A stretch of 64,000 bases of DNA from an uncultured Candidatus Binatia bacterium (GCA_965215605.1 OZ244070.1:1888001-1952000); one strand, 5' to 3'; positions 1 to 64,000 are shown, counted from the stretch's first letter. Notes: generated from the letters alone by a model not told the origin. Program-made: numbers and translations.

Positions 1-248
1 AGGAGGAGTCCGGCGGCGACGGCCCGTCGATGGTGGATGTGGCGCCCCAGGCGGACGCCATGGTGAGCGTGGGCAACTGTCCCGAGAAGGTCCGCCTCGA
101 AGAGTCCATGGAATGTGTCATCGGCGGCGACGCCTTTCTCGGCGCCATCCAGGGGGATGTGGCCGGCACGGTGGAGATCCCGGTCCAGAACATCATCGGC
201 GCCATCGATCCCATCGGCGGCTCGACGCTGACGGCCCGGCCGGGGTAG
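1..248 (+). CDS. Glycine/sarcosine/betaine reductase component B alpha/beta subunit (GrdE-like), 3' end only
   Basis: C-terminal ADAMVSVGN...VIGG resembles GrdE-family C-terminus; directly upstream of grdB; frame open to window edge. Confidence 0.7.
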   Translation, partial: EESGGDGPSMVDVAPQADAMVSVGNCPEKVRLEESMECVIGGDAFLGAIQGDVAGTVEIPVQNIIGAIDPIGGSTLTARPG

Positions 249-257
249 GGAGGCAAG

Positions 258-1559
258 ATGAAACGAATCGTCCACTACGTGAACCAGTTCTTCGCCGGCC
301 TTGGCGGGGAGGAGGCCGCGGACACGCCGCCCGGCGCGCTGGAAGGGGCGGTGGGACCGGGCAGGCTGCTGCAGAACCTGCTGGGAGAGGGCGGCGGCAT
401 CGTCGCCACGGTTTATTGCGGCGACGACCACTTCTCCGAGAACGAGGAGGCGGCAACGGCCCGGCTGCTGGAGCTCGTGAAGGCGGCCGAGCCGGACCTC
501 CTGTTCGCGGGGCCGGCCTTCGGCTCGGGGCGCTACGGGCTGGCGTGCGCGGGGATGTGCCGGGCGGTGGGCGCCGAGTTGGGAATACCGGTGCTGACCG
601 CCATGTCGCCGTCCAACCCGGGGGCGGACACGATCCGGAGCGAGGTCCCGGTGGTCGGGACCGGGGAGTCGTCGGGCGACATGCGCGCCGCCATCGAGGC
701 TTCCGCGGCCGTGATCGTGAAGATGCTCACCGGCGAGACCGTGGCTCCAGGCGGCGACGAGAGCCTGATCCCCCGCGGCGGCCGGTGGAACACGCGGGTG
801 TCCAAGCGCGCGGCCGAACGGGCCGTGGACCTGCTGCTGGCCAAGCTCGGCGGCGATCCCATGGAGACGGAGATCCCGCTGCCGCCCTTCCAGGAGGTGG
901 CGGCGGCGCCGGGCATCCCGGACCTCGGCCACGCCAGGATCGCGCTGGTCACCACCGGCGGCCTGGTCCCCCGCGGCAATCCGGACGGCATCAAATCCTA
1001 CCTGTCCACCCACTTCGGCGCCTACGGCATGGAGAGCAGGCAGCACCTCGCCGCGGACGAGTTCGAGTCGGTGCACGGCGGCTTCTTCACCGCGGCGGTG
1101 AACGAGGACCCCAACCGGCTGATTCCCCTGGATGTGCTGCGGGACGCGGTGCGCGATGGGTCCCTGGGCGGGCTGCACGAATATTTCTACTCCACCACGG
1201 GCAACGGCACGCCGGTGGAGACCGCCGCCGACATGGCGCGGGACATCGCGGCGTCGCTGGAGGAGGACGGCGTCGACGGCGTCATCCTCACCTCCGCCTG
1301 AGGGACCTGCACTCGCTGCGGCGCAGCGATGGCAAAGGAACTGGAAAGAGGCGGCATCCCCACGGTGCACGTCACCAATCTCGTGTCGGTGTCGGAGAAC
1401 ACCGGGGCCAAGCGGATCATGTCGGGACGGGCCATTCCGCACGTTTTCGGGGATCCGTCCCTTGACGCGGACGAGGAGCGTCGGTTACGCCGGCGGCTGG
1501 TGGAACAGGCCCTCGATATGCTGAAGGAGCGGCAAGGCGAGCCGCCAGGGGCCGATTAG
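258..1559 (+). CDS. grdB: Glycine/betaine/sarcosine reductase selenoprotein B; Sec at TGA 1299-1301
   Basis: N-term MKRIVHYVNQFFAGLGGEE. ORFs 258-1301 and 1329-1559 are in frame and read ILTSA-U-GTCTRCGAAMAKELER, the canonical UxxCxxC motif. Confidence 0.92.
1313..1329 (+). promoter_or_regulatory. Putative bacterial SECIS hairpin
   Basis: tcgctg-cggcg-cagcga stem-loop starts 11 nt after the in-frame TGA. Confidence 0.7.
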
Positions 1560-1620
1560 GCTTGACACGGGCACCGTAAAGTCGGTTAATCGCACGATCT
1601 AAACCCGAGAGGAGGCACTC

Positions 1621-2667
1621 ATGGTTAAACGAGTTCTCGTTCTGACGGCAGGGTTGCTGTTCCTGGCGGGCCCGGCATGGGCTGACGCGGTGGCGGATTT
1701 CTACAAGGGCAAGCAGATTCGTATTGTCGTGGGCTATGGTCCGGGCGGCACCACCGACCTCACCACCCGGCTCATCGCTCCGGTTCTACACAAGTACATT
1801 CCCGGCAGTCCCCGGATCGTGGTCCAGAACAAGGCAGGCGGCGGCAGCGCGCTGGCGGCCAATACCGTGTTCAACAACGAGCGCAGGGACGGCACCGTGA
1901 TGGCGGCCATCAGCAGCAGCCTCGTGCTGAAGCAGGCTCGCGGCGTGGCGGGGATCAAGTTCGACGGCAGGAAGTTCAACTGGGTCGCCAGCGCGTTCCG
2001 GGCCAACTCCGCGTGCGCGGTGCGGACGGATGCCGGCGTCAAGAGCTTCGCCGATGCGGTGAAGACCAAGAAGCAGCTTATCGTGTCGAGCTTCGACAAG
2101 GGCGGCCTGTCCCACCTCGAGCCGATCATGTTCAACGCGGTCTTCGGCGCCAACTTCAAGGCCGTCACGGGATTCCCCAGCGGTGGCGCGCAGCGTCTGG
2201 CGGTGAAGAACGGCGAGGTCAACGGCTTCTGCACGACGTTCCAGACCATGGCCAGCACCGAGATCGCCATGTTCGAGGGCGAGGGGAAATGCTGCCGGGT
2301 CCTGATCATTGCCGGCGAGAAGAAGGCAAACCACCCGCTGCTGAAGGGCGTGCCCGCGGCCGAGGCGCTGGCCAAGGAGCTGGGCAAGAGCAAAGACGAG
2401 ATCGCCATGTTGAGGGCGATGAACGCCACCAACCAGATCAGCATCGTCCACACGCTTCCGCCCGGAGTGCCGAAAGACCGTGTCGAGGCCGTGCGCGACG
2501 CCTTTGTCAAGGCCTACAACGACCCGCAGGTCCAGGCCCTGGCAAAGAAGCAGAACCGCAATCTGCAGCCCAGGCGGGGCGACGGCGTGGCCAAGATCGT
2601 CGGGGAGTTGCTCAACACTCCCAAGCCCCTCATGGACAAGATCAAGGCGCTCATCGCCAAAGGCTGA
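1621..2667 (+). CDS. tctC: Tripartite tricarboxylate transporter substrate-binding protein (Bug/TctC family)
   Basis: Signal peptide; FYKGKQIRIVVGYGPGGTTD and VQNKAGGGS motifs; adjacent tctA/tctB. Confidence 0.88.
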   Translation: MVKRVLVLTAGLLFLAGPAWADAVADFYKGKQIRIVVGYGPGGTTDLTTRLIAPVLHKYIPGSPRIVVQNKAGGGSALAANTVFNNERRDGTVMAAISSSLVLKQARGVAGIKFDGRKFNWVASAFRANSACAVRTDAGVKSFADAVKTKKQLIVSSFDKGGLSHLEPIMFNAVFGANFKAVTGFPSGGAQRLAVKNGEVNGFCTTFQTMASTEIAMFEGEGKCCRVLIIAGEKKANHPLLKGVPAAEALAKELGKSKDEIAMLRAMNATNQISIVHTLPPGVPKDRVEAVRDAFVKAYNDPQVQALAKKQNRNLQPRRGDGVAKIVGELLNTPKPLMDKIKALIAKG

Positions 2668-2824
2668 AGACCGGCGGCCTGCCGTCGAATCAACCGTGGG
2701 TGACAACGAGATCCGGTCCGCGTCCGCCGCTGGCGGTCGCGGGCCGGGCTCCGACCCGCGAACTCTGACCTGAAATCCGACCCGAGAACCGAGAAGAACC
2801 GACCGTTCCCGCTATCGCAACGCC

Positions 2825-4321
2825 ATGCTGGAAGCCTTCGTCACAGGACTGATCCAGGTATTCGATCAGACCACCTTCCTGCTGATGTCGATCGGTATCT
2901 TCCTGGGGTTCATCGTCGGGATCCTGCCCGGCATCGGCAGCCCCGGGGCGGTGGCGCTCATGCTGCCGTTCATATTCGAGATGGACCCGGTGCAGGCGTT
3001 CGCCTTCCTGCTCGGAATGTACGCGGTCACCGGCACCACCGGCGACATCACCTCGATCCTGTTCGGTGTGCCCGGAGAGGTGGTGTCCACCGCCACGATC
3101 ATCGACGGGCATCCCATGGCCAAGAAAGGCGAGGCCGGCCGCGCCTTGGGCGCCGCGCTCATGAGCTCGCTGGTGGGCGCCATCGTCGGCGCTTTCTCCC
3201 TGGCGCTGGCCATTCCCATCGTCACCCCGCTGGTGCTGTCCTTCAAGTCGCCGGAGTTCTTCTCTCTGGCGATCCTGGGAATCTGCTTTCTCGCGGCGCT
3301 GAGCGGTGACAACAAGCTCAAGGGCGTGCTGGCCGGCGGACTGGGGCTCGTGCTTTCCACCGTCGGCCTGGATTACCAGGAGAACATCGAGCGCTATACC
3401 TTCGGCCTCGTGAACCTGTGGGAGGGCGTCGGGCTTATCGCCGCGGCGGTGGGGCTGTTCGCGGTACCCGAGATCGTGGAGCTGTGGGTCAAGGGCTCCG
3501 CCATCGCCGACACAAAGGTGGGCAAGCTCGGCGGCGTGTGGCAGGGGGTCAAGGACACCTTCATCCACATCGGCATCACCGTCCGCTGCAGCATGATCGG
3601 CACCTTCTTCGGCCTCGTGCCCGGCGTGAGCGCCGCGCTGTCCCAGTGGGTCTCCTACGCCCACGCGGTTCAGAGCACCAGGGACAAGAGCGGCTTCGGC
3701 AAGGGCGATGTGCGCGGCGTCCTGGGGCCGGGCGCGGCCAACAACTCGGGCATCGGCGCCGCCATGATCCCGACGGTGGCCTTCGGGGTCCCCGGCAGCG
3801 CCACCACGGCCATCCTGCTGGGCGCGTTCATCATCCAGGGGTTGCAGCCCGGGCCGAAGATGCTGACGGAACACTTGGCCCTGACCTTCTCGTTCGTCTG
3901 GCTCATCGTTATCTCGAACATCATCACCGTGGTGCTGTGCCTGCTGTTCCTGAACCAGTTGGCGAAGATCACCCAAGTCCGCGGATCGCTGCTGATTCCC
4001 GCGCTGTTCATGCTCATCTACCTGGCGGGCTTCGCCAACACCGGTTCCTACTTCGCCATGACCACAACGCTGGTTTTCGGGGTGATGGGCGTGGTGATGG
4101 TGAACCACGGCTGGCCGCGTCCGCCGCTGGTGCTGGGGCTGGTGCTCGGTTCGCTGGTGGAGCGGAACCTGTTTATCTCGTACGAGATCTACGGACTTTG
4201 GTTCCTGACGCGCCCCATCGTCATGGTGACCTTCGGGGTCGCCCTGGTCGTGATCTTCCTGCCCGGGCTGCAGGACTGGATGGCGAAGCGGGCTCAGCTC
4301 AAGGAGGAGCCGGGTGCGTAA
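2825..4321 (+). CDS. tctA: Tripartite tricarboxylate transporter permease TctA
   Basis: GILPGIG, ITSILFGVPG, DGHPMAKKGEAGRAL, AANNS, IPTVAFGVPGS motifs. Confidence 0.92.
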   Translation: MLEAFVTGLIQVFDQTTFLLMSIGIFLGFIVGILPGIGSPGAVALMLPFIFEMDPVQAFAFLLGMYAVTGTTGDITSILFGVPGEVVSTATIIDGHPMAKKGEAGRALGAALMSSLVGAIVGAFSLALAIPIVTPLVLSFKSPEFFSLAILGICFLAALSGDNKLKGVLAGGLGLVLSTVGLDYQENIERYTFGLVNLWEGVGLIAAAVGLFAVPEIVELWVKGSAIADTKVGKLGGVWQGVKDTFIHIGITVRCSMIGTFFGLVPGVSAALSQWVSYAHAVQSTRDKSGFGKGDVRGVLGPGAANNSGIGAAMIPTVAFGVPGSATTAILLGAFIIQGLQPGPKMLTEHLALTFSFVWLIVISNIITVVLCLLFLNQLAKITQVRGSLLIPALFMLIYLAGFANTGSYFAMTTTLVFGVMGVVMVNHGWPRPPLVLGLVLGSLVERNLFISYEIYGLWFLTRPIVMVTFGVALVVIFLPGLQDWMAKRAQLKEEPGA

Positions 4322-4859
4322 CCGGACGGATGTGGTCATCGGCGTGCTGCTGGTGACGCTCATCTCATGGGCGGTGTGGGAGGCGCAGCAATGGCCCGCC
4401 CGTACGCGTTTCTTCCCCCTGGCCATCGGTTATCCGGTGCTGGCCTTGTCGGTGATGCACCTCGCCTACAGCTTGTGGCTGGGACTCCGGCCGGCCAGGT
4501 TCGAGCCGGCCCCGGCAGCGCCCGAGCCCGTGGCGGAGGCCGGGCCCGTGCTGGAGCCGGCGGTCGTGCGCCGGCGCACGATGGAGATCTCCTTCTGGGC
4601 CGTGGCCTTCGCTCTGGGCCTGTACCTCCTGGGATTCAAGGTGGGCGGGCTGGTCATCCCGACGATCTTCCTCCGCTATCAGGCCCGCGAACTCTGGCGC
4701 ACGAGCCTCCTGTACAGTCTGGGCGTGTACGTGTTTTTCAAGATCGGGCTGGAGGAGGCCCTCTCGTTTCCGCTGCCCTCCGGGCAAATCGCCTACGGCC
4801 TCGGCCTCTACTCCTTCGATTCCTACCTCGTGGACCCGATTCTGAACCTGCTCCGGTGA
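4314..4859 (+). CDS. tctB: TctB family small membrane subunit
   Basis: 4-5 TM helices, C-terminal LPSG; overlaps tctA stop. Confidence 0.8.
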   Translation: MRNRTDVVIGVLLVTLISWAVWEAQQWPARTRFFPLAIGYPVLALSVMHLAYSLWLGLRPARFEPAPAAPEPVAEAGPVLEPAVVRRRTMEISFWAVAFALGLYLLGFKVGGLVIPTIFLRYQARELWRTSLLYSLGVYVFFKIGLEEALSFPLPSGQIAYGLGLYSFDSYLVDPILNLLR

Positions 4860-4934
4860 ACCTTGCCCGTTTCATCGGGCCTTCGAGCCTGCCTTCAAAG
4901 ACGATGTGCCCTATGTCCCATGCCTTGCACTCCC

Positions 4935-6134
4935 CTATTCATGGCGCCGGGCCGCCGCCTCGACTTCCTCCATCACCCGCAGCAGGTTGCCGCCCCATAG
5001 TTGTGCGATCTGCTCCTGGTTGTAGCCCCGGCGCGCCAACTCGATGGTGACGTTCAGAGTATCGCGGGCGTTGTCCCAGCCGGCGATGCCGCCGCCGCCG
5101 TTGAAGTCCGACGCCAGGCCTACATGGTCGATGCCCACGAGGTTCACCGCGTAGTCGATGTGGTCGGCGAAGTCCTTCACCGACGCCTTCGGCCACTTGA
5201 GGTCGATCTCCCCCCGGCGGGCGTGGTAGGTGTCGCGCTTCTCGTCGCTCAGTCGTTCGAAATCGGCGAACCCCTTGATGCCCATCGCTGTTCTCAGGGC
5301 CCGTAGCGCCGCCTGCCTCTGGCTCGACACCGGCCGCAGGTAGTAGTCGAAGGCCACCATCTGGGCCACGCCGCCGTTGTCCCTTAGCGCCGTCAGCGCC
5401 TCGTCGGACAGGTTCCGCGGGTGGTCGTAGACTCCCTTGACGCTGGAATGGGAGGCGATCACCGGTGCCCGGGATGCGCGGATGGCGTCCAGTGCGGTGG
5501 TCATGGACGCGTGGGAGATGTCCACCATGATGCCCAGGTCGTTGGCGCGCCCCACCGCGGCGCGTCCGAAATCGGTGAGGCCGCCGTGCTCGGTGGGCGA
5601 ATCCTTGAGGCGGGGGTAGGGCACCGCGGAGTCGCCGAGATCGTTGTGGCCGTTGTGGAGCAGCCCCAGGTAGCGCGCGCCGAAGTCGTGGTAGGTCCGG
5701 AGGATCTCCAGGTCGCGGCCCAGGGCATGCCCGTTCTCGATGCCGATGAGCGCCGCAAGCCGGCCCTCGCCGTGAATGCGGCGCACGTCCGCGGCAGTGC
5801 GGGCCAGGGAAATGGTTTCCGGATACTGCACATCGGTCATGCGGCGGATGGCGGCGAACTTGGCAAAGGCATCCGCCATGGCCCGGGCGTACCCTGCCGG
5901 GTTGCGCTCGCCTTGCCCGACGTACACGATGAAGAATACCGCGTCGAGCCCGCCACGCTCCATCCCCACGAGGTCGATCTGACCGCGGCCCCGCTTGGCC
6001 TCCCTGGGATCGTAGCTCTCGGTGCCGAAATCCGGCGGAATGTCCACGTGGGTGTCCATGGTGAGGATGCGCGCGTGGATGGACCGGGCTCGGGTGAGAA
6101 GTTCAGCTTCGCTGTCCACCGGTAGCGTTTTCAC
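4935..6134 (-). CDS. Membrane dipeptidase (peptidase M19)
   Basis: DTHVD, GIENG, VDISH, IASHS, HPRN, GLASDFNGG motifs. Confidence 0.9.
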   Translation of the reverse strand: MKTLPVDSEAELLTRARSIHARILTMDTHVDIPPDFGTESYDPREAKRGRGQIDLVGMERGGLDAVFFIVYVGQGERNPAGYARAMADAFAKFAAIRRMTDVQYPETISLARTAADVRRIHGEGRLAALIGIENGHALGRDLEILRTYHDFGARYLGLLHNGHNDLGDSAVPYPRLKDSPTEHGGLTDFGRAAVGRANDLGIMVDISHASMTTALDAIRASRAPVIASHSSVKGVYDHPRNLSDEALTALRDNGGVAQMVAFDYYLRPVSSQRQAALRALRTAMGIKGFADFERLSDEKRDTYHARRGEIDLKWPKASVKDFADHIDYAVNLVGIDHVGLASDFNGGGGIAGWDNARDTLNVTIELARRGYNQEQIAQLWGGNLLRVMEEVEAAARRHE

Positions 6135-6472
6135 AGGGGCCTCCGCGAATCTCAGGGCTCATCCGGAAGTTGGGCGCCGTGCCACGCGGCTGCGACCCAG
6201 GCCGTGTTGTCTTTTTGCCATGGAAGAAACGGTACGGTGCAGTCTCACGAATCTTCATCCGCGAGCAGCGCGTCGGCCTCCGCCGGCACCGTGTCCAAGT
6301 CTACCCCATGTCCCTCGGCGATCTTCTCCTTTGATTCATTTGACAGTACCAACAAACGTATCAAGAGGACTGGGTAAAACGTAGCCGCATTCTGGATTCA
6401 AGATCTTTACACTTGGACCTGGAGGGCTTCCCATGTATTTGCCTGCATATGACCCACAAGCCATGTTAGAGT

Positions 6473-6556
6473 GTGAGTCGGGTAGTTGAAATCGTGGATG
6501 AGTTCGAGGGTTCACGCCACGCGGACATGAAGGAGTTGCGGTTCAACTCGGTCTGA
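6473..6556 (+). pseudogene. Internally deleted RelE/ParE (Gp49-like) toxin remnant
   Basis: 27-codon ORF VSRVVEIVDEFE-GSRHADMKELRFNSV joins the N-terminal and central motifs of this toxin family; lies just upstream of an XRE antitoxin. Confidence 0.65.
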
Positions 6557-6578
6557 CTCGACTGAAGGTGAGAGGGAG

Positions 6579-6911
6579 ATGACCATGCCAGTGAACGTGG
6601 ACGGGAAGATCGGGAAGTTGAGCGTGGCGCAGCGCAAGAAAGTTGAGGCTCGCGCGGCAGAGCGGATCGCGGAGGAGATGACGTTGCGTGAGCTTCGCAA
6701 GGCACGGAATCTTACGCAAATACGCGTGGCGAAACAGCTTGGGATCACTCAGGATAGCGTCTCGCGACTTGAGAAGCGTAGCGACCTCCTGCTGTCCACG
6801 TTGCGCAAGACAGTCGAGGCGATGGGTGGGAGCCTGTCTCTGGTCGCAGAGTTCCCCGATCGTGCGCCGGTGGTGTTGTCCGGCATCGCCGAGGATGAAC
6901 CGGGGGCTTGA
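6579..6911 (+). CDS. XRE-family HTH antitoxin/regulator
   Basis: LRELRKARNLTQ..VSRLEKRSDLLLSTLRKTVEAMGG-L-LVAEFPD. Confidence 0.85.
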   Translation: MTMPVNVDGKIGKLSVAQRKKVEARAAERIAEEMTLRELRKARNLTQIRVAKQLGITQDSVSRLEKRSDLLLSTLRKTVEAMGGSLSLVAEFPDRAPVVLSGIAEDEPGA

Positions 6912-8101
6912 TGTCGGAGCAAGTGGCGCGTGACCACGCAAATGCCGCGGACTACGTCTACGTCCGCGAATACGCTGACCTCGAGCGGTTGATCCGCCGT
7001 ATCGATGACGGCAAGCGGGTCGCGCTCGATATCGAGGCCGACAGCCTTCACAGCTACACGGAGAAGGTCTGCCTGATCCAGCTTTCCGTCGGAGGTGAGG
7101 ACTTCGTCGTCGACCCCCTTTCCGGCCTCGACTACGACGGCCTCGTACATGCTTTGGCAGGCAAGCCGCTGATCGCCCACGGCGGCGACTACGATCTGCG
7201 CATGCTGCGGGCGTGGCAGGGGTTCCGCCCGCGGGGCGCACTCTTCGACACCATGATTGCCGCTCAACTGCTGGGCATCGAACAGATTGGGCTGGCGGCC
7301 CTGGTCGAGAGATTCCTCGACGTCACCATGACCAAGGACTCGCAGAAGTCCGACTGGTCGCGCCGGCCGCTGAGCGAAAAGCAGTTGCGTTACGCGGCCA
7401 ACGACACGCGGCATCTCGAGGAGCTCGCCGAGTGCCTGCACGGCGAACTGCTGGAGCGGGGACGGGTGGAGTGGCACCGCGAGAGTTGCGCGGCCATGGT
7501 GGAGGCCACCGGGCGCGATCGTCAGCGCGACTCTCGGGAAGCTTGGCGAATCAAGGGATCCGGCCGGCTGACTCCCCGCCAGCTTGGGTATCTGCGGGAA
7601 GCCTGGGGGTGGCGTGAGGAGCGCGCCCGGCGCGCCGACCGTCCGACCTTCAAGGTCCTGGGCAACCGGCAACTCCTGGAGTTGGTCCTGTGGGCGGAGT
7701 CCCATCCGGACGAGGCGTTGGAGCAGGGGCCGAAGCTGCCGCGCGACATCGTCGGCTCCCGCAGGAGGGCGCTCAAGCACGCGCTTGACCGGGCGACGGC
7801 CATGACCCCGGCGGAGTGGCCGGAACGAATCAGGGCCCCGCGGGAACATCCGCCGCCCATGGACCAGCGGGAGCTCGACGCGTTGCGCGGCCAATGCGCC
7901 GGGATCGCCGAGGCGCTGGAGATCGCGCCGTCGACGCTGGCGCCAAAGGCGGCGCTCGAGGCCATCGTCCAGCAGCGGCCCGAGACTATCGATGAGGTCA
8001 TGGCGAGCGGGGGGCTGTTGCGTTGGCAGGCGGAGTTGGTGCGTCCCGCGGTGGAACGAGCGCTGAACGGGACGCCGGACGATGCTGCCTCATCGGCCTG
8101 A
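6911..8101 (+). CDS. rnd: Ribonuclease D (DEDDy 3'-5' exonuclease + HRDC)
   Basis: ALDIEADS, CLIQL, FDTMIAA, SDWSRRPLSEKQLRYAANDT. Confidence 0.88.
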   Translation: MSEQVARDHANAADYVYVREYADLERLIRRIDDGKRVALDIEADSLHSYTEKVCLIQLSVGGEDFVVDPLSGLDYDGLVHALAGKPLIAHGGDYDLRMLRAWQGFRPRGALFDTMIAAQLLGIEQIGLAALVERFLDVTMTKDSQKSDWSRRPLSEKQLRYAANDTRHLEELAECLHGELLERGRVEWHRESCAAMVEATGRDRQRDSREAWRIKGSGRLTPRQLGYLREAWGWREERARRADRPTFKVLGNRQLLELVLWAESHPDEALEQGPKLPRDIVGSRRRALKHALDRATAMTPAEWPERIRAPREHPPPMDQRELDALRGQCAGIAEALEIAPSTLAPKAALEAIVQQRPETIDEVMASGGLLRWQAELVRPAVERALNGTPDDAASSA

Positions 8102-8189
8102 AGGACCCGGCCGGCAAGATGTGCTATAGGTCGAGCAAGGCCCGCGGCGTTTGCCCGGCAGTCATACCGTGACGAGAGGAGCCGTGATC

Positions 8190-9623
8190 ATGGGAAATCG
8201 AGCGGCAGAGATACACGACGGCCTGAAGCACCCGGTGATCGACGGCGACGGCCACTGGATCGAGCCGATCCCGGTCTTTCTCGAGTACCTGAGCGAGGCG
8301 GGCGGCCCCGGCGCCGTCGACCAGATCCGGGACCTCTGGCGCCGCAACCAGGGCTGGTACCGGGCCACCCCGCAGGAGCGCCAGCACCACCGCATGCGCC
8401 GTACCATCTGGTGGGGCGTCACCGCCGATACCCTCGACAAGGCCACGGGGCTGTTGCCGGGGCTGCTGAACGAGCGGCTGCCGGAGCTGGGCATCGACTT
8501 CGCGATGATCTACCCGAGCTTCGGGCTGAGCGTCAACGGCATTCAGGACGACGACCTGCACCGGGCGGGAGTCCGGGCTTACAACATGATGACGGCCGAC
8601 ATGTTCGGGCCGTATTCCGAACGGTTCTGTCCGGTGGCCATCATCCCGGCGCACAATCCCGACGAGGCCCTGGAGGAGCTGGAGTACGCCGTCGTGCGGC
8701 GCGGCTACAGGGCCATCATGCTGCGGGGCAACCAGGAGCGGAAGATCCCGGGCGCGGCCGAAGGCATCGATCCGCGCAAGGCGGCCTGGTACTGCGACAA
8801 CATCGCCCTGGACAGTCCGTATGACTACGAGCCCGTCTGGCAGCGGTGCGTCGAGTTGGGCGTGGCGGTGACCCAGCACTCGGGCAGCGGCCGCTGGCAT
8901 GATCGCGCCTCCATCAGCAACTTCACCTTCAACCACGTCGGCCATTTCGCCGAGTCGAACCACGCGTTCGCCCGCGGCGTCTTCCTGGGCGGCTTGGTGA
9001 ACCGTTACCCGAGCCTCAACTTCGGCTTCATGGAGGGTGGCATAAGCTGGGCCTGCCAGATGTGCTTCGACCTCATCGAGCACTGGGAGAAGCGCCGGCG
9101 CGCCGGTTTGCAGTACCCGGACACGACCAACGTCCAGGAGTTGAAGGAGTTCATCGACCGCTACGGCGATGAGAAGCTCAAGCGCAACGCCGACGCCATC
9201 ATGGACAACCTCGACGCCTTCCGGCCCCACTGCAGCCTCGACGAGCTGGCCAGGCCCGAGCACGTGGTGGACGATTTCGAGGCCGCGGGCATCAACTCCG
9301 AAGAGGACGTCGAGGCGGTGTTCGCCAACAACTTCTTCTTCGGCTGCGAGGCGGACGACCGCGCCACCATGTGGGCGTTCGATCCGCGCATGGGCGTGCG
9401 GCTCCAACCGATTTTCAGCTCCGACTTCACGCACTTCGACGTGCCGGACTTCAAGGACGTGATTCCGGAATCGTACGAGATGGTGGAGAAGGGTCACGTG
9501 AACGAGCAGGACTTCCGGGAGTTCACCTTCACCAACGCCGCGCGCCTGCACACCCGCAACAACCCCGACTTCTTCAAGGGTACCGTCGTCGAACAGGCCG
9601 TGGCCGACGAGCTCGGCCTGTAG
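8190..9623 (+). CDS. Amidohydrolase family 2 protein
   Basis: VIDGDGH, GFMEGG, FSSDFTHFD. Confidence 0.85.
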   Translation: MGNRAAEIHDGLKHPVIDGDGHWIEPIPVFLEYLSEAGGPGAVDQIRDLWRRNQGWYRATPQERQHHRMRRTIWWGVTADTLDKATGLLPGLLNERLPELGIDFAMIYPSFGLSVNGIQDDDLHRAGVRAYNMMTADMFGPYSERFCPVAIIPAHNPDEALEELEYAVVRRGYRAIMLRGNQERKIPGAAEGIDPRKAAWYCDNIALDSPYDYEPVWQRCVELGVAVTQHSGSGRWHDRASISNFTFNHVGHFAESNHAFARGVFLGGLVNRYPSLNFGFMEGGISWACQMCFDLIEHWEKRRRAGLQYPDTTNVQELKEFIDRYGDEKLKRNADAIMDNLDAFRPHCSLDELARPEHVVDDFEAAGINSEEDVEAVFANNFFFGCEADDRATMWAFDPRMGVRLQPIFSSDFTHFDVPDFKDVIPESYEMVEKGHVNEQDFREFTFTNAARLHTRNNPDFFKGTVVEQAVADELGL

Positions 9624-9771
9624 ACGCAGGCGCCTGGATCCGCCGCGGGCCCGCTGCCCTTGACGTCACGGGCACGCCCTCAGGCTCGGCCACCCGCCGG
9701 CAATTGCGGACCGCACGTTCCCATAGTAAAATCCGGGTGTGGCCAAGGCCACGGTCCGTGACGGGGTTGGG

Positions 9772-10398
9772 ATGAAGGCATTTTCGGACATCAACGCGAT
9801 GCACTTCCGGAAGAGCGTCTTTACGGGAGAGACGTTGTTCTTCTTCGGGGTGTGGCCATGGCCGTCTACCTGGACGGGCTACATCATTACGTCCGAGGAG
9901 GACATCGCCGAGCTCAAGGCGCGCTTGAGAAAGTACCAGACGGTGAGGTTATTCGTGCTGGGTCCGCTCGTGGCCATGCTTTTGGCGCTCCTGGTCGGTT
10001 CCGGGTCGTGGCCGTCGGGCGGCAAATTCGTCGGACAGATCCTGATCGCGATCGTGGCAGCGTTCATCGCCGAGGGGATCACGTCGTTCGTAGGGAAGCG
10101 TTTCCTGCTTGATCCGATCCTCAGCAACTGCGCTGTCTCCCAGGAGAAGGTGACCCGGCGCGACCTGCTGGAAGCCCATGCCGCGACTACGGGCCGGGTC
10201 CGGGCCGGTCATGTCATGCTCACGGTCCTCCCGCTCGCGGGAGGCCTCGCCCTGCTGTTTCGGGGCGACGGTCAGGAGGACCGTATCACGGGGATTTTGC
10301 TGATCGCCGTCGCCGTCGGCGTCGCTGTGTTGGCGGTGAAAACCGCCCGGGAGGAGCGCCGGCGCAGGGAGCGCGATGCGTGGATGGTGAAGCCATAG
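9772..10398 (+). CDS. Hypothetical membrane protein
   Basis: About 4 hydrophobic segments; start codon uncertain (9739 or 9772). Confidence 0.55.
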   Translation: MKAFSDINAMHFRKSVFTGETLFFFGVWPWPSTWTGYIITSEEDIAELKARLRKYQTVRLFVLGPLVAMLLALLVGSGSWPSGGKFVGQILIAIVAAFIAEGITSFVGKRFLLDPILSNCAVSQEKVTRRDLLEAHAATTGRVRAGHVMLTVLPLAGGLALLFRGDGQEDRITGILLIAVAVGVAVLAVKTAREERRRRERDAWMVKP

Positions 10399-10435
10399 GG
10401 ACGCCTGCCGCTACCCGTGATTGCCCCGCCAGCGT

Positions 10436-10897
10436 CTACATGGAGAGCTTGGTTGCCGGGATTTCCCTTCGGGCGACGGTCTGGTTCACCAACGCGAGCT
10501 CGTTGACGCGCACCACGTTGCCGCCGCCGACGTCCCTATTCCGGGCTACGAACCTGACGTAGAGGATCGAGCCGGATTCAACCCTTACATCGATCTTCGC
10601 CGTATCGGTGGTGATGGGCATACTGCCCATCACCGCGACGATCGTGTGCATGCCCGGCGGCATCTGGCGGACCTGGTAGCCGCCGTTCCCCAGGTCCGGC
10701 CCGAGCCGGCCGTCGACCTGAACGCGCACGGGAAGCATGTCGCCGACCACGGACCACGGCCGGTAAAGATAGACGACGCCAACACCCGCCCTGGGGCTCT
10801 TCCACCCGTCGAAGCGCGGTCCCGTGGCCATGGCGCAACCGCCAAGCAGGAATAGCAGCCCGGCGGCAATTCCAATCCATCTCCTGGTGGCGTTCAT
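10436..10897 (-). CDS. DUF2846-like lipoprotein
   Basis: Lipobox LGGC; VVYLYRP, LGNGGY, PGMHTI. Confidence 0.75.
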   Translation of the reverse strand: MNATRRWIGIAAGLLFLLGGCAMATGPRFDGWKSPRAGVGVVYLYRPWSVVGDMLPVRVQVDGRLGPDLGNGGYQVRQMPPGMHTIVAVMGSMPITTDTAKIDVRVESGSILYVRFVARNRDVGGGNVVRVNELALVNQTVARREIPATKLSM

Positions 10898-10934
10898 GGC
10901 ATTCAGCCGGCGGCCGCCTGCTGCGCTCCCGCCG

Positions 10935-11948
10935 TTATGCCTCCAGCCCCAGCGAGTAGAACCGGTTGCAGTTGTCGAAGAAGACCTTCCGCTTCTGGTC
11001 CTCGGAAATGTCGGTGCGCTCCCGGACCTCTTTGGTGGCGTTGGGCCAGATGGTGTCCCAGTGTGGGTAGTCGGCGGCGAACAGCCACATGTCGTCGCCG
11101 TAGCGGTCCATGCAGTAGGGCAGCATGGCGTCGTCCGGATCGAAACTCACGTACACCCGTCCGCTGGTGACGTACTCGCTGGGCTTGGCCTTGAGGAGTG
11201 GCGCCTCCTCGCTACGCCGCTCGTAGTGCTCGTCGATGCGGTCGAGCCAGTAGGGAAGCCAGCCGCACCCGGCCTCGAAGAAGCCCAACTTGAGCTTGGG
11301 GAAGCGTTCCATCACCCCGCAGGTGACGATGCCGAGAAAGGCCTGCATGATCTCGAAGGAAAAGCTCACGGTGTGGGCCTGGAGAAAGCTCTCCCAGCGT
11401 TCCTGCCCCTCCGCGCCCCAGGAGTTGCCGTGGAAGCAGACCGGGATGTCCAGGCGCTCGGCCTCGGCGTAGATGGGCCAGAACTCCTCGGCGCCGAGGT
11501 TCTTCTTGTGGCCGTGGGTGTGGATCATCACGCCCGGGTGGTGCCACTTGTTGACGGCGCGGTTGAGCTCTTCCACGGCCGCGGGCACATCCTTGAGCGA
11601 GACCGTGGCGATGCCCTTCATGCGTGGGTTCTGCTGCTGGATCTCGCCGATGTAGTCGTTCCAGGCCCGCGCCAGCGCCTTCTGGAGGTCGCTCTGGGGG
11701 ACGAGGCTGAGGCTCAGTCCCATGGTCGGATACGTGACGGTAAGGTTGATGCCCTCCACGTCCATGTCCGCGACGTACCCGTCCGCGCCGATGGTCTGTT
11801 TCCCCATGCGTCCGAGGAAGCGGTCCCAGGTGTCGCTGGGAAAGAGCCCCTGGCGGATACGCTGGAACTGCTCCGGTACGCGGGAGCGGTAGTCGTCGAT
11901 GGTTTCGCGGATGTGCGAGTCGGAGTCCAGGATCGGGTAGCCGGCCAT
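10935..11948 (-). CDS. Amidohydrolase family 2 protein
   Basis: ILDSDSH, FFEAGCGW, FAADYPHWD. Confidence 0.88.
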   Translation of the reverse strand: MAGYPILDSDSHIRETIDDYRSRVPEQFQRIRQGLFPSDTWDRFLGRMGKQTIGADGYVADMDVEGINLTVTYPTMGLSLSLVPQSDLQKALARAWNDYIGEIQQQNPRMKGIATVSLKDVPAAVEELNRAVNKWHHPGVMIHTHGHKKNLGAEEFWPIYAEAERLDIPVCFHGNSWGAEGQERWESFLQAHTVSFSFEIMQAFLGIVTCGVMERFPKLKLGFFEAGCGWLPYWLDRIDEHYERRSEEAPLLKAKPSEYVTSGRVYVSFDPDDAMLPYCMDRYGDDMWLFAADYPHWDTIWPNATKEVRERTDISEDQKRKVFFDNCNRFYSLGLEA

Positions 11949-12074
11949 GTGCGTTACCTCCACGGAGAGTTGTTCGTATTCATGTGAATACGGCAAGAGT
12001 TTGCCGCGTGTCAATCAGGGCCGGGGCGCGAGACGAACGCGTGACGCCCTCGTTCTTCGGCTTTGGGAGAGTTG

Positions 12075-12422
12075 TCAGTCCGCGGCGCCGTAAACCCGGT
12101 CGGTCTTGGCCGCCATGATGAAGTCGTTGCGGTGGAGGTTGCGGATCTTGTGGGTCCACCAGGTGACGCGGACCCGTCCCCATTCGGTCACGATCCGCGG
12201 GTGGTGACCCTCCGCCTCGGCGATGTCGCCCACGGCCGCGGTAAAGGCCAGCGACCGGGCGAAGTTCCTGAACTTGAAGAGCCGGTCCAGCCTGGGGATC
12301 CCGTCCTCCTCGATCATCGCCCACTCCGGCGTCTGCGGCTTGAGCTCGCGGACTTCCTCTTCGGTGACCACCGGGGCGTCGGCCCGGCACGCTACGCATT
12401 TCTCTTCGGTCAACTGGCTCAT
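12075..12422 (-). CDS. phhB: 4a-hydroxytetrahydrobiopterin dehydratase
   Basis: [36 protein letters not shown]. Confidence 0.92.
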
Positions 12423-12456
12423 GGGATCCCTCCAGGGCTGGATGACTTTGCTTCGC

Positions 12457-12671
12457 CGCCCGCGGTGCGCCGCGCGACAAGATCGACGCCCATGTCGCGG
12501 CCATCGAGGCCGGTCAATGCCCCTCGCTCGGGCCAGTCGGGCCGGCGCCAGATTTCCTCGATCTCGAATTCGGGCTGCTGAAGCGCGATCCGAATGAACA
12601 ACTGCTCGAACCAGCGCCCCTTCTCGGACTCGTCGCGGATGCGTTCGAGGATGGCGTCCGCGCTTGGCCAT
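12457..12671 (-). pseudogene. Truncated N-terminal Mrr-like nuclease domain of a Type ISP-like restriction/helicase protein
   Basis: [10 protein letters not shown]...WRRPDWPER...[10 protein letters not shown], then the homology stops at the phhB junction. Confidence 0.6.
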
Positions 12672-12774
12672 CCAGCGAGGTCAAGGCTGATCTGCGCCGC
12701 CGCCAAACTTAGTACACTAGGACTCCCCGCCGTCGAGGGGCTTTTGCGTGGGCGCGCCTGCGTCCGATCGGTGT

Positions 12775-13080
12775 TCATCCTGTCGTGTGCAGCCCGCTGA
12801 CCGCGTCCAGGGTCGGCAGCCGGGCGATCGCTTGGCCGTTCTTCCGCTCCGCGAGCCGCAGCTCATAGAGCTTCCGGAGGTTGAGCCAGAACTCCCCGGA
12901 GGTGCCGAAGAAGCGCCCCAAGCGCAAGGCCGTGTCGCCGGTGATCGACCGTCGACCGTTGAGTATCTCCTTAATGCGGTTCACCGGCACCTCGATGCGC
13001 TGCGCCAATGCCGCGGCGCTCATGCCGAGGGCATCGAGATCCTCGCGCAGGGTTTCGCCCGGATGAATGGGTTCGCGCAT
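12775..13080 (-). CDS. higA: HigA-family antitoxin (no adjacent HigB)
   Basis: PIHPGETL, ITGDTALRLGRFFGTS.EFWLNL. Confidence 0.88.
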   Translation of the reverse strand: MREPIHPGETLREDLDALGMSAAALAQRIEVPVNRIKEILNGRRSITGDTALRLGRFFGTSGEFWLNLRKLYELRLAERKNGQAIARLPTLDAVSGLHTTG

Positions 13081-13096
13081 GACTTGCCTCCTCAAA

Positions 13097-13414
13097 TTAC
13101 GCAACTGCGCCCAGGCCGTTTTTCGCGACTACCGTCAGCAGTTTCAATGAGGCCCCCCGCGGTCGCTTCTCGCCGCGCTCCCACTGGCTCACCAGCCCCG
13201 TGGTCACGTTGAGGTAGCGCGCGAACACAGCCTGGCTCGCGTTTTCCCGAAGCCGCAGCGTCCGAATGTCCTCCGGCGACATCACCTCCACGGGCGTCAG
13301 GCACATCTCGTCGAACACACGCATGGTTTTCTTGGACATGACGCCGGCCTCCGCCAGACCGAGCGCCGCCTCGTGCGCGGCCGCCAGCGCCTCACTCTTG
13401 TACTGCTTGGTCAT
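13097..13414 (-). CDS. HTH XRE antitoxin/regulator
   Basis: KTMRVFDEMCL, SQAVFARYLNV..VSQWERGEKRP.GASLKLL. Confidence 0.88.
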   Translation of the reverse strand: MTKQYKSEALAAAHEAALGLAEAGVMSKKTMRVFDEMCLTPVEVMSPEDIRTLRLRENASQAVFARYLNVTTGLVSQWERGEKRPRGASLKLLTVVAKNGLGAVA

Positions 13415-13781
13415 CGCATTTCACCTCGGTAATCGCTCCAACCCTCTGCGCTGCGGCGAGGCCGGCTTGGTCCAGCGAAAGGTATTCGTCTGCCAGCAAC
13501 CGGAACGTCGCCAGCTCGTCCCGCCGCACATTATCCCGGTCGCTCTTGGCGAAGCCGTAGACGAAAAACGCCAGTTCGCCCCTGCGAAACAGCATGATCG
13601 TCCGGAACCCGCCGGAGCGGCCGCCACCCTTGCGGGCGATGCGCTGCTTGATGACGCCTCCGCCCAGGTCGGCATCTATCAGGCCTTTCCGAGCACGGCG
13701 AACCGCGTCGCACAGCGCATCGTCCTCCAGTCCCTCGCGGTTCGCGAAACGCGCGAACGCCTTGGTCTTGAACGTCTGCAA
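13392..13781 (-). CDS. RelE/ParE-family toxin (DUF1044-like)
   Basis: TTG start; FKTKAFARFA, DADLGGGVIKQRIAR..GRSGGFR, FVYGFAK. Confidence 0.85.
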   Translation of the reverse strand: MQTFKTKAFARFANREGLEDDALCDAVRRARKGLIDADLGGGVIKQRIARKGGGRSGGFRTIMLFRRGELAFFVYGFAKSDRDNVRRDELATFRLLADEYLSLDQAGLAAAQRVGAITEVKCDDQAVQE

Positions 13782-14112
13782 TCCTGACCCCGTGAGCGCC
13801 TGCCATCGGAGCCATTTTATAGCACTGAGTGTGTGCGATACCAATCTGGCTTCGGATGCAGGCGCGGTCTCCGCACGGTCGCCCTGTGGCTTTTGGGCAA
13901 CGCGGCTTCCACCCGCCAATTGCATCGCCGGAAAGGTTCGCCGACTCGTCCGCATCCGTATGGCCGTCGAAGCGACCTCGTCGGGCCTGCGGCCTGAGAT
14001 CGGCTGGCACCAGGAAGAGGGCGAGTCTGGCCGGAAGTAGGGCGGTGGTCGGCGCTCCGGGAGAGGAGTCCTGCCGCCGTTCCCTTTTACCCGACTCAAG
14101 GAGCACGGCACG

Positions 14113-14850
14113 ATGCAGGCGGCACTCGCACCGCGCGGCGACGCGCAGACCTTTCTTACCTATTTCGTCGGCGACGGCCTAGACGACGACCGCTACGTCA
14201 TTCAGCGCTACCTGTCCCGGGCCAACGGCGACATCTTCCCCGTCGACGCAGAAGGCGCCAAGCCGAAGGGTCGGCGCCGGCCTCGTCCGACCGTCGCCTC
14301 GTTGAAGAAGGTCGAGAACCCGCGTCCGGCCCGCGACGAAATCATCATCGCCACGGGAATCACACTGCGCCGCGCTGGCGAAGTCGTCTCCCTCGAATGG
14401 GATTGGATCAAGGGCAAACGCATCTTCCTTCCGGACTCCAAGTCCGGGCCGCGCACGGTCTGGCTGTCGAGCGCCGCCCGCGCGGTCATCGACGCCATCC
14501 CGCGCTACAGCCCCGATTGCCCGTTCCTGTTTCCGGCCCGTCCCCCGACGCGGCACATCGACAACTTCGAGTACCAGTGGCACCGCATCCGCAACGAGGC
14601 GGGTTTGCCCGGCTTGAGGCTTCATGACCTCCGCCACAACTGGGCTTCGGTCGCCGCCATGAACGGCGTGGACATGGTGACCATCGCCAAGCTGCTTGGT
14701 CATGCCCTCGTCGAGACCACGGAGCGTTACACCCATCTTTCCGACCAGACCGTTTCGCACGCCGCCGACCAGGTGTCGAACCGCATCCATGCGGCCTTGG
14801 CCGGAAGGGGCGCAGAGCAAGAGGGAGGAGACCGCCATGCCCACCGTTGA
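14113..14850 (+). pseudogene. Tyrosine integrase A, C-terminal catalytic part (N-terminus lost or chimeric)
   Basis: LPDSKSGPR, LRLHDLRH, KLLGH..TTERYTH. Confidence 0.8.
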
Positions 14851-15485
14851 CCTCACCCCGCGCCTGGCCCGCGAGAGCAAGCCCGGCTTCAGGGACACGT
14901 TCCTGTTTGACAAGACGCTGCCCGGCTTCGGGCTGCGCATCCACCCCTCGGGCCGGAAGGTCTGGATCGTGCAGGCCCGCATCGAGGGACGGAGCCGCCG
15001 CATCGTCATCGCACGGCACGCCGAGATGGAGATTGCAGAGGCCCGCCGCCGCGCCCGCGAGATCCTCGCTCGCATCCGCGCGGGCGAGGACCCCGCAGAC
15101 GACATCCAGAGAGAGAAGGAGACCGCGACCTTGGGGAGTTCGCGGACGAGTACCTGCGGCGCTCAGCGCCGCACTGGAAGCCGTCGGGGCGCAAGACCGT
15201 GCGCATCTACCTCAAGGCCCGCATCCTGCCCGCTTTCGGCAGGATGCCGCTTGACCGCATCGGCCCCGGGCACGTGGCCGCGTGGTTCGACGCGGCCAGC
15301 AAGGACAAGCCCGGCGCGGCCAACCGCGCCTTCGAGATTCTACGCTCGATGATGTTCCGGGCCGAGGAGTGGGGTTTGCTGGAGCGCAACAGCAATCCCT
15401 GTCTCGGCATCGCCAGGAACCCGGCGAAGCGCGTCGCCCGGTTCCTCGACGCCGGCGAGCTGGCGCGGCTAGGCCGCGCGCTCGA
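14837..15485 (+). pseudogene. Tyrosine integrase B, N-terminal Arm-DNA-binding and core part; frameshifted (~15130) and truncated
   Basis: FDKTLPGFGLRIHPSGRKVW..EARRRAREIL; PGAANRAFEILRSMMFRAEEWG..NPC; ends at the ankyrin cassette boundary. Confidence 0.8.
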
Positions 15486-16437
15486 CAGGCCGGTTATCCG
15501 TTTCTGGCAAGCCCTTGCGGGCTCAACGACCTCCGCCCCAGCACAGAAGAGCATCGTACAGGCTCCGCAAGGACGCGGGAGGAGTCCGCCCCTCGCATTT
15601 CCCCGAGCGTTCCCTGTTCATTCATCGGCCCCGTCCTCATCGCGCCCCGTGCGCTTTCAGTGTCCGGATCACTTCCTGAAAAGGTTTGACGCTCCCCTCT
15701 GTCTTTTCCATCCTGAGTCGGGCTAGGTCCAGAGGAGTGACTTTACCTTCGGCTCTCGCATTCACCTTCGCGCCAGCAGAGAGCAATGCCTTCACCGCTC
15801 CCGCTCGGCCATTGAGTGCCGCCCAGTGAAGGGGAGTCCTCTCATCTTTGGATTTGGCGTTCACCTTCGCGCCAGCAGAGAGCAATGCCTTCACCGCTCC
15901 CGCTCGGCCATTGAGTGCCGCCCAGTGAAGGGGAGTCCTCTCATCTTTGGATTTGGCGTTCACCTTCGCGCCAGCAGAGAGCAATGCCTTCACCACTCCC
16001 GCTTGGCCGTTGTCTGCCGCCCAGTGAAGGGGAGTCCACCCATCTTTGGATTTGGCGTTCACGTCCGCGCCAGCTGCGAGCAATGCCTTCACCGCTCCCG
16101 CTGGGCCATTGAGTGCCGCCCACTGAAGGGGCGTAAACCCATTTTTGTCTTTGGCGTTCACGTCCGCGCCAGCAGCGAGAAGTTCCCTGACGCGATGCTC
16201 GTCGCCCTGCCGCGCTGCGTCGTGGATCGGGGCCGCCATCAGGGCTGTTGGAGACCAAAGACACGCCAGCACAAGCACGGTCACCAATCGTCGAATCATC
16301 GCGTCTCCTCTGGATTCAGATAAATCTGCTTCCCAGTCGCATCGACGGGCAAAGCTCGATGGAACCTTATGCAATGGCACGCGGCCATGGGTCAAGGAAT
16401 CCGCCGGAGCGGCGCCTTCGAAGCGTTTCTTCCTCGC
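15486..16437 (-). repeat. Ankyrin cassette copy 1 (gene plus ~150-bp flanks)
   Basis: Flanks closely match 20302-22077 (caggccggt...cctcgc). Confidence 0.9.
15637..16299 (-). CDS. Secreted ankyrin-repeat protein (N-cap, 4 internal repeats, C-cap)
   Basis: RBS gaggaga, signal peptide, 99-bp TPLHWAAxxG..KALL.AGA.VNA repeats. Confidence 0.92.
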   Translation of the reverse strand: MIRRLVTVLVLACLWSPTALMAAPIHDAARQGDEHRVRELLAAGADVNAKDKNGFTPLQWAALNGPAGAVKALLAAGADVNAKSKDGWTPLHWAADNGQAGVVKALLSAGAKVNAKSKDERTPLHWAALNGRAGAVKALLSAGAKVNAKSKDERTPLHWAALNGRAGAVKALLSAGAKVNARAEGKVTPLDLARLRMEKTEGSVKPFQEVIRTLKAHGAR

Positions 16438-16677
16438 CCGGGATTGCGGACGCGCACATGGCGACGATCCATTCTATAACGCACGGCAACCGCGCCGCCT
16501 GGACTTCCGGCGCAGCGTCTTGCAAAGCCAGAATCCAGCGCTCACCATCCCGCAAGCATTCGCCTGCCGTGATGAACGTCCAATCCAAGTGTCGCGGGCT
16601 GTACTGCGTGGCGGTAGCGAGTGAAACTGCACCGCCGCACCAGCCCGAGCCGACAGCGCCGACGGCGCGGGCCTCGA

Positions 16678-16992
16678 TCATGCGCGCAGCGCCCCCACGC
16701 GCCGATCCGCAGCCGTCCGGTCGCGCCGCGCCCGCGCAAGCTCGTAGCTCGCCTGCATCCGCATCCAATGCTCGGCGGTGCCCCAGCCGATGTCCTCCAA
16801 CGCCAGCGCTATGTTCGCCGACACGCCAGCCTTGCCATTCAGCAGCCGCGACAGCGTTCCGCGCTCACAGCCGAGCCGTGCCGCCGTCTCGGTCACGTTC
16901 CAGCCCACATCGTCCATGCTCTCGCGGATGAGTTCGCCCAGGTGCGGCGGGTTCTGCATCGGGCCGACGCGATCGCTTGCGGTGTCGTTCAT
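16678..16992 (-). CDS. higA: HigA-family antitoxin
   Basis: NPPHLGELIRE..LSRLLNGKAGVS..WMRMQASY. Confidence 0.88.
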   Translation of the reverse strand: MNDTASDRVGPMQNPPHLGELIRESMDDVGWNVTETAARLGCERGTLSRLLNGKAGVSANIALALEDIGWGTAEHWMRMQASYELARARRDRTAADRRVGALRA

Positions 16993-17010
16993 GGTCAGCA
17001 CTCCCTCCGG

Positions 17011-17283
17011 TCAGTGGTAGTCGATCAGGTCCACGTCCACGGCCTCGCCGTCCTCGAATCGGAACACCACCCGCCAGTTGCCTGAGACGCGAACGCTCCA
17101 CTCGCCCGCGCGATCATCCTTGAGGGGATGCAGCCGGAAACCCGGCGCGTCGGCGCTGCCCGGATCCGTGGCCTCTTGCAGACGGAACAGGATACGCCGA
17201 AGCCGTGGCGCGAGACCGGCGGGAAGCCGCGCCGCGTCATCGCGCTCGTGCAGCGCCCGCAGCCCCTTGTGCCTGATCCTCAT
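17011..17283 (-). CDS. higB: HigB/RelE-like toxin
   Basis: RHKGL..PGFRLHPLK..WSVRVSGNWRVVFRF..DYH. Confidence 0.9.
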   Translation of the reverse strand: MRIRHKGLRALHERDDAARLPAGLAPRLRRILFRLQEATDPGSADAPGFRLHPLKDDRAGEWSVRVSGNWRVVFRFEDGEAVDVDLIDYH

Positions 17284-17290
17284 GATTCAC

Positions 17291-17309
17291 TGTAGCGCGC
17301 TGCGTTACA
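17291..17309. promoter_or_regulatory. Palindromic TA operator candidate
   Basis: tgtagcgc-gct-gcgttaca just upstream of higB. Confidence 0.5.
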
Positions 17310-17468
17310 CGCCTCAAGTGCTCGTCATGCCGTCCCGTCACGATGGCGCTCCACCCACCGGCCGTGTCGCTTGCCGTCCACAAAGGGGCCTTCTTCACCC
17401 GGTTTCGGCTCGTTGGACTTGCCGAAGGTCCTTGCAGGGCGCACGGTATTGCCGTATACCCGGACGGC

Positions 17469-17759
17469 ATGACCGTCCGCTCCATCCGTCACCGGGGCCT
17501 GCGCGAGCTGTTCGAGAACGACTCGCCCCGGCGGCTGAAGCAGGAGCTGGCGGAGCGGGTGCGCGGGATCGTGACGGCGCTCGCCCTAGCCGAGAACATG
17601 GAGGGCTTTGTCCGGGAGGCGGCGCCGGGTTGGCGCGTACATCGGCTGTCAGGCAGGCGACGCAACGAATGGAGCGTTTCGGTGTCCGCCAACTGGCGCA
17701 TCACCTTCGAGGAGCGGGACGGCGGGATCGAGCGTCTGAACCTGGAGGACTACCACTGA
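17469..17759 (+). CDS. higB: HigB/RelE-like toxin (second, divergent)
   Basis: RSIRHRGL..PGWRVHRLSG..WSVSVSANWRITF..EDYH. Confidence 0.9.
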   Translation: MTVRSIRHRGLRELFENDSPRRLKQELAERVRGIVTALALAENMEGFVREAAPGWRVHRLSGRRRNEWSVSVSANWRITFEERDGGIERLNLEDYH

Positions 17760-18064
17760 TGAGCAGAGACGGCATCAAGATGGGAATGACCCCTTCGCAC
17801 CCCGGAGCCTTCATCCGGTTAGAAGTGATCGAGGAGTTCGGGTTGAACATCACGGCGGCAGCGCGAATTCTCGGAGTGCGTCGGGCGACGCTCTCCGACT
17901 TGGTGAACGGCAACGCGTCGCTGTCGCCGGAGATGGCGCTGCGGGTGGAGAAGGCATTCGGCCTCAGCATGGACCTTTTGTTGCGGATGCAGGCATGGCA
18001 CGACGCGACGCGGATGCGGGCGCGCGCCGACGAGATCGACGTTCAGCGGTATCAGCTGGCATGA
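17759..18064 (+). CDS. higA: HigA-family antitoxin
   Basis: TGATG overlap; PSHPGAFIR..LSPEMALRVEKAFG..LLRMQAW. Confidence 0.9.
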   Translation: MSRDGIKMGMTPSHPGAFIRLEVIEEFGLNITAAARILGVRRATLSDLVNGNASLSPEMALRVEKAFGLSMDLLLRMQAWHDATRMRARADEIDVQRYQLA

Positions 18065-18302
18065 TCCGCTACGCGCACCGGCGCTCAATTGACGGACCCT
18101 GACCCCTGACCACTCCGGGGACTCTCGCCAAGGGCGTCAATTGGGCGCGGTGGTACGCTTGTCCCGGAAATGGAATGGCGCCTATTTGGTACCTGGCCAC
18201 CGAATTCTTCCTGCACCGCGCTTCTACACGCATCGTAACCTACCGAATTATAGTCATCAAATGACATCGGGCTTCCGACCGGACCTTGGGTACGGCTACA
18301 CC

Positions 18303-18561
18303 GACATGGTGCTGGGTCCACGGCGGCGGCCCCGGCGTCGAGCGCATCGCGGCAAGTTGGGCCGAGCAACGCGGCGTCCACTAGGTCGTGTGCAAGCCCG
18401 ACTGGGACCGCCACGGACGGGCCGCTCCGTTCCGCCGCAACGACGACCTCCTCAACCTCCTGCCCAAGGGCGTGATCGCGTTCCCCGGCAGCGGCATCAC
18501 CGACAACCTCGTCGACAAGGCAAGGCAGCTCGGCATCCCGGTCCAGAAGGTGGCTGCCTGA
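18303..18561 (+). pseudogene. DUF2493 (SLOG-like) protein C-terminal remnant
   Basis: DMVL/VHGGGPGVERIAASWA..H*VVCKPDWDRHGRAAPFRRND..IAFPGSGITDNLVDKARQLGIPV; contains a frameshift and an internal TAG. Confidence 0.75.
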
Positions 18562-18705
18562 GCCGCACGCAACAGGGGGTCGCGTCGCTTCGGCGGCGCG
18601 CCTCGGGTCGCTGGCGCTCCCTCCGCGCTCCGTCCGCCCACAAAACGGCGTGCCCCGTGTTTCATTCCAGGCGCGCCATGCCTGGCCGCGCATCCGACCC
18701 ACGAC

Positions 18706-19230
18706 TCGCCGCCTCCGGCAACGTGCTTCGCACGTATGCCATCGGCGACTTCAGCACTGACCGCCACTCGGTCGCCGCGGCGGTCCGCTGGTTTCCACGT
18801 CACCGGCGTTGCCGGTGACGCTACCCTGTCGAGCCGTTGCGCGGTCTCGCGCCTTCGATCGCTGGCGCTCCCGGTGTGCGCACGGCTCGCCGCCTTCGGC
18901 AGTGACCACCACTCAATCGCCATTGCCGCTGACGTGACCCTGTCGAACCCGGCTGCGCCAGCTCACCTATTCAGCACGGCATGCCTCGCCGCCTCCGGCG
19001 GCGTCGCTGCACTCATGCCGTCCGCCTCGCTGCGCTCGTCTTCGGCACACCCCCTCCGCATCCGCATCGCCCGTGCGGGCTCTGCCCATCACCGGCTTCC
19101 GCACTCCGCCGTCCTCGCTTTCCTCACCGCTGCGGACGCCACTGCCCGCGCTTCCGGCAGCGTGCTCCGCACGCCTGCCGGAAGCTCCGTCGACACTGAC
19201 TTCCACTCAGTCGCCGTGGCGGCTCCCTTC
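18706..19230 (+). repeat. Three imperfect dispersed direct repeats in non-coding, C-rich DNA
   Basis: cactgaccgccactcggtcgcc (~18755), cagtgaccaccactcaatcgcc (~18900), cactgacttccactcagtcgcc (~19194); each preceded by a gcctccggca-like motif. Confidence 0.6.
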
Positions 19231-19504
19231 TGCCGGCTTCGCCGGCGTCGTTCCCCCTTCGCTCATACCTCAGATTTTCCGTTCCTGACCGCATGGCGCG
19301 GGCTCTGGTATTCACACCCCACGCATCGGGGATGCCGTTCCGGTCAGTGTCCGCCATCACGCAATAGTGCGGAAACACACGTAGATTCAGAGCCTTACGG
19401 CTCACCTCGTCCCGCACCGCCAAGCGGCTTCCTCGAAAAACGCCGCCGCGACCGCTTCCTGTTCTGACCGCCGGTCGCGCGGCCCAACAAAGGAGCCGCA
19501 AGCC

Positions 19505-20170
19505 ATGACCGACGAATTCAAGTCCACCTTCGCCAAGCGCGTCCGCGCCGCCAAACCCCGCGCCAGGAAGTACGATGTCTGGGACGACGTGATCTCCGGC
19601 CTCGGCCTCCGCGTCGGCACCAGCGGAAATCGCTCGTTCTTCGTGCGCCGCAGCGTGCGCGGGCGCATCCGCTCCGCCACCATCGCCAGCGCCGACACCC
19701 TCACCGTGCCCGAGGCGCGGCGCGAGGCCCGCAGGCTCCTCGCCACCTTCCCGCATCGGCCCCGAGCACGTGGCCGCGTGGTTCGACGCTGCCAGCAAGG
19801 ACCGGCCCGCGCGTCGTCCCGCTCGGCGAAGCCGCGCGTGCGCACGTCGCGGCGCTGCCCGGCCTGCGCAACCCGGATGCCTGCCTGTTTCCCCGCCATG
19901 CCGAAGGCCGGGGGACGTACAGCCTTGAAAACTGCTGGCGGACGGTCTGCGAAGACGCCGGCCTCGGCCAACTGCGCCTGCACGACCTCCGCCATACCGC
20001 CGCGAGTCATGCCGTCATGTCGGGCGAAAGCCTGTTGCTGGTCGGGAAGCTGCTCGGGCACCGGCGCCACCGCACGACGGCAGGCTACGCGCACTTGGCC
20101 GACGCGCATCTTGTCGAGGCCGCGGAGAAGGTGGGGAAACTCATTGCCGGTTCCATGGACCTCCACCAGA
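19505..20170 (+). pseudogene. Collapsed tandem-integrase remnant (N-term Arm domain + short middle piece + catalytic C-terminus)
   Basis: YDVWDDVISGLGLRV; 19751-19807 matches 15255-15311; LRLHDLRHTAAS..KLLGH..TTAGYAH. Confidence 0.8.
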
Positions 20171-20301
20171 CGTCGTCTGACTCATGCGCACCTCGGGGCC
20201 ATGTGCCGGATTCTGCTTCAAACCCTCTATTACGCTCAGACCCCGTGTTCCTTGCGAGTCACGGCAGATGATTGATCCGTCATGGTTGCACGCCCTCAAG
20301 T

Positions 20302-22077
20302 CAGGCCGGTCATCCGTTTCTGGCAAGCCCTTGCGGGCCCCACGACCTCCGCCCCAGCACAGGAGAGCATCGTACAGGCTCCGCAAGGACGCGGAAGGAG
20401 TCCGCCCCTCGCATTTCCACGAGCATTTCCTGTCCATTCATCGGCCCCGTCCTCATCGCGCCCCGTGCGCTTTCAGCGTCCGGATCACTTCCTGAAAAGG
20501 TTTGACGCTCTCCTCTGTCTTTTCCCTCTCCTCTGTCTCTTCCATCCCGAGTCGGGCCAGGTCCAGAGGAGTGACTTTACCTTTGGCTCTCGCAAGGGAA
20601 GTCAGCCAGTTTTGGGCTTTGGCTTTGGCGTTCAGGTCCGCGCCTGCTGCTAGCAAGGCCTTCACCGCTCCTGCTCGGCCGTCGTGTGCCGCCCAATGAA
20701 GGGGAGTACCCCCTTCTTTGTCCTTGGCGTTCACGTCCGCGCCTGCAGCGAGCAAAGCCTTCACCGCTCCCGCGTGGCCTCTGTGTGCGGCCGCGTGAAG
20801 GGGAGTCCACCACTTGTCCTTGGCGTTCACGTCCGCGCCTGCAGCGAGCAAAGCCTTCACTGCTCCCGCTTGGCCCTCGAGTGCCGCCTGGTGAAGGGGA
20901 GTATCCCAGTCTTCGTCTTTGGCGTTCACGTCCGCGCCAGCAGCGAGCAAGGCCTTCACCACTCCCGCTTGGCCTTTGATTGCCGCCCAGTGAAGGGGAG
21001 TCCTCCCGTCTTTGTTCTTGGCGTTCACGTCCGCGCCAGCAGCGAGCAAGGCCTTCACCACTCCCGCTTGGCCTTTGATTGCCGCCCAGTGAAGGGGAGT
21101 CCTCCCGTCTTTGTTCTTGGCGTTCACGTCCGCGCCAGCAGCGAGCAAGGCCTCCGCCGCTCCCGCTTGACCATTGATTGCCGCCCAATGAAGGGGAGTC
21201 CACCCATCTTTGTCCTTGGCGTTCACGTCCGCGCGAGCAGCGAGCAAAGCCTCCGCCGCTCCCGCTTGACCATTGCTTGCCGCCCAATGAAGGGGAGTCC
21301 ACCCTGCTTTGGTTTTGGCGTTCACGTCCGCGCCAGCAGCGAGCAAGGCCTTCACCGCTCCCGCTCGGCCCTTGTGTGCCGCCCAGTGAAGGGGAGTCAC
21401 CCCGTCTTTGTCCTTGGCGTTCACATCCGCGCCAGCAGCGAGCAAGGCCTTCACCGCTCCCGCTTGGCCAACGCTTGCGGCCCAGTGAAGGGGAGTACCC
21501 CCATTTTTGTTCTTGGCGTTCACATCCGCGCCAGCAGCGAGCAAGGCCTTCACCACTTCCGCTTGGCCGGCCCAGTGAAGGGGAGTACCCCCATTTTTGT
21601 TCTTGGCGTTCACATCCGCGCCAGCAGCGAGCAAGGCCTTCACCACTTCCGCTTGGCCGGCCCGGTGAAGGGGAGTCCTCCCGTCTTTGTCCTTGGCGTT
21701 CACATCCGCGCGAGCAGCGAGCAAGGCCTTCACCGCTCCCGCGTGGCCCTTGAGTGCCGCCCAGTGAAGGGGAGTCAACCCATCTTTGTCCTTGGCGTTC
21801 ACGTCCGCGCCAGCAGCGAGAAGTTCCCTGACGCGATGCTCGTCGTCCTGCCGCGCTGCCTCGTGGATCGGGGCCGCCATCAGGGCTGTTGGACACCAAA
21901 GACAGGCCAGCACAAGCACTATCACCAATCGTCGAATCATCACGTCTCCTCTGGATTCAGATAAATCTGCTTCCCAGTCGCATCGACGGGCAAAGCCCGA
22001 TGGAACCTTATGCAATGGCACGCCGCCATGGGTCAAGGAATCCGACGGAGCGGCGCCTTCGCGCGTTTCCTCCTCGC
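20302..22077 (-). repeat. Ankyrin cassette copy 2
   Basis: Same flanks as copy 1; the 824-bp length difference matches the 825-bp CDS difference. Confidence 0.9.
20453..21940 (-). CDS. Secreted ankyrin-repeat protein (N-cap, 12 internal repeats, C-cap)
   Basis: Signal peptide nearly identical to copy 1; tandem 90-99-bp repeats. Confidence 0.93.
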   Translation of the reverse strand: MIRRLVIVLVLACLWCPTALMAAPIHEAARQDDEHRVRELLAAGADVNAKDKDGLTPLHWAALKGHAGAVKALLAARADVNAKDKDGRTPLHRAGQAEVVKALLAAGADVNAKNKNGGTPLHWAGQAEVVKALLAAGADVNAKNKNGGTPLHWAASVGQAGAVKALLAAGADVNAKDKDGVTPLHWAAHKGRAGAVKALLAAGADVNAKTKAGWTPLHWAASNGQAGAAEALLAARADVNAKDKDGWTPLHWAAINGQAGAAEALLAAGADVNAKNKDGRTPLHWAAIKGQAGVVKALLAAGADVNAKNKDGRTPLHWAAIKGQAGVVKALLAAGADVNAKDEDWDTPLHQAALEGQAGAVKALLAAGADVNAKDKWWTPLHAAAHRGHAGAVKALLAAGADVNAKDKEGGTPLHWAAHDGRAGAVKALLAAGADLNAKAKAQNWLTSLARAKGKVTPLDLARLGMEETEEREKTEESVKPFQEVIRTLKAHGAR

Positions 22078-22112
22078 TGTGAATGTTCCGGCCCGTGCGC
22101 GTGTCCGCGCCA

Positions 22113-22141
22113 TTGAATTGTTACCTTGTGCTTCCTATACT
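22113..22141 (+). promoter_or_regulatory. Sigma70-type promoter
   Basis: TTGAAT-N17-TATACT. Confidence 0.7.
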
Positions 22142-22147
22142 GACGCC

Positions 22148-22307
22148 CAGAAGCCGCGCGGCGGTTCGGGAAGTGTTCCCGCACATGCGCGGCGGACGCT
22201 GACGCTCAAGCGCCACTCGGGCTAACTGCCGAAGTCAGAACGGTTTGCACAGCCCAAGCGCTTGAGGGACGAGGAAGCCGCTCTTCGACGCCCTCCGGCG
22301 TTTTTTT
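22148..22307 (+). ncRNA. Candidate ~160-nt structured small RNA of unknown family
   Basis: Between the promoter and an intrinsic terminator (gacgcc-ctcc-ggcg-T7); several perfect stems; no credible ORF. Confidence 0.5.
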
Positions 22308-22489
22308 CCTCACACCCCACGCACCGATGGTGCCTTTTCCGCTGATGCCCGCGTTCGCATGAACGGACAGAAAGTTCGGTGACTACAGGGCCTTACTGCC
22401 CATCCCGTCCCGCGCCCCCGCGCGGCCCGCAGGCCGATCGCCAGCTACATCGAACCGGCAAAGACGGACAACGGACCTCGCACGCTAGG

Positions 22490-22633
22490 CCGCCCGATGG
22501 ACGCCTTCGCCGGAGAGTTCCTCGAACGCTACGCCCGGCACTGGAAGCCCTCCGGGCGCAGGACCGTGCGCATCTATCTCAAGGCCCGCATCCTGCCCGC
22601 GTTCGGCAGGATGCCGCTCGACCGCATCGGACC
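22490..22633 (+). pseudogene. Third tyrosine-integrase fragment, cut off at the IS3
   Basis: PMDAFAGEFLERYARHWKPSGRRTVRIYLKARILPAFGRMPLDRIG, nearly identical to 15170-15262. Confidence 0.75.
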
Positions 22634-22677
22634 CAGGTTGCTAAGGTGTATTCCACCGACTTAGGGAGGGATACGCA

Positions 22678-22958
22678 ATGAGCACACGACGAAGGTTCAG
22701 CGGAGAGTTCAAGGCGAAGGTGGCGCTGGAGGCGCTGCGGGGGACAAGACGATCCAGGAGATCGCTGTGCGGCACAAGGTTCATCCGAACCAGGTGAGCA
22801 CGTGGAAGCAGCGGGCGGTGGAGGGGATGAAGGAGGTTTTCACGAAGGGGGCGGAGCGGACGAGGGGCGACCACGAGGGGGAGATTCGGGACCTGCACGC
22901 GAAGATCGGGGAGCTGACGGTGGAGCGGGATTTTTTGGCCAAAGGGCTCAAGTGGTGA
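22678..22958 (+). pseudogene. IS3 OrfA, frameshifted in a G-run (~22740)
   Basis: MSTRRRFSGEFKAKVALEALRG / DKTIQEIA..VHPNQVSTWK..LHAKIGELTVERDFL. Confidence 0.75.
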
Positions 22959-23016
22959 GCCGGGAGAAGCGCCGGGGGATGATCGCGCCCGGCCGGGATG
23001 AGCCGGGAGAAGCGCC

Positions 23017-23916
23017 ATGATCGAGCCCGGCCATCCCAAGCTCAGCTTGAGCCGTCAATGCCATCTGCTTCGAGTGAGTCGATCCTCCGTGTACCACCGG
23101 CCCAAGGGCGAGAGCGCGGAGAATCTGGCGCTGATGCGCCGGATCGATGAGCTGTTCCTGGAGTACCCCTTCTACGGCAGCCGCCAGATGGTCCGCCATC
23201 TGTGGCGGGAGCGAGTCCGAGTGGGTCGTCACCGGGTGCGGCGTCTGATGCGCCTGATGGGTCTCCAGGCCATCTACCAGGCGCCGCGGACCACCCGACC
23301 GCACCCCGAGCACCGGGTCTACCCCTATCGGCTCAAGGGGGTCGCCATCGAACGGCCCAATCACGCGTGGACCTCCGACATCACCTATATCCCTGTCCAG
23401 AAGGGCTTCCTGTACCTGGTGGCGGTGATGGACTGGGCCACCCGCCGGGTGCTCTCCTGGAGGCTGTCGAACACCCTCGATGCCCGCTTCTGTGTCGAGG
23501 CCCTCTCAGAGGCTCTGGAACGCTACGGTCCTCCCGAGATCTTCAACACCGACCAGGGCAGCCAGTTCACCAGCCTGGAGTTCACCTCCGTGCTCAAGGA
23601 CGCCGGCGTCGCCATCTCCATGGACGGCAGGGGCCGGTGCATGGACAACATCTTCATCGAGCGCCTGTGGCGCTCCCTCAAGTACGAGGCCGTCTACCTG
23701 CACGAGCTCTCGGACGGCTTCGCCGCCCTGCGGGTCATCGCCCGGTGGGTGGCCTTCTACAACACCCAAAGGCCTCATTCCGCCCTCGCCGGCTCCACCC
23801 CGGCGGAGGCCTACGAACGAGGACTCCAGAGGCAGGCCGGACCTCACACCCCGCCCGCCCCTCTGCCAGTTCCATCGGAACACGAAGACGTGATAAACGG
23901 CACCTTGGCGGCATGA
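23017..23916 (+). CDS. IS3 OrfB DDE transposase
   Basis: WTSDITYI, FNTDQGSQF, DNIFIERLWRSLKYE, YNTQRPHSAL. Confidence 0.92.
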   Translation: MIEPGHPKLSLSRQCHLLRVSRSSVYHRPKGESAENLALMRRIDELFLEYPFYGSRQMVRHLWRERVRVGRHRVRRLMRLMGLQAIYQAPRTTRPHPEHRVYPYRLKGVAIERPNHAWTSDITYIPVQKGFLYLVAVMDWATRRVLSWRLSNTLDARFCVEALSEALERYGPPEIFNTDQGSQFTSLEFTSVLKDAGVAISMDGRGRCMDNIFIERLWRSLKYEAVYLHELSDGFAALRVIARWVAFYNTQRPHSALAGSTPAEAYERGLQRQAGPHTPPAPLPVPSEHEDVINGTLAA

Positions 23917-23979
23917 TCGAACGTCTGGAATACACCTTATCTCCGCCGCCTACCTGTCCTACAAACCAGGACCACCTCA

Positions 23980-24134
23980 GAATTCAGGCCCGCCTCTTCG
24001 CTTAACCCCTCGGGGCTCAACGGCTCGAACGAAATCCAGTCCTTGCCGCAGATCACCTCACCGGCGCTTGCCGTGCCGCCTACAACGGCCAACGCGGAGG
24101 CGACCAATAAGGCGACCAATATCAATTTTCGCAT
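23980..24134 (-). pseudogene. Secreted hypothetical protein truncated by the IS3 right end
   Basis: RBS, signal peptide MRKLILVALLVASALA; frame runs into the IS end. Confidence 0.5.
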
Positions 24135-24141
24135 ACCGCCC

Positions 24142-24519
24142 TCACTCGCAGGTGCCATAGTACTGGCTGGGAACGAGATCGCCAGCAATGATGGTGTGGC
24201 GGCTGTGCACCGCTTTCCCCCGTTTGTTCATTGTTGTCGTCTGAACGGCACCTGTTACGAGTACTTCCAGAAAGGTTATGCTGTTGTTTCCGGGAATCAC
24301 TTTGACGGGGTAAACGTTGCGCCCAACTGCGAAGGCGTGGCCGGTTCCATCCACCATGAATTCGATGGGTAAGGGACTCTTGTTGGAAAGCCGGGTCGTT
24401 TCGGGCGAGACATGCTCGTCGAACACGCAAACGAACCGTTGAACCGGCTTGGTGCTTTCAGCCCCCGCCGCCCCGCCCATCGCCAGCAGCACACACGTCG
24501 CTAGAATTACTCCCCGCAC
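24142..24519 (-). CDS. Secreted hypothetical protein
   Basis: RBS gaggagga, signal peptide, terminal SQYYGTCE with paired Cys. Confidence 0.65.
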   Translation of the reverse strand: MRGVILATCVLLAMGGAAGAESTKPVQRFVCVFDEHVSPETTRLSNKSPLPIEFMVDGTGHAFAVGRNVYPVKVIPGNNSITFLEVLVTGAVQTTTMNKRGKAVHSRHTIIAGDLVPSQYYGTCE

Positions 24520-24666
24520 AGCATTCCTCCTCTAGCCTGCCACGAAACGAAAATGCGGAGACGGATGCGCTTGGTCACCAGGTCGTCCCTTCGGCAATCA
24601 TCCTCAGCTTCACATTGAGCGACCATATATCCTGAGCAATCTTCTGCCCGGTGGATCGGCCGCCAA

Positions 24667-24851
24667 CGAAACCGCAAAGGATACGGACCCGAAAACCTCG
24701 CCATGCTGCGACGCCTCGCCCTCAACATCGCACGCCACGAACCGACAAAGGACGCCATGCGTGGCAAGTTCAAGCGCGCCGCGTGCAACGACGACTTCCT
24801 ACTCAACTTGATCCGCGCCGCTGCATGACAAATCCAAAAGCGATTGCCCTA
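24667..24851 (+). mobile_element. ISAs1-family right-end remnant
   Basis: RNRKGYGPENLAMLRRLALN..RGKFKRAACNDDFL followed by IR-like gcgattgccct. Confidence 0.75.
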
Positions 24852-24859
24852 GGGTCTGA

Positions 24860-25339
24860 TCAATCGGGATCAAGAATCAATCCATCAAAGGTTAGGCGTG
24901 TAGGCAAATAAAATCCGTACAAATACATGTCGCTTGCAGCTTCGTATTGAGGACTAGTCAGAACTAATTCCAGTGTCTCACCACTGCCTTCGTCAAGGTC
25001 ATCCTCGAATAAATTGATGTCGATCTTTGCGGTCGTTGCCGAGCCTGCCGGGAAAACGATCTTGCCTGTTTTCCCGGCAGGGACACTGTAGTCCGATCCA
25101 ATCTTCGCCGAACCATCATTTACACTATACGAATAACGGACTTTTTCCGGATAATTGTACCCGGAATTTGTCGTTGGCTTTGTTATCTCGAAGGTCATGG
25201 TGTTGCCTTCGTATTCTTTTACATCATTGCCGTATGCCATGCTCCCGGGTGCGTAGACGACTGCTGCCAGCGCCAGGAGTATGTATTTCACTTCTGACTT
25301 CAGCAGTCGTGCGACATGATGGTAACCAGTCATCAGCAT
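24860..25339 (-). CDS. Secreted Calx-beta-domain protein
   Basis: EGNTMTF..SVNDGSAKIGSDY..GKIVFPAG..INLFEDDLDEGSGETLELVL; AT-richer than the flanking genes. Confidence 0.75.
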   Translation of the reverse strand: MLMTGYHHVARLLKSEVKYILLALAAVVYAPGSMAYGNDVKEYEGNTMTFEITKPTTNSGYNYPEKVRYSYSVNDGSAKIGSDYSVPAGKTGKIVFPAGSATTAKIDINLFEDDLDEGSGETLELVLTSPQYEAASDMYLYGFYLPTRLTFDGLILDPD

Positions 25340-25837
25340 ACCATTTCCGTTCTGTTATCAATTCGCGCAATTGGCGAGGTCGCTCATCCTAAGCCTCAAT
25401 CTCTCGCGTGACCAGTTTCCGTCGGCGAATCCCGGGTTGCTGTGGGAGCAGGTCGGCGGCGACGGGTCATCGTTCGGGAATTCAGTGCTGCCTCAAGAGG
25501 AGCACGCATTCTCTCGTATAGCATGATTTGCGCATTCTGCCGTGCCATGCACGGACACGCTCGGTGGTTCCTTCGCCGCCATTACCCCTTGACTTGGACG
25601 AGAGCCACAGGCCACAGTAGTTTTCTATGCTTCTATGCCTCCAGCCAGCACGGAATTCGTAATCGTATCGCAAGTGACTGGAATCGAATTCAGGTGTACT
25701 GAACGCATCCACGACGGGAACGCAAGCGCTCCATGAGACGAAGTTGCGCTCATAAATATCTAATATACAACAAATATCACAATCCTGCGCAACTCGGCGC
25801 AGGCCTGACCGAGCAGGTAATCTGAAAGCGAGGTGTC

Positions 25838-26833
25838 ATGCCGGAGGATCGTTTTCGCGTGGTGGTGTTGGACGACTATGAGGGGTTCTGCACGACGGTT
25901 CCGGCCTATGGGGAGGTGGCGGCCGTGGCCGACGTCGAGGTGGTGGAGCGCAAGCTGAACACCGACGAGGAATGGGCGGCGGCCGTGGGCCATGCGCATG
26001 CGGTGGTGCTCATGCGGGAGCGCTCACCGTTCCGGGAACGGGAGTTCGCGCTGGCGCCGTCGTTGCGGTTCATTTCGCAGATCGGTCGCGGCATACCGCA
26101 TCTGGACCTGGCCGAGGCCACCCGGCGCGGCATCCCGGTGTCATGCACTCCCAACGACTCCGGCGCCTCCACGGTGGAACTGACGTTCGCGTTGATCCTG
26201 GCACTGGCAAGGCAGATTCCCTCGGTGAGCCAAGGCATGCGCGAAGGTGCGTGGCCGCCGGCAGTCGGCATGCTGCTGGAAGGGAGGACCCTGGGCGTCA
26301 TCGGCCTCGGGCGCATCGGCGCCAGGGTCGCGCGCATCGCCCAGGCCATGGACATGAACGTCCTGGCCACGGGCAAGACCCTCACCGATGAGCGGGCGGC
26401 GGAGTCCGGCGCCCGCAGGGTTTCCCTCGACACGCTGCTCGAGGAGTCGGACGTCGTCTCGGTGCACTGCCGGCTGAACGCCGAGACACGAGGACTCATC
26501 GGCCGCCGGGAGCTTCAGCGCATGAAGCCCGGCGCGCTGCTCATCAACACGGCGCGCGGCCCCATCATCTCGGAGGAAGCGTTGGTCGAATCGCTCCGCC
26601 AGGGCCATCCCGCCGGGGTCGCTCTCGACGTCTATGACGAGGAACCGCTACCGCCCGACCATCCGCTGCGCGGCCTCGACAACGTCATCCTGGCCTCGCA
26701 TCGAGGCTACGCCGTGGACCGGATCCTGCACCAGCGCTATCAGAGCGCCTTCACCAACGTGATCCGTTTCATCGAGGGTGCCCCGGTGGACGTCATCAAT
26801 CGGGACCCCCCTAAAGCGTCATCCCGGACTTGA
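25838..26833 (+). CDS. D-2-hydroxyacid dehydrogenase family protein
   Basis: VVLDDY, MRER, GLGRIG, LINTARG, DVYDEEPLP. Confidence 0.9.
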   Translation: MPEDRFRVVVLDDYEGFCTTVPAYGEVAAVADVEVVERKLNTDEEWAAAVGHAHAVVLMRERSPFREREFALAPSLRFISQIGRGIPHLDLAEATRRGIPVSCTPNDSGASTVELTFALILALARQIPSVSQGMREGAWPPAVGMLLEGRTLGVIGLGRIGARVARIAQAMDMNVLATGKTLTDERAAESGARRVSLDTLLEESDVVSVHCRLNAETRGLIGRRELQRMKPGALLINTARGPIISEEALVESLRQGHPAGVALDVYDEEPLPPDHPLRGLDNVILASHRGYAVDRILHQRYQSAFTNVIRFIEGAPVDVINRDPPKASSRT

Positions 26834-26880
26834 TCCGGGACCCAGGCGGGAGTGGGGTTTCCCGGTCGAGCCCGGGGTCG
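26818..26880. repeat. REP-like palindromic element
   Basis: cgtcatcccggacttgatccggga between convergent genes; partial copy cgtcatcccgggcttga at ~33054. Confidence 0.5.
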
Positions 26881-26912
26881 CGGGGAGCGAAGCGGGATCA
26901 CCGATGGGGGTG

Positions 26913-27479
26913 CTACGACTCCGCCAGCGCCTTGCGGAAGCGATCCCGGTGCTCGGGGCTGTAGAGACGGGGAAAGTTCTCCGGGTAGTCTTCTCCCGGC
27001 TCGACCTTGAGGTCCACCAGGATGGGTCCGTCTTCCTTGAGGAGCGTGTCGAGGTTACGGTCCCAGTCCTCCAGGCTGTCGAAAGTGTAGGTGTTGGCGT
27101 AGCCGGCCTCTCTGGCGAGTCCGGTGAAGGTGAAGCCGCTGTGGGTCGGGATGGGGACGGCGCCGTTGGTCTCGTAGGTGCCGTTCTCGCAAACGCAGTG
27201 CACGAAGTTCTTCGGCGCGGCGTTGGCGATGGTGACGAGGCTGCCCAGGTTCATGAGCAGGCTGCCGTCGCCGTCCAGCACCACCACCCGCTTGTCGGGC
27301 CGGCCCAGGGCGAGGCCCAGAGCGTGGGACGAGCCCTGTCCCATGGCGCCGGTGAAGGTATAGTTGAGGTCGGACGGCGCGATGTGGATCCAGTCCTGGG
27401 CCGCCTTGTACACCGCCACCACGATCTCGTCGGTCCGATGGCGCGCCAGCACCTTGAGCATGTCGTCGCGTTTCATCAT
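26913..27479 (-). CDS. TPP-dependent decarboxylase beta subunit (ComE/phosphonopyruvate decarboxylase-like)
   Basis: GAMG, LDGDGSLLMNLGSL..N..YETNG. Confidence 0.85.
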   Translation of the reverse strand: MMKRDDMLKVLARHRTDEIVVAVYKAAQDWIHIAPSDLNYTFTGAMGQGSSHALGLALGRPDKRVVVLDGDGSLLMNLGSLVTIANAAPKNFVHCVCENGTYETNGAVPIPTHSGFTFTGLAREAGYANTYTFDSLEDWDRNLDTLLKEDGPILVDLKVEPGEDYPENFPRLYSPEHRDRFRKALAES

Positions 27480-27481
27480 GA

Positions 27482-28003
27482 TCAGATAGGCTCCCGTCCG
27501 ATGAGCATGGCCACCGGCATCTGCTCCGCGTAGGCCCGCTCCACCGCCGGCACCACCTTGTCCTCCGTGCCGGGCGCTTCGATGTTGTGGTGCTCGATCT
27601 GCATGGCGTCCAGAATCGGCTCGACGATCCGGAGGCCGTAGCGCTTGGACTGGGTGGGCGGGACGCCGGGCTCCTTCTGGAGCATTCCCACCATCATGCA
27701 CACCGGGTTCTTCCCCTGGACGGCCACGCCGCGGACGGCGTTGATGGAGTCCAGGAGACCCGTGTACTGCATCAGCAGCAGCGACCGGTGCCCGGCGGCG
27801 TAGAGCCCGCTGCAGATGGACACGCCTTCGTCCTCCTTGCACACCTGCACCACCTGGAAGTCGGGATCCTCGATCATGGCCTTCAGCACGTTTTCGCTCG
27901 TGGTGCGATCCGGCAACGCCACGATGAACCGGATGCCGGCGCGCTTGATTTCCCGGATGAGGTCCCGCGCTTTGAGCCTGTCGGCGTCGTTGTCTCCGGC
28001 CAC
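27482..28003 (-). CDS. TPP-dependent decarboxylase alpha subunit (ComD-like)
   Basis: VALPD, CKEDEGVSICSG, LLMQYTG. Confidence 0.82.
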   Translation of the reverse strand: MAGDNDADRLKARDLIREIKRAGIRFIVALPDRTTSENVLKAMIEDPDFQVVQVCKEDEGVSICSGLYAAGHRSLLLMQYTGLLDSINAVRGVAVQGKNPVCMMVGMLQKEPGVPPTQSKRYGLRIVEPILDAMQIEHHNIEAPGTEDKVVPAVERAYAEQMPVAMLIGREPI

Positions 28004-28061
28004 GTTTCGCTCCTTCCGTCGTCTTCGGCGCCGTCCCCGCCGGACGACGCCATGCCGACCT

Positions 28062-28652
28062 CTATACTATGGAGCCTCCCGGCAGGAAAGACTTGAACCT
28101 GCGGACATCGGCGGGCGAATCCGGCCGCAGCTCGCACCAGCGCAGGGCGCCCTCGTAGAGGCGCACGGTGGGTCCGAGCCCGTGGACGGCCGGCAGCAGG
28201 TCCCTGAGGCAATCGTACCAGGCCCGGCGCTCGTCCCGGTCCGGCGGTTCCGGGTCCTCCGCGTTCAGCGACTCGCACAGACGGCGCCATTCCCGGGTGG
28301 AAAAGCCCGCCCGGAAGTCGGCGGGATAGAGTTCCAGGGCGATGGCCCGGGGCCGGGTGAAGTGCTGGCGCTCGTCGAACTCCAGAATGAACCCCGGGCT
28401 TGCTATATAGTAGTCGCAAGGCGGCATCTGCGGCGTTCGTACGAAGTCCCCGTAACCCCGGTGGGTTCGCAGGCCGTCGAAGATGCGTTGCAGTGCCTCC
28501 CCGATCCGGGTGCCGCGGTATGCCTCCGGGGTGGTGGGCCAGGGAAACGCGTGGTCCTTGCGGCAGGCGTCCGGATACAGCGTGGCGAGAAGCTCGTGCA
28601 GCCGGGCCTTGCAGTCGCGGCAGTGCTCGGAATGGGACGCCGTGTTGGGCAT
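28062..28652 (-). CDS. Hypothetical protein, possible PD-(D/E)xK-like nuclease
   Basis: PCDYY..ILEFDERQHFT..RAWYD.LRD. Confidence 0.6.
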   Translation of the reverse strand: MPNTASHSEHCRDCKARLHELLATLYPDACRKDHAFPWPTTPEAYRGTRIGEALQRIFDGLRTHRGYGDFVRTPQMPPCDYYIASPGFILEFDERQHFTRPRAIALELYPADFRAGFSTREWRRLCESLNAEDPEPPDRDERRAWYDCLRDLLPAVHGLGPTVRLYEGALRWCELRPDSPADVRRFKSFLPGGSIV

Positions 28653-28696
28653 GGCCGCGCAATTATCGGTAATAACCGAAACGGAGGCAATCCCGG

Positions 28697-29020
28697 ATGG
28701 GCTGGACTTACCTGTGCGTTGCCGGCGTGTTCGAAGTGGTGTGGGTCATCGGCCTCAAGTACACGGCCGGGTTTTCCAGGCCGTGGCCGAGCCTTTTGAC
28801 GCTTCTGGCCTTGGCGGTGAGCTTCGGTTTCCTGTCGCAGGCGGTGAAGACCCTGCCGGTGGGAACGGCCTACGCGGTCTGGACCGGCATCGGCGCCGTG
28901 GGCGCGGTGATCTTCGGGATAATCCTGTTCGGAGAGTCCAGGGACGTGTTGCGGCTGGCCTGCATCGGCCTCATCGTCGCCGGCATCGTCGGCCTCAGGC
29001 TGGCCTCCAGCCAAGTATGA
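28697..29020 (+). CDS. sugE: SMR transporter SugE/Gdx
   Basis: [26 protein letters not shown]. Confidence 0.9.
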
Positions 29021-29045
29021 CGCGATAGTCCTGGTGGGAGCGAGA

Positions 29046-29594
29046 ATGAAACGGATCTGTGTCTTTTCGGGGTCCAGCAGCGGCTCACTCGACGACTACG
29101 CCCGCACGGCGGCGTCGCTGGGCCGCGAGCTGGCCCGGCGCGGCATCGGGGTGGTCTACGGCGCCGCCTCCATCGGGCTCATGGGATGCGTGGCGGACGC
29201 GGCCCTCGAGGAGGGCGGCGAGGTCACCGGCATCATCCCCGAGGCCTTGATGATGGACGAAGTGGTGCACACGGGCCTCACCGATCTCAGGGTGGTGGCC
29301 TCCATGCACGAACGCAAGGCCCTCATGGCGCGGCTGTCGGACGGTTTCATCGCCCTCCCGGGGGGCTACGGCACGCTGGAGGAGCTGGCGGAGATGATTA
29401 CGTGGCTCCAGCTCCGCATCCATGCCAAGCCCTGCGGCGTTCTCAACGTCCGGGATTACTACGGTCACCTGATCCGCTTCCTCGACCACGCGGTGGACCA
29501 GGGTTTTCTCAAGCAGAAGCACCGTGACAAGCTGCTCATCGCCGATACCGTCGACGGTGTGCTGGATGCGCTGGCGAGCTTCCGTCTGCCGTGA
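29046..29594 (+). CDS. LOG-family (TIGR00730) phosphoribohydrolase
   Basis: MHERK, FIALPGGYGTLEEL. Confidence 0.92.
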   Translation: MKRICVFSGSSSGSLDDYARTAASLGRELARRGIGVVYGAASIGLMGCVADAALEEGGEVTGIIPEALMMDEVVHTGLTDLRVVASMHERKALMARLSDGFIALPGGYGTLEELAEMITWLQLRIHAKPCGVLNVRDYYGHLIRFLDHAVDQGFLKQKHRDKLLIADTVDGVLDALASFRLP

Positions 29595-29618
29595 AGCGCG
29601 TGTGCCCGGGAGCCGGGC

Positions 29619-31136
29619 TCACGGTCGGAGCCGCCCGAATCCCCTGACCGCCACCGCCGCGACGCTGACCAGGGTCATGAGCCAGGCGAACCAGTCGCCG
29701 TAGCGCACGTACACCGTATCCAGCTCCATCAACGGGACGGTGGCCTTCAAGGCCCCCTCCGAGAACAGCGGCAGCGGCGCCGCCATGCGGCCCGCGGGAT
29801 CGATGACGGTGGTGAGCCCGGTGTTGGTGCCCCGCACCATGGCCCGGCGGGTCTCCAGGGCGCGCCACCGGGCCAACCGCGCATGCTGCCACGGCGCCGC
29901 GGTGCGGCCGTACCAGGCATCGTTGGTGAGGTTCACCAGCAGGTTGGCGCCCTCATTCCGGACGAAGCGGCGCGACAGCGCTGGCATGAGGTCCTCGTAG
30001 CAGATGAGCGGGGCGACCCGCGCCCCCTTCGGGAGGACGAAGGGGGTTTCCATCCCGCCGGGCGTGAAGCCGTCGCCGATGGGCGGCATGCCCGGTAACC
30101 CGCCGATGAGCCACGCCAGGGGGATGTACTCGCCGAAGGCCAGCAGCACCCGCTTGTGGTAGCGCCCCAGCACGGTCCCGGCGGAGTCCACCGCGAACGC
30201 GCTGTTGTACCGGCGGATGCGGTTCCCGGACTCGCGCCGGTAGCTGATGGCGCCGAAGATCATGTGCGGATGGCGCGCCGGCAGCAGCGCCGGCGGCACC
30301 CTTCCGGCGCTCTCCGGAAGCCACGTCTCCATGGCGGACTCGGGCCAGACCACCAGGTCCGCGTCCGCGTGCTTTGCGGAAAGGTCCTTGTAGGTCTGCT
30401 GGTTGGTCTTCAGGAACGCGGCCTTGCCCTTTCGCTCGATGTCGATGTTCCCTTGTATGACCGCCACGTCGAGCTTCGGGGCGGCCGCCGCGGCGGCGCT
30501 GATCTGCGCCACCCGCACCGGCCCGTACACCAGGGCGGCGAGCAGGATCGCCCCCGCGCCGGCCGCGGTCCACGCCGCCCCGCGCGTCGTGCCGTGGCCC
30601 CGGCGCGCCCGAAGGATCCTGTAAAGCGCGGTGCCGGACCATAGCAACACGAAGGTGGTGCCGTAGTGGCCCACCAGGTCCGCCGACTGGTTGAGGGAAG
30701 TGAACGCCGTCTGACTCGTGGCGAGATACCAGGGGAAGAGGTTGGGGAACCAGAACTCGACGGTGACCCAGAACGCCGGGGGCAAGAGCCCAAGCGGCCC
30801 GGTCCCGCACAGGCGCACGAGCGCCGCGAACACCACGAACGGCATGGCCGACCAGGCCACGAAGAGAACGAAGCCCGTTGCCGCCAAGGCGTAGTTGACG
30901 CCGCCGAACACGTGAATGGTGTAGACCAGCCAGTGAAAGCCCAGCGCGATGACGGCCGCCCCCGTGAGCGCCCCGGCCAGGAGCGCGTGACGCCAATGGC
31001 GCGCGCCCTCCAGCGCCGTCAGCCACGGCACCGGGGCGAGCCAGGTCAGGGGGAACAGGATCGGCCAGAGGAAGGGGGCGGCAATGAGTGCGGCGGCGAG
31101 GAGCGACAACCACGATAGCGACCTGAAACCAGCCAT
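29619..31136 (-). CDS. lnt: Apolipoprotein N-acyltransferase
   Basis: QGNI, WPES, YNS, K..L.FGEYIP, LICYE, TNDAWYG. Confidence 0.92.
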   Translation of the reverse strand: MAGFRSLSWLSLLAAALIAAPFLWPILFPLTWLAPVPWLTALEGARHWRHALLAGALTGAAVIALGFHWLVYTIHVFGGVNYALAATGFVLFVAWSAMPFVVFAALVRLCGTGPLGLLPPAFWVTVEFWFPNLFPWYLATSQTAFTSLNQSADLVGHYGTTFVLLWSGTALYRILRARRGHGTTRGAAWTAAGAGAILLAALVYGPVRVAQISAAAAAAPKLDVAVIQGNIDIERKGKAAFLKTNQQTYKDLSAKHADADLVVWPESAMETWLPESAGRVPPALLPARHPHMIFGAISYRRESGNRIRRYNSAFAVDSAGTVLGRYHKRVLLAFGEYIPLAWLIGGLPGMPPIGDGFTPGGMETPFVLPKGARVAPLICYEDLMPALSRRFVRNEGANLLVNLTNDAWYGRTAAPWQHARLARWRALETRRAMVRGTNTGLTTVIDPAGRMAAPLPLFSEGALKATVPLMELDTVYVRYGDWFAWLMTLVSVAAVAVRGFGRLRP

Positions 31137-31333
31137 GAAGCCGGAAGTCTACGGGTACGGCGAACGGCCGTCAACGCGTGTCGAATCCCGTTGACAGGAG
31201 AATTCCCGAACAACTAGAGTACGAGGGTGCAGCGTCCGCCAGGCCGCATGCGCAGCGGCGTTGCCGGTCCCCGCGTTGTCGGTCCATTTGCCAGACACGC
31301 GGTGAATCCCAAGGAACGGAAAGGGGAGAGAAA

Positions 31334-32365
31334 ATGGGTCAAGCATTCATCGATGCCGACGGGCACATCATGGAGCGCGAGAACGAGATCAACGAGTTCA
31401 TTGACCGGCAGTACCTGGGCCGGGGCAGCCTGAGCTTCCGTCAGATGCTGCCGAGCCTGGACAAGTTCCACACTCCCAGGAGCCGCATCATCGAGCCGGA
31501 GGGGATCTTCGACGCCTCCGTGGGGCCCGAGCGCTGGCTCGAGTTCCTCGCAAAGACCGGGATCGAGAGCTCGGTACTCTATCCCACGGCCGGCCTTTCC
31601 TACGGCCAGGTGCACTTTCCCGAGTGGGCGGCGGCGTACGCGCGGGCATACAACGACTGGTTCACGGAGAAGTACGCGAAGGTCAGCGACCGTTTCAAGG
31701 GGGTTGCGCTGATTCCGGTGCAGGACGTGAAGGCGGCGGTGAAAGAGCTGCGCCGGGCGGTCAAGGACCTGGGCATGGTGTGCGCCATGCTGCCGTCCAA
31801 CGGTCTCGACCGGCACTACGGCTCCGAGGAGTTCTGGCCGCTCTACGAGGAGGCGGAAAAGCTCGATTGCGCCCTGGCCGTCCACGGCGGTTGCTACGGC
31901 GATCTGGGCTTCAACTCCTTCAAGGTCTTTCCGGCCACCCGCGCCCTGGGCATGCCCTTTCCCTTGGCCATCCACATGACCGGGATGATGTCGGAGGGCG
32001 TGTTCGACCGGTTCCCCGATCTTCGGGTGGGTTTTCTCGAAGGCGGCACGTCGTGGATTCCGCTGGTGCTCGACCGGCTGAACCGCGAGGTGGAGTACGG
32101 CGGCCTGCAGCTCAAGAGGGAACCCCTCGACTACTTCCGTAGCGGCAGGGTCTTCATCGGATGCGAGGGCAACGAGGACGTGCTGGTCTACTGTGTCAAT
32201 CGCATAGGACACGAGGTCTTCATGTTCTGCTCCGACTTCCCTCACGAGATCACCATGGACAACTGCATGGAGGAGATCGACGAAATCCGCGACCGGGAAG
32301 AGCTCACCGACGAGCAGAAACAGGCCATTCTCGGGGACAACGCCCGGAACTTCTACAAGATCTGA
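31334..32365 (+). CDS. Amidohydrolase family 2 protein
   Basis: IDADGH, FLEGG, SDFPHE; promoter-like TTGACA-N18-TAGAGT at 31191. Confidence 0.88.
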   Translation: MGQAFIDADGHIMERENEINEFIDRQYLGRGSLSFRQMLPSLDKFHTPRSRIIEPEGIFDASVGPERWLEFLAKTGIESSVLYPTAGLSYGQVHFPEWAAAYARAYNDWFTEKYAKVSDRFKGVALIPVQDVKAAVKELRRAVKDLGMVCAMLPSNGLDRHYGSEEFWPLYEEAEKLDCALAVHGGCYGDLGFNSFKVFPATRALGMPFPLAIHMTGMMSEGVFDRFPDLRVGFLEGGTSWIPLVLDRLNREVEYGGLQLKREPLDYFRSGRVFIGCEGNEDVLVYCVNRIGHEVFMFCSDFPHEITMDNCMEEIDEIRDREELTDEQKQAILGDNARNFYKI

Positions 32366-32402
32366 CGCAAGGGCGGCGGGAAGGGGAGGCCCTTTCCGCC
32401 GC

Positions 32403-32431
32403 TTGACGCTTCCGGACCGAGGGGCTACCAT
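32403..32431 (+). promoter_or_regulatory. Sigma70-type promoter of the RRM gene
   Basis: TTGACG-N17-TACCAT. Confidence 0.6.
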
Positions 32432-32591
32432 GGTTTCGTCCCTTGGGGACAGACCATCGTAAGTCTCACCTTGCGAAGCCTACTCGAAGGACCGACCGAG
32501 ATCGTGGTTCAGAAGAGGATCTTGCCATCTCCGACTCCTTTTGAAGTTAGCATTCAGGGTGTATGGCCATAACGTTTCAGGAGGAGCACAG

Positions 32592-32867
32592 ATGGAAGGC
32601 AGGAGACTCTATATCGGCGGGTTGCCGTACTCGACGACCGATATGCAGCTCGAGGAAATCTTCTCGGCGCACGGCACCGTTGAATCCGCACAGGTCATCA
32701 TCGACAAGTTCACCGGGCGCTCCCGGGGGTTCGGATTCGTGGAGATGGGTACCCCGGACGAGGCCGAGGCCGCGGTCAACGCCCTCAACGAGACGGACCT
32801 CGGAGGACGCACCATCACCGTGAACGAGGCCCGGCCCCAGCGCCGTGACTTCGGAGGCCGCCACTAG
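32592..32867 (+). CDS. RNA-binding protein (RRM)
   Basis: RNP2 LYIGGL, RNP1 RGFGFVEM, VNEARP. Confidence 0.93.
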   Translation: MEGRRLYIGGLPYSTTDMQLEEIFSAHGTVESAQVIIDKFTGRSRGFGFVEMGTPDEAEAAVNALNETDLGGRTITVNEARPQRRDFGGRH

Positions 32868-33162
32868 CGCGAACGGGACGTCCGTCCCTCGCCGGCTCGA
32901 TTCCAACCGTCATGACGGGCGCTCGGGCGCCCTTCGAAACACCCAAGCCGTGGGGCATGCGCGCCTCACGGCTTGACCCCATCCTTTCCCGGCGTGAATA
33001 CGCCGTCCGAACCGTCACCCCACGCACCCACAACCTCATTCCGGGCACCGCAGCGTCATCCCGGGCTTGACTTGGCGTTTCGCGTCATTGCCATTTCCCT
33101 ACGAATCGTGCATTTAGGCCTTGAGCCGACACAAGGGACCGGAGACTGAAAGGAGAGTCGAG

Positions 33163-34284
33163 ATGGCGACTGGCAACGGGTTCGGCAGCGCGAGCAAGAT
33201 CAAGCAGGTGGGACGCATGGACCTGCCCGGCGGCGGCAAGATCGAGGTGGACAAGGGCTTCGCCTACGTGGGGCACATGGACCCGCCTCACGGCACCTCC
33301 GTCATCGATGTGCGCGATCCGAAGAATCCCAAGCTCGTCGCCCAGCTAGACGTGCCTCCGGGGATCCACTCCCACAAGGCCGCGGTGAGCGACGGCGTGA
33401 TGATCGTCAACTACGAGCGCTACGAGAACAACCAGGATGCTCAGGGCGGCCTCAAGGTGTTCGACGTGTCTGATCCGGCCAAGCCGCGCGAGACGGCGTT
33501 CTTCGAGGCGTCGGCCAAGGGCGTCCATCGGTTCACTTTCGACGGCCGCTACGCCTACTTCTCGCCGGTGCCGGAAGGATACGTGGGCAACGTCTGCATG
33601 ATCCTGGACCTGGCGGACCCGGCCAACCCGCAAGAGGTGGGCCGTTGGTGGATGCCGGGGCAGTGGGTGGCCGGCGGCGAGGAACCGACGTGGCCCGGCA
33701 CCATGCACCGCTGTCATCATCCCATCCGCCGGGGCGACCGCCTGTACGTGAGCTACTGGCACGGCGGTTTCGTGATCCTCGACATCTCCGACATGAGCAA
33801 GCCCACTCTGGTGAGCCATTTCGATACGAGCCCACCCTTCCCGTCGCCCACCCACACCGCCCTGCCCATGCCGGAGAAGCTCATGGGCCGGGAGATCCTG
33901 GTGGTGGTGGACGAGGAAGCCCAGAAGTCGGCGCCCCTGCCTTACGCCTTCATGTGGGTGGTGGACATCAGCGACGAAGCTCATCCCGTGCCCATCGCCA
34001 CGTTCATGCCGGACATCGACGGCGAGCCGACGGACCGCTACGGCGCGCATCAGCCGGCGGAGCAGGTCTACAGCAACGTCCTCTACGTCACCTGGTTCAG
34101 CGGCGGCCTGCGCGCGGTGGACGTGTCCAACCCGTACCGGCCCAAGGAGGTAGGCTACTACGTGCCCGAGCCCGGCAAGGGCCAGAACACGGTCCAGAGC
34201 AACGACGTCTTCCATGACGAGAACGGACTGTTGTACCTGATCGACCGCCTCGACGGGCTGGAGATCCTCGAGCCCCAGGTGTAG
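33163..34284 (+). CDS. LVIVD-repeat protein
   Basis: Repeated V.DVSDP..P motifs; HSHK, HHP, THT, GAHQ. Confidence 0.8.
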   Translation: MATGNGFGSASKIKQVGRMDLPGGGKIEVDKGFAYVGHMDPPHGTSVIDVRDPKNPKLVAQLDVPPGIHSHKAAVSDGVMIVNYERYENNQDAQGGLKVFDVSDPAKPRETAFFEASAKGVHRFTFDGRYAYFSPVPEGYVGNVCMILDLADPANPQEVGRWWMPGQWVAGGEEPTWPGTMHRCHHPIRRGDRLYVSYWHGGFVILDISDMSKPTLVSHFDTSPPFPSPTHTALPMPEKLMGREILVVVDEEAQKSAPLPYAFMWVVDISDEAHPVPIATFMPDIDGEPTDRYGAHQPAEQVYSNVLYVTWFSGGLRAVDVSNPYRPKEVGYYVPEPGKGQNTVQSNDVFHDENGLLYLIDRLDGLEILEPQV

Positions 34285-34307
34285 GGCCCGGGGTTCACCG
34301 CACCGCC

Positions 34308-36716
34308 ATGGCGGATCGACGGAACGGCTCGGAGCCGCCCGCGGCACTGGGCCACCTTCGGGTGGTGGAGCTGGGAGACGTGCCCGCTGCCTACGCGGGC
34401 CGGCTGCTGGCCGACCTCGGCGCCGACGTCATCAAGGTGGAGCCGCCGGGCGGCGCCCCCGAACGCAGGCTTCCACCCTTCGCCGGAGGTGTTGAGGACA
34501 TCGAGCGGAGCCTCACGTCCATCTACGCCAACACCAACAAGCGCGGTCTGGTGCTGGACCTCTCCGCGGCCACGGACCGGGACATCTTCACGAGGCTCCT
34601 GCATTCGGCGGACGTATTCATCGAGGCCACGCCGCTGGGCCGCCTGGAGGAATGGGGCTTCACCGACCCGTGGTTGGAGGAGGCCTGCCCCGCACTGGTG
34701 ACGGTGTCCATGACGCCCTTCGGCCGTACCGGCCCCTACCGTCACTACAAGACCAGCGACGCCATCACCAACGGCGCCGGCGGCTTTCTCTACGGCCAGG
34801 GAGACGACGAGCGCGGGCCATGCACCGCGCCGTCCCACTCCGCCTACCAGGTGGCCGGGTGCGTGGCCGCGACCCTGGCCGTGGCCGGAGTTCGGCACCG
34901 GCGACGCAGCGGCGCGGGCCAGCGGCTGGATGTCTCGCTGCAGGAGGCCCTGACCTTTACCAACAGCAGCTCCATCGCCCGCTACACCCTGGAGAACCGC
35001 ATGGGGCGCCGGCCCGGCGCCAAGACCTACGGCGGCTCGGTGACCAACATCTACCGCTGCAAGGACGGCCGCTACGTCCACTTCACCGCCAACCTGCCGC
35101 ACATGTGGCGCGAGTTGACCCAGAACTGGATGACCGGCACGGTCCTGTCCGAGCCGCAATGGGAGGACATGGCCTACCGGGACGCCCGCAGCGACGAGGC
35201 CTCCGCGGTGGTGGCGGAGTTCATCGGCGGCTTCACTGCCGACGAGTTCGTGGCCGAGGCCCAGGGGCGGCATCTCTCCGCGGCTCCCCTCAACACCGTG
35301 GGCCAGTTCGTGGAAGGCGAGCAACTGGCCGCGCGCCACTGGCTCCAGGAGATCGAGCACCCGATCATCGGCCGCTACCGGGCGCCGGGTTTCCCCATGC
35401 GGCTTTCCGGGACCCCCATGCGGGTGCGCCGTCCGGCGCCGCTGCTGGACCAACACCGGCAGGAGGTGCTGGCCGAGCTGGAGCGGGGCAGGGAACCCTG
35501 TGCGGTGCCCGCGCAGACGGACGCGGAACCGGGCGACGGCATGTTGTCGGGGCTCCGCATGGCCGACCTGACCCAGCAGTTCGCCGGCCCCCTGGGCACC
35601 GAGATCCTGGGCTACTACGGCGTGGAGGTGCTCAAGATCGAGTCCAGCACGGTGGCGGCCCGGGGCCGGGGCGCCGCCATCCACGCCGACATGAACCGGG
35701 CCAAGCTGGGCGTCACCCTGAACCTGCGGCACGACCAGGGCAAGGAGATGTTCCGCCGGCTGGTGGGGCGCTCCCAGTTGGTGGTGGAGAACTTCAGCGT
35801 GGGAGTCATGGAGCGGCTAGGCTTCGACTACGAGTCGCTGCGCAAGGTGAACCCGGGCATCATCCAGGTGTCCATGCCCGGCTGGGGCAGGGAAGGGCCG
35901 CTACGGTCGTGGGTGGCCTGGGGCTGGCAACTCCTGGCCTACACCGGCCTCATGCGGCTCTGGGGCTATCCCGAGTCGCCCATGCGCGCCCGCTGCAAGA
36001 TCGCCTGGCCGGACCGGGTGGGCGCCATCACCATGGCCCTGGGAGTCGCCGCCGCCGTGGAGCACCAGGAACGCACCGGCGAGGGACAGTTCATCGAGGC
36101 CTCCATGCTCGAGGCCCAGGGCGCCATGATGGGCCCCGCCATCCTCGACTACACGGTCAACGGCAACGAATGGGACACGCTGGGATACCGGGAAATACTC
36201 GGGGAGCCCTACGCCCCCTACGGCTGCTACCCGTGTGCCGGCAACGACGACTGGGTCATCATCGCCTGCGAGACCGACGAGGAGTGGCGGGCCATGGCCG
36301 GGGTCATCGGCGCGGGCTCATGGGCCGACGACGAGCGCTTCGCCGACAAGGAAGGGCGGCGGCGGCACCGCGACGAGCTGGATGAGAAGCTGACAGGGTG
36401 GACCCGCACCCAGACCGCCCGCCAGGCCTTCCGCCGCCTCCAGGAAGCCGGCGTGGCCGCCGGCATCCCCATGTCCGGCGAGGACCTCTACTACGACCCC
36501 CACCTGCGCGAGCGCGGCCACATCGTCGAGATGGACGAACCCCCCTGGGGCCGGGTCGGCCACCACGGCATCCCCGGCATCCCGTCCCGCTCCAAGGCGA
36601 GCGCCGCCCAACCCGCGCCCTGGATCGGGGCGCACAACGCCTATGTGCTGGGCGAAGTACTGGGGTTGTCGGAAGAGGAGATCGCCGCATTGGAGGAAGC
36701 GGAGGCGATCAAGTAG
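34308..36716 (+). CDS. Double-domain CoA-transferase family III (CaiB/BaiF)
   Basis: LADLGADVIKVEPPGG; second domain with NRAK, VVENF. Confidence 0.9.
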   Translation: MADRRNGSEPPAALGHLRVVELGDVPAAYAGRLLADLGADVIKVEPPGGAPERRLPPFAGGVEDIERSLTSIYANTNKRGLVLDLSAATDRDIFTRLLHSADVFIEATPLGRLEEWGFTDPWLEEACPALVTVSMTPFGRTGPYRHYKTSDAITNGAGGFLYGQGDDERGPCTAPSHSAYQVAGCVAATLAVAGVRHRRRSGAGQRLDVSLQEALTFTNSSSIARYTLENRMGRRPGAKTYGGSVTNIYRCKDGRYVHFTANLPHMWRELTQNWMTGTVLSEPQWEDMAYRDARSDEASAVVAEFIGGFTADEFVAEAQGRHLSAAPLNTVGQFVEGEQLAARHWLQEIEHPIIGRYRAPGFPMRLSGTPMRVRRPAPLLDQHRQEVLAELERGREPCAVPAQTDAEPGDGMLSGLRMADLTQQFAGPLGTEILGYYGVEVLKIESSTVAARGRGAAIHADMNRAKLGVTLNLRHDQGKEMFRRLVGRSQLVVENFSVGVMERLGFDYESLRKVNPGIIQVSMPGWGREGPLRSWVAWGWQLLAYTGLMRLWGYPESPMRARCKIAWPDRVGAITMALGVAAAVEHQERTGEGQFIEASMLEAQGAMMGPAILDYTVNGNEWDTLGYREILGEPYAPYGCYPCAGNDDWVIIACETDEEWRAMAGVIGAGSWADDERFADKEGRRRHRDELDEKLTGWTRTQTARQAFRRLQEAGVAAGIPMSGEDLYYDPHLRERGHIVEMDEPPWGRVGHHGIPGIPSRSKASAAQPAPWIGAHNAYVLGEVLGLSEEEIAALEEAEAIK

Positions 36717-36725
36717 CCCGCGGTT

Positions 36726-37454
36726 TCAGGTTGGTCTGGAACTCCCCACGTTGGGCATCTGATCCCACACTTGGTTGTCCAGGGTTCTTCCTGTTCTCTT
36801 CTTGAATACCCCGCCCCATTGCTTGAAAAAGAATGGCACCTTGTTCTGTAGGCAGTTGTCGCGGATTTCCCGTATCCAGTCGGCTTCCATCGGTCGTGCC
36901 CTCGGTCCCGATTCGCCGCCGACAATCACCCAGTCGATGCCATCAAGGGGCATGCCCGTTAGTGGTCCAAGCAGGGGTTCCAGCGATAGAAATTTGACCA
37001 AAGCACTGGTTTCTCTGAGTCGCTCCAACCTGTCCAACCACCGTACCGACTCGATACTCGTTCCGAGCCAGATATTCGGCGTCCATGACAGCCGGTTCTT
37101 TAGTTGTAAGACCCGCCCGGGTCGCTTGGTGAGCACCTGGAAGGTGTGTTGGGGTGAGCGGTTCATAGCATCGAACACCGCACCGATGAACTCGGTCGGG
37201 ACCGATTTGTGGAACAGGTCCGACATGGAGTTGACAAAAACAAGATGCGGCCGACGCCAACTCGCGGGCTCCTCCAACGTACGCGGGTGGACGGTTACCT
37301 TGAAGCCCTCTCGGTACTTGTGCGCCCCCATGGCTTGCAGCCGCCTGGACATACGCTCCGCGTAGCAGTGTTTGCAGCCAGGACTGATCTTCGTGCACCC
37401 GGTTACCGGATTCCAGGTGATCTCAGTCCATTCGATGGCGGAGCGAGAAGCCAT
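36726..37454 (-). CDS. Phage Gp37/Gp68 (DUF5131) family protein
   Basis: [51 protein letters not shown]. Confidence 0.92.
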
Positions 37455-37456
37455 GC

Positions 37457-37572
37457 CTAAAGATGTTCCAGGATATGCCCTGCGATACGTTTGGCAGTGG
37501 CTGTTCCTTTCGGATTGCCTACGCAGAACAATAGCTCGAACAACGGCGAATTCCTGGAGTTCCTCGGCAGTT
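37457..37572 (-). pseudogene. C-terminal remnant of three-Cys-motif partner protein (TcmP-like)
   Basis: [29 protein letters not shown] directly upstream of DUF5131. Confidence 0.6.
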
Positions 37573-37581
37573 GGTCGATCT

Positions 37582-38472
37582 TTATGAATGCGCCCCTTTG
37601 GAGAACGGCCCGAAGGGTTCCGGGCGGAAAGGCTCGTCCCGGGCTTCGAAGAAGGCCCGCAGGCCGCCCTGCTTGCGGGCGTCCTCCAGCCTCTTGTTGA
37701 ACTCTTCCCGTTTGGAGAGCCGGGCCATGGCGCTCAGCTCCGAGTTGAGCAGCCAAGCCTTGTGGAGCCCCATCATCTCCAGCCCCTGGGTGGCGATGGC
37801 CAGGTTGATCTTCACCGTCTCGGGCGGCACCAGGGCCACGCGCTCGACCATGCGGAAGCATTCCTCCAGGAGTTCCTCCCTGGGCACGACTTTGTTGACC
37901 AGGCCGATGCGGAGCGCTTCCCCCGCGTCCACGTGGTCGCCGGTGAGGGCGTAGCGCAGGGCGTTCTTGGGGCCGGCCAGCAGCACCCAGATGAAGTCGG
38001 TGCCGGCGGCTTGGCGCACTTGGGGCTGGCCGAACACGGCGTCGTCCGCGGCCACGGTCAGATGGCAGGTCAGGGCCAGCCACGAGGCCGTGCCCAGGCA
38101 CCAGCCGTTGACCGCGCCGACGATGGGCTTGGGGTACTCCCAGCGGTAGAGGCGCCGCCGCAGGATTTCCTCGCGGTCCTTGTCCCGGACGTCGTCGAAC
38201 TCCTTGTAGAGTGGCACTCCCTCCGGCAGGGCTTGGGGCCACACGGTGTCGGGGACATCTTCCCCGGACATGTCCTCGCCGGTGGAGAAGCAGTCGCCCG
38301 AGCCGGTGAGAATCACGCCCCGCACTTCCGGATCGTCCTTGGCCTCGGCCAGGGCCGTGTCGAGCTCGGCCAGCAGCGCCTCGCTCAGGGCGTTGCGCCG
38401 TTCCGGACGGTTGAGGGTGATGAGGACGCCGCTGCGTTGTTTTTCGTAGAGGATGTTCTGATAGGTGGTCAT
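37582..38472 (-). CDS. Enoyl-CoA hydratase/isomerase family protein
   Basis: [22 protein letters not shown]. Confidence 0.88.
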
Positions 38473-38529
38473 GGGGTCTCCTCGCGGGATGTTCGTTTCC
38501 GGGTGCCGTGTGGCCTTCGGCCGGCGGCC

Positions 38530-39408
38530 TTACTCCTTGGGCTTCGATCTCGGACCGAACGGTTCGGGCTGGAACGGACCGTCGCGCAGTTGCAGGTACT
38601 CCCGGATGTTCTTCTCCCTGGCCTCGTTGAGCGGGCGGCGGTGCTCCTCGCGCAGCATGACGTGGGCGGGGGCCGAGAGCTGGGAGTCCAGCATCAGGGC
38701 GTCGCGCAGGCCCATCATCTCCATGCCCAGGGTGGCGATGGCGAGGTTGATCTTCACCGTTTCGGGCGGCACCAGCGCGATGCGGTCCGCCAGCTCGAGG
38801 CACTCGTCCAGGAGCCGCTCATGGGGCACCACCTTGATGACCAGGCCGATACGCAGGGCTTCCTGGGCGTCGATGTGGTCGCCCACCAGGCCGTAGCGGA
38901 GCGAGTTCTTGACCCCGGCGAGCATGGTCCAAAGGAAGCTCGTGTTGGAGCCGTGGCGCACCTCGGGCTGGGCGAAGACCGCGTTCTCCGAGGCGATGGT
39001 GATGTGGGTGCACAGCGCCAGCCACGAGCCCGCGCCCATGGCCCAGCCGTTGATGGCGCCGATGACCGGCTTGTCCAGCTCCCACAGCCGCAGGAACTCG
39101 TTGCCCTCCCGGCCGCGCCAGGAGTCGATCCAGTCCGACGCGGACTGCCCCACCGGAACGCCGTACGGCCACTCGAGATCGCGCCGCCGCCCGGGCTTGG
39201 GTCCCTGGTCCATGCCGGCGGAAAAGGCGCGTCCGGCGCCGGTGATGATGACGGCCCGCACCTCCGGGTCGGCCACGGCCTCGTCCAGCGCCGCAGACAT
39301 CTCGTGCTGGACCGTGGGGCTGATGGCGTTCATGACCTGCGGCCGGTTCAGCGTGATCAACCCGGCGGCGCCGCGTCGCTCGTACAGAATCTCGGTGTAG
39401 TTTGCCAT
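38530..39408 (-). CDS. Enoyl-CoA hydratase/isomerase family protein (tandem paralog)
   Basis: ITLNRP..NAI, AFSAGMD, KPVIGAING, QPEVR. Confidence 0.9.
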   Translation of the reverse strand: MANYTEILYERRGAAGLITLNRPQVMNAISPTVQHEMSAALDEAVADPEVRAVIITGAGRAFSAGMDQGPKPGRRRDLEWPYGVPVGQSASDWIDSWRGREGNEFLRLWELDKPVIGAINGWAMGAGSWLALCTHITIASENAVFAQPEVRHGSNTSFLWTMLAGVKNSLRYGLVGDHIDAQEALRIGLVIKVVPHERLLDECLELADRIALVPPETVKINLAIATLGMEMMGLRDALMLDSQLSAPAHVMLREEHRRPLNEAREKNIREYLQLRDGPFQPEPFGPRSKPKE

Positions 39409-39426
39409 GGGGTTATTCCTATCTTC

Positions 39427-40062
39427 TTATTTCTCTTTCTTCCACACGATGCGGTAGATGCCGGCGATGTCGGCGAGCGGCATGATGATGGGGTCGTAGC
39501 CGTGGGCGATGCTGATGAGGACCAGATTGCCGTTCTGTTTCTTGATGCGCTTGATCAGGTACTCGCCGCCCACGGTCTTGACCACGCAGTAGTCGCCCGA
39601 GTGCCATTCCTTGTTGGGCGAGCACACGACGATCTCCTTGTCCTCGTAGCGCGGGCTCATGGAGTCGCCGCGGACCTCGACCCCGAAGGCGTTGGCGTCG
39701 CCGAGGTCGTAGGGGCGCGACACCCGGCGCCAGCCCTCGCCCACCGGAAAGCCGTCCTCGGAGAACTCCCCCCGGCCGGCGCCGGCGCGTCCCACCACCG
39801 GCAGGTCGTCCGGCACGTGGCCGGACACGTCCCGCACCTGGTCGTTGGTGGACAGGAGCCATTCCAGGGAGACGCCGCACACCGACGCCAGCCGGTGCAG
39901 GATGGCGGACTGCGGCGCGCGGTCGCCGGCCATGTAGTTGTAGACCGCGGTCTTGGAGATTCCCGCCCGCGCGGCCACGTCCAGCGGGTCCCGGTCCGCT
40001 AGGGCGAGGGTCAGGCGACGGGCGAGATCGGTCTTGGGTAGTCTTGTTTTTTTCCTTGGCAT
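39427..40062 (-). CDS. CI/LexA-like repressor (XRE HTH + S24 peptidase)
   Basis: HTH..VSLEWLL; AG cleavage site in GRAGAG; VRGDSMSP; LIKR. Confidence 0.88.
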   Translation of the reverse strand: MPRKKTRLPKTDLARRLTLALADRDPLDVAARAGISKTAVYNYMAGDRAPQSAILHRLASVCGVSLEWLLSTNDQVRDVSGHVPDDLPVVGRAGAGRGEFSEDGFPVGEGWRRVSRPYDLGDANAFGVEVRGDSMSPRYEDKEIVVCSPNKEWHSGDYCVVKTVGGEYLIKRIKKQNGNLVLISIAHGYDPIIMPLADIAGIYRIVWKKEK

Positions 40063-50021: not shown

Positions 50022-50839
50022 ACGGTACCGCCCAGGGAGCCTTCGAGCCGCGCCAGTTCCTGGCCGCCGGCCATCATGTCCTGAAGCTCGTCGGCCTTGA
50101 TCTCCCCGCGCATGGCCGTGCCCAGGGTGGCGCCGCGGTTCAGCACCGTGTAGCGGTCGCCCACGGCCATGGCGTGGCGGACGTTGTGGGTGATGAAGAC
50201 CACGCCGATTCCGGATTTGCGGACCCGGTCGATGGTGGTCAGGACGTTGGACGTCTGCCGCACCCCCAGCGCCGACGTGGGCTCGTCCAGGATCAGGATC
50301 TTGGCGCCGAAGTAGACGGCCCGGGTGATGGCGACCGTCTGGCGCTCGCCGCCGGAAAGGGTCCCCACGGCCTGGGCGGGCTCGCGCAGGCGGATGCCCA
50401 TGTCGGCCATCCGGGTCATGGTGACCTCGTTGGCCTTCCTGAAGTCGATGTGCCTGAACGGCCCCCAGCCCTTGGTGGGCTCGCGGCCCATCCAGAAGTT
50501 GCGGGTCACCGACATCAGCGGGATCATCGCCAGGTCCTGGTACACGGTGGCGATGCCGGCCAGCATGGCGTCGCGCGGGCTCTCGAAGGTCACCGGCTGG
50601 CCGCCCATGAAGATCTGCCCGCTGGTGGGCTTGTGCACGCCGGACATGGTCTTGATAAACGTCGATTTGCCGGCGCCGTTGTCTCCCAGCAGGCAATGAC
50701 ATTCCCCCGCGTGCACCGCCACCGAAACCCCCGCCAGGGCGATGACCGCGCCGAAGTGCTTCTCGATCTTTTGCAACTCGATCAGCGGGGCCTCGCCGGT
50801 GTGGACATCGCGCATGTCATAAAGCGGTTCGCTCATCAT
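50018..50839 (-). CDS. Inositol/sugar ABC transporter ATP-binding protein
   Basis: [21 protein letters not shown]. Confidence 0.9.
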
Positions 50840-51933
50840 CGTTCTCCCGTGATCATGCGGCGGATGTAGGTGTTCAGGATCACCGCCAACAACAGGATAA
50901 GGCCGAGGAAGACCCGGAACAGGCTGCTTTCCACGCCGGTGAAGAAGAGGCCCTGTTGCACGACGCCGAAGATCAGCGCTCCCAGGGCCGCGCCCACCAC
51001 CGAGCCGTAGCCGCCCGTCAACAACGCGCCGCCGATGACCACGCAGATGATGGCTTCGAATTCCTTCAGCAGACCGCGGTCGGCGGCGGCGGAGCCGAAC
51101 TCCATCACCTGGCAGGTGGCGAAGACCGTGGCGCAGAACGCCGTCAGCATGAACATGAGGATCTTGACGCGGTTCACCGGAACGCCGGTGTAGAGCGCGG
51201 CCTGGGCGTCGCCGCCCGAGGCGTAGATCCAGTTGCCGAACTTCGTGCGGGTCAGCACCCAGTGCCCGATGATGACCAGCACGATGGCCCACACCATCAG
51301 CATGGGAATGCCGTCGACGATGGGCTCGCCCGCCCGGCGGCCACGGGTGAAGGTCTCGATCATCCCCATGTCCGCGAGCCAGACGAACAGGCCTTTGAAT
51401 ATCTTGCCGCCGAAAAGCGGCGCCAGCCAATCGCCCGCCGCGGCTTCCTTGACGCCGCCGATGATGGTCTTGCGGGTGGCGGCGATGGACAGGAAGATCG
51501 TCAGGCCGCGCAGGATGTAGAGAAACGCCAGGGTGACGATGAAGCTCGGCAGGCCGGTCTTGATCACCAGCCAGCCGTTCAGCGCCCCCAGCGCGATGGC
51601 GATGGCGAAGGCCAGAACGATGCCGGTCCATACCGGAAAGCCCCACTGGACCGAGACGATGGCGATGACGATGCCCGCGAACCCGATCATCGAGCCCACC
51701 GACAGGTCGAACTCGCCCGAGATCATCAGCAGGCACGCGCCCACCGCGATGATGGCGAACTGGGCCGAGACGATGCCCCAGTTCATGGCCCCTTCCGGGC
51801 TGAACATCCCGGTGTCGGCCGCTACCAACAGAAAGAATACGAAAACGAGGATGGTGCCGCAGATGGCGCCCAATTCGGGCCGTATCATCGCGCGGCGGAA
51901 CGATGACATCTCCTTCAAACGTTCGTCGGCCAT
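50836..51933 (-). CDS. Inositol/sugar ABC transporter permease
   Basis: [25 protein letters not shown]. Confidence 0.9.
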
Positions 51934-52055
51934 GACCCCTCCTTTGTGGCCTTCCCGTTGAAGGCCACCCGTCTCAACCGATCAACGTACGGCGGCCCCG
52001 CCGCGGCGCGTGGCCGCGACGGGGACAGACCGTTGCGGAATATGCGAGAGCCCGT

Positions 52056-53006
52056 TCAGCGGAATTCGCCGGCGTACTTCTCCACCAGGCCGATGTTCTT
52101 CTTGGTGACGAAGCCCGGACCCGAGTTCATGTGCCCGGAAGGAAGCACGCCGTAGCGCGCCAGGTTCGTCAGAATGACCACGGGCATGTAGCCCTGGAGG
52201 TAGGGCTGCTGGTCGATGGCGAACGCGATGGTGCCGTCCTTGACGCCCTTGGCGATCTCGTCCGAGAGGTCGAAGGTGGCGAAGTGGACCTCACCCTCGA
52301 GTCCCATATCCCGCAGCGCGGCCAGGGTTGGGTGGGCGGAGGTCGGACCCAGGGTGAGGATGCCGTTGGCGTCCTGGTTGCTGTTGAGATAGGCCTTCAC
52401 CTTGTTCTTGATCTCGGCCGGGTCCTGGCCGCTGTCGATCATCTGGCGGCCGAGCTTCACGCCCAGGGCGTCGGCATAGCCCTGGCAGCGCTCCACCGAG
52501 GCGGGGTTGGTGATGTAGTGGTTGACGCACAGAAACTGCTTCACACCCGCTTTCTTGGCCTGCTTGCCGGCGCCGAGCCCCGCGTCGTATTCCGGCTGCC
52601 CGACGTGCAGCAAGGCGCCGAGTTGCTCCGACTGCTTCTTGGTGCCTGAATTGATGGTGATGACCGGGATGCCCTTGTCCACCGCGGCCGTGATGGGTCC
52701 CTTGAGCACGTCGAAGTCGGCGATGGTGACGATGATGCCCGCGGGGTTGGCCGCCGACGCCTGTTCGACGATGCGCGCCATGTCGGCCAGATCGCCGGTG
52801 GGCGGGTTGCGGTAGTCCACGGTCACGTCCATCTGCTCGCCCGCCACCTTGATGGCGTTCTTGATGGTGTTCCACCAGCTATCGCTGTCGGGCGCGTGGC
52901 TGATCAGGACGAATTTCTCACCCGCCGCGGCGGCTGGCTTGGCGACCATCGCCAAGCCTGAAGCCATCAACGCGGCGGCAGCAAACAACAAGTATCTCGA
53001 TTTCAT
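52056..53006 (-). CDS. Inositol/sugar ABC transporter substrate-binding protein
   Basis: Signal peptide; SHAPDSDSWW, DQQPYLQGY. Confidence 0.9.
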   Translation of the reverse strand: MKSRYLLFAAAALMASGLAMVAKPAAAAGEKFVLISHAPDSDSWWNTIKNAIKVAGEQMDVTVDYRNPPTGDLADMARIVEQASAANPAGIIVTIADFDVLKGPITAAVDKGIPVITINSGTKKQSEQLGALLHVGQPEYDAGLGAGKQAKKAGVKQFLCVNHYITNPASVERCQGYADALGVKLGRQMIDSGQDPAEIKNKVKAYLNSNQDANGILTLGPTSAHPTLAALRDMGLEGEVHFATFDLSDEIAKGVKDGTIAFAIDQQPYLQGYMPVVILTNLARYGVLPSGHMNSGPGFVTKKNIGLVEKYAGEFR

Positions 53007-53307
53007 GAGTTCCTCCTTTCGCGCCGGGTGCGTGCACCGTTGGGCGAAGCCGGCGCGTCGGACCGGCTGGCGCCCTCTCGGCAGCGGCAATTAATGAGAT
53101 CTTCGCCAATAATATAAGCGCAATCGCTGGAATTGAAAGCAGAACATCAGGCCTCGTCCACCGAACGAACAAGAGACAGCGACACGGCACAGAGTTTGCT
53201 TCCCATTGAGTACTTTTGAGTCCTCTCCAGTACTCTTGAGACCTCTCGCGGTCCGGCGGCGAAATCCTTCGGGCCTGACCGCAAAAGCATTCCTGAAGGG
53301 CTGCCCG

Positions 53308-53883
53308 ATGAAGTGCCGTGTCTTGCTGATCGACGATCATTCACCCTCGCGGACCCGCCTGGAGCGTGTCCTGAACGAAGAGGGGTTCACCATCGTCGGT
53401 CAAGGGTCCGATGGTGCGTCCTCCCTGTCCCTGGTTCGGCGGACGAAGCCAGACGTGGTTCTCATGGCCGTGGGCCTTGCCGACCTGGACGGTGTCCGTG
53501 CGGCTCGACGGATCATGGAGGAGAGCCCCGTCCCCATCGTCCTGATTACCAGTCACTACGAACAAGAGACCGTGGATCGGGCGATAGCGGCAGGGATCGT
53601 GGGGTATCTGATCAAGCCCCTGAGGCGGGAGGAACTTCGCCCGTGTATCGGGTTGGCGGTCTCGCGCTTCGAGGAGCTCCGCGCCCTGAGGCGTCAGAAC
53701 GAGGAACTGCAGCATGCCATGGAGGTCCGCAAGGACATCGAACGCGCCAAGGGCATCCTGATGAAGAGCCGCGGTCTGTCTGAGGCGGACGCTTTCGCCC
53801 TGCTGCGGAAGAGGAGCATGGACACGCGGAAGTCCTTGGTCGAGATAGCCCGCGCGGTGATCGTCACCGCGGACATGGCGTAG
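53308..53883 (+). CDS. ANTAR-domain antiterminator (NasT/AmiR-like) with receiver-like domain
   Basis: REC fold plus RKDIERAKGILM..LSEADAF..LRKRSM. Confidence 0.9.
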   Translation: MKCRVLLIDDHSPSRTRLERVLNEEGFTIVGQGSDGASSLSLVRRTKPDVVLMAVGLADLDGVRAARRIMEESPVPIVLITSHYEQETVDRAIAAGIVGYLIKPLRREELRPCIGLAVSRFEELRALRRQNEELQHAMEVRKDIERAKGILMKSRGLSEADAFALLRKRSMDTRKSLVEIARAVIVTADMA

Positions 53884-53965
53884 CCTGGCCGTGTCCCGCG
53901 GTTCATCGCACATGGCTGGATGTGCCGCGTCCGCGGCCCCCTGGAAACGCTCGATGTTTGGGCAC

Positions 53966-54061
53966 TGCAAACTTTTTGGGCAGTCGGTTGCCCGGATCGG
54001 ATACACGGACGCCGGTTGCGACCGCGTTCTGGGGTGGTTCAGGGGTGGCATGGCAATTGCT
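53966..54061 (+). promoter_or_regulatory. NtrC-like site and sigma54 promoter
   Basis: TGC-N11-GCA at 53966-53982; TGGCA-TGGCAA-TTGCT (GG-N10-GC) at 54046-54061. Confidence 0.75.
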
Positions 54062-54166
54062 TATATTTGCACGTAGACGATGACCGTCCAGGCTTCCCGT
54101 TGAGCACGTTCCCGTGCGGCGGAATGCCGGAGTCATTGAAAGTTCGATCGAGTCGGAGAGCCTGAC

Positions 54167-54237
54167 GGTTCCAACGTTGCAACCGAGGGCTGGGCAAAGG
54201 CGCCTGTTCTTCCCGAGTGGGAGAGGCGCCTTTTTTT
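54167..54237 (+). terminator. ANTAR dual-hairpin leader overlapping an intrinsic terminator
   Basis: CAACGTTG and CAAAGGCG hairpin loops; aaaggcgcct...aggcgcc-T7 terminator. Confidence 0.8.
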
Positions 54238-54255
54238 ATTGTGGAGGTCAAAACG

Positions 54256-55629
54256 ATGTCGAAATTCGGTCTGGACGATCCATTCGATCCCGAGAGCCAT
54301 CTGTCGCACGCGGAGCACCATCAGCATGAGCCGGAGGGGTCCCATGGCGCCGCAACCGAGGCCCAGGGAACCGAGGCGATCATTGATCGCGCGGTGGAGA
54401 GCGCGGTGGTGCGCGCGGTGTTCGGCCACAACGAAATGGCCCGAAGACGGTTTCTGAAGCTCGTCGGCTCCGGCACGGCCGCGGCCGTATTGAGCTCGGT
54501 GTTCCCGCTGGCCACGGCCAAGGCCCTGGCCCAGGAGAAGGCGAAGGGCATCGAGAAGAAGGACCTGACCGTGGGCTTCATTCCCATCACATGCGCCACG
54601 CCCATCATCATGGCCGAACCCATGGGCTTCTATGAGAAGCACGGACTCAACGCCAAGGTGCGCAGGGCGGCCGGTTGGGCGATGGTGCGCGACTGGGCCA
54701 TCAACAAGGACGTGGACGCCGCCCACATGCTCAGCCCCATGCCCCTGTCCATCACCTTGGGCGCGGGATCGAAACAGGTTCCCTACCTGATGCCCGCGGT
54801 GGAGAACATCAACGGCCAGGCCATCACGCTGCACAGCAAGCACAAGGGCGTGAAGAGCGCCGCGGACATGAAGGGCTTTCGCTTCTGTGTTCCCTTCCGT
54901 TACTCCATGCACAATTACCTGCTGCGCTACTACCTTGCCGAGGGAGGCGTGCACCCCGACAAGGACGTGCAGATTCGCGTGGTGCCGCCGCCGGAGATGG
55001 TAGCGAACCTCAAGGCGGGCAACGTGGACGGCTATCTTGCACCGGATCCCTTCAACCAGCGGGCGGTGTACGAGAACGCCGGCTACATTTACATGCTTTC
55101 CAAGGAGATCTGGGATGGACATCCGTGCTGCGCGTTCGCCATCTCGCAGGAGTTTGCTACCACCTATCCCAATACCTTCCAGGCGCTGTTCCGGTCCATC
55201 GTCGATGCGACGCACTTCGCTTCCAAGTCCGAGAACCGCAAGGACATCGCCAAGGCCATCGCTCCCAAGAACTATCTGAACCAGCCCGTGATCGTGCTGG
55301 AGCAGGTCCTGACGGGCCGCTTCGCCGACGGGCTCGGCAACATCAGGAACGTCCCTGATCGTATCGATTTCGATCCGTTCCCCTGGCACTCCATGGCCGT
55401 GTGGATCCTCACCCAGACGAAGCGCTGGAAACACGTGAAAAGTGACTTCGATTACAAGACGGTGGCCGAACGGGTCTATCTGGCATCCGAGTGCGGCCGG
55501 ATTTCCAAGGAACAGGGCTACGAGACTCACGGAAACACCTACGCGAAACATACGCTGATGAACGGCAAGGTATTCGATCCTGCCAAGCCGGATGCGTATC
55601 TGGCGAGCTTCGACATCAGCAACCTGTAA
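54256..55629 (+). CDS. CmpA/NrtA/CynA-family ABC substrate-binding protein (probably cyanate)
   Basis: RRRFL twin-arginine-like motif; GFIPITCATP, HMLSPMP, PDPFNQRA, HPCC. Confidence 0.88.
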   Translation: MSKFGLDDPFDPESHLSHAEHHQHEPEGSHGAATEAQGTEAIIDRAVESAVVRAVFGHNEMARRRFLKLVGSGTAAAVLSSVFPLATAKALAQEKAKGIEKKDLTVGFIPITCATPIIMAEPMGFYEKHGLNAKVRRAAGWAMVRDWAINKDVDAAHMLSPMPLSITLGAGSKQVPYLMPAVENINGQAITLHSKHKGVKSAADMKGFRFCVPFRYSMHNYLLRYYLAEGGVHPDKDVQIRVVPPPEMVANLKAGNVDGYLAPDPFNQRAVYENAGYIYMLSKEIWDGHPCCAFAISQEFATTYPNTFQALFRSIVDATHFASKSENRKDIAKAIAPKNYLNQPVIVLEQVLTGRFADGLGNIRNVPDRIDFDPFPWHSMAVWILTQTKRWKHVKSDFDYKTVAERVYLASECGRISKEQGYETHGNTYAKHTLMNGKVFDPAKPDAYLASFDISNL

Positions 55630-55640
55630 GGAGCGAGACG

Positions 55641-56540
55641 GTGGCGCACTCGTTACTATTGCGGATCAAGGGGAAGGCCGGTTCCCTGCTTATTTCCTTG
55701 TTGGTAACAAGCGCCTTCGTCGCAACGTGGCACATCGCAACCGTCCGGGCCCCGTTCGATCCGACGGGTCTCACGGAAGAACAGTTGATGAACCTGGAAT
55801 TCAACGGCGACATCGTCCGTGCCGAGGACGGACGTTATATCCACAACCCCGACAAGGTGAAGGGCCTGGCGGGACCGTGGGACGTGATGGCGAAGATTGG
55901 AGAGGAGTTGTCCGACCCGTTTCACAAGAAGGGGACCAACGACCACGGCATCGCTCACCTGATTCGTTATACGGTCACGCGCTTCGCCATCGGCTTTGCC
56001 GCGGCGTCGGTGCTGGCGGTGCTCATCGGCATGGTGATCGGCTTGTCGCGCACCCTGTTCGAGGCGTTCAACCCCTTCATCCAACTACTCAAACCCATAT
56101 CGCCGCTGGCGTGGATGCCCTTGCTTCTCTACACGGTGCAAAACCCGACCATGACCGCGATACTTGTGGTGTTCATGGCCTCGTTGTGGCCCACGGTGGC
56201 CAATACCGCCTTCGGCGTGAACTCCATGCGTACGGACTACCTTCGGGTTGCCAGCCTGTTGCAACTCTCGTGGTTCCGCCGGCTCATCATGGTGGTGCTG
56301 CCGGCCGCGGCCCCCGCCATCGTCGCCGGGCTCCGGATATCGTTCGGCAGCGCCTTGGTGGCGGTGGTCCCGGCCGAGATGCTCCTGGGCGAGCTGGGAG
56401 TCGGCTACCTGAGCTGGATCGAATGGAACAACCTCGACATCTCCGGGGTCATATTCGCGATTCTGGTGGTGGGCGTGGTGGGCGTCATCCTGGACAGCGG
56501 CTTCAACCGCTTGGCCAAGCTCGTCACTTACGCGGAGTAA
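55641..56540 (+). CDS. Nitrate/cyanate ABC permease
   Basis: NDHGI, PISPLAW, NTAFGV, PAEML. Confidence 0.88.
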   Translation: MAHSLLLRIKGKAGSLLISLLVTSAFVATWHIATVRAPFDPTGLTEEQLMNLEFNGDIVRAEDGRYIHNPDKVKGLAGPWDVMAKIGEELSDPFHKKGTNDHGIAHLIRYTVTRFAIGFAAASVLAVLIGMVIGLSRTLFEAFNPFIQLLKPISPLAWMPLLLYTVQNPTMTAILVVFMASLWPTVANTAFGVNSMRTDYLRVASLLQLSWFRRLIMVVLPAAAPAIVAGLRISFGSALVAVVPAEMLLGELGVGYLSWIEWNNLDISGVIFAILVVGVVGVILDSGFNRLAKLVTYAE

Positions 56541-56548
56541 CCAGCGCC

Positions 56549-57376
56549 ATGAATGCATTCTTCGAGATCGACCACGTAACCAAGTACTTCGGGGATTCCG
56601 CCGGCGCTTCTTCCTGGACGGCTCGGTCGAACTCCTTCTGCGTCATGAAGGATGTCAGCCTGAGCATCGCGCGCGGGGAGTTCATCAGCACCATCGGCCA
56701 CTCCGGATGCGGCAAGAGCACGTTGCTCAACATCATGGCCGGTTTCGAGAAGCCTTCGGCGGGCGGCATTATCCTCGACGGTCGGGAGGTCACCGACCCT
56801 GGGCTCGACCGCATGGTCGTATTCCAGAGCTTTGCCCTGATGCCGTGGTTGTCGGCCCTGGACAACATCCGCATCGGGGTCCGCGCGGCCCACCCCGACT
56901 GGGGCAAGGCGCAAGCTCTCGAGCATACGCAGAAATATATCGACCTCATGGGTTTGAAGGGAGCCGAGGCCAAGCGGCCGGCGTTCCTGTCGGGCGGGAT
57001 GCGTCAGCGCGTGGGTCTGGCTAGGGCCTTCGCCGTGGAGCCCAAGATTCTGCTGCTGGACGAGCCGTTCGCGCAGATCGACGCCCTCACGCGAGGGGTC
57101 ATCCAGGAGGAACTGGTGCGCATGTGGAGCGCGACGAAAAATACGATCTTCATGGTCACGCACGACGTGGACGAAGCCATTCTGTTGTCGGACCGAATCG
57201 CGCTGATGTCCAACAGCCCGGAGGCTCGCATTGCCGATTGCATTGAAGTCGATATCCCGCGGCCACGCACGCGGGAGTCCGTCATCGATATGCCCGAGTA
57301 CACGAGGATCCGGAACCATGTGCTGCGGTTCCTGATCAGCGGTGCCCGAAACGGAGAGCGGCCGGCCCTGAACTGA
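56549..57376 (+). CDS. Nitrate/cyanate ABC ATP-binding protein
   Basis: GHSGCGKS, LSGGMRQR, LLDEPF, THDVDEA. Confidence 0.9.
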   Translation: MNAFFEIDHVTKYFGDSAGASSWTARSNSFCVMKDVSLSIARGEFISTIGHSGCGKSTLLNIMAGFEKPSAGGIILDGREVTDPGLDRMVVFQSFALMPWLSALDNIRIGVRAAHPDWGKAQALEHTQKYIDLMGLKGAEAKRPAFLSGGMRQRVGLARAFAVEPKILLLDEPFAQIDALTRGVIQEELVRMWSATKNTIFMVTHDVDEAILLSDRIALMSNSPEARIADCIEVDIPRPRTRESVIDMPEYTRIRNHVLRFLISGARNGERPALN

Positions 57377-57433
57377 TGGTGGGCCGGCCCCCATCCATCG
57401 TGAAGTCATTCTCAAACTCAAGGAGGGAGTGTC

Positions 57434-57907
57434 ATGGCATTGGAAAAACTGATGAGCAGGGAAGAGGCCAGGGACATCATGCTGGCGGCCAAAAAGGAGA
57501 AGGGTCTGAGCTTTCAGGAAATCGCCGCCGCCGTGGGCCGGGACAAGGTTTGGGTCGCCGCGGCCTTCATGGGCCAGGGAACCATGGACGAAGCAGAGGC
57601 TCAAAAGGCGGTGGGCGCGGTGGGCCTGGACGAAAGCGTGGCCTCCGAGGTTGCTTCGGCGCTGCAGGAGATCCCCACCAAGGGCTCCCTTGACAGCACG
57701 GTTCCAGTGGACCCGCTGATCTACCGGTTCCACGAGATCACCCAGATCTACGGCACCTCGATGAAGGCGATCATCCACGAGATGTTCGGCGACGGCATCA
57801 TGAGCGCCATCGACTTCGAGCTGGACGTCCAGAAGGAGGAAGACCCCAAGGGCGACCGGGTCGTCGTCACCTACAGCGGGAAGTTTCTGCCGTATCGAAA
57901 GTGGTGA
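57434..57907 (+). CDS. cynS: Cyanase
   Basis: PVDPLIYRFHE, EMFGDGIMSAIDF, GKFLPY. Confidence 0.95.
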   Translation: MALEKLMSREEARDIMLAAKKEKGLSFQEIAAAVGRDKVWVAAAFMGQGTMDEAEAQKAVGAVGLDESVASEVASALQEIPTKGSLDSTVPVDPLIYRFHEITQIYGTSMKAIIHEMFGDGIMSAIDFELDVQKEEDPKGDRVVVTYSGKFLPYRKW

Positions 57908-58024
57908 CCGCGACAGTGCCCCACCGATCAGAAGGGTTCGATCAAGCGCGGCTTGTCGTCTTGGCCCGCGTCCGACCATCCATTACAATGAACGAATCAT
58001 CGGTTCGCGTTGTGGAGGGACGGC

Positions 58025-59152
58025 ATGCGCGCTATCGGAGTCGGTCTGATCGGCACGGGCTTCATGGGCAAGTGCCATACGCTCGCTTACCGCTCCGTCC
58101 GGGCGGTGTTCGATGCGCCACTGTCGCCGCGTTTGATTTCCGTGTGCGACCGGCAGGCCGCCGCCGCCGAGCGGCACGCCGCGCAAGGCGGCTTCGACAA
58201 GGCCACCGATGACTGGCGCGCCGTGGTGGACGACCCCGATGTCGACCTCGTCTCCATCACGACCCCGAACAAGTTCCATTACGAGATGGCGATGGCCGCG
58301 CTGGCGGCGGGGAAGCACGTCTACTGCGAGAAGCCCCTGGCTCTGACCCTGGACGAGGCCGAACGCATGGCCGCGGCCGCGGCGAAGGCCGGGGGCAAGA
58401 CCATCGTCGGCTACGCCTACACCTGCAACCCCTTGTATCAGCACGCCCGCGCGCTGCTCCGTTCCGGCGCCATCGGGCGACCGTTGTTCTTTCGCGGCGT
58501 CTGCGACGAGGACTACCAAGCCGACCCGGAACTGCCGTGGACCTGGCGCTCGGCCAAGGCCGAGGCCGGACTGGGCGTGTTGGGGGACATGATGTGCCAC
58601 CTGGTCAGCATGGCCGACGGCCTGCTGGGTCCCATCGAGACCGTTCTTGCCGACTGCCGCATCCACTACGCTACCCGTCCCGCCGCCGGCGGCGAACGGC
58701 TCCCGGTGGAGAACGAGGACGTCGCCTCCGCCCTGGTTACCTTCGAGAGCGGCGTCACCGGAACGCTCTCGTCGTCCCGTGCCGCCTGGGGCCGGAAGAA
58801 CCATCTGGCGTGGGAGCTTCACGGCGACGCCGGCATGCTGACCCAGGACCAGGAGCGCATGAACGAGCTTCGGATCTACCGGAACGACGGGCCCAGGAGC
58901 GATCAGGGTTTCAAGACCATCCTGGCCGGGCCGGCACACGAGCCCTACGGCAACTTCTGCCCGGCGCCCGGCCACGGCCTTGGCTTCAACGACCTCAAGA
59001 CCATCGAACTGGCCAACTTCCTCAAGGCCATCGCGGACGACGCGCCGGCCTATCCCGATTTCGCCGCCGCCCTGCGGTTCGAGCGAGTCATCCACGCCAT
59101 CGCGCGGTCGGCAGAGAGCGGGGCGAGGGTGCGCGCGGATAAAACGGGATGA
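58025..59152 (+). CDS. Gfo/Idh/MocA oxidoreductase (inositol dehydrogenase-like)
   Basis: IGTGFMGKCH, YCEKP, QERMNEL, PGHGLGFNDLK. Confidence 0.88.
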   Translation: MRAIGVGLIGTGFMGKCHTLAYRSVRAVFDAPLSPRLISVCDRQAAAAERHAAQGGFDKATDDWRAVVDDPDVDLVSITTPNKFHYEMAMAALAAGKHVYCEKPLALTLDEAERMAAAAAKAGGKTIVGYAYTCNPLYQHARALLRSGAIGRPLFFRGVCDEDYQADPELPWTWRSAKAEAGLGVLGDMMCHLVSMADGLLGPIETVLADCRIHYATRPAAGGERLPVENEDVASALVTFESGVTGTLSSSRAAWGRKNHLAWELHGDAGMLTQDQERMNELRIYRNDGPRSDQGFKTILAGPAHEPYGNFCPAPGHGLGFNDLKTIELANFLKAIADDAPAYPDFAAALRFERVIHAIARSAESGARVRADKTG

Positions 59153-59174
59153 GCCGGCAAATCAAGAGGTAGGC

Positions 59175-60158
59175 ATGCCGCGGAACGAACAAGTCACGCG
59201 ACAGTGGCTTCTGTTGAAGAGACTGGAGGGCGCCCGCGGCGGGACGCTGCAGGAATTGGCGGCATCCCTGCCCGAAGACTACGCGCGCCACCCCCGCACC
59301 ATCCGGCGTGATCTGGAGGCGCTGGAGTCGGCGCATATCCCTCTCATCACCGAGCATCGGAACGGCCGGACCGTGTGGCGCCTGATGGACGGCTACCGCC
59401 AGACGCTGCCGCTGGCGCTATCGCCGACGGAGTTGATGGCGCTGGTGTTCAGCCGCGATCTCCTGAAGCCCCTGGAGGGAACGGAGATCAAGGAGTCGCT
59501 GGATTCGGCGCTGAACAAGGCCACGGCCGCGTTGCCGGCCGAAGGCGCGCTGTACGTCGAGGCCCTGCGCGGCCATTTCGCGGTTGGACTGGGGTCCCAC
59601 AAGACCTACCGCGAGCACCGCCACACCATTGGGCAACTCTCCCGGGCTATCTCCCGCACCCGCACGGTCCAGATGCGCTACTACACCGCATCGCGCAACA
59701 GGACGGGCCGGCGCGATGTGGATCCCTACCGCCTGTGGTACGCCGACGGCGGCTTGTTTCTCATAGGCTACTGCCACCTCAGGCGCGACGTGCGCACGTT
59801 CGCCGTCGATCGCATTCGTTCCCTGGCCATCACCAGCCGTCCCTGCCAGATGCCCCTCGGATTCGATCTCGACGCCTACGTCAAGGACGCCCTCGTGGTG
59901 ATGCGCGGGAAGCGCATCGAGCTGGAACTGCTGTTCGACCGGCCCACCACCGCATGGGTGAAGGGGCGCATCTGGCACCCAAGCCAGAAGACCCACGTGA
60001 CCCGGGACGGCCGCCTCGCCCTGTCGCTCCGGGTCGCGGACACGCCCGAGCTGGTGGGCTGGGTGCTCCACTTCGGCAGCGGCGTCAAGGTCATCCGTCC
60101 CGCAACCTTCCGCGACAAGGTCCGCGAAGAAATCCGAAAGATTCTCGACCGGGCGTGA
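59175..60158 (+). CDS. wHTH-WYL-WCX transcriptional regulator
   Basis: RTIRRDLEAL, R.VDPY.L..LFLIGYC..RTFAVDRI, WVLHFG. Confidence 0.9.
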   Translation: MPRNEQVTRQWLLLKRLEGARGGTLQELAASLPEDYARHPRTIRRDLEALESAHIPLITEHRNGRTVWRLMDGYRQTLPLALSPTELMALVFSRDLLKPLEGTEIKESLDSALNKATAALPAEGALYVEALRGHFAVGLGSHKTYREHRHTIGQLSRAISRTRTVQMRYYTASRNRTGRRDVDPYRLWYADGGLFLIGYCHLRRDVRTFAVDRIRSLAITSRPCQMPLGFDLDAYVKDALVVMRGKRIELELLFDRPTTAWVKGRIWHPSQKTHVTRDGRLALSLRVADTPELVGWVLHFGSGVKVIRPATFRDKVREEIRKILDRA

Positions 60159-60284
60159 CCCCGGATGTCACTCCTGCCTGCTACCTCTTACGGCCAAGCC
60201 CTCGCGATTCGTTTAAGGACGGCGCGAGAGGCAGAAGGTGGCCGCACGGGACGGAACGATTCAGCGCGATGGATGAGGGGTGAC

Positions 60285-62825
60285 ATGACTCTATCTGCTT
60301 GGGGAAAGACGGATGTAGCCGAGGGCTCCACTCACCACTTGGCTCATCACTCAATGGATGTCGCTGCTGTATTCCAGCGGCTGTTGGAGTTGCCAGCGTT
60401 CAGAAGCCGCGCCGAGAAGGCAGCGGGAACGGGTTTCTCGCGCCAAACCGTCGCGCGACTAGGCGCGATCGTGTTTCTGCACGATATTGGCAAGCTCCAC
60501 CCTGCGTTTCAGGCGAAAGGCTGGCCAGAGGGATTGTGGACTCGGCCCGTGCGAGGCCATGTGCCCGAGAGCCTGGCGTTCCTGGAACTCTCCTTGCGGT
60601 CTGGGGATCATCCCTTCAGGGAAGTGACCCAATCCCTTCGACAGTGGGGCGGAGGGGTCGAGCCACTCCTCATCGCGAGTCTGTCGCACCACGGACGGCC
60701 CATTGAGCAGGGGCCTCAGGCCATGGCCGGAGATTGGCGCGAATTGCCCCACTATAACTGGCGCGTGGAGGCGATGATGATGGCCGAGGCCTTGCGGGGC
60801 TGGTTCCCGGAGGCCTTCAAGGAAGGTGGGGAGTTGCCCGAGCAGCCAGGGTTCGCGCACTTCTTCGCGGGACTCGCGGCGTTGGCCGACTGGGTCGGCT
60901 CTGACAAACGGTTCTTCGAATTCGTTGCCGTCTTCGATGGGGACTATGACCAGACGGCTCATGCCCGGGCGGAGCGTGCTGTTCTGGAGCTTGGGCTCGA
61001 CGTAGCACGTTTGCCTCGACGTCCTTCCCTTTCCTTCGCCGAGGTGACCCCGTTCGCGGAGCCGAACCCCGCTCAGGCCGTCGTTGGCAAGATCGGGAAC
61101 GATGAACGGCTGGTGATCCTCGAGGCGGAGACCGGCTCGGGCAAGACCGAGGCGGCGCTCTGGCGTTTCGCCCGGCTCTTCGCCGCGGGCCGCGTGGAAG
61201 GGCTCTATTTCGCCGTTCCCACCAGGGCGGCTGCGCGACAACTTCATGGTCGCGTCAACGCGGCGATGCGCCGGATATTCGGAGACCGCGCTCCAGAGGC
61301 GGTCCTGGCCATTCCGGGAATGCTGGCGGCGGGAAAGGCTACAGGCCAACGTCTTCCAGGGTGGAAGTTCTTGTGGGAGGACCAGCCGGGAAGCGTACCG
61401 GCACGGTGGGCCGCCGAGCATGCGACGCGCTTCCTCGCCGCCACCGTTGCGGTCGGTACCGTGGACCAAGCCATGCTGGCAGGTCTCATGGTCAAGCATG
61501 CCCATCTGAGAGGAAGCGCACTCAGCCGGAGCTTCCTCGTGATCGACGAGGTCCACGCGTCGGATGCCTACATGACCGGGGTGTTGGCACATCTTCTGGA
61601 AGCGCACCTGGCACTGGGAGGCTACGCGATGCTGATGTCCGCCACGCTGGGGTCGCGGGCGAGGATACGCTGGACGAATGAAACACCACCGGAGTTCGGC
61701 ACGGCGGTCGCGACGAATTACCCGGCGGTCTGGGTTGGCGGGGAGACAACTCCCAGGCAGGTGGAGGGCACCGGACGGTCCAAGGAGGTGCGGTTGACGG
61801 TGGACGACATGGCGCCGGAACGGGCGGCCGAGTTGGCCCTTGAAGCGGCCGGTCAAGGCGCGCGAGTCCTGGTGGTTCGTAACACCGTGAGGAAAGCCAT
61901 CGAGACGTGGGAGGCGGCGCAGAAACTCGGCGGGACCGGACGGCTTCTACAGGTGGCCGGCGGCCCCGCGCTTCACCATGGCCGTTTCGCCGCGGAAGAT
62001 CGAGAAATGTTGGATCGGGCCGTTGAGGCGGTCCTCGCACCAGACCCTCAACGTGCCCGCACGGGCGTGGTTGTCATCGGAACACAGACGCTGGAGCAGT
62101 CGCTGGACATCGACGCCGATTTTCTGATCACGGACCTTTGTCCCATCGACGTCCTGCTTCAGCGGATCGGCCGGTTGCATCGCCATCCTCTGCCGCGTCC
62201 CGCGGGTTTTGACGAAGCCGCAACGGTGGTGCTGACGCCACCGGAAGGCCTCGATCGGCTAACGGCACCCGCTTTCGACAACGGTCTCGGCGCATGGGAG
62301 GACCAAGGGGAGTTTCAGGGCATCTACCGCGACTTGCCAGTGCTGGAGTTGACGAGGCGCTTGATCGGGGACGAGCCGGTCTGGCGAATCCCGGAGATGA
62401 ACAGACGGTTGGTCGAGGCCGCCACGCATCCGGAGAGGACGGAGTCTCTTCTCAAGGAGAAGGGGGAGTCGTGGGCCGGTTATGAGCGGAAGCTCGGGGG
62501 AGTCGAGGCGGCCGAGCGCGGGTTGGCACGGTTGCGGCGGCTCGACCGAGAACAGCGTTACGAAGAACTCCGTTTCCCGAGCGCTGATGAGCGTGTCATG
62601 ACCCGGCTGGGAGAAGACGGGGTGGTGTTGACGCTCGATTCCAACGCCCTGAGTCCATTTGCGAATCGCATTTCGCAAATCACACTACCCGCCCGATGGT
62701 CGGCAGGCATTTCGAAAACCGATGCGGAAACGGTTGTGGTCAGGCCTGTTTTCGGAAGGCTTGGGCTCATGGTGGGAGAACGCCAGTTCATGTACTCCCG
62801 GAAGGGCCTTGACGTTTTGTCGTGA
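60285..62825 (+). CDS. cas3: Type I-E CRISPR-associated HD nuclease/helicase Cas3
   Basis: HSMDV, HDIGK, SHHG, ADW; AETGSGKT, IDEVH, MSATL, EQSLDID, QRIGRLHRH. Confidence 0.94.
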   Translation: MTLSAWGKTDVAEGSTHHLAHHSMDVAAVFQRLLELPAFRSRAEKAAGTGFSRQTVARLGAIVFLHDIGKLHPAFQAKGWPEGLWTRPVRGHVPESLAFLELSLRSGDHPFREVTQSLRQWGGGVEPLLIASLSHHGRPIEQGPQAMAGDWRELPHYNWRVEAMMMAEALRGWFPEAFKEGGELPEQPGFAHFFAGLAALADWVGSDKRFFEFVAVFDGDYDQTAHARAERAVLELGLDVARLPRRPSLSFAEVTPFAEPNPAQAVVGKIGNDERLVILEAETGSGKTEAALWRFARLFAAGRVEGLYFAVPTRAAARQLHGRVNAAMRRIFGDRAPEAVLAIPGMLAAGKATGQRLPGWKFLWEDQPGSVPARWAAEHATRFLAATVAVGTVDQAMLAGLMVKHAHLRGSALSRSFLVIDEVHASDAYMTGVLAHLLEAHLALGGYAMLMSATLGSRARIRWTNETPPEFGTAVATNYPAVWVGGETTPRQVEGTGRSKEVRLTVDDMAPERAAELALEAAGQGARVLVVRNTVRKAIETWEAAQKLGGTGRLLQVAGGPALHHGRFAAEDREMLDRAVEAVLAPDPQRARTGVVVIGTQTLEQSLDIDADFLITDLCPIDVLLQRIGRLHRHPLPRPAGFDEAATVVLTPPEGLDRLTAPAFDNGLGAWEDQGEFQGIYRDLPVLELTRRLIGDEPVWRIPEMNRRLVEAATHPERTESLLKEKGESWAGYERKLGGVEAAERGLARLRRLDREQRYEELRFPSADERVMTRLGEDGVVLTLDSNALSPFANRISQITLPARWSAGISKTDAETVVVRPVFGRLGLMVGERQFMYSRKGLDVLS

Positions 62826-62937
62826 GGTGCGCTTTTCGCTATAGGAAGCAAATTCTCCTAATGAATGCCGGCTGCGTTGATTGTCCACATGAAAGCGCTA
62901 TCCACTTTGGATGCAACTGAAACATCGGAATTCGCAA

Positions 62938-64000
62938 ATGAACCTTTTGACCCACGACTTGATCTCAGCAGCGAACATGCAACGTATGTCACTTCCCGGG
63001 CTTCTGGCCGCAATGGCACGGGGTGAAGTCGCGGGATTCCCGGCACTCCGACCCCATCAGCGTCCAGCGTGGCACATGTTCCTGGTGCAGCTTGCGGCGT
63101 TGGCACTTTGGGGTGCCAAGGACGAGAAACTTCCCGACGAGGCTGAGGAGTGGACCGATCTACTGCGTAGGCTTACGCCGAATCACCCGGATGACGGCCC
63201 CTGGTGCCTCGTTGTCGAGGACTACAGCAAACCCGCCTTCCTTCAGCCGCCGGCTCCCGCGGGATTGAAGTGGTCGCCGGTGCCGACGCCGGACGCGTTG
63301 GACCTCCTCATCACGGCACGCAACCACGACCTCAAGCAATACGTCGCCCGCGACGTTGAACCCGAAGACTGGCTGTTCGCCCTCGTATCCGTTCAGACCT
63401 CCGCCGGCTACGACGGCAGGGACAACTATGGCGTTGCCCGGATGAACGGTGGGTCTTCCAGCCGCCCCATGCTGGGACTCGTCCCGGTGCATGCAAAGAC
63501 CTACAGGCTCGATCCGAGCAAGTGGTGGCGTCGGGATGTCGAGAGGCTTCTGTTTGAACGACGCGCGGGTAACGGTCCCGAATTTGGTTGCGAGGGTGGC
63601 CTTGCCCTTCTCTGGTGCCATGACTGGCCGGAAGGACGCCAACTTGACCTCCGCACCCTCGATCCGTGGTTCATCGAGGTCTGCCGACGAGTTCGTCTTG
63701 TTGGGAGCAGTCAGCTACTCTCCGCCGTCAAGGCGGGATCAAAGGCCGCCCGAATCGATGCGAAGATGTACCATGGCCATGTCGGAGATCCGTGGGCGCC
63801 GGTGCACATCGATGACGGCAAGAGCCTGACGCTGGGCGGCGGTGACTTCCACTACAAGAAGTTGGCGGAGCTACTGTTCGAGGGGAAATGGAAGTTGCCC
63901 CTCTTGGCAACACCCGGGACCAACGAAACCGCAGCGGGCAGCCTGCTCGTTGCCGAGGCACTTTCCCGCGGGAACAGCAAAACGAAAGGCTTCAAGAGCC
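62938..64000 (+). CDS. casA: Type I-E Cascade large subunit CasA/Cse1 (Cas8e), truncated by window end
   Basis: Frame absent from the ORF track: MNLLTHDLI..SLPGLLAAM..FPALRPHQRPAWHMFLVQLA..PAFLQPP..TPDALDLLITARNHDLK..NYGVARMNGG. Confidence 0.88.
   Translation, partial: MNLLTHDLISAANMQRMSLPGLLAAMARGEVAGFPALRPHQRPAWHMFLVQLAALALWGAKDEKLPDEAEEWTDLLRRLTPNHPDDGPWCLVVEDYSKPAFLQPPAPAGLKWSPVPTPDALDLLITARNHDLKQYVARDVEPEDWLFALVSVQTSAGYDGRDNYGVARMNGGSSSRPMLGLVPVHAKTYRLDPSKWWRRDVERLLFERRAGNGPEFGCEGGLALLWCHDWPEGRQLDLRTLDPWFIEVCRRVRLVGSSQLLSAVKAGSKAARIDAKMYHGHVGDPWAPVHIDDGKSLTLGGGDFHYKKLAELLFEGKWKLPLLATPGTNETAAGSLLVAEALSRGNSKTKGFKS

What the first reader, a model, noticed from the sequence alone, without database searches (positions are those of the whole stretch)
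15486..22077. Natural DARPin-like library: one secreted ankyrin cassette in two versions, varying mainly at binding-surface positions
Seen: the two cassettes share flanks, signal peptide, N-cap and C-cap but have 4 vs 12 internal 99-bp repeats, including near-identical neighbours and two 90-bp deletion variants. Framework codons are almost invariant (act ccc ctt cac, gcg gca). Variation clusters at x-TPLH-x-AA-x-x-G-x and the beta-turn, and the first AA-x codon is always NNC (ctc, agc, cac, atc, gac). Known: these largely coincide with the positions randomised in designed ankyrin binders. Inference: repeat shuffling or gene conversion plus diversifying selection builds a repertoire of secreted binders, spread by the adjacent integrases, possibly for host or phagocyte modulation.
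Basis: partly seen in the sequence, partly recalled or inferred. Interest (0 to 1): 0.8.

Follow-up and report, generated by a model that had tools for sequence, protein, structure and literature searches.

The report
Hypervariable secreted ankyrin-repeat gene family
Two genes for exported ankyrin-repeat proteins, members of a larger family that sits beside worn-out integrase genes, keep an almost identical scaffold while seven surface positions per repeat change faster than silent sites, the mark of a fast-evolving set of binding proteins.

Summary
Genes A (window 15637-16299, minus strand, 220 aa, 4 internal units) and B (20453-21940, minus strand, 495 aa, 12 units) are 2 of at least 5 full-length paralogues, plus 3 degenerate pieces, in this genome. 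All share the 5' leader, signal peptide, caps and 3' flank. Each lies tail-to-tail with a P4/DUF4102-type tyrosine integrase, and most of these integrases are deletion remnants.

In 31 canonical 33-aa units, variation is concentrated at positions 1, 3, 5, 10, 13, 14 and 16. There pN is 0.44 against pS 0.20, a ratio of 2.2 (bootstrap 1.9-2.5). The other 26 codons give a ratio of 0.33. The same positions give ratios of 2.0-2.9 in four congeneric genomes.

No DGR was found: the only reverse-transcriptase hit is a 78-residue remnant, and variation is not adenine-specific.

Recent tandem unit duplications are seen in A and B. Repeat-number variation within the population could not be resolved.

The closest paradigms are the highly internally conserved ANK repeats of fungal NLRs, Wolbachia ANK genes and sponge 'ankyphage' ANKp. 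The binding target, including any host target, is inferred and not shown. I rate this a new member of a known kind.

The parts
14113..14850 (+). C-terminal (catalytic-domain) fragment of a tyrosine integrase; remnant of a separate integrase
   Evidence: Pfam PF00589, E = 6.1e-17; listed as C1:1902338-1902748.
14696..15487 (+). N-terminal two-thirds of the P4/DUF4102-type integrase that belongs to module A. It is spread over two frames, and its catalytic C-terminus is deleted.
   Evidence: Arm-DNA-bind_3, E = 4.6e-14. 93% nt identity to L025 7672-8648, with L025 7135-7671 missing.
15486..15636 (-). Shared 3' flank of the ANK cassette. The boundary lies at 15486-15492 in all seven copies.
   Evidence: blastn against the whole genome; family D3.
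15637..16299 (-). ANK gene A, 220 aa. Signal peptide 16234-16299; N-cap 16150-16233; four 99-bp units 15754-16149; C-cap 15640-15753; stop codon 15637-15639.
   Evidence: A Shine-Dalgarno-like GAGGAG lies 7 nt before the ATG.
16300..16629 (-). Conserved 5' leader/promoter region. About 140 nt are shared by all copies. About 330 nt are shared with copies D and E and with the G024 module (97%).
   Evidence: No Rfam family matches. No consensus sigma-70 site was found by the scan.
16678..17283 (-). HigA-like HTH antitoxin (16678-17001) and HigB-like toxin (17011-17283), lying between the two cassettes
   Evidence: Pfam PF13560 and PF05015.
17343..18064 (+). Second HigB-like toxin (17343-17759) followed by an HTH antitoxin
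   Evidence: Pfam PF05015 and PF01381.
19313..19517 (.). 206-nt segment found at the far (integrase-start) end of the module. It is also present at the F locus and in G024.
   Evidence: L025 8649-8854 matches C1:1907313-1907517 and C1:160891-161096 at 95-96%.
19505..20275 (+). Integrase remnant of module B. It has an Arm-domain start and the last ~135 codons. About 1.1 kb of the interior is deleted relative to the intact G024 gene.
   Evidence: Pfam PF13356. L025 7132-7537 matches window 19801-20206 at 96.8%. PF00589 hit at C1:1907810-1908106.
20291..20452 (-). Shared 3' flank of cassette B
20453..21940 (-). ANK gene B, 495 aa. Signal peptide 21875-21940; N-cap 21791-21874; twelve units 20588-21790; C-cap 20456-20587; stop codon 20453-20455. 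Units 2 and 3 are 90 bp, unit 10 is 96 bp and unit 12 is 135 bp. The C-cap holds an 18-bp tandem duplication at 20508-20543.
   Evidence: AlphaFold2 mean pLDDT 88.3, a continuous ANK solenoid.
21941..22077 (-). Conserved 5' leader of B, the same as in A
22084..22323 (.). Upstream segment shared with the F locus, with C1:1020600-1020821 and with G024 (L025 5393-5645)
22626..23916 (+). IS3-family insertion sequence (rve transposase 23017-23916). Its 75-nt end recurs about 12 times in the genome.
   Evidence: Pfam PF00665 and PF13276; repeated 22626-22700 matches.

Best explanation
**What it is.** A and B are two members of a lineage-specific multigene family of consensus-like ankyrin-repeat proteins. 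The family has at least 5 intact type-I genes in this genome.

**Export (inferred from the sequence).** Each type-I protein has a Sec-type signal peptide: MIRR, then a hydrophobic core, then ALMA|AP. This points to export to the periplasm or beyond.

**Mobile context.** Each gene is the single cargo gene of a small module of roughly 3.5 kb. The module consists of a 5' leader, the ANK gene and a convergent P4/DUF4102-type tyrosine integrase. It has landed at several chromosomal sites and is shared with sister species. Most integrases in this genome have since decayed.

**How the arrays evolve.**
- Shown: the 99-bp units multiply and shrink by unequal recombination. This keeps the scaffold codons nearly identical.
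- Shown: seven positions accumulate amino-acid replacements about twice as fast as silent changes. They are beta-hairpin positions 1, 3 and 5, inner-helix positions 10, 13 and 14, and turn position 16. They form the canonical ankyrin binding face.
- Interpretation: this is diversifying selection on binding specificity.
- The constant third base of codons 13 (NNC) and 10 (NNG) is what remains of the ancestral codon after repeated first- and second-position replacements. It is not a sign of templated mutagenesis.

**Function (inferred by analogy only).** The proteins bind changing external targets, most plausibly proteins of a eukaryotic host or grazer.
For: **Family size and shared parts.**

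**Ankyrin identity.** Pfam Ank/Ank_2 gives E = 1e-44 to 5e-167. The best PDB relatives are ankyrin-1 and DARPins. The AlphaFold2 model of B has pLDDT 88.3. In it, helix 1 covers unit positions 7-14 and helix 2 covers positions 17-25.

**Variation by position, 31 of 40 units of genes A-E.** Nine units with indels were left out.
- The entropy maxima fall at positions 5, 13, 3, 10, 14, 1 and 16.
- Hypervariable (hv) codons: pN 0.439, pS 0.189. Other codons: pN 0.066, pS 0.202.
- Nucleotide diversity at codon positions 1/2/3 is 0.467/0.527/0.106 in hv codons 1, 5, 10, 13 and 16. In scaffold codons it is 0.078/0.041/0.193.
- Unit pairs that differ at 1-3 of 78 scaffold nt differ at 7-12 of 21 hv nt.

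**Robustness of the ratio.**
- With random disjoint pairings, the ratio of hv pN to pS over all codons has median 2.19 (2.5-97.5%: 1.85-2.59).
- A bootstrap over units gives 1.90-2.53. Genes A+B alone give 2.37.
- The same pre-set positions give 2.03-2.94 in genes of G001, G019, G007 and G024, and 2.6 in own copy F.

**Recent tandem duplications.**

**Integrase linkage.**
- 7 of 7 own loci lie beside an integrase or its remnant.
- G024 has an intact 429-aa integrase.
- tblastn with that integrase hits 5 of the 14 related loci examined.

**Published analogues.**
- Secreted phage ANKp lowers phagocytosis (10.1101/608950, passages read).
- Fungal NLR ANK repeats combine concerted evolution, length polymorphism and positive selection on the concave face (PMC4986451, passages read).
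Against: **Caveats on the selection test.**
- The hv positions were chosen after seeing the data in the own genome, which inflates the own-genome ratio. The test in relatives reduces this problem but does not remove it, because those genes are kin.
- pN/pS between repeat units assumes that all codons of a unit share one history. Very short conversion tracts, or repeated homogenisation of the scaffold, could distort the ratio.
- In the nearest-pair test (ratio 3.9, 15 of 15 pairs) the pairs were picked by scaffold distance, so that figure is biased upward.

**Export.**
- No signal-peptide predictor was available, so export is read from the sequence alone.
- A second subfamily lacks the hydrophobic core and is probably not exported. 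Its members are own copies F and G, and genes in G001 and G019.

**Expression and habitat.**
- No expression evidence was found. The one RNA run laid covers only 20105-20383, outside the gene.
- Habitat and host association of the organism were not established here.

**Mobility and exchange.**
- The integrases next to A and B are broken.
- No long identical tracts link the paralogues (maximum 81 nt), so exchange between copies is not demonstrated.
Confidence: 0.7

Rival explanations
1. Relaxed constraint only. The seven positions are merely free to vary, the scaffold is kept uniform by recent duplication and purifying selection, and there is no selection for change.
For: - Exposed loop and helix-surface positions are the least constrained in every ankyrin family.
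- Positions 3 and 14 have high silent change as well (pS 0.60 and 0.77).
- Per-codon pS is very noisy.
Against: - Pooled hv pN (0.44) exceeds pS (0.19-0.20) with a bootstrap lower bound of 1.9.
- At codons 1, 5, 10, 13 and 16 the first and second bases are 4-5 times more diverse than the third base. Neutrality does not predict this.
- The excess is replicated in four other genomes.
Confidence: 0.12
2. The family is a weapon or shield in conflicts between mobile elements, phages and bacteria. For example, it could be a set of periplasmic binders of phage or competitor proteins. It would then not be a host-directed factor.
For: - The modules sit in islands full of toxin-antitoxin pairs and integrases.
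- In G024 the module lies beside an M78 peptidase, an AAA ATPase and a Cap17-like CBASS-type effector domain.
- Diversifying selection fits any arms race.
- A subfamily without a signal peptide exists.
Against: - PADLOC was not searched, so no known defence family was tested for or linked to these proteins.
- Exported consensus-like ANK proteins have experimental precedent in host interaction.
- Close relatives were not found on viral contigs. 7 of 14 candidate stretches there encode relatives, and all are <= 46% identical.
Confidence: 0.2
3. Templated hypermutation by a diversity-generating retroelement, or a similar targeted mutator, produces the NNC/NNG codons.
For: Codons that vary at bases 1-2 with a fixed third base resemble the AAC-to-NNC outcome of DGR mutagenesis (recalled knowledge).
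Against: - The whole assembly (97% complete) has one RVT_1 hit. It is a 78-residue N-terminal remnant fused in frame to a transporter, far from any ANK copy.
- Variation is not concentrated at adenines. The mean minor-allele count per column is A 3.3, T 5.8, G 2.8, C 2.9, and 9 of 21 majority-A columns are invariant.
- The commonest hv codons (CTC, TGG) contain no A.
- No template copy lies near an RT.
Confidence: 0.02
4. Assembly artefact. A single ANK locus was duplicated or mis-expanded by the assembler.
For: Tandem 99-bp repeats are error-prone. The repeat count of B was not verified by any spanning read.
Against: - A and B have different unit sequences and different outer flanks, and five further loci exist.
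- Short contigs from three runs of one study match B-specific stretches with 0 differences: 20544-20739, 21205-21334 and 21994-22182.
- Those runs may include the source sample, so this is weak independent support.
Confidence: 0.03

Closest known systems
Highly internally conserved (HIC) ANK/TPR/WD repeats of fungal NOD-like receptors (Podospora; Dyrka et al. 2014, PMC4986451, passages read)
   Same: - Near-identical repeat units and repeat-number change.
- A handful of codons under positive selection, located in the inner helix and beta-hairpin of the ANK repeat, which is the binding face.
- Several paralogues sharing the same unit type.
   Different: - No NACHT/NB-ARC or effector domain is present; these proteins are ANK-only.
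- They are bacterial, carry a signal peptide, and travel with an integrase.
- Concerted evolution between paralogues is not shown here.
Sponge 'ankyphage' ANKp and sponge-symbiont ankyrin proteins (Jahn et al. 2019, 10.1101/608950, passages read)
   Same: - Short ANK-only proteins with an N-terminal signal peptide.
- Carried by mobile DNA of uncultured bacteria.
   Different: - There are no phage structural genes around A or B, only integrase remnants, TA pairs and an IS.
- No relative above 46% identity occurs in IMG/VR.
- The effect on phagocytosis is untested.
- Hypervariable-codon analysis was not part of the passages I read in that work.
Wolbachia ANK gene families (Siozios et al. 2013, PMC3563639, passages read)
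   Same: - ANK gene families whose repeat number changes by recombination at direct repeats.
- Many are carried by prophages and exchanged between strains.
   Different: - The Wolbachia genes are diverse and are not built from one consensus-like unit.
- 'Signal peptide' and 'positive selection' do not occur in that paper's text (0 occurrences each).
Designed ankyrin repeat proteins (DARPins), e.g. PDB 6mol, 2qyj, 2xee
   Same: - Same 33-aa register and a consensus-like scaffold.
- phmmer E-values of 1.8e-108 to 7.9e-39.
- N- and C-capping repeats.
- Natural variation hits 4 of the 6 library positions (3, 5, 13, 14).
   Different: - Natural variation also uses positions 1, 10 and 16, which are constant across the DARPin R12 repeats in the alignment.
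- Natural variation hardly uses position 33.
- Helix 2 is alanine-rich here (AGAVKALLAAGA).
- Unit number runs from 1 to about 27 in the family.

Membership tests
Ankyrin repeat proteins (Pfam Ank, Ank_2) | Tandem ~33-residue units with the TPLH motif that score above the Pfam cut-offs | tested here: met
   Ank E = 1e-44 (A) and 3.5e-121 (B). Ank_2 E = 9.5e-41 and 5.2e-167. All are far above the cut-offs.
Ankyrin repeat proteins (Pfam Ank, Ank_2) | Helix-turn-helix plus beta-hairpin/loop units stacked into a solenoid | tested here: met
   The AlphaFold2 model of B has mean pLDDT 88.3 and paired helices in every unit. No fold search was run.
Diversity-generating retroelement target | A DGR-type reverse transcriptase in the genome | tested here: not met
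   There is one RVT_1 hit (31.7 bits, model positions 1-78). It is a remnant fused in frame to a transporter.
Diversity-generating retroelement target | A template repeat whose adenines correspond to the variable bases | tested here: not met
   Variation is not adenine-specific. No ANK-like copy lies near the RT remnant.
HIC repeat proteins of the fungal NLR type | High internal conservation of the repeats (85% identity over at least 100 aa in PMC4986451) | tested here: inconclusive
   TRF gives 92% (A) and 87% (B) matches at the DNA level. The paper's protein-level criterion was not computed.
HIC repeat proteins of the fungal NLR type | Positive selection at binding-face codons | tested here: met
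   The hv pN/pS is 2.2 (1.9-2.5), at positions in the hairpin and inner helix. This is a counting method, not a site model.
HIC repeat proteins of the fungal NLR type | Repeat-number polymorphism between alleles | tested here: inconclusive
   - Paralogues have 4 to 12 units.
- Alleles in the population could not be resolved.
- One relative's gene differs by one unit between metagenome contigs L111 and L112/L113. These are probably short-read assemblies.
HIC repeat proteins of the fungal NLR type | NOD (NACHT or NB-ARC) domain N-terminal to the repeats | tested here: not met
   Pfam finds only ANK families (plus one weak, sub-threshold SfsA_N hit in B) in A and B.
Ankyphage ANKp-like secreted phage ankyrins | N-terminal signal peptide and no transmembrane domain | tested here: inconclusive
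   The N-terminus has MIRR, a 10-residue hydrophobic core, a Pro and ALMA|AP, read by eye. No SignalP or TMHMM was available.
Ankyphage ANKp-like secreted phage ankyrins | Encoded on a phage genome | tested here: not met
   Neighbours are integrase remnants, TA pairs and an IS. The best IMG/VR relatives are <= 46% identical.
Ankyphage ANKp-like secreted phage ankyrins | Lowers phagocytosis or the immune response of eukaryotic cells | not testable with these tools
   This needs an experiment.

The most novel reading that the evidence does not exclude
The seven integrase-linked ANK loci act together as a bacterial binder repertoire. Intact, exported copies are the expressed set. Truncated or signal-less copies (F, Fc, G) and the near-identical 99-bp units serve as a reservoir. 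New unit combinations are assembled from this reservoir by recombination. This would resemble cassette-based antigenic variation or lamprey VLR assembly, and would give single lineages a rapidly changeable set of paratopes against host or phage targets.
Probability: 0.1. Interest if true: 0.85.

Novelty: new member of a known kind. Interest (0 to 1): 0.5.

Why it matters
Ankyrin proteins are among the most enriched 'eukaryote-like' genes of host-associated bacteria, yet their targets are almost all unknown.

This family marks its own binding face. Seven positions per repeat change faster than silent sites on an otherwise frozen, DARPin-like scaffold. It also offers dozens of natural variants for pull-downs or display experiments.

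It extends the 'conserved repeat scaffold plus hypervariable surface' pattern to a bacterial, exported, integrase-borne protein. That pattern is best described for fungal immune receptors. My literature searches found no description of such a pattern for bacterial symbiont ankyrins. Those searches cover open-access text only.

Tried and rejected
- **Repeat-number heterogeneity.** Only short Logan contigs (about 100-330 nt over the gene) were available from three DNA runs of one study, and none spans the array. One low-depth joint (20594 to 21330, depth 3, one contig) cannot be told apart from a paralogue. The question stays open.
- **Expression.** The single RNA run laid (a small-share holder) covers only 20105-20383. 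It says nothing about the ANK genes.
- **DGR.** Rejected.
- **RNA element in the conserved leader.** No Rfam hit at E <= 0.1. The consensus promoter scan found nothing. A TTGACC...CATAAG pair seen by eye is only a guess.
- **att direct repeats around the G024 module.** None was convincing.
- **tRNA integration sites.** No tRNA lies within 25 kb of copies A-F.
- **Recent gene conversion between paralogues.** No identical tract longer than 81 nt.
- **Close relatives in viral contigs.** None above 46% identity.
- **Near-identical alleles in JGI metagenome contigs.** None. The best are 61-67% identical.
- **Earlier scan notes by sequence.** Nothing.
- **Lipoprotein reading of Cys13.** Judged unlikely because the Cys lies too near the N-terminus for the usual lipobox rule. 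That rule is recalled, not tested.

Full report
**1. What is there**

The window lies at C1:1888001-1952000 of a 4.06-Mb assembly in 8 contigs, 97% complete.

There are two minus-strand ORFs with overwhelming ankyrin Pfam scores. The true start of each is the ATG of MIRRL. A GAGGAG Shine-Dalgarno-like motif lies 7 nt upstream.
- Gene A is 15637-16299 (220 aa).
- Gene B is 20453-21940 (495 aa).

Both have the same layout:
- A 22-residue N-terminus: MIRR, a hydrophobic core, a proline and ALMA|AP.
- An N-cap.
- Internal 33-aa units.
- A C-cap ending in SVKPFQEVIRTLKAHGAR.

A has 4 units and B has 12. B2 and B3 lack three residues of helix 1 (90 bp). B10 lacks one residue. B12 carries a 12-aa insertion.

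TRF independently reports 99-bp arrays of 4.2 and 12.4 copies and a 90-bp sub-array. A3/A4 differ at 3 of 99 nt and B8/B9 at 1 of 99 nt.

**2. It is a family, not a pair**

A search of the whole genome with A gives 21 matches. They resolve as follows:
- Five full-length type-I genes: A, B, C (C1:773038-774180), D (866496-868145) and E (3250430-3251287), with 4, 12, 7, 12 and 5 units.
- A divergent copy F (155002-156153) with a broken C-terminus.
- A C-terminal fragment Fc (158201-158581).
- A one-unit copy G (3647144-3647422).

F and G start MIRRLMMPLVRAVKTLL. They lack the hydrophobic core, as do intact genes in G001 and G019. This second subfamily is probably not exported. Three further ANK ORFs in the genome are unrelated.

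**3. Context: a small integrase-ANK module**

All seven loci share the 3' flank from window position 15486-15492 onward and about 140 nt of 5' leader. A, D and E share about 330-390 nt of leader.

In every locus the gene lies tail-to-tail with a tyrosine integrase or a piece of one. The sister genome G024 (locus L025) has an intact 429-aa integrase next to a 9-unit gene. That integrase carries Arm-DNA-bind_3, SAM-like and catalytic domains.

Relative to L025:
- The integrase beside A lacks its catalytic third.
- The integrase beside B lacks about 1.1 kb of its interior.

The G024 module spans roughly L025 5393-8854. It sits beside UbiD/ABC genes that are syntenic with the site of own copy G at 91.6% nt identity. 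Its flanks are 96-97% identical to those of own copies A and B. That is a few points above the neighbouring core genes. The difference is compatible with exchange between species but does not prove it.

tblastn with the G024 integrase hits 5 of the 14 related loci examined (L016, L017, L024, L025, L044). The other nine gave no integrase match. They comprise six metagenome contigs (L110-L115), L026 and two loci with about 1.5 kb of flank (L019, L020).

Around A and B lie two HigB/HigA pairs, a RelE-family pair, a further integrase fragment and an IS3 element. No tRNA lies within 25 kb of copies A-F.

The nearest named records are MAGs titled Candidatus Binatia and Thermodesulfobacteriota. 17 of 24 same-genus genomes searched have an ANK match at E <= 1e-20, against 1 of 5 and 1 of 11 in two other families of the order. 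That threshold also admits generic ankyrins.

**4. Where the variation is**

Of the 40 units in genes A-E, 31 have the canonical length and were compared. Nine units with indels were left out: B2, B3, B10, B12, C1, C4, C6, D5 and D8.

- Amino-acid entropy peaks at positions 5, 13, 3, 10, 14, 1 and 16, in the register D1...T6 P7 L8 H9...K33.
- Codon 13 uses nine codons, all NNC. Codon 10 uses seven, all NNG. Codons 1 and 5 are mostly NNC and NNG. Codon 16 is CNA in 29 of 31 units.
- Scaffold codons such as CCC-CTT (P7, L8), GCG (A17) and GTG (V30) are invariant.
- Pooled over the seven codons, pN is 0.439 and pS is 0.189. Over the other 26 codons, pN is 0.066 and pS is 0.202.
- In codons 1, 5, 10, 13 and 16, diversity at bases 1/2/3 is 0.467/0.527/0.106. 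This is the reverse of the scaffold, at 0.078/0.041/0.193.
- Pairs of units that differ at only 1-3 of 78 scaffold bases differ at 7-12 of the 21 hypervariable bases.

**5. Is it more than relaxed constraint?**

- With random disjoint pairings, the ratio of hypervariable pN to all-codon pS has median 2.19 (2.5-97.5%: 1.85-2.59). In 96% of pairs the former exceeds the latter.
- A bootstrap over units gives 1.90-2.53. A and B alone give 2.37.
- A nearest-pair version gives 3.9 with 15 of 15 pairs. There the pairs were chosen by scaffold distance, so I treat that figure as an upper bound.

The positions were chosen from these same data, so I applied them unchanged to genes in other genomes. The ratios were 2.0-2.1 in G001 and G019, 2.4 in G007, 2.8-2.9 in G024, and 2.6 in own copy F. 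In those genes the entropy maxima again fall mainly on positions 1-3, 5, 10, 13, 14 and 16.

These are counting estimates on paralogous repeats, not site models. They support diversifying selection but do not settle it.

**6. Where the positions lie**

In the AlphaFold2 model of B (mean pLDDT 88.3, single sequence), helix 1 covers unit positions 7-14 and helix 2 covers positions 17-25.
- Positions 10, 13 and 14 lie in the first (inner) helix. By their i, i+3, i+4 spacing they fall on one face of it.
- Position 16 is in the turn.
- Positions 1, 3 and 5 are in the hairpin loop.

Cocrystal structures identify this region as the ANK binding interface, according to PMC4986451 (passage read). I could not compute accessibilities because the coordinates are not returned.

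The 30-aa units keep high confidence with a 4-residue helix 1. The 12-aa insertion in B12 is poorly predicted.

**7. Comparison with DARPins**

The best PDB sequence matches include many DARPins. In the printed alignment of DARPin R12, the library positions 2, 3, 5, 13, 14, 26 and 33 differ between its repeats, while positions 1, 10 and 16 do not.

- Four of the six classical library positions (3, 5, 13, 14) are among the seven hypervariable ones here (P = 0.011).
- Position 2 ranks eighth. Position 33 is K or R only.

'Largely coincide' is therefore fair for the core of the paratope. The natural set also adds positions 1, 10 and 16.

**8. Mechanism of variation**

A DGR is excluded as far as the assembly allows.
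- The single RVT_1 hit is a 78-residue remnant fused in frame to a transporter.
- No ANK-like template lies near it.
- Variation is not adenine-specific.

The constant third bases are best read as ancestral bases retained while the first two bases were replaced. Most variants are one or two steps from CTC (position 13) and TGG (positions 5 and 10).

Unit gain and loss by unequal recombination is shown by 135-136-nt identical tracts at a 99-nt offset in A and in B and by the length variants. Recent exchange between paralogues is not shown, since the longest identical tract between genes is 81 nt. However, the nearest scaffold relatives of many units lie in other genes.

**9. Population data**

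- Three DNA runs of one study hold the locus. Contigs match B-specific stretches with no differences, but none spans the array.
- One contig in X1 is identical to B except that it lacks one copy of the 18-bp duplication at 20508-20543 (depth 16.6 of 61.3). This is a small length polymorphism in the C-cap.
- In a relative's gene, metagenome contigs L112 and L113 carry one unit more than L111 and G015. These are probably short-read assemblies, so this is only a hint.
- One family member has a 979-aa frame with about 27 units.

**10. Function**

The following are shown:
- The proteins are ANK-only solenoids.
- They have a variable putative binding face.
- Type-I copies have a Sec-like N-terminus.
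- The genome has two secretins, so an outer-membrane route is possible.

The following are inferred:
- Export.
- Binding to external targets.
- By analogy to sponge-phage ANKp, which lowers phagocytosis and cytokine responses (10.1101/608950), interaction with a eukaryotic host or grazer.

Earlier notes of this scan call other genes of this genome 'sponge-type'. I did not test that.

The island context is rich in defence and TA genes, and a signal-less subfamily exists. These keep a conflict-system role alive as a rival.

**11. Novelty**

- Repeat-number change by recombination and carriage on mobile elements are known for Wolbachia ANK genes (PMC3563639).
- The combination of a frozen scaffold, length polymorphism and positively selected binding-face codons is established for fungal NLR ANK/TPR/WD repeats (PMC4986451).
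- Secreted mobile ANKs of symbionts are also known.

My searches did not find this codon-level pattern described for a bacterial exported ANK family or for Binatia. One search found one paper with the terms 'ankyrin' and 'Binatota', which I did not read. Searches returned the fungal NLR papers and unrelated items. These searches cover open-access text only.

I therefore rate it a new member of a known kind, with a clean and usable signal.

Noticed in passing
C1:155002-156153, C1:158201-158581, C1:3647144-3647422; L016, L017: There is a second subfamily of the same ANK family whose N-terminus (MIRRL..PLV.AVKTLL) lacks the hydrophobic signal-peptide core. It is intact with 12-18 units in two sister genomes, and broken or reduced to one unit in this genome.
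   Followed up: partly
L025:77-5142: In sister genome G024 the integrase-ANK module lies next to three other genes: an IrrE/M78-like peptidase, an AAA ATPase and a protein with a Cap17-like ATP-nucleosidase N-domain (CBASS-type effector). This may be a defence island.
   Followed up: no
L026 (Gammaproteobacteria MAG, 1.83-Mb chromosome): A protein 49% identical to A has the same architecture, with a signal peptide ending in AMAAP and a C-cap with the PF.E.I..L.A.G.R motif. The organism is from another phylum, which hints at cross-phylum sharing.
   Followed up: no
window 16300-16437 and 21941-22077: About 140 nt upstream of the start codon are almost invariant in all copies and in G024. No Rfam family and no consensus promoter match. 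This could be a shared regulatory leader.
   Followed up: partly
window 20508-20543: An 18-bp tandem duplication in the C-cap of B adds EEREKT. One contig in run X1 lacks one copy (depth 16.6 of 61.3).
   Followed up: partly
C1:2721629-2721862 (L013): A 78-residue N-terminal piece of a group-II-intron-like reverse transcriptase is fused in frame to the start of an MMPL/RND-type transporter ORF.
   Followed up: partly
window 12775-14111 and 16678-18064: Three toxin-antitoxin pairs (a RelE-family toxin with an HTH partner, and two HigB/HigA pairs) are packed between integrase remnants. The region looks like a graveyard of integrative elements.
   Followed up: no
L112 (metagenome contig, 4050 nt): A family member has a 979-aa open frame and about 27 units. 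It differs by one unit from the same gene on contigs L111 and L018.
   Followed up: partly
window 22626-22700: A 75-nt end of the IS3 element recurs at about 12 other places on the chromosome at 85-97% identity.
   Followed up: no
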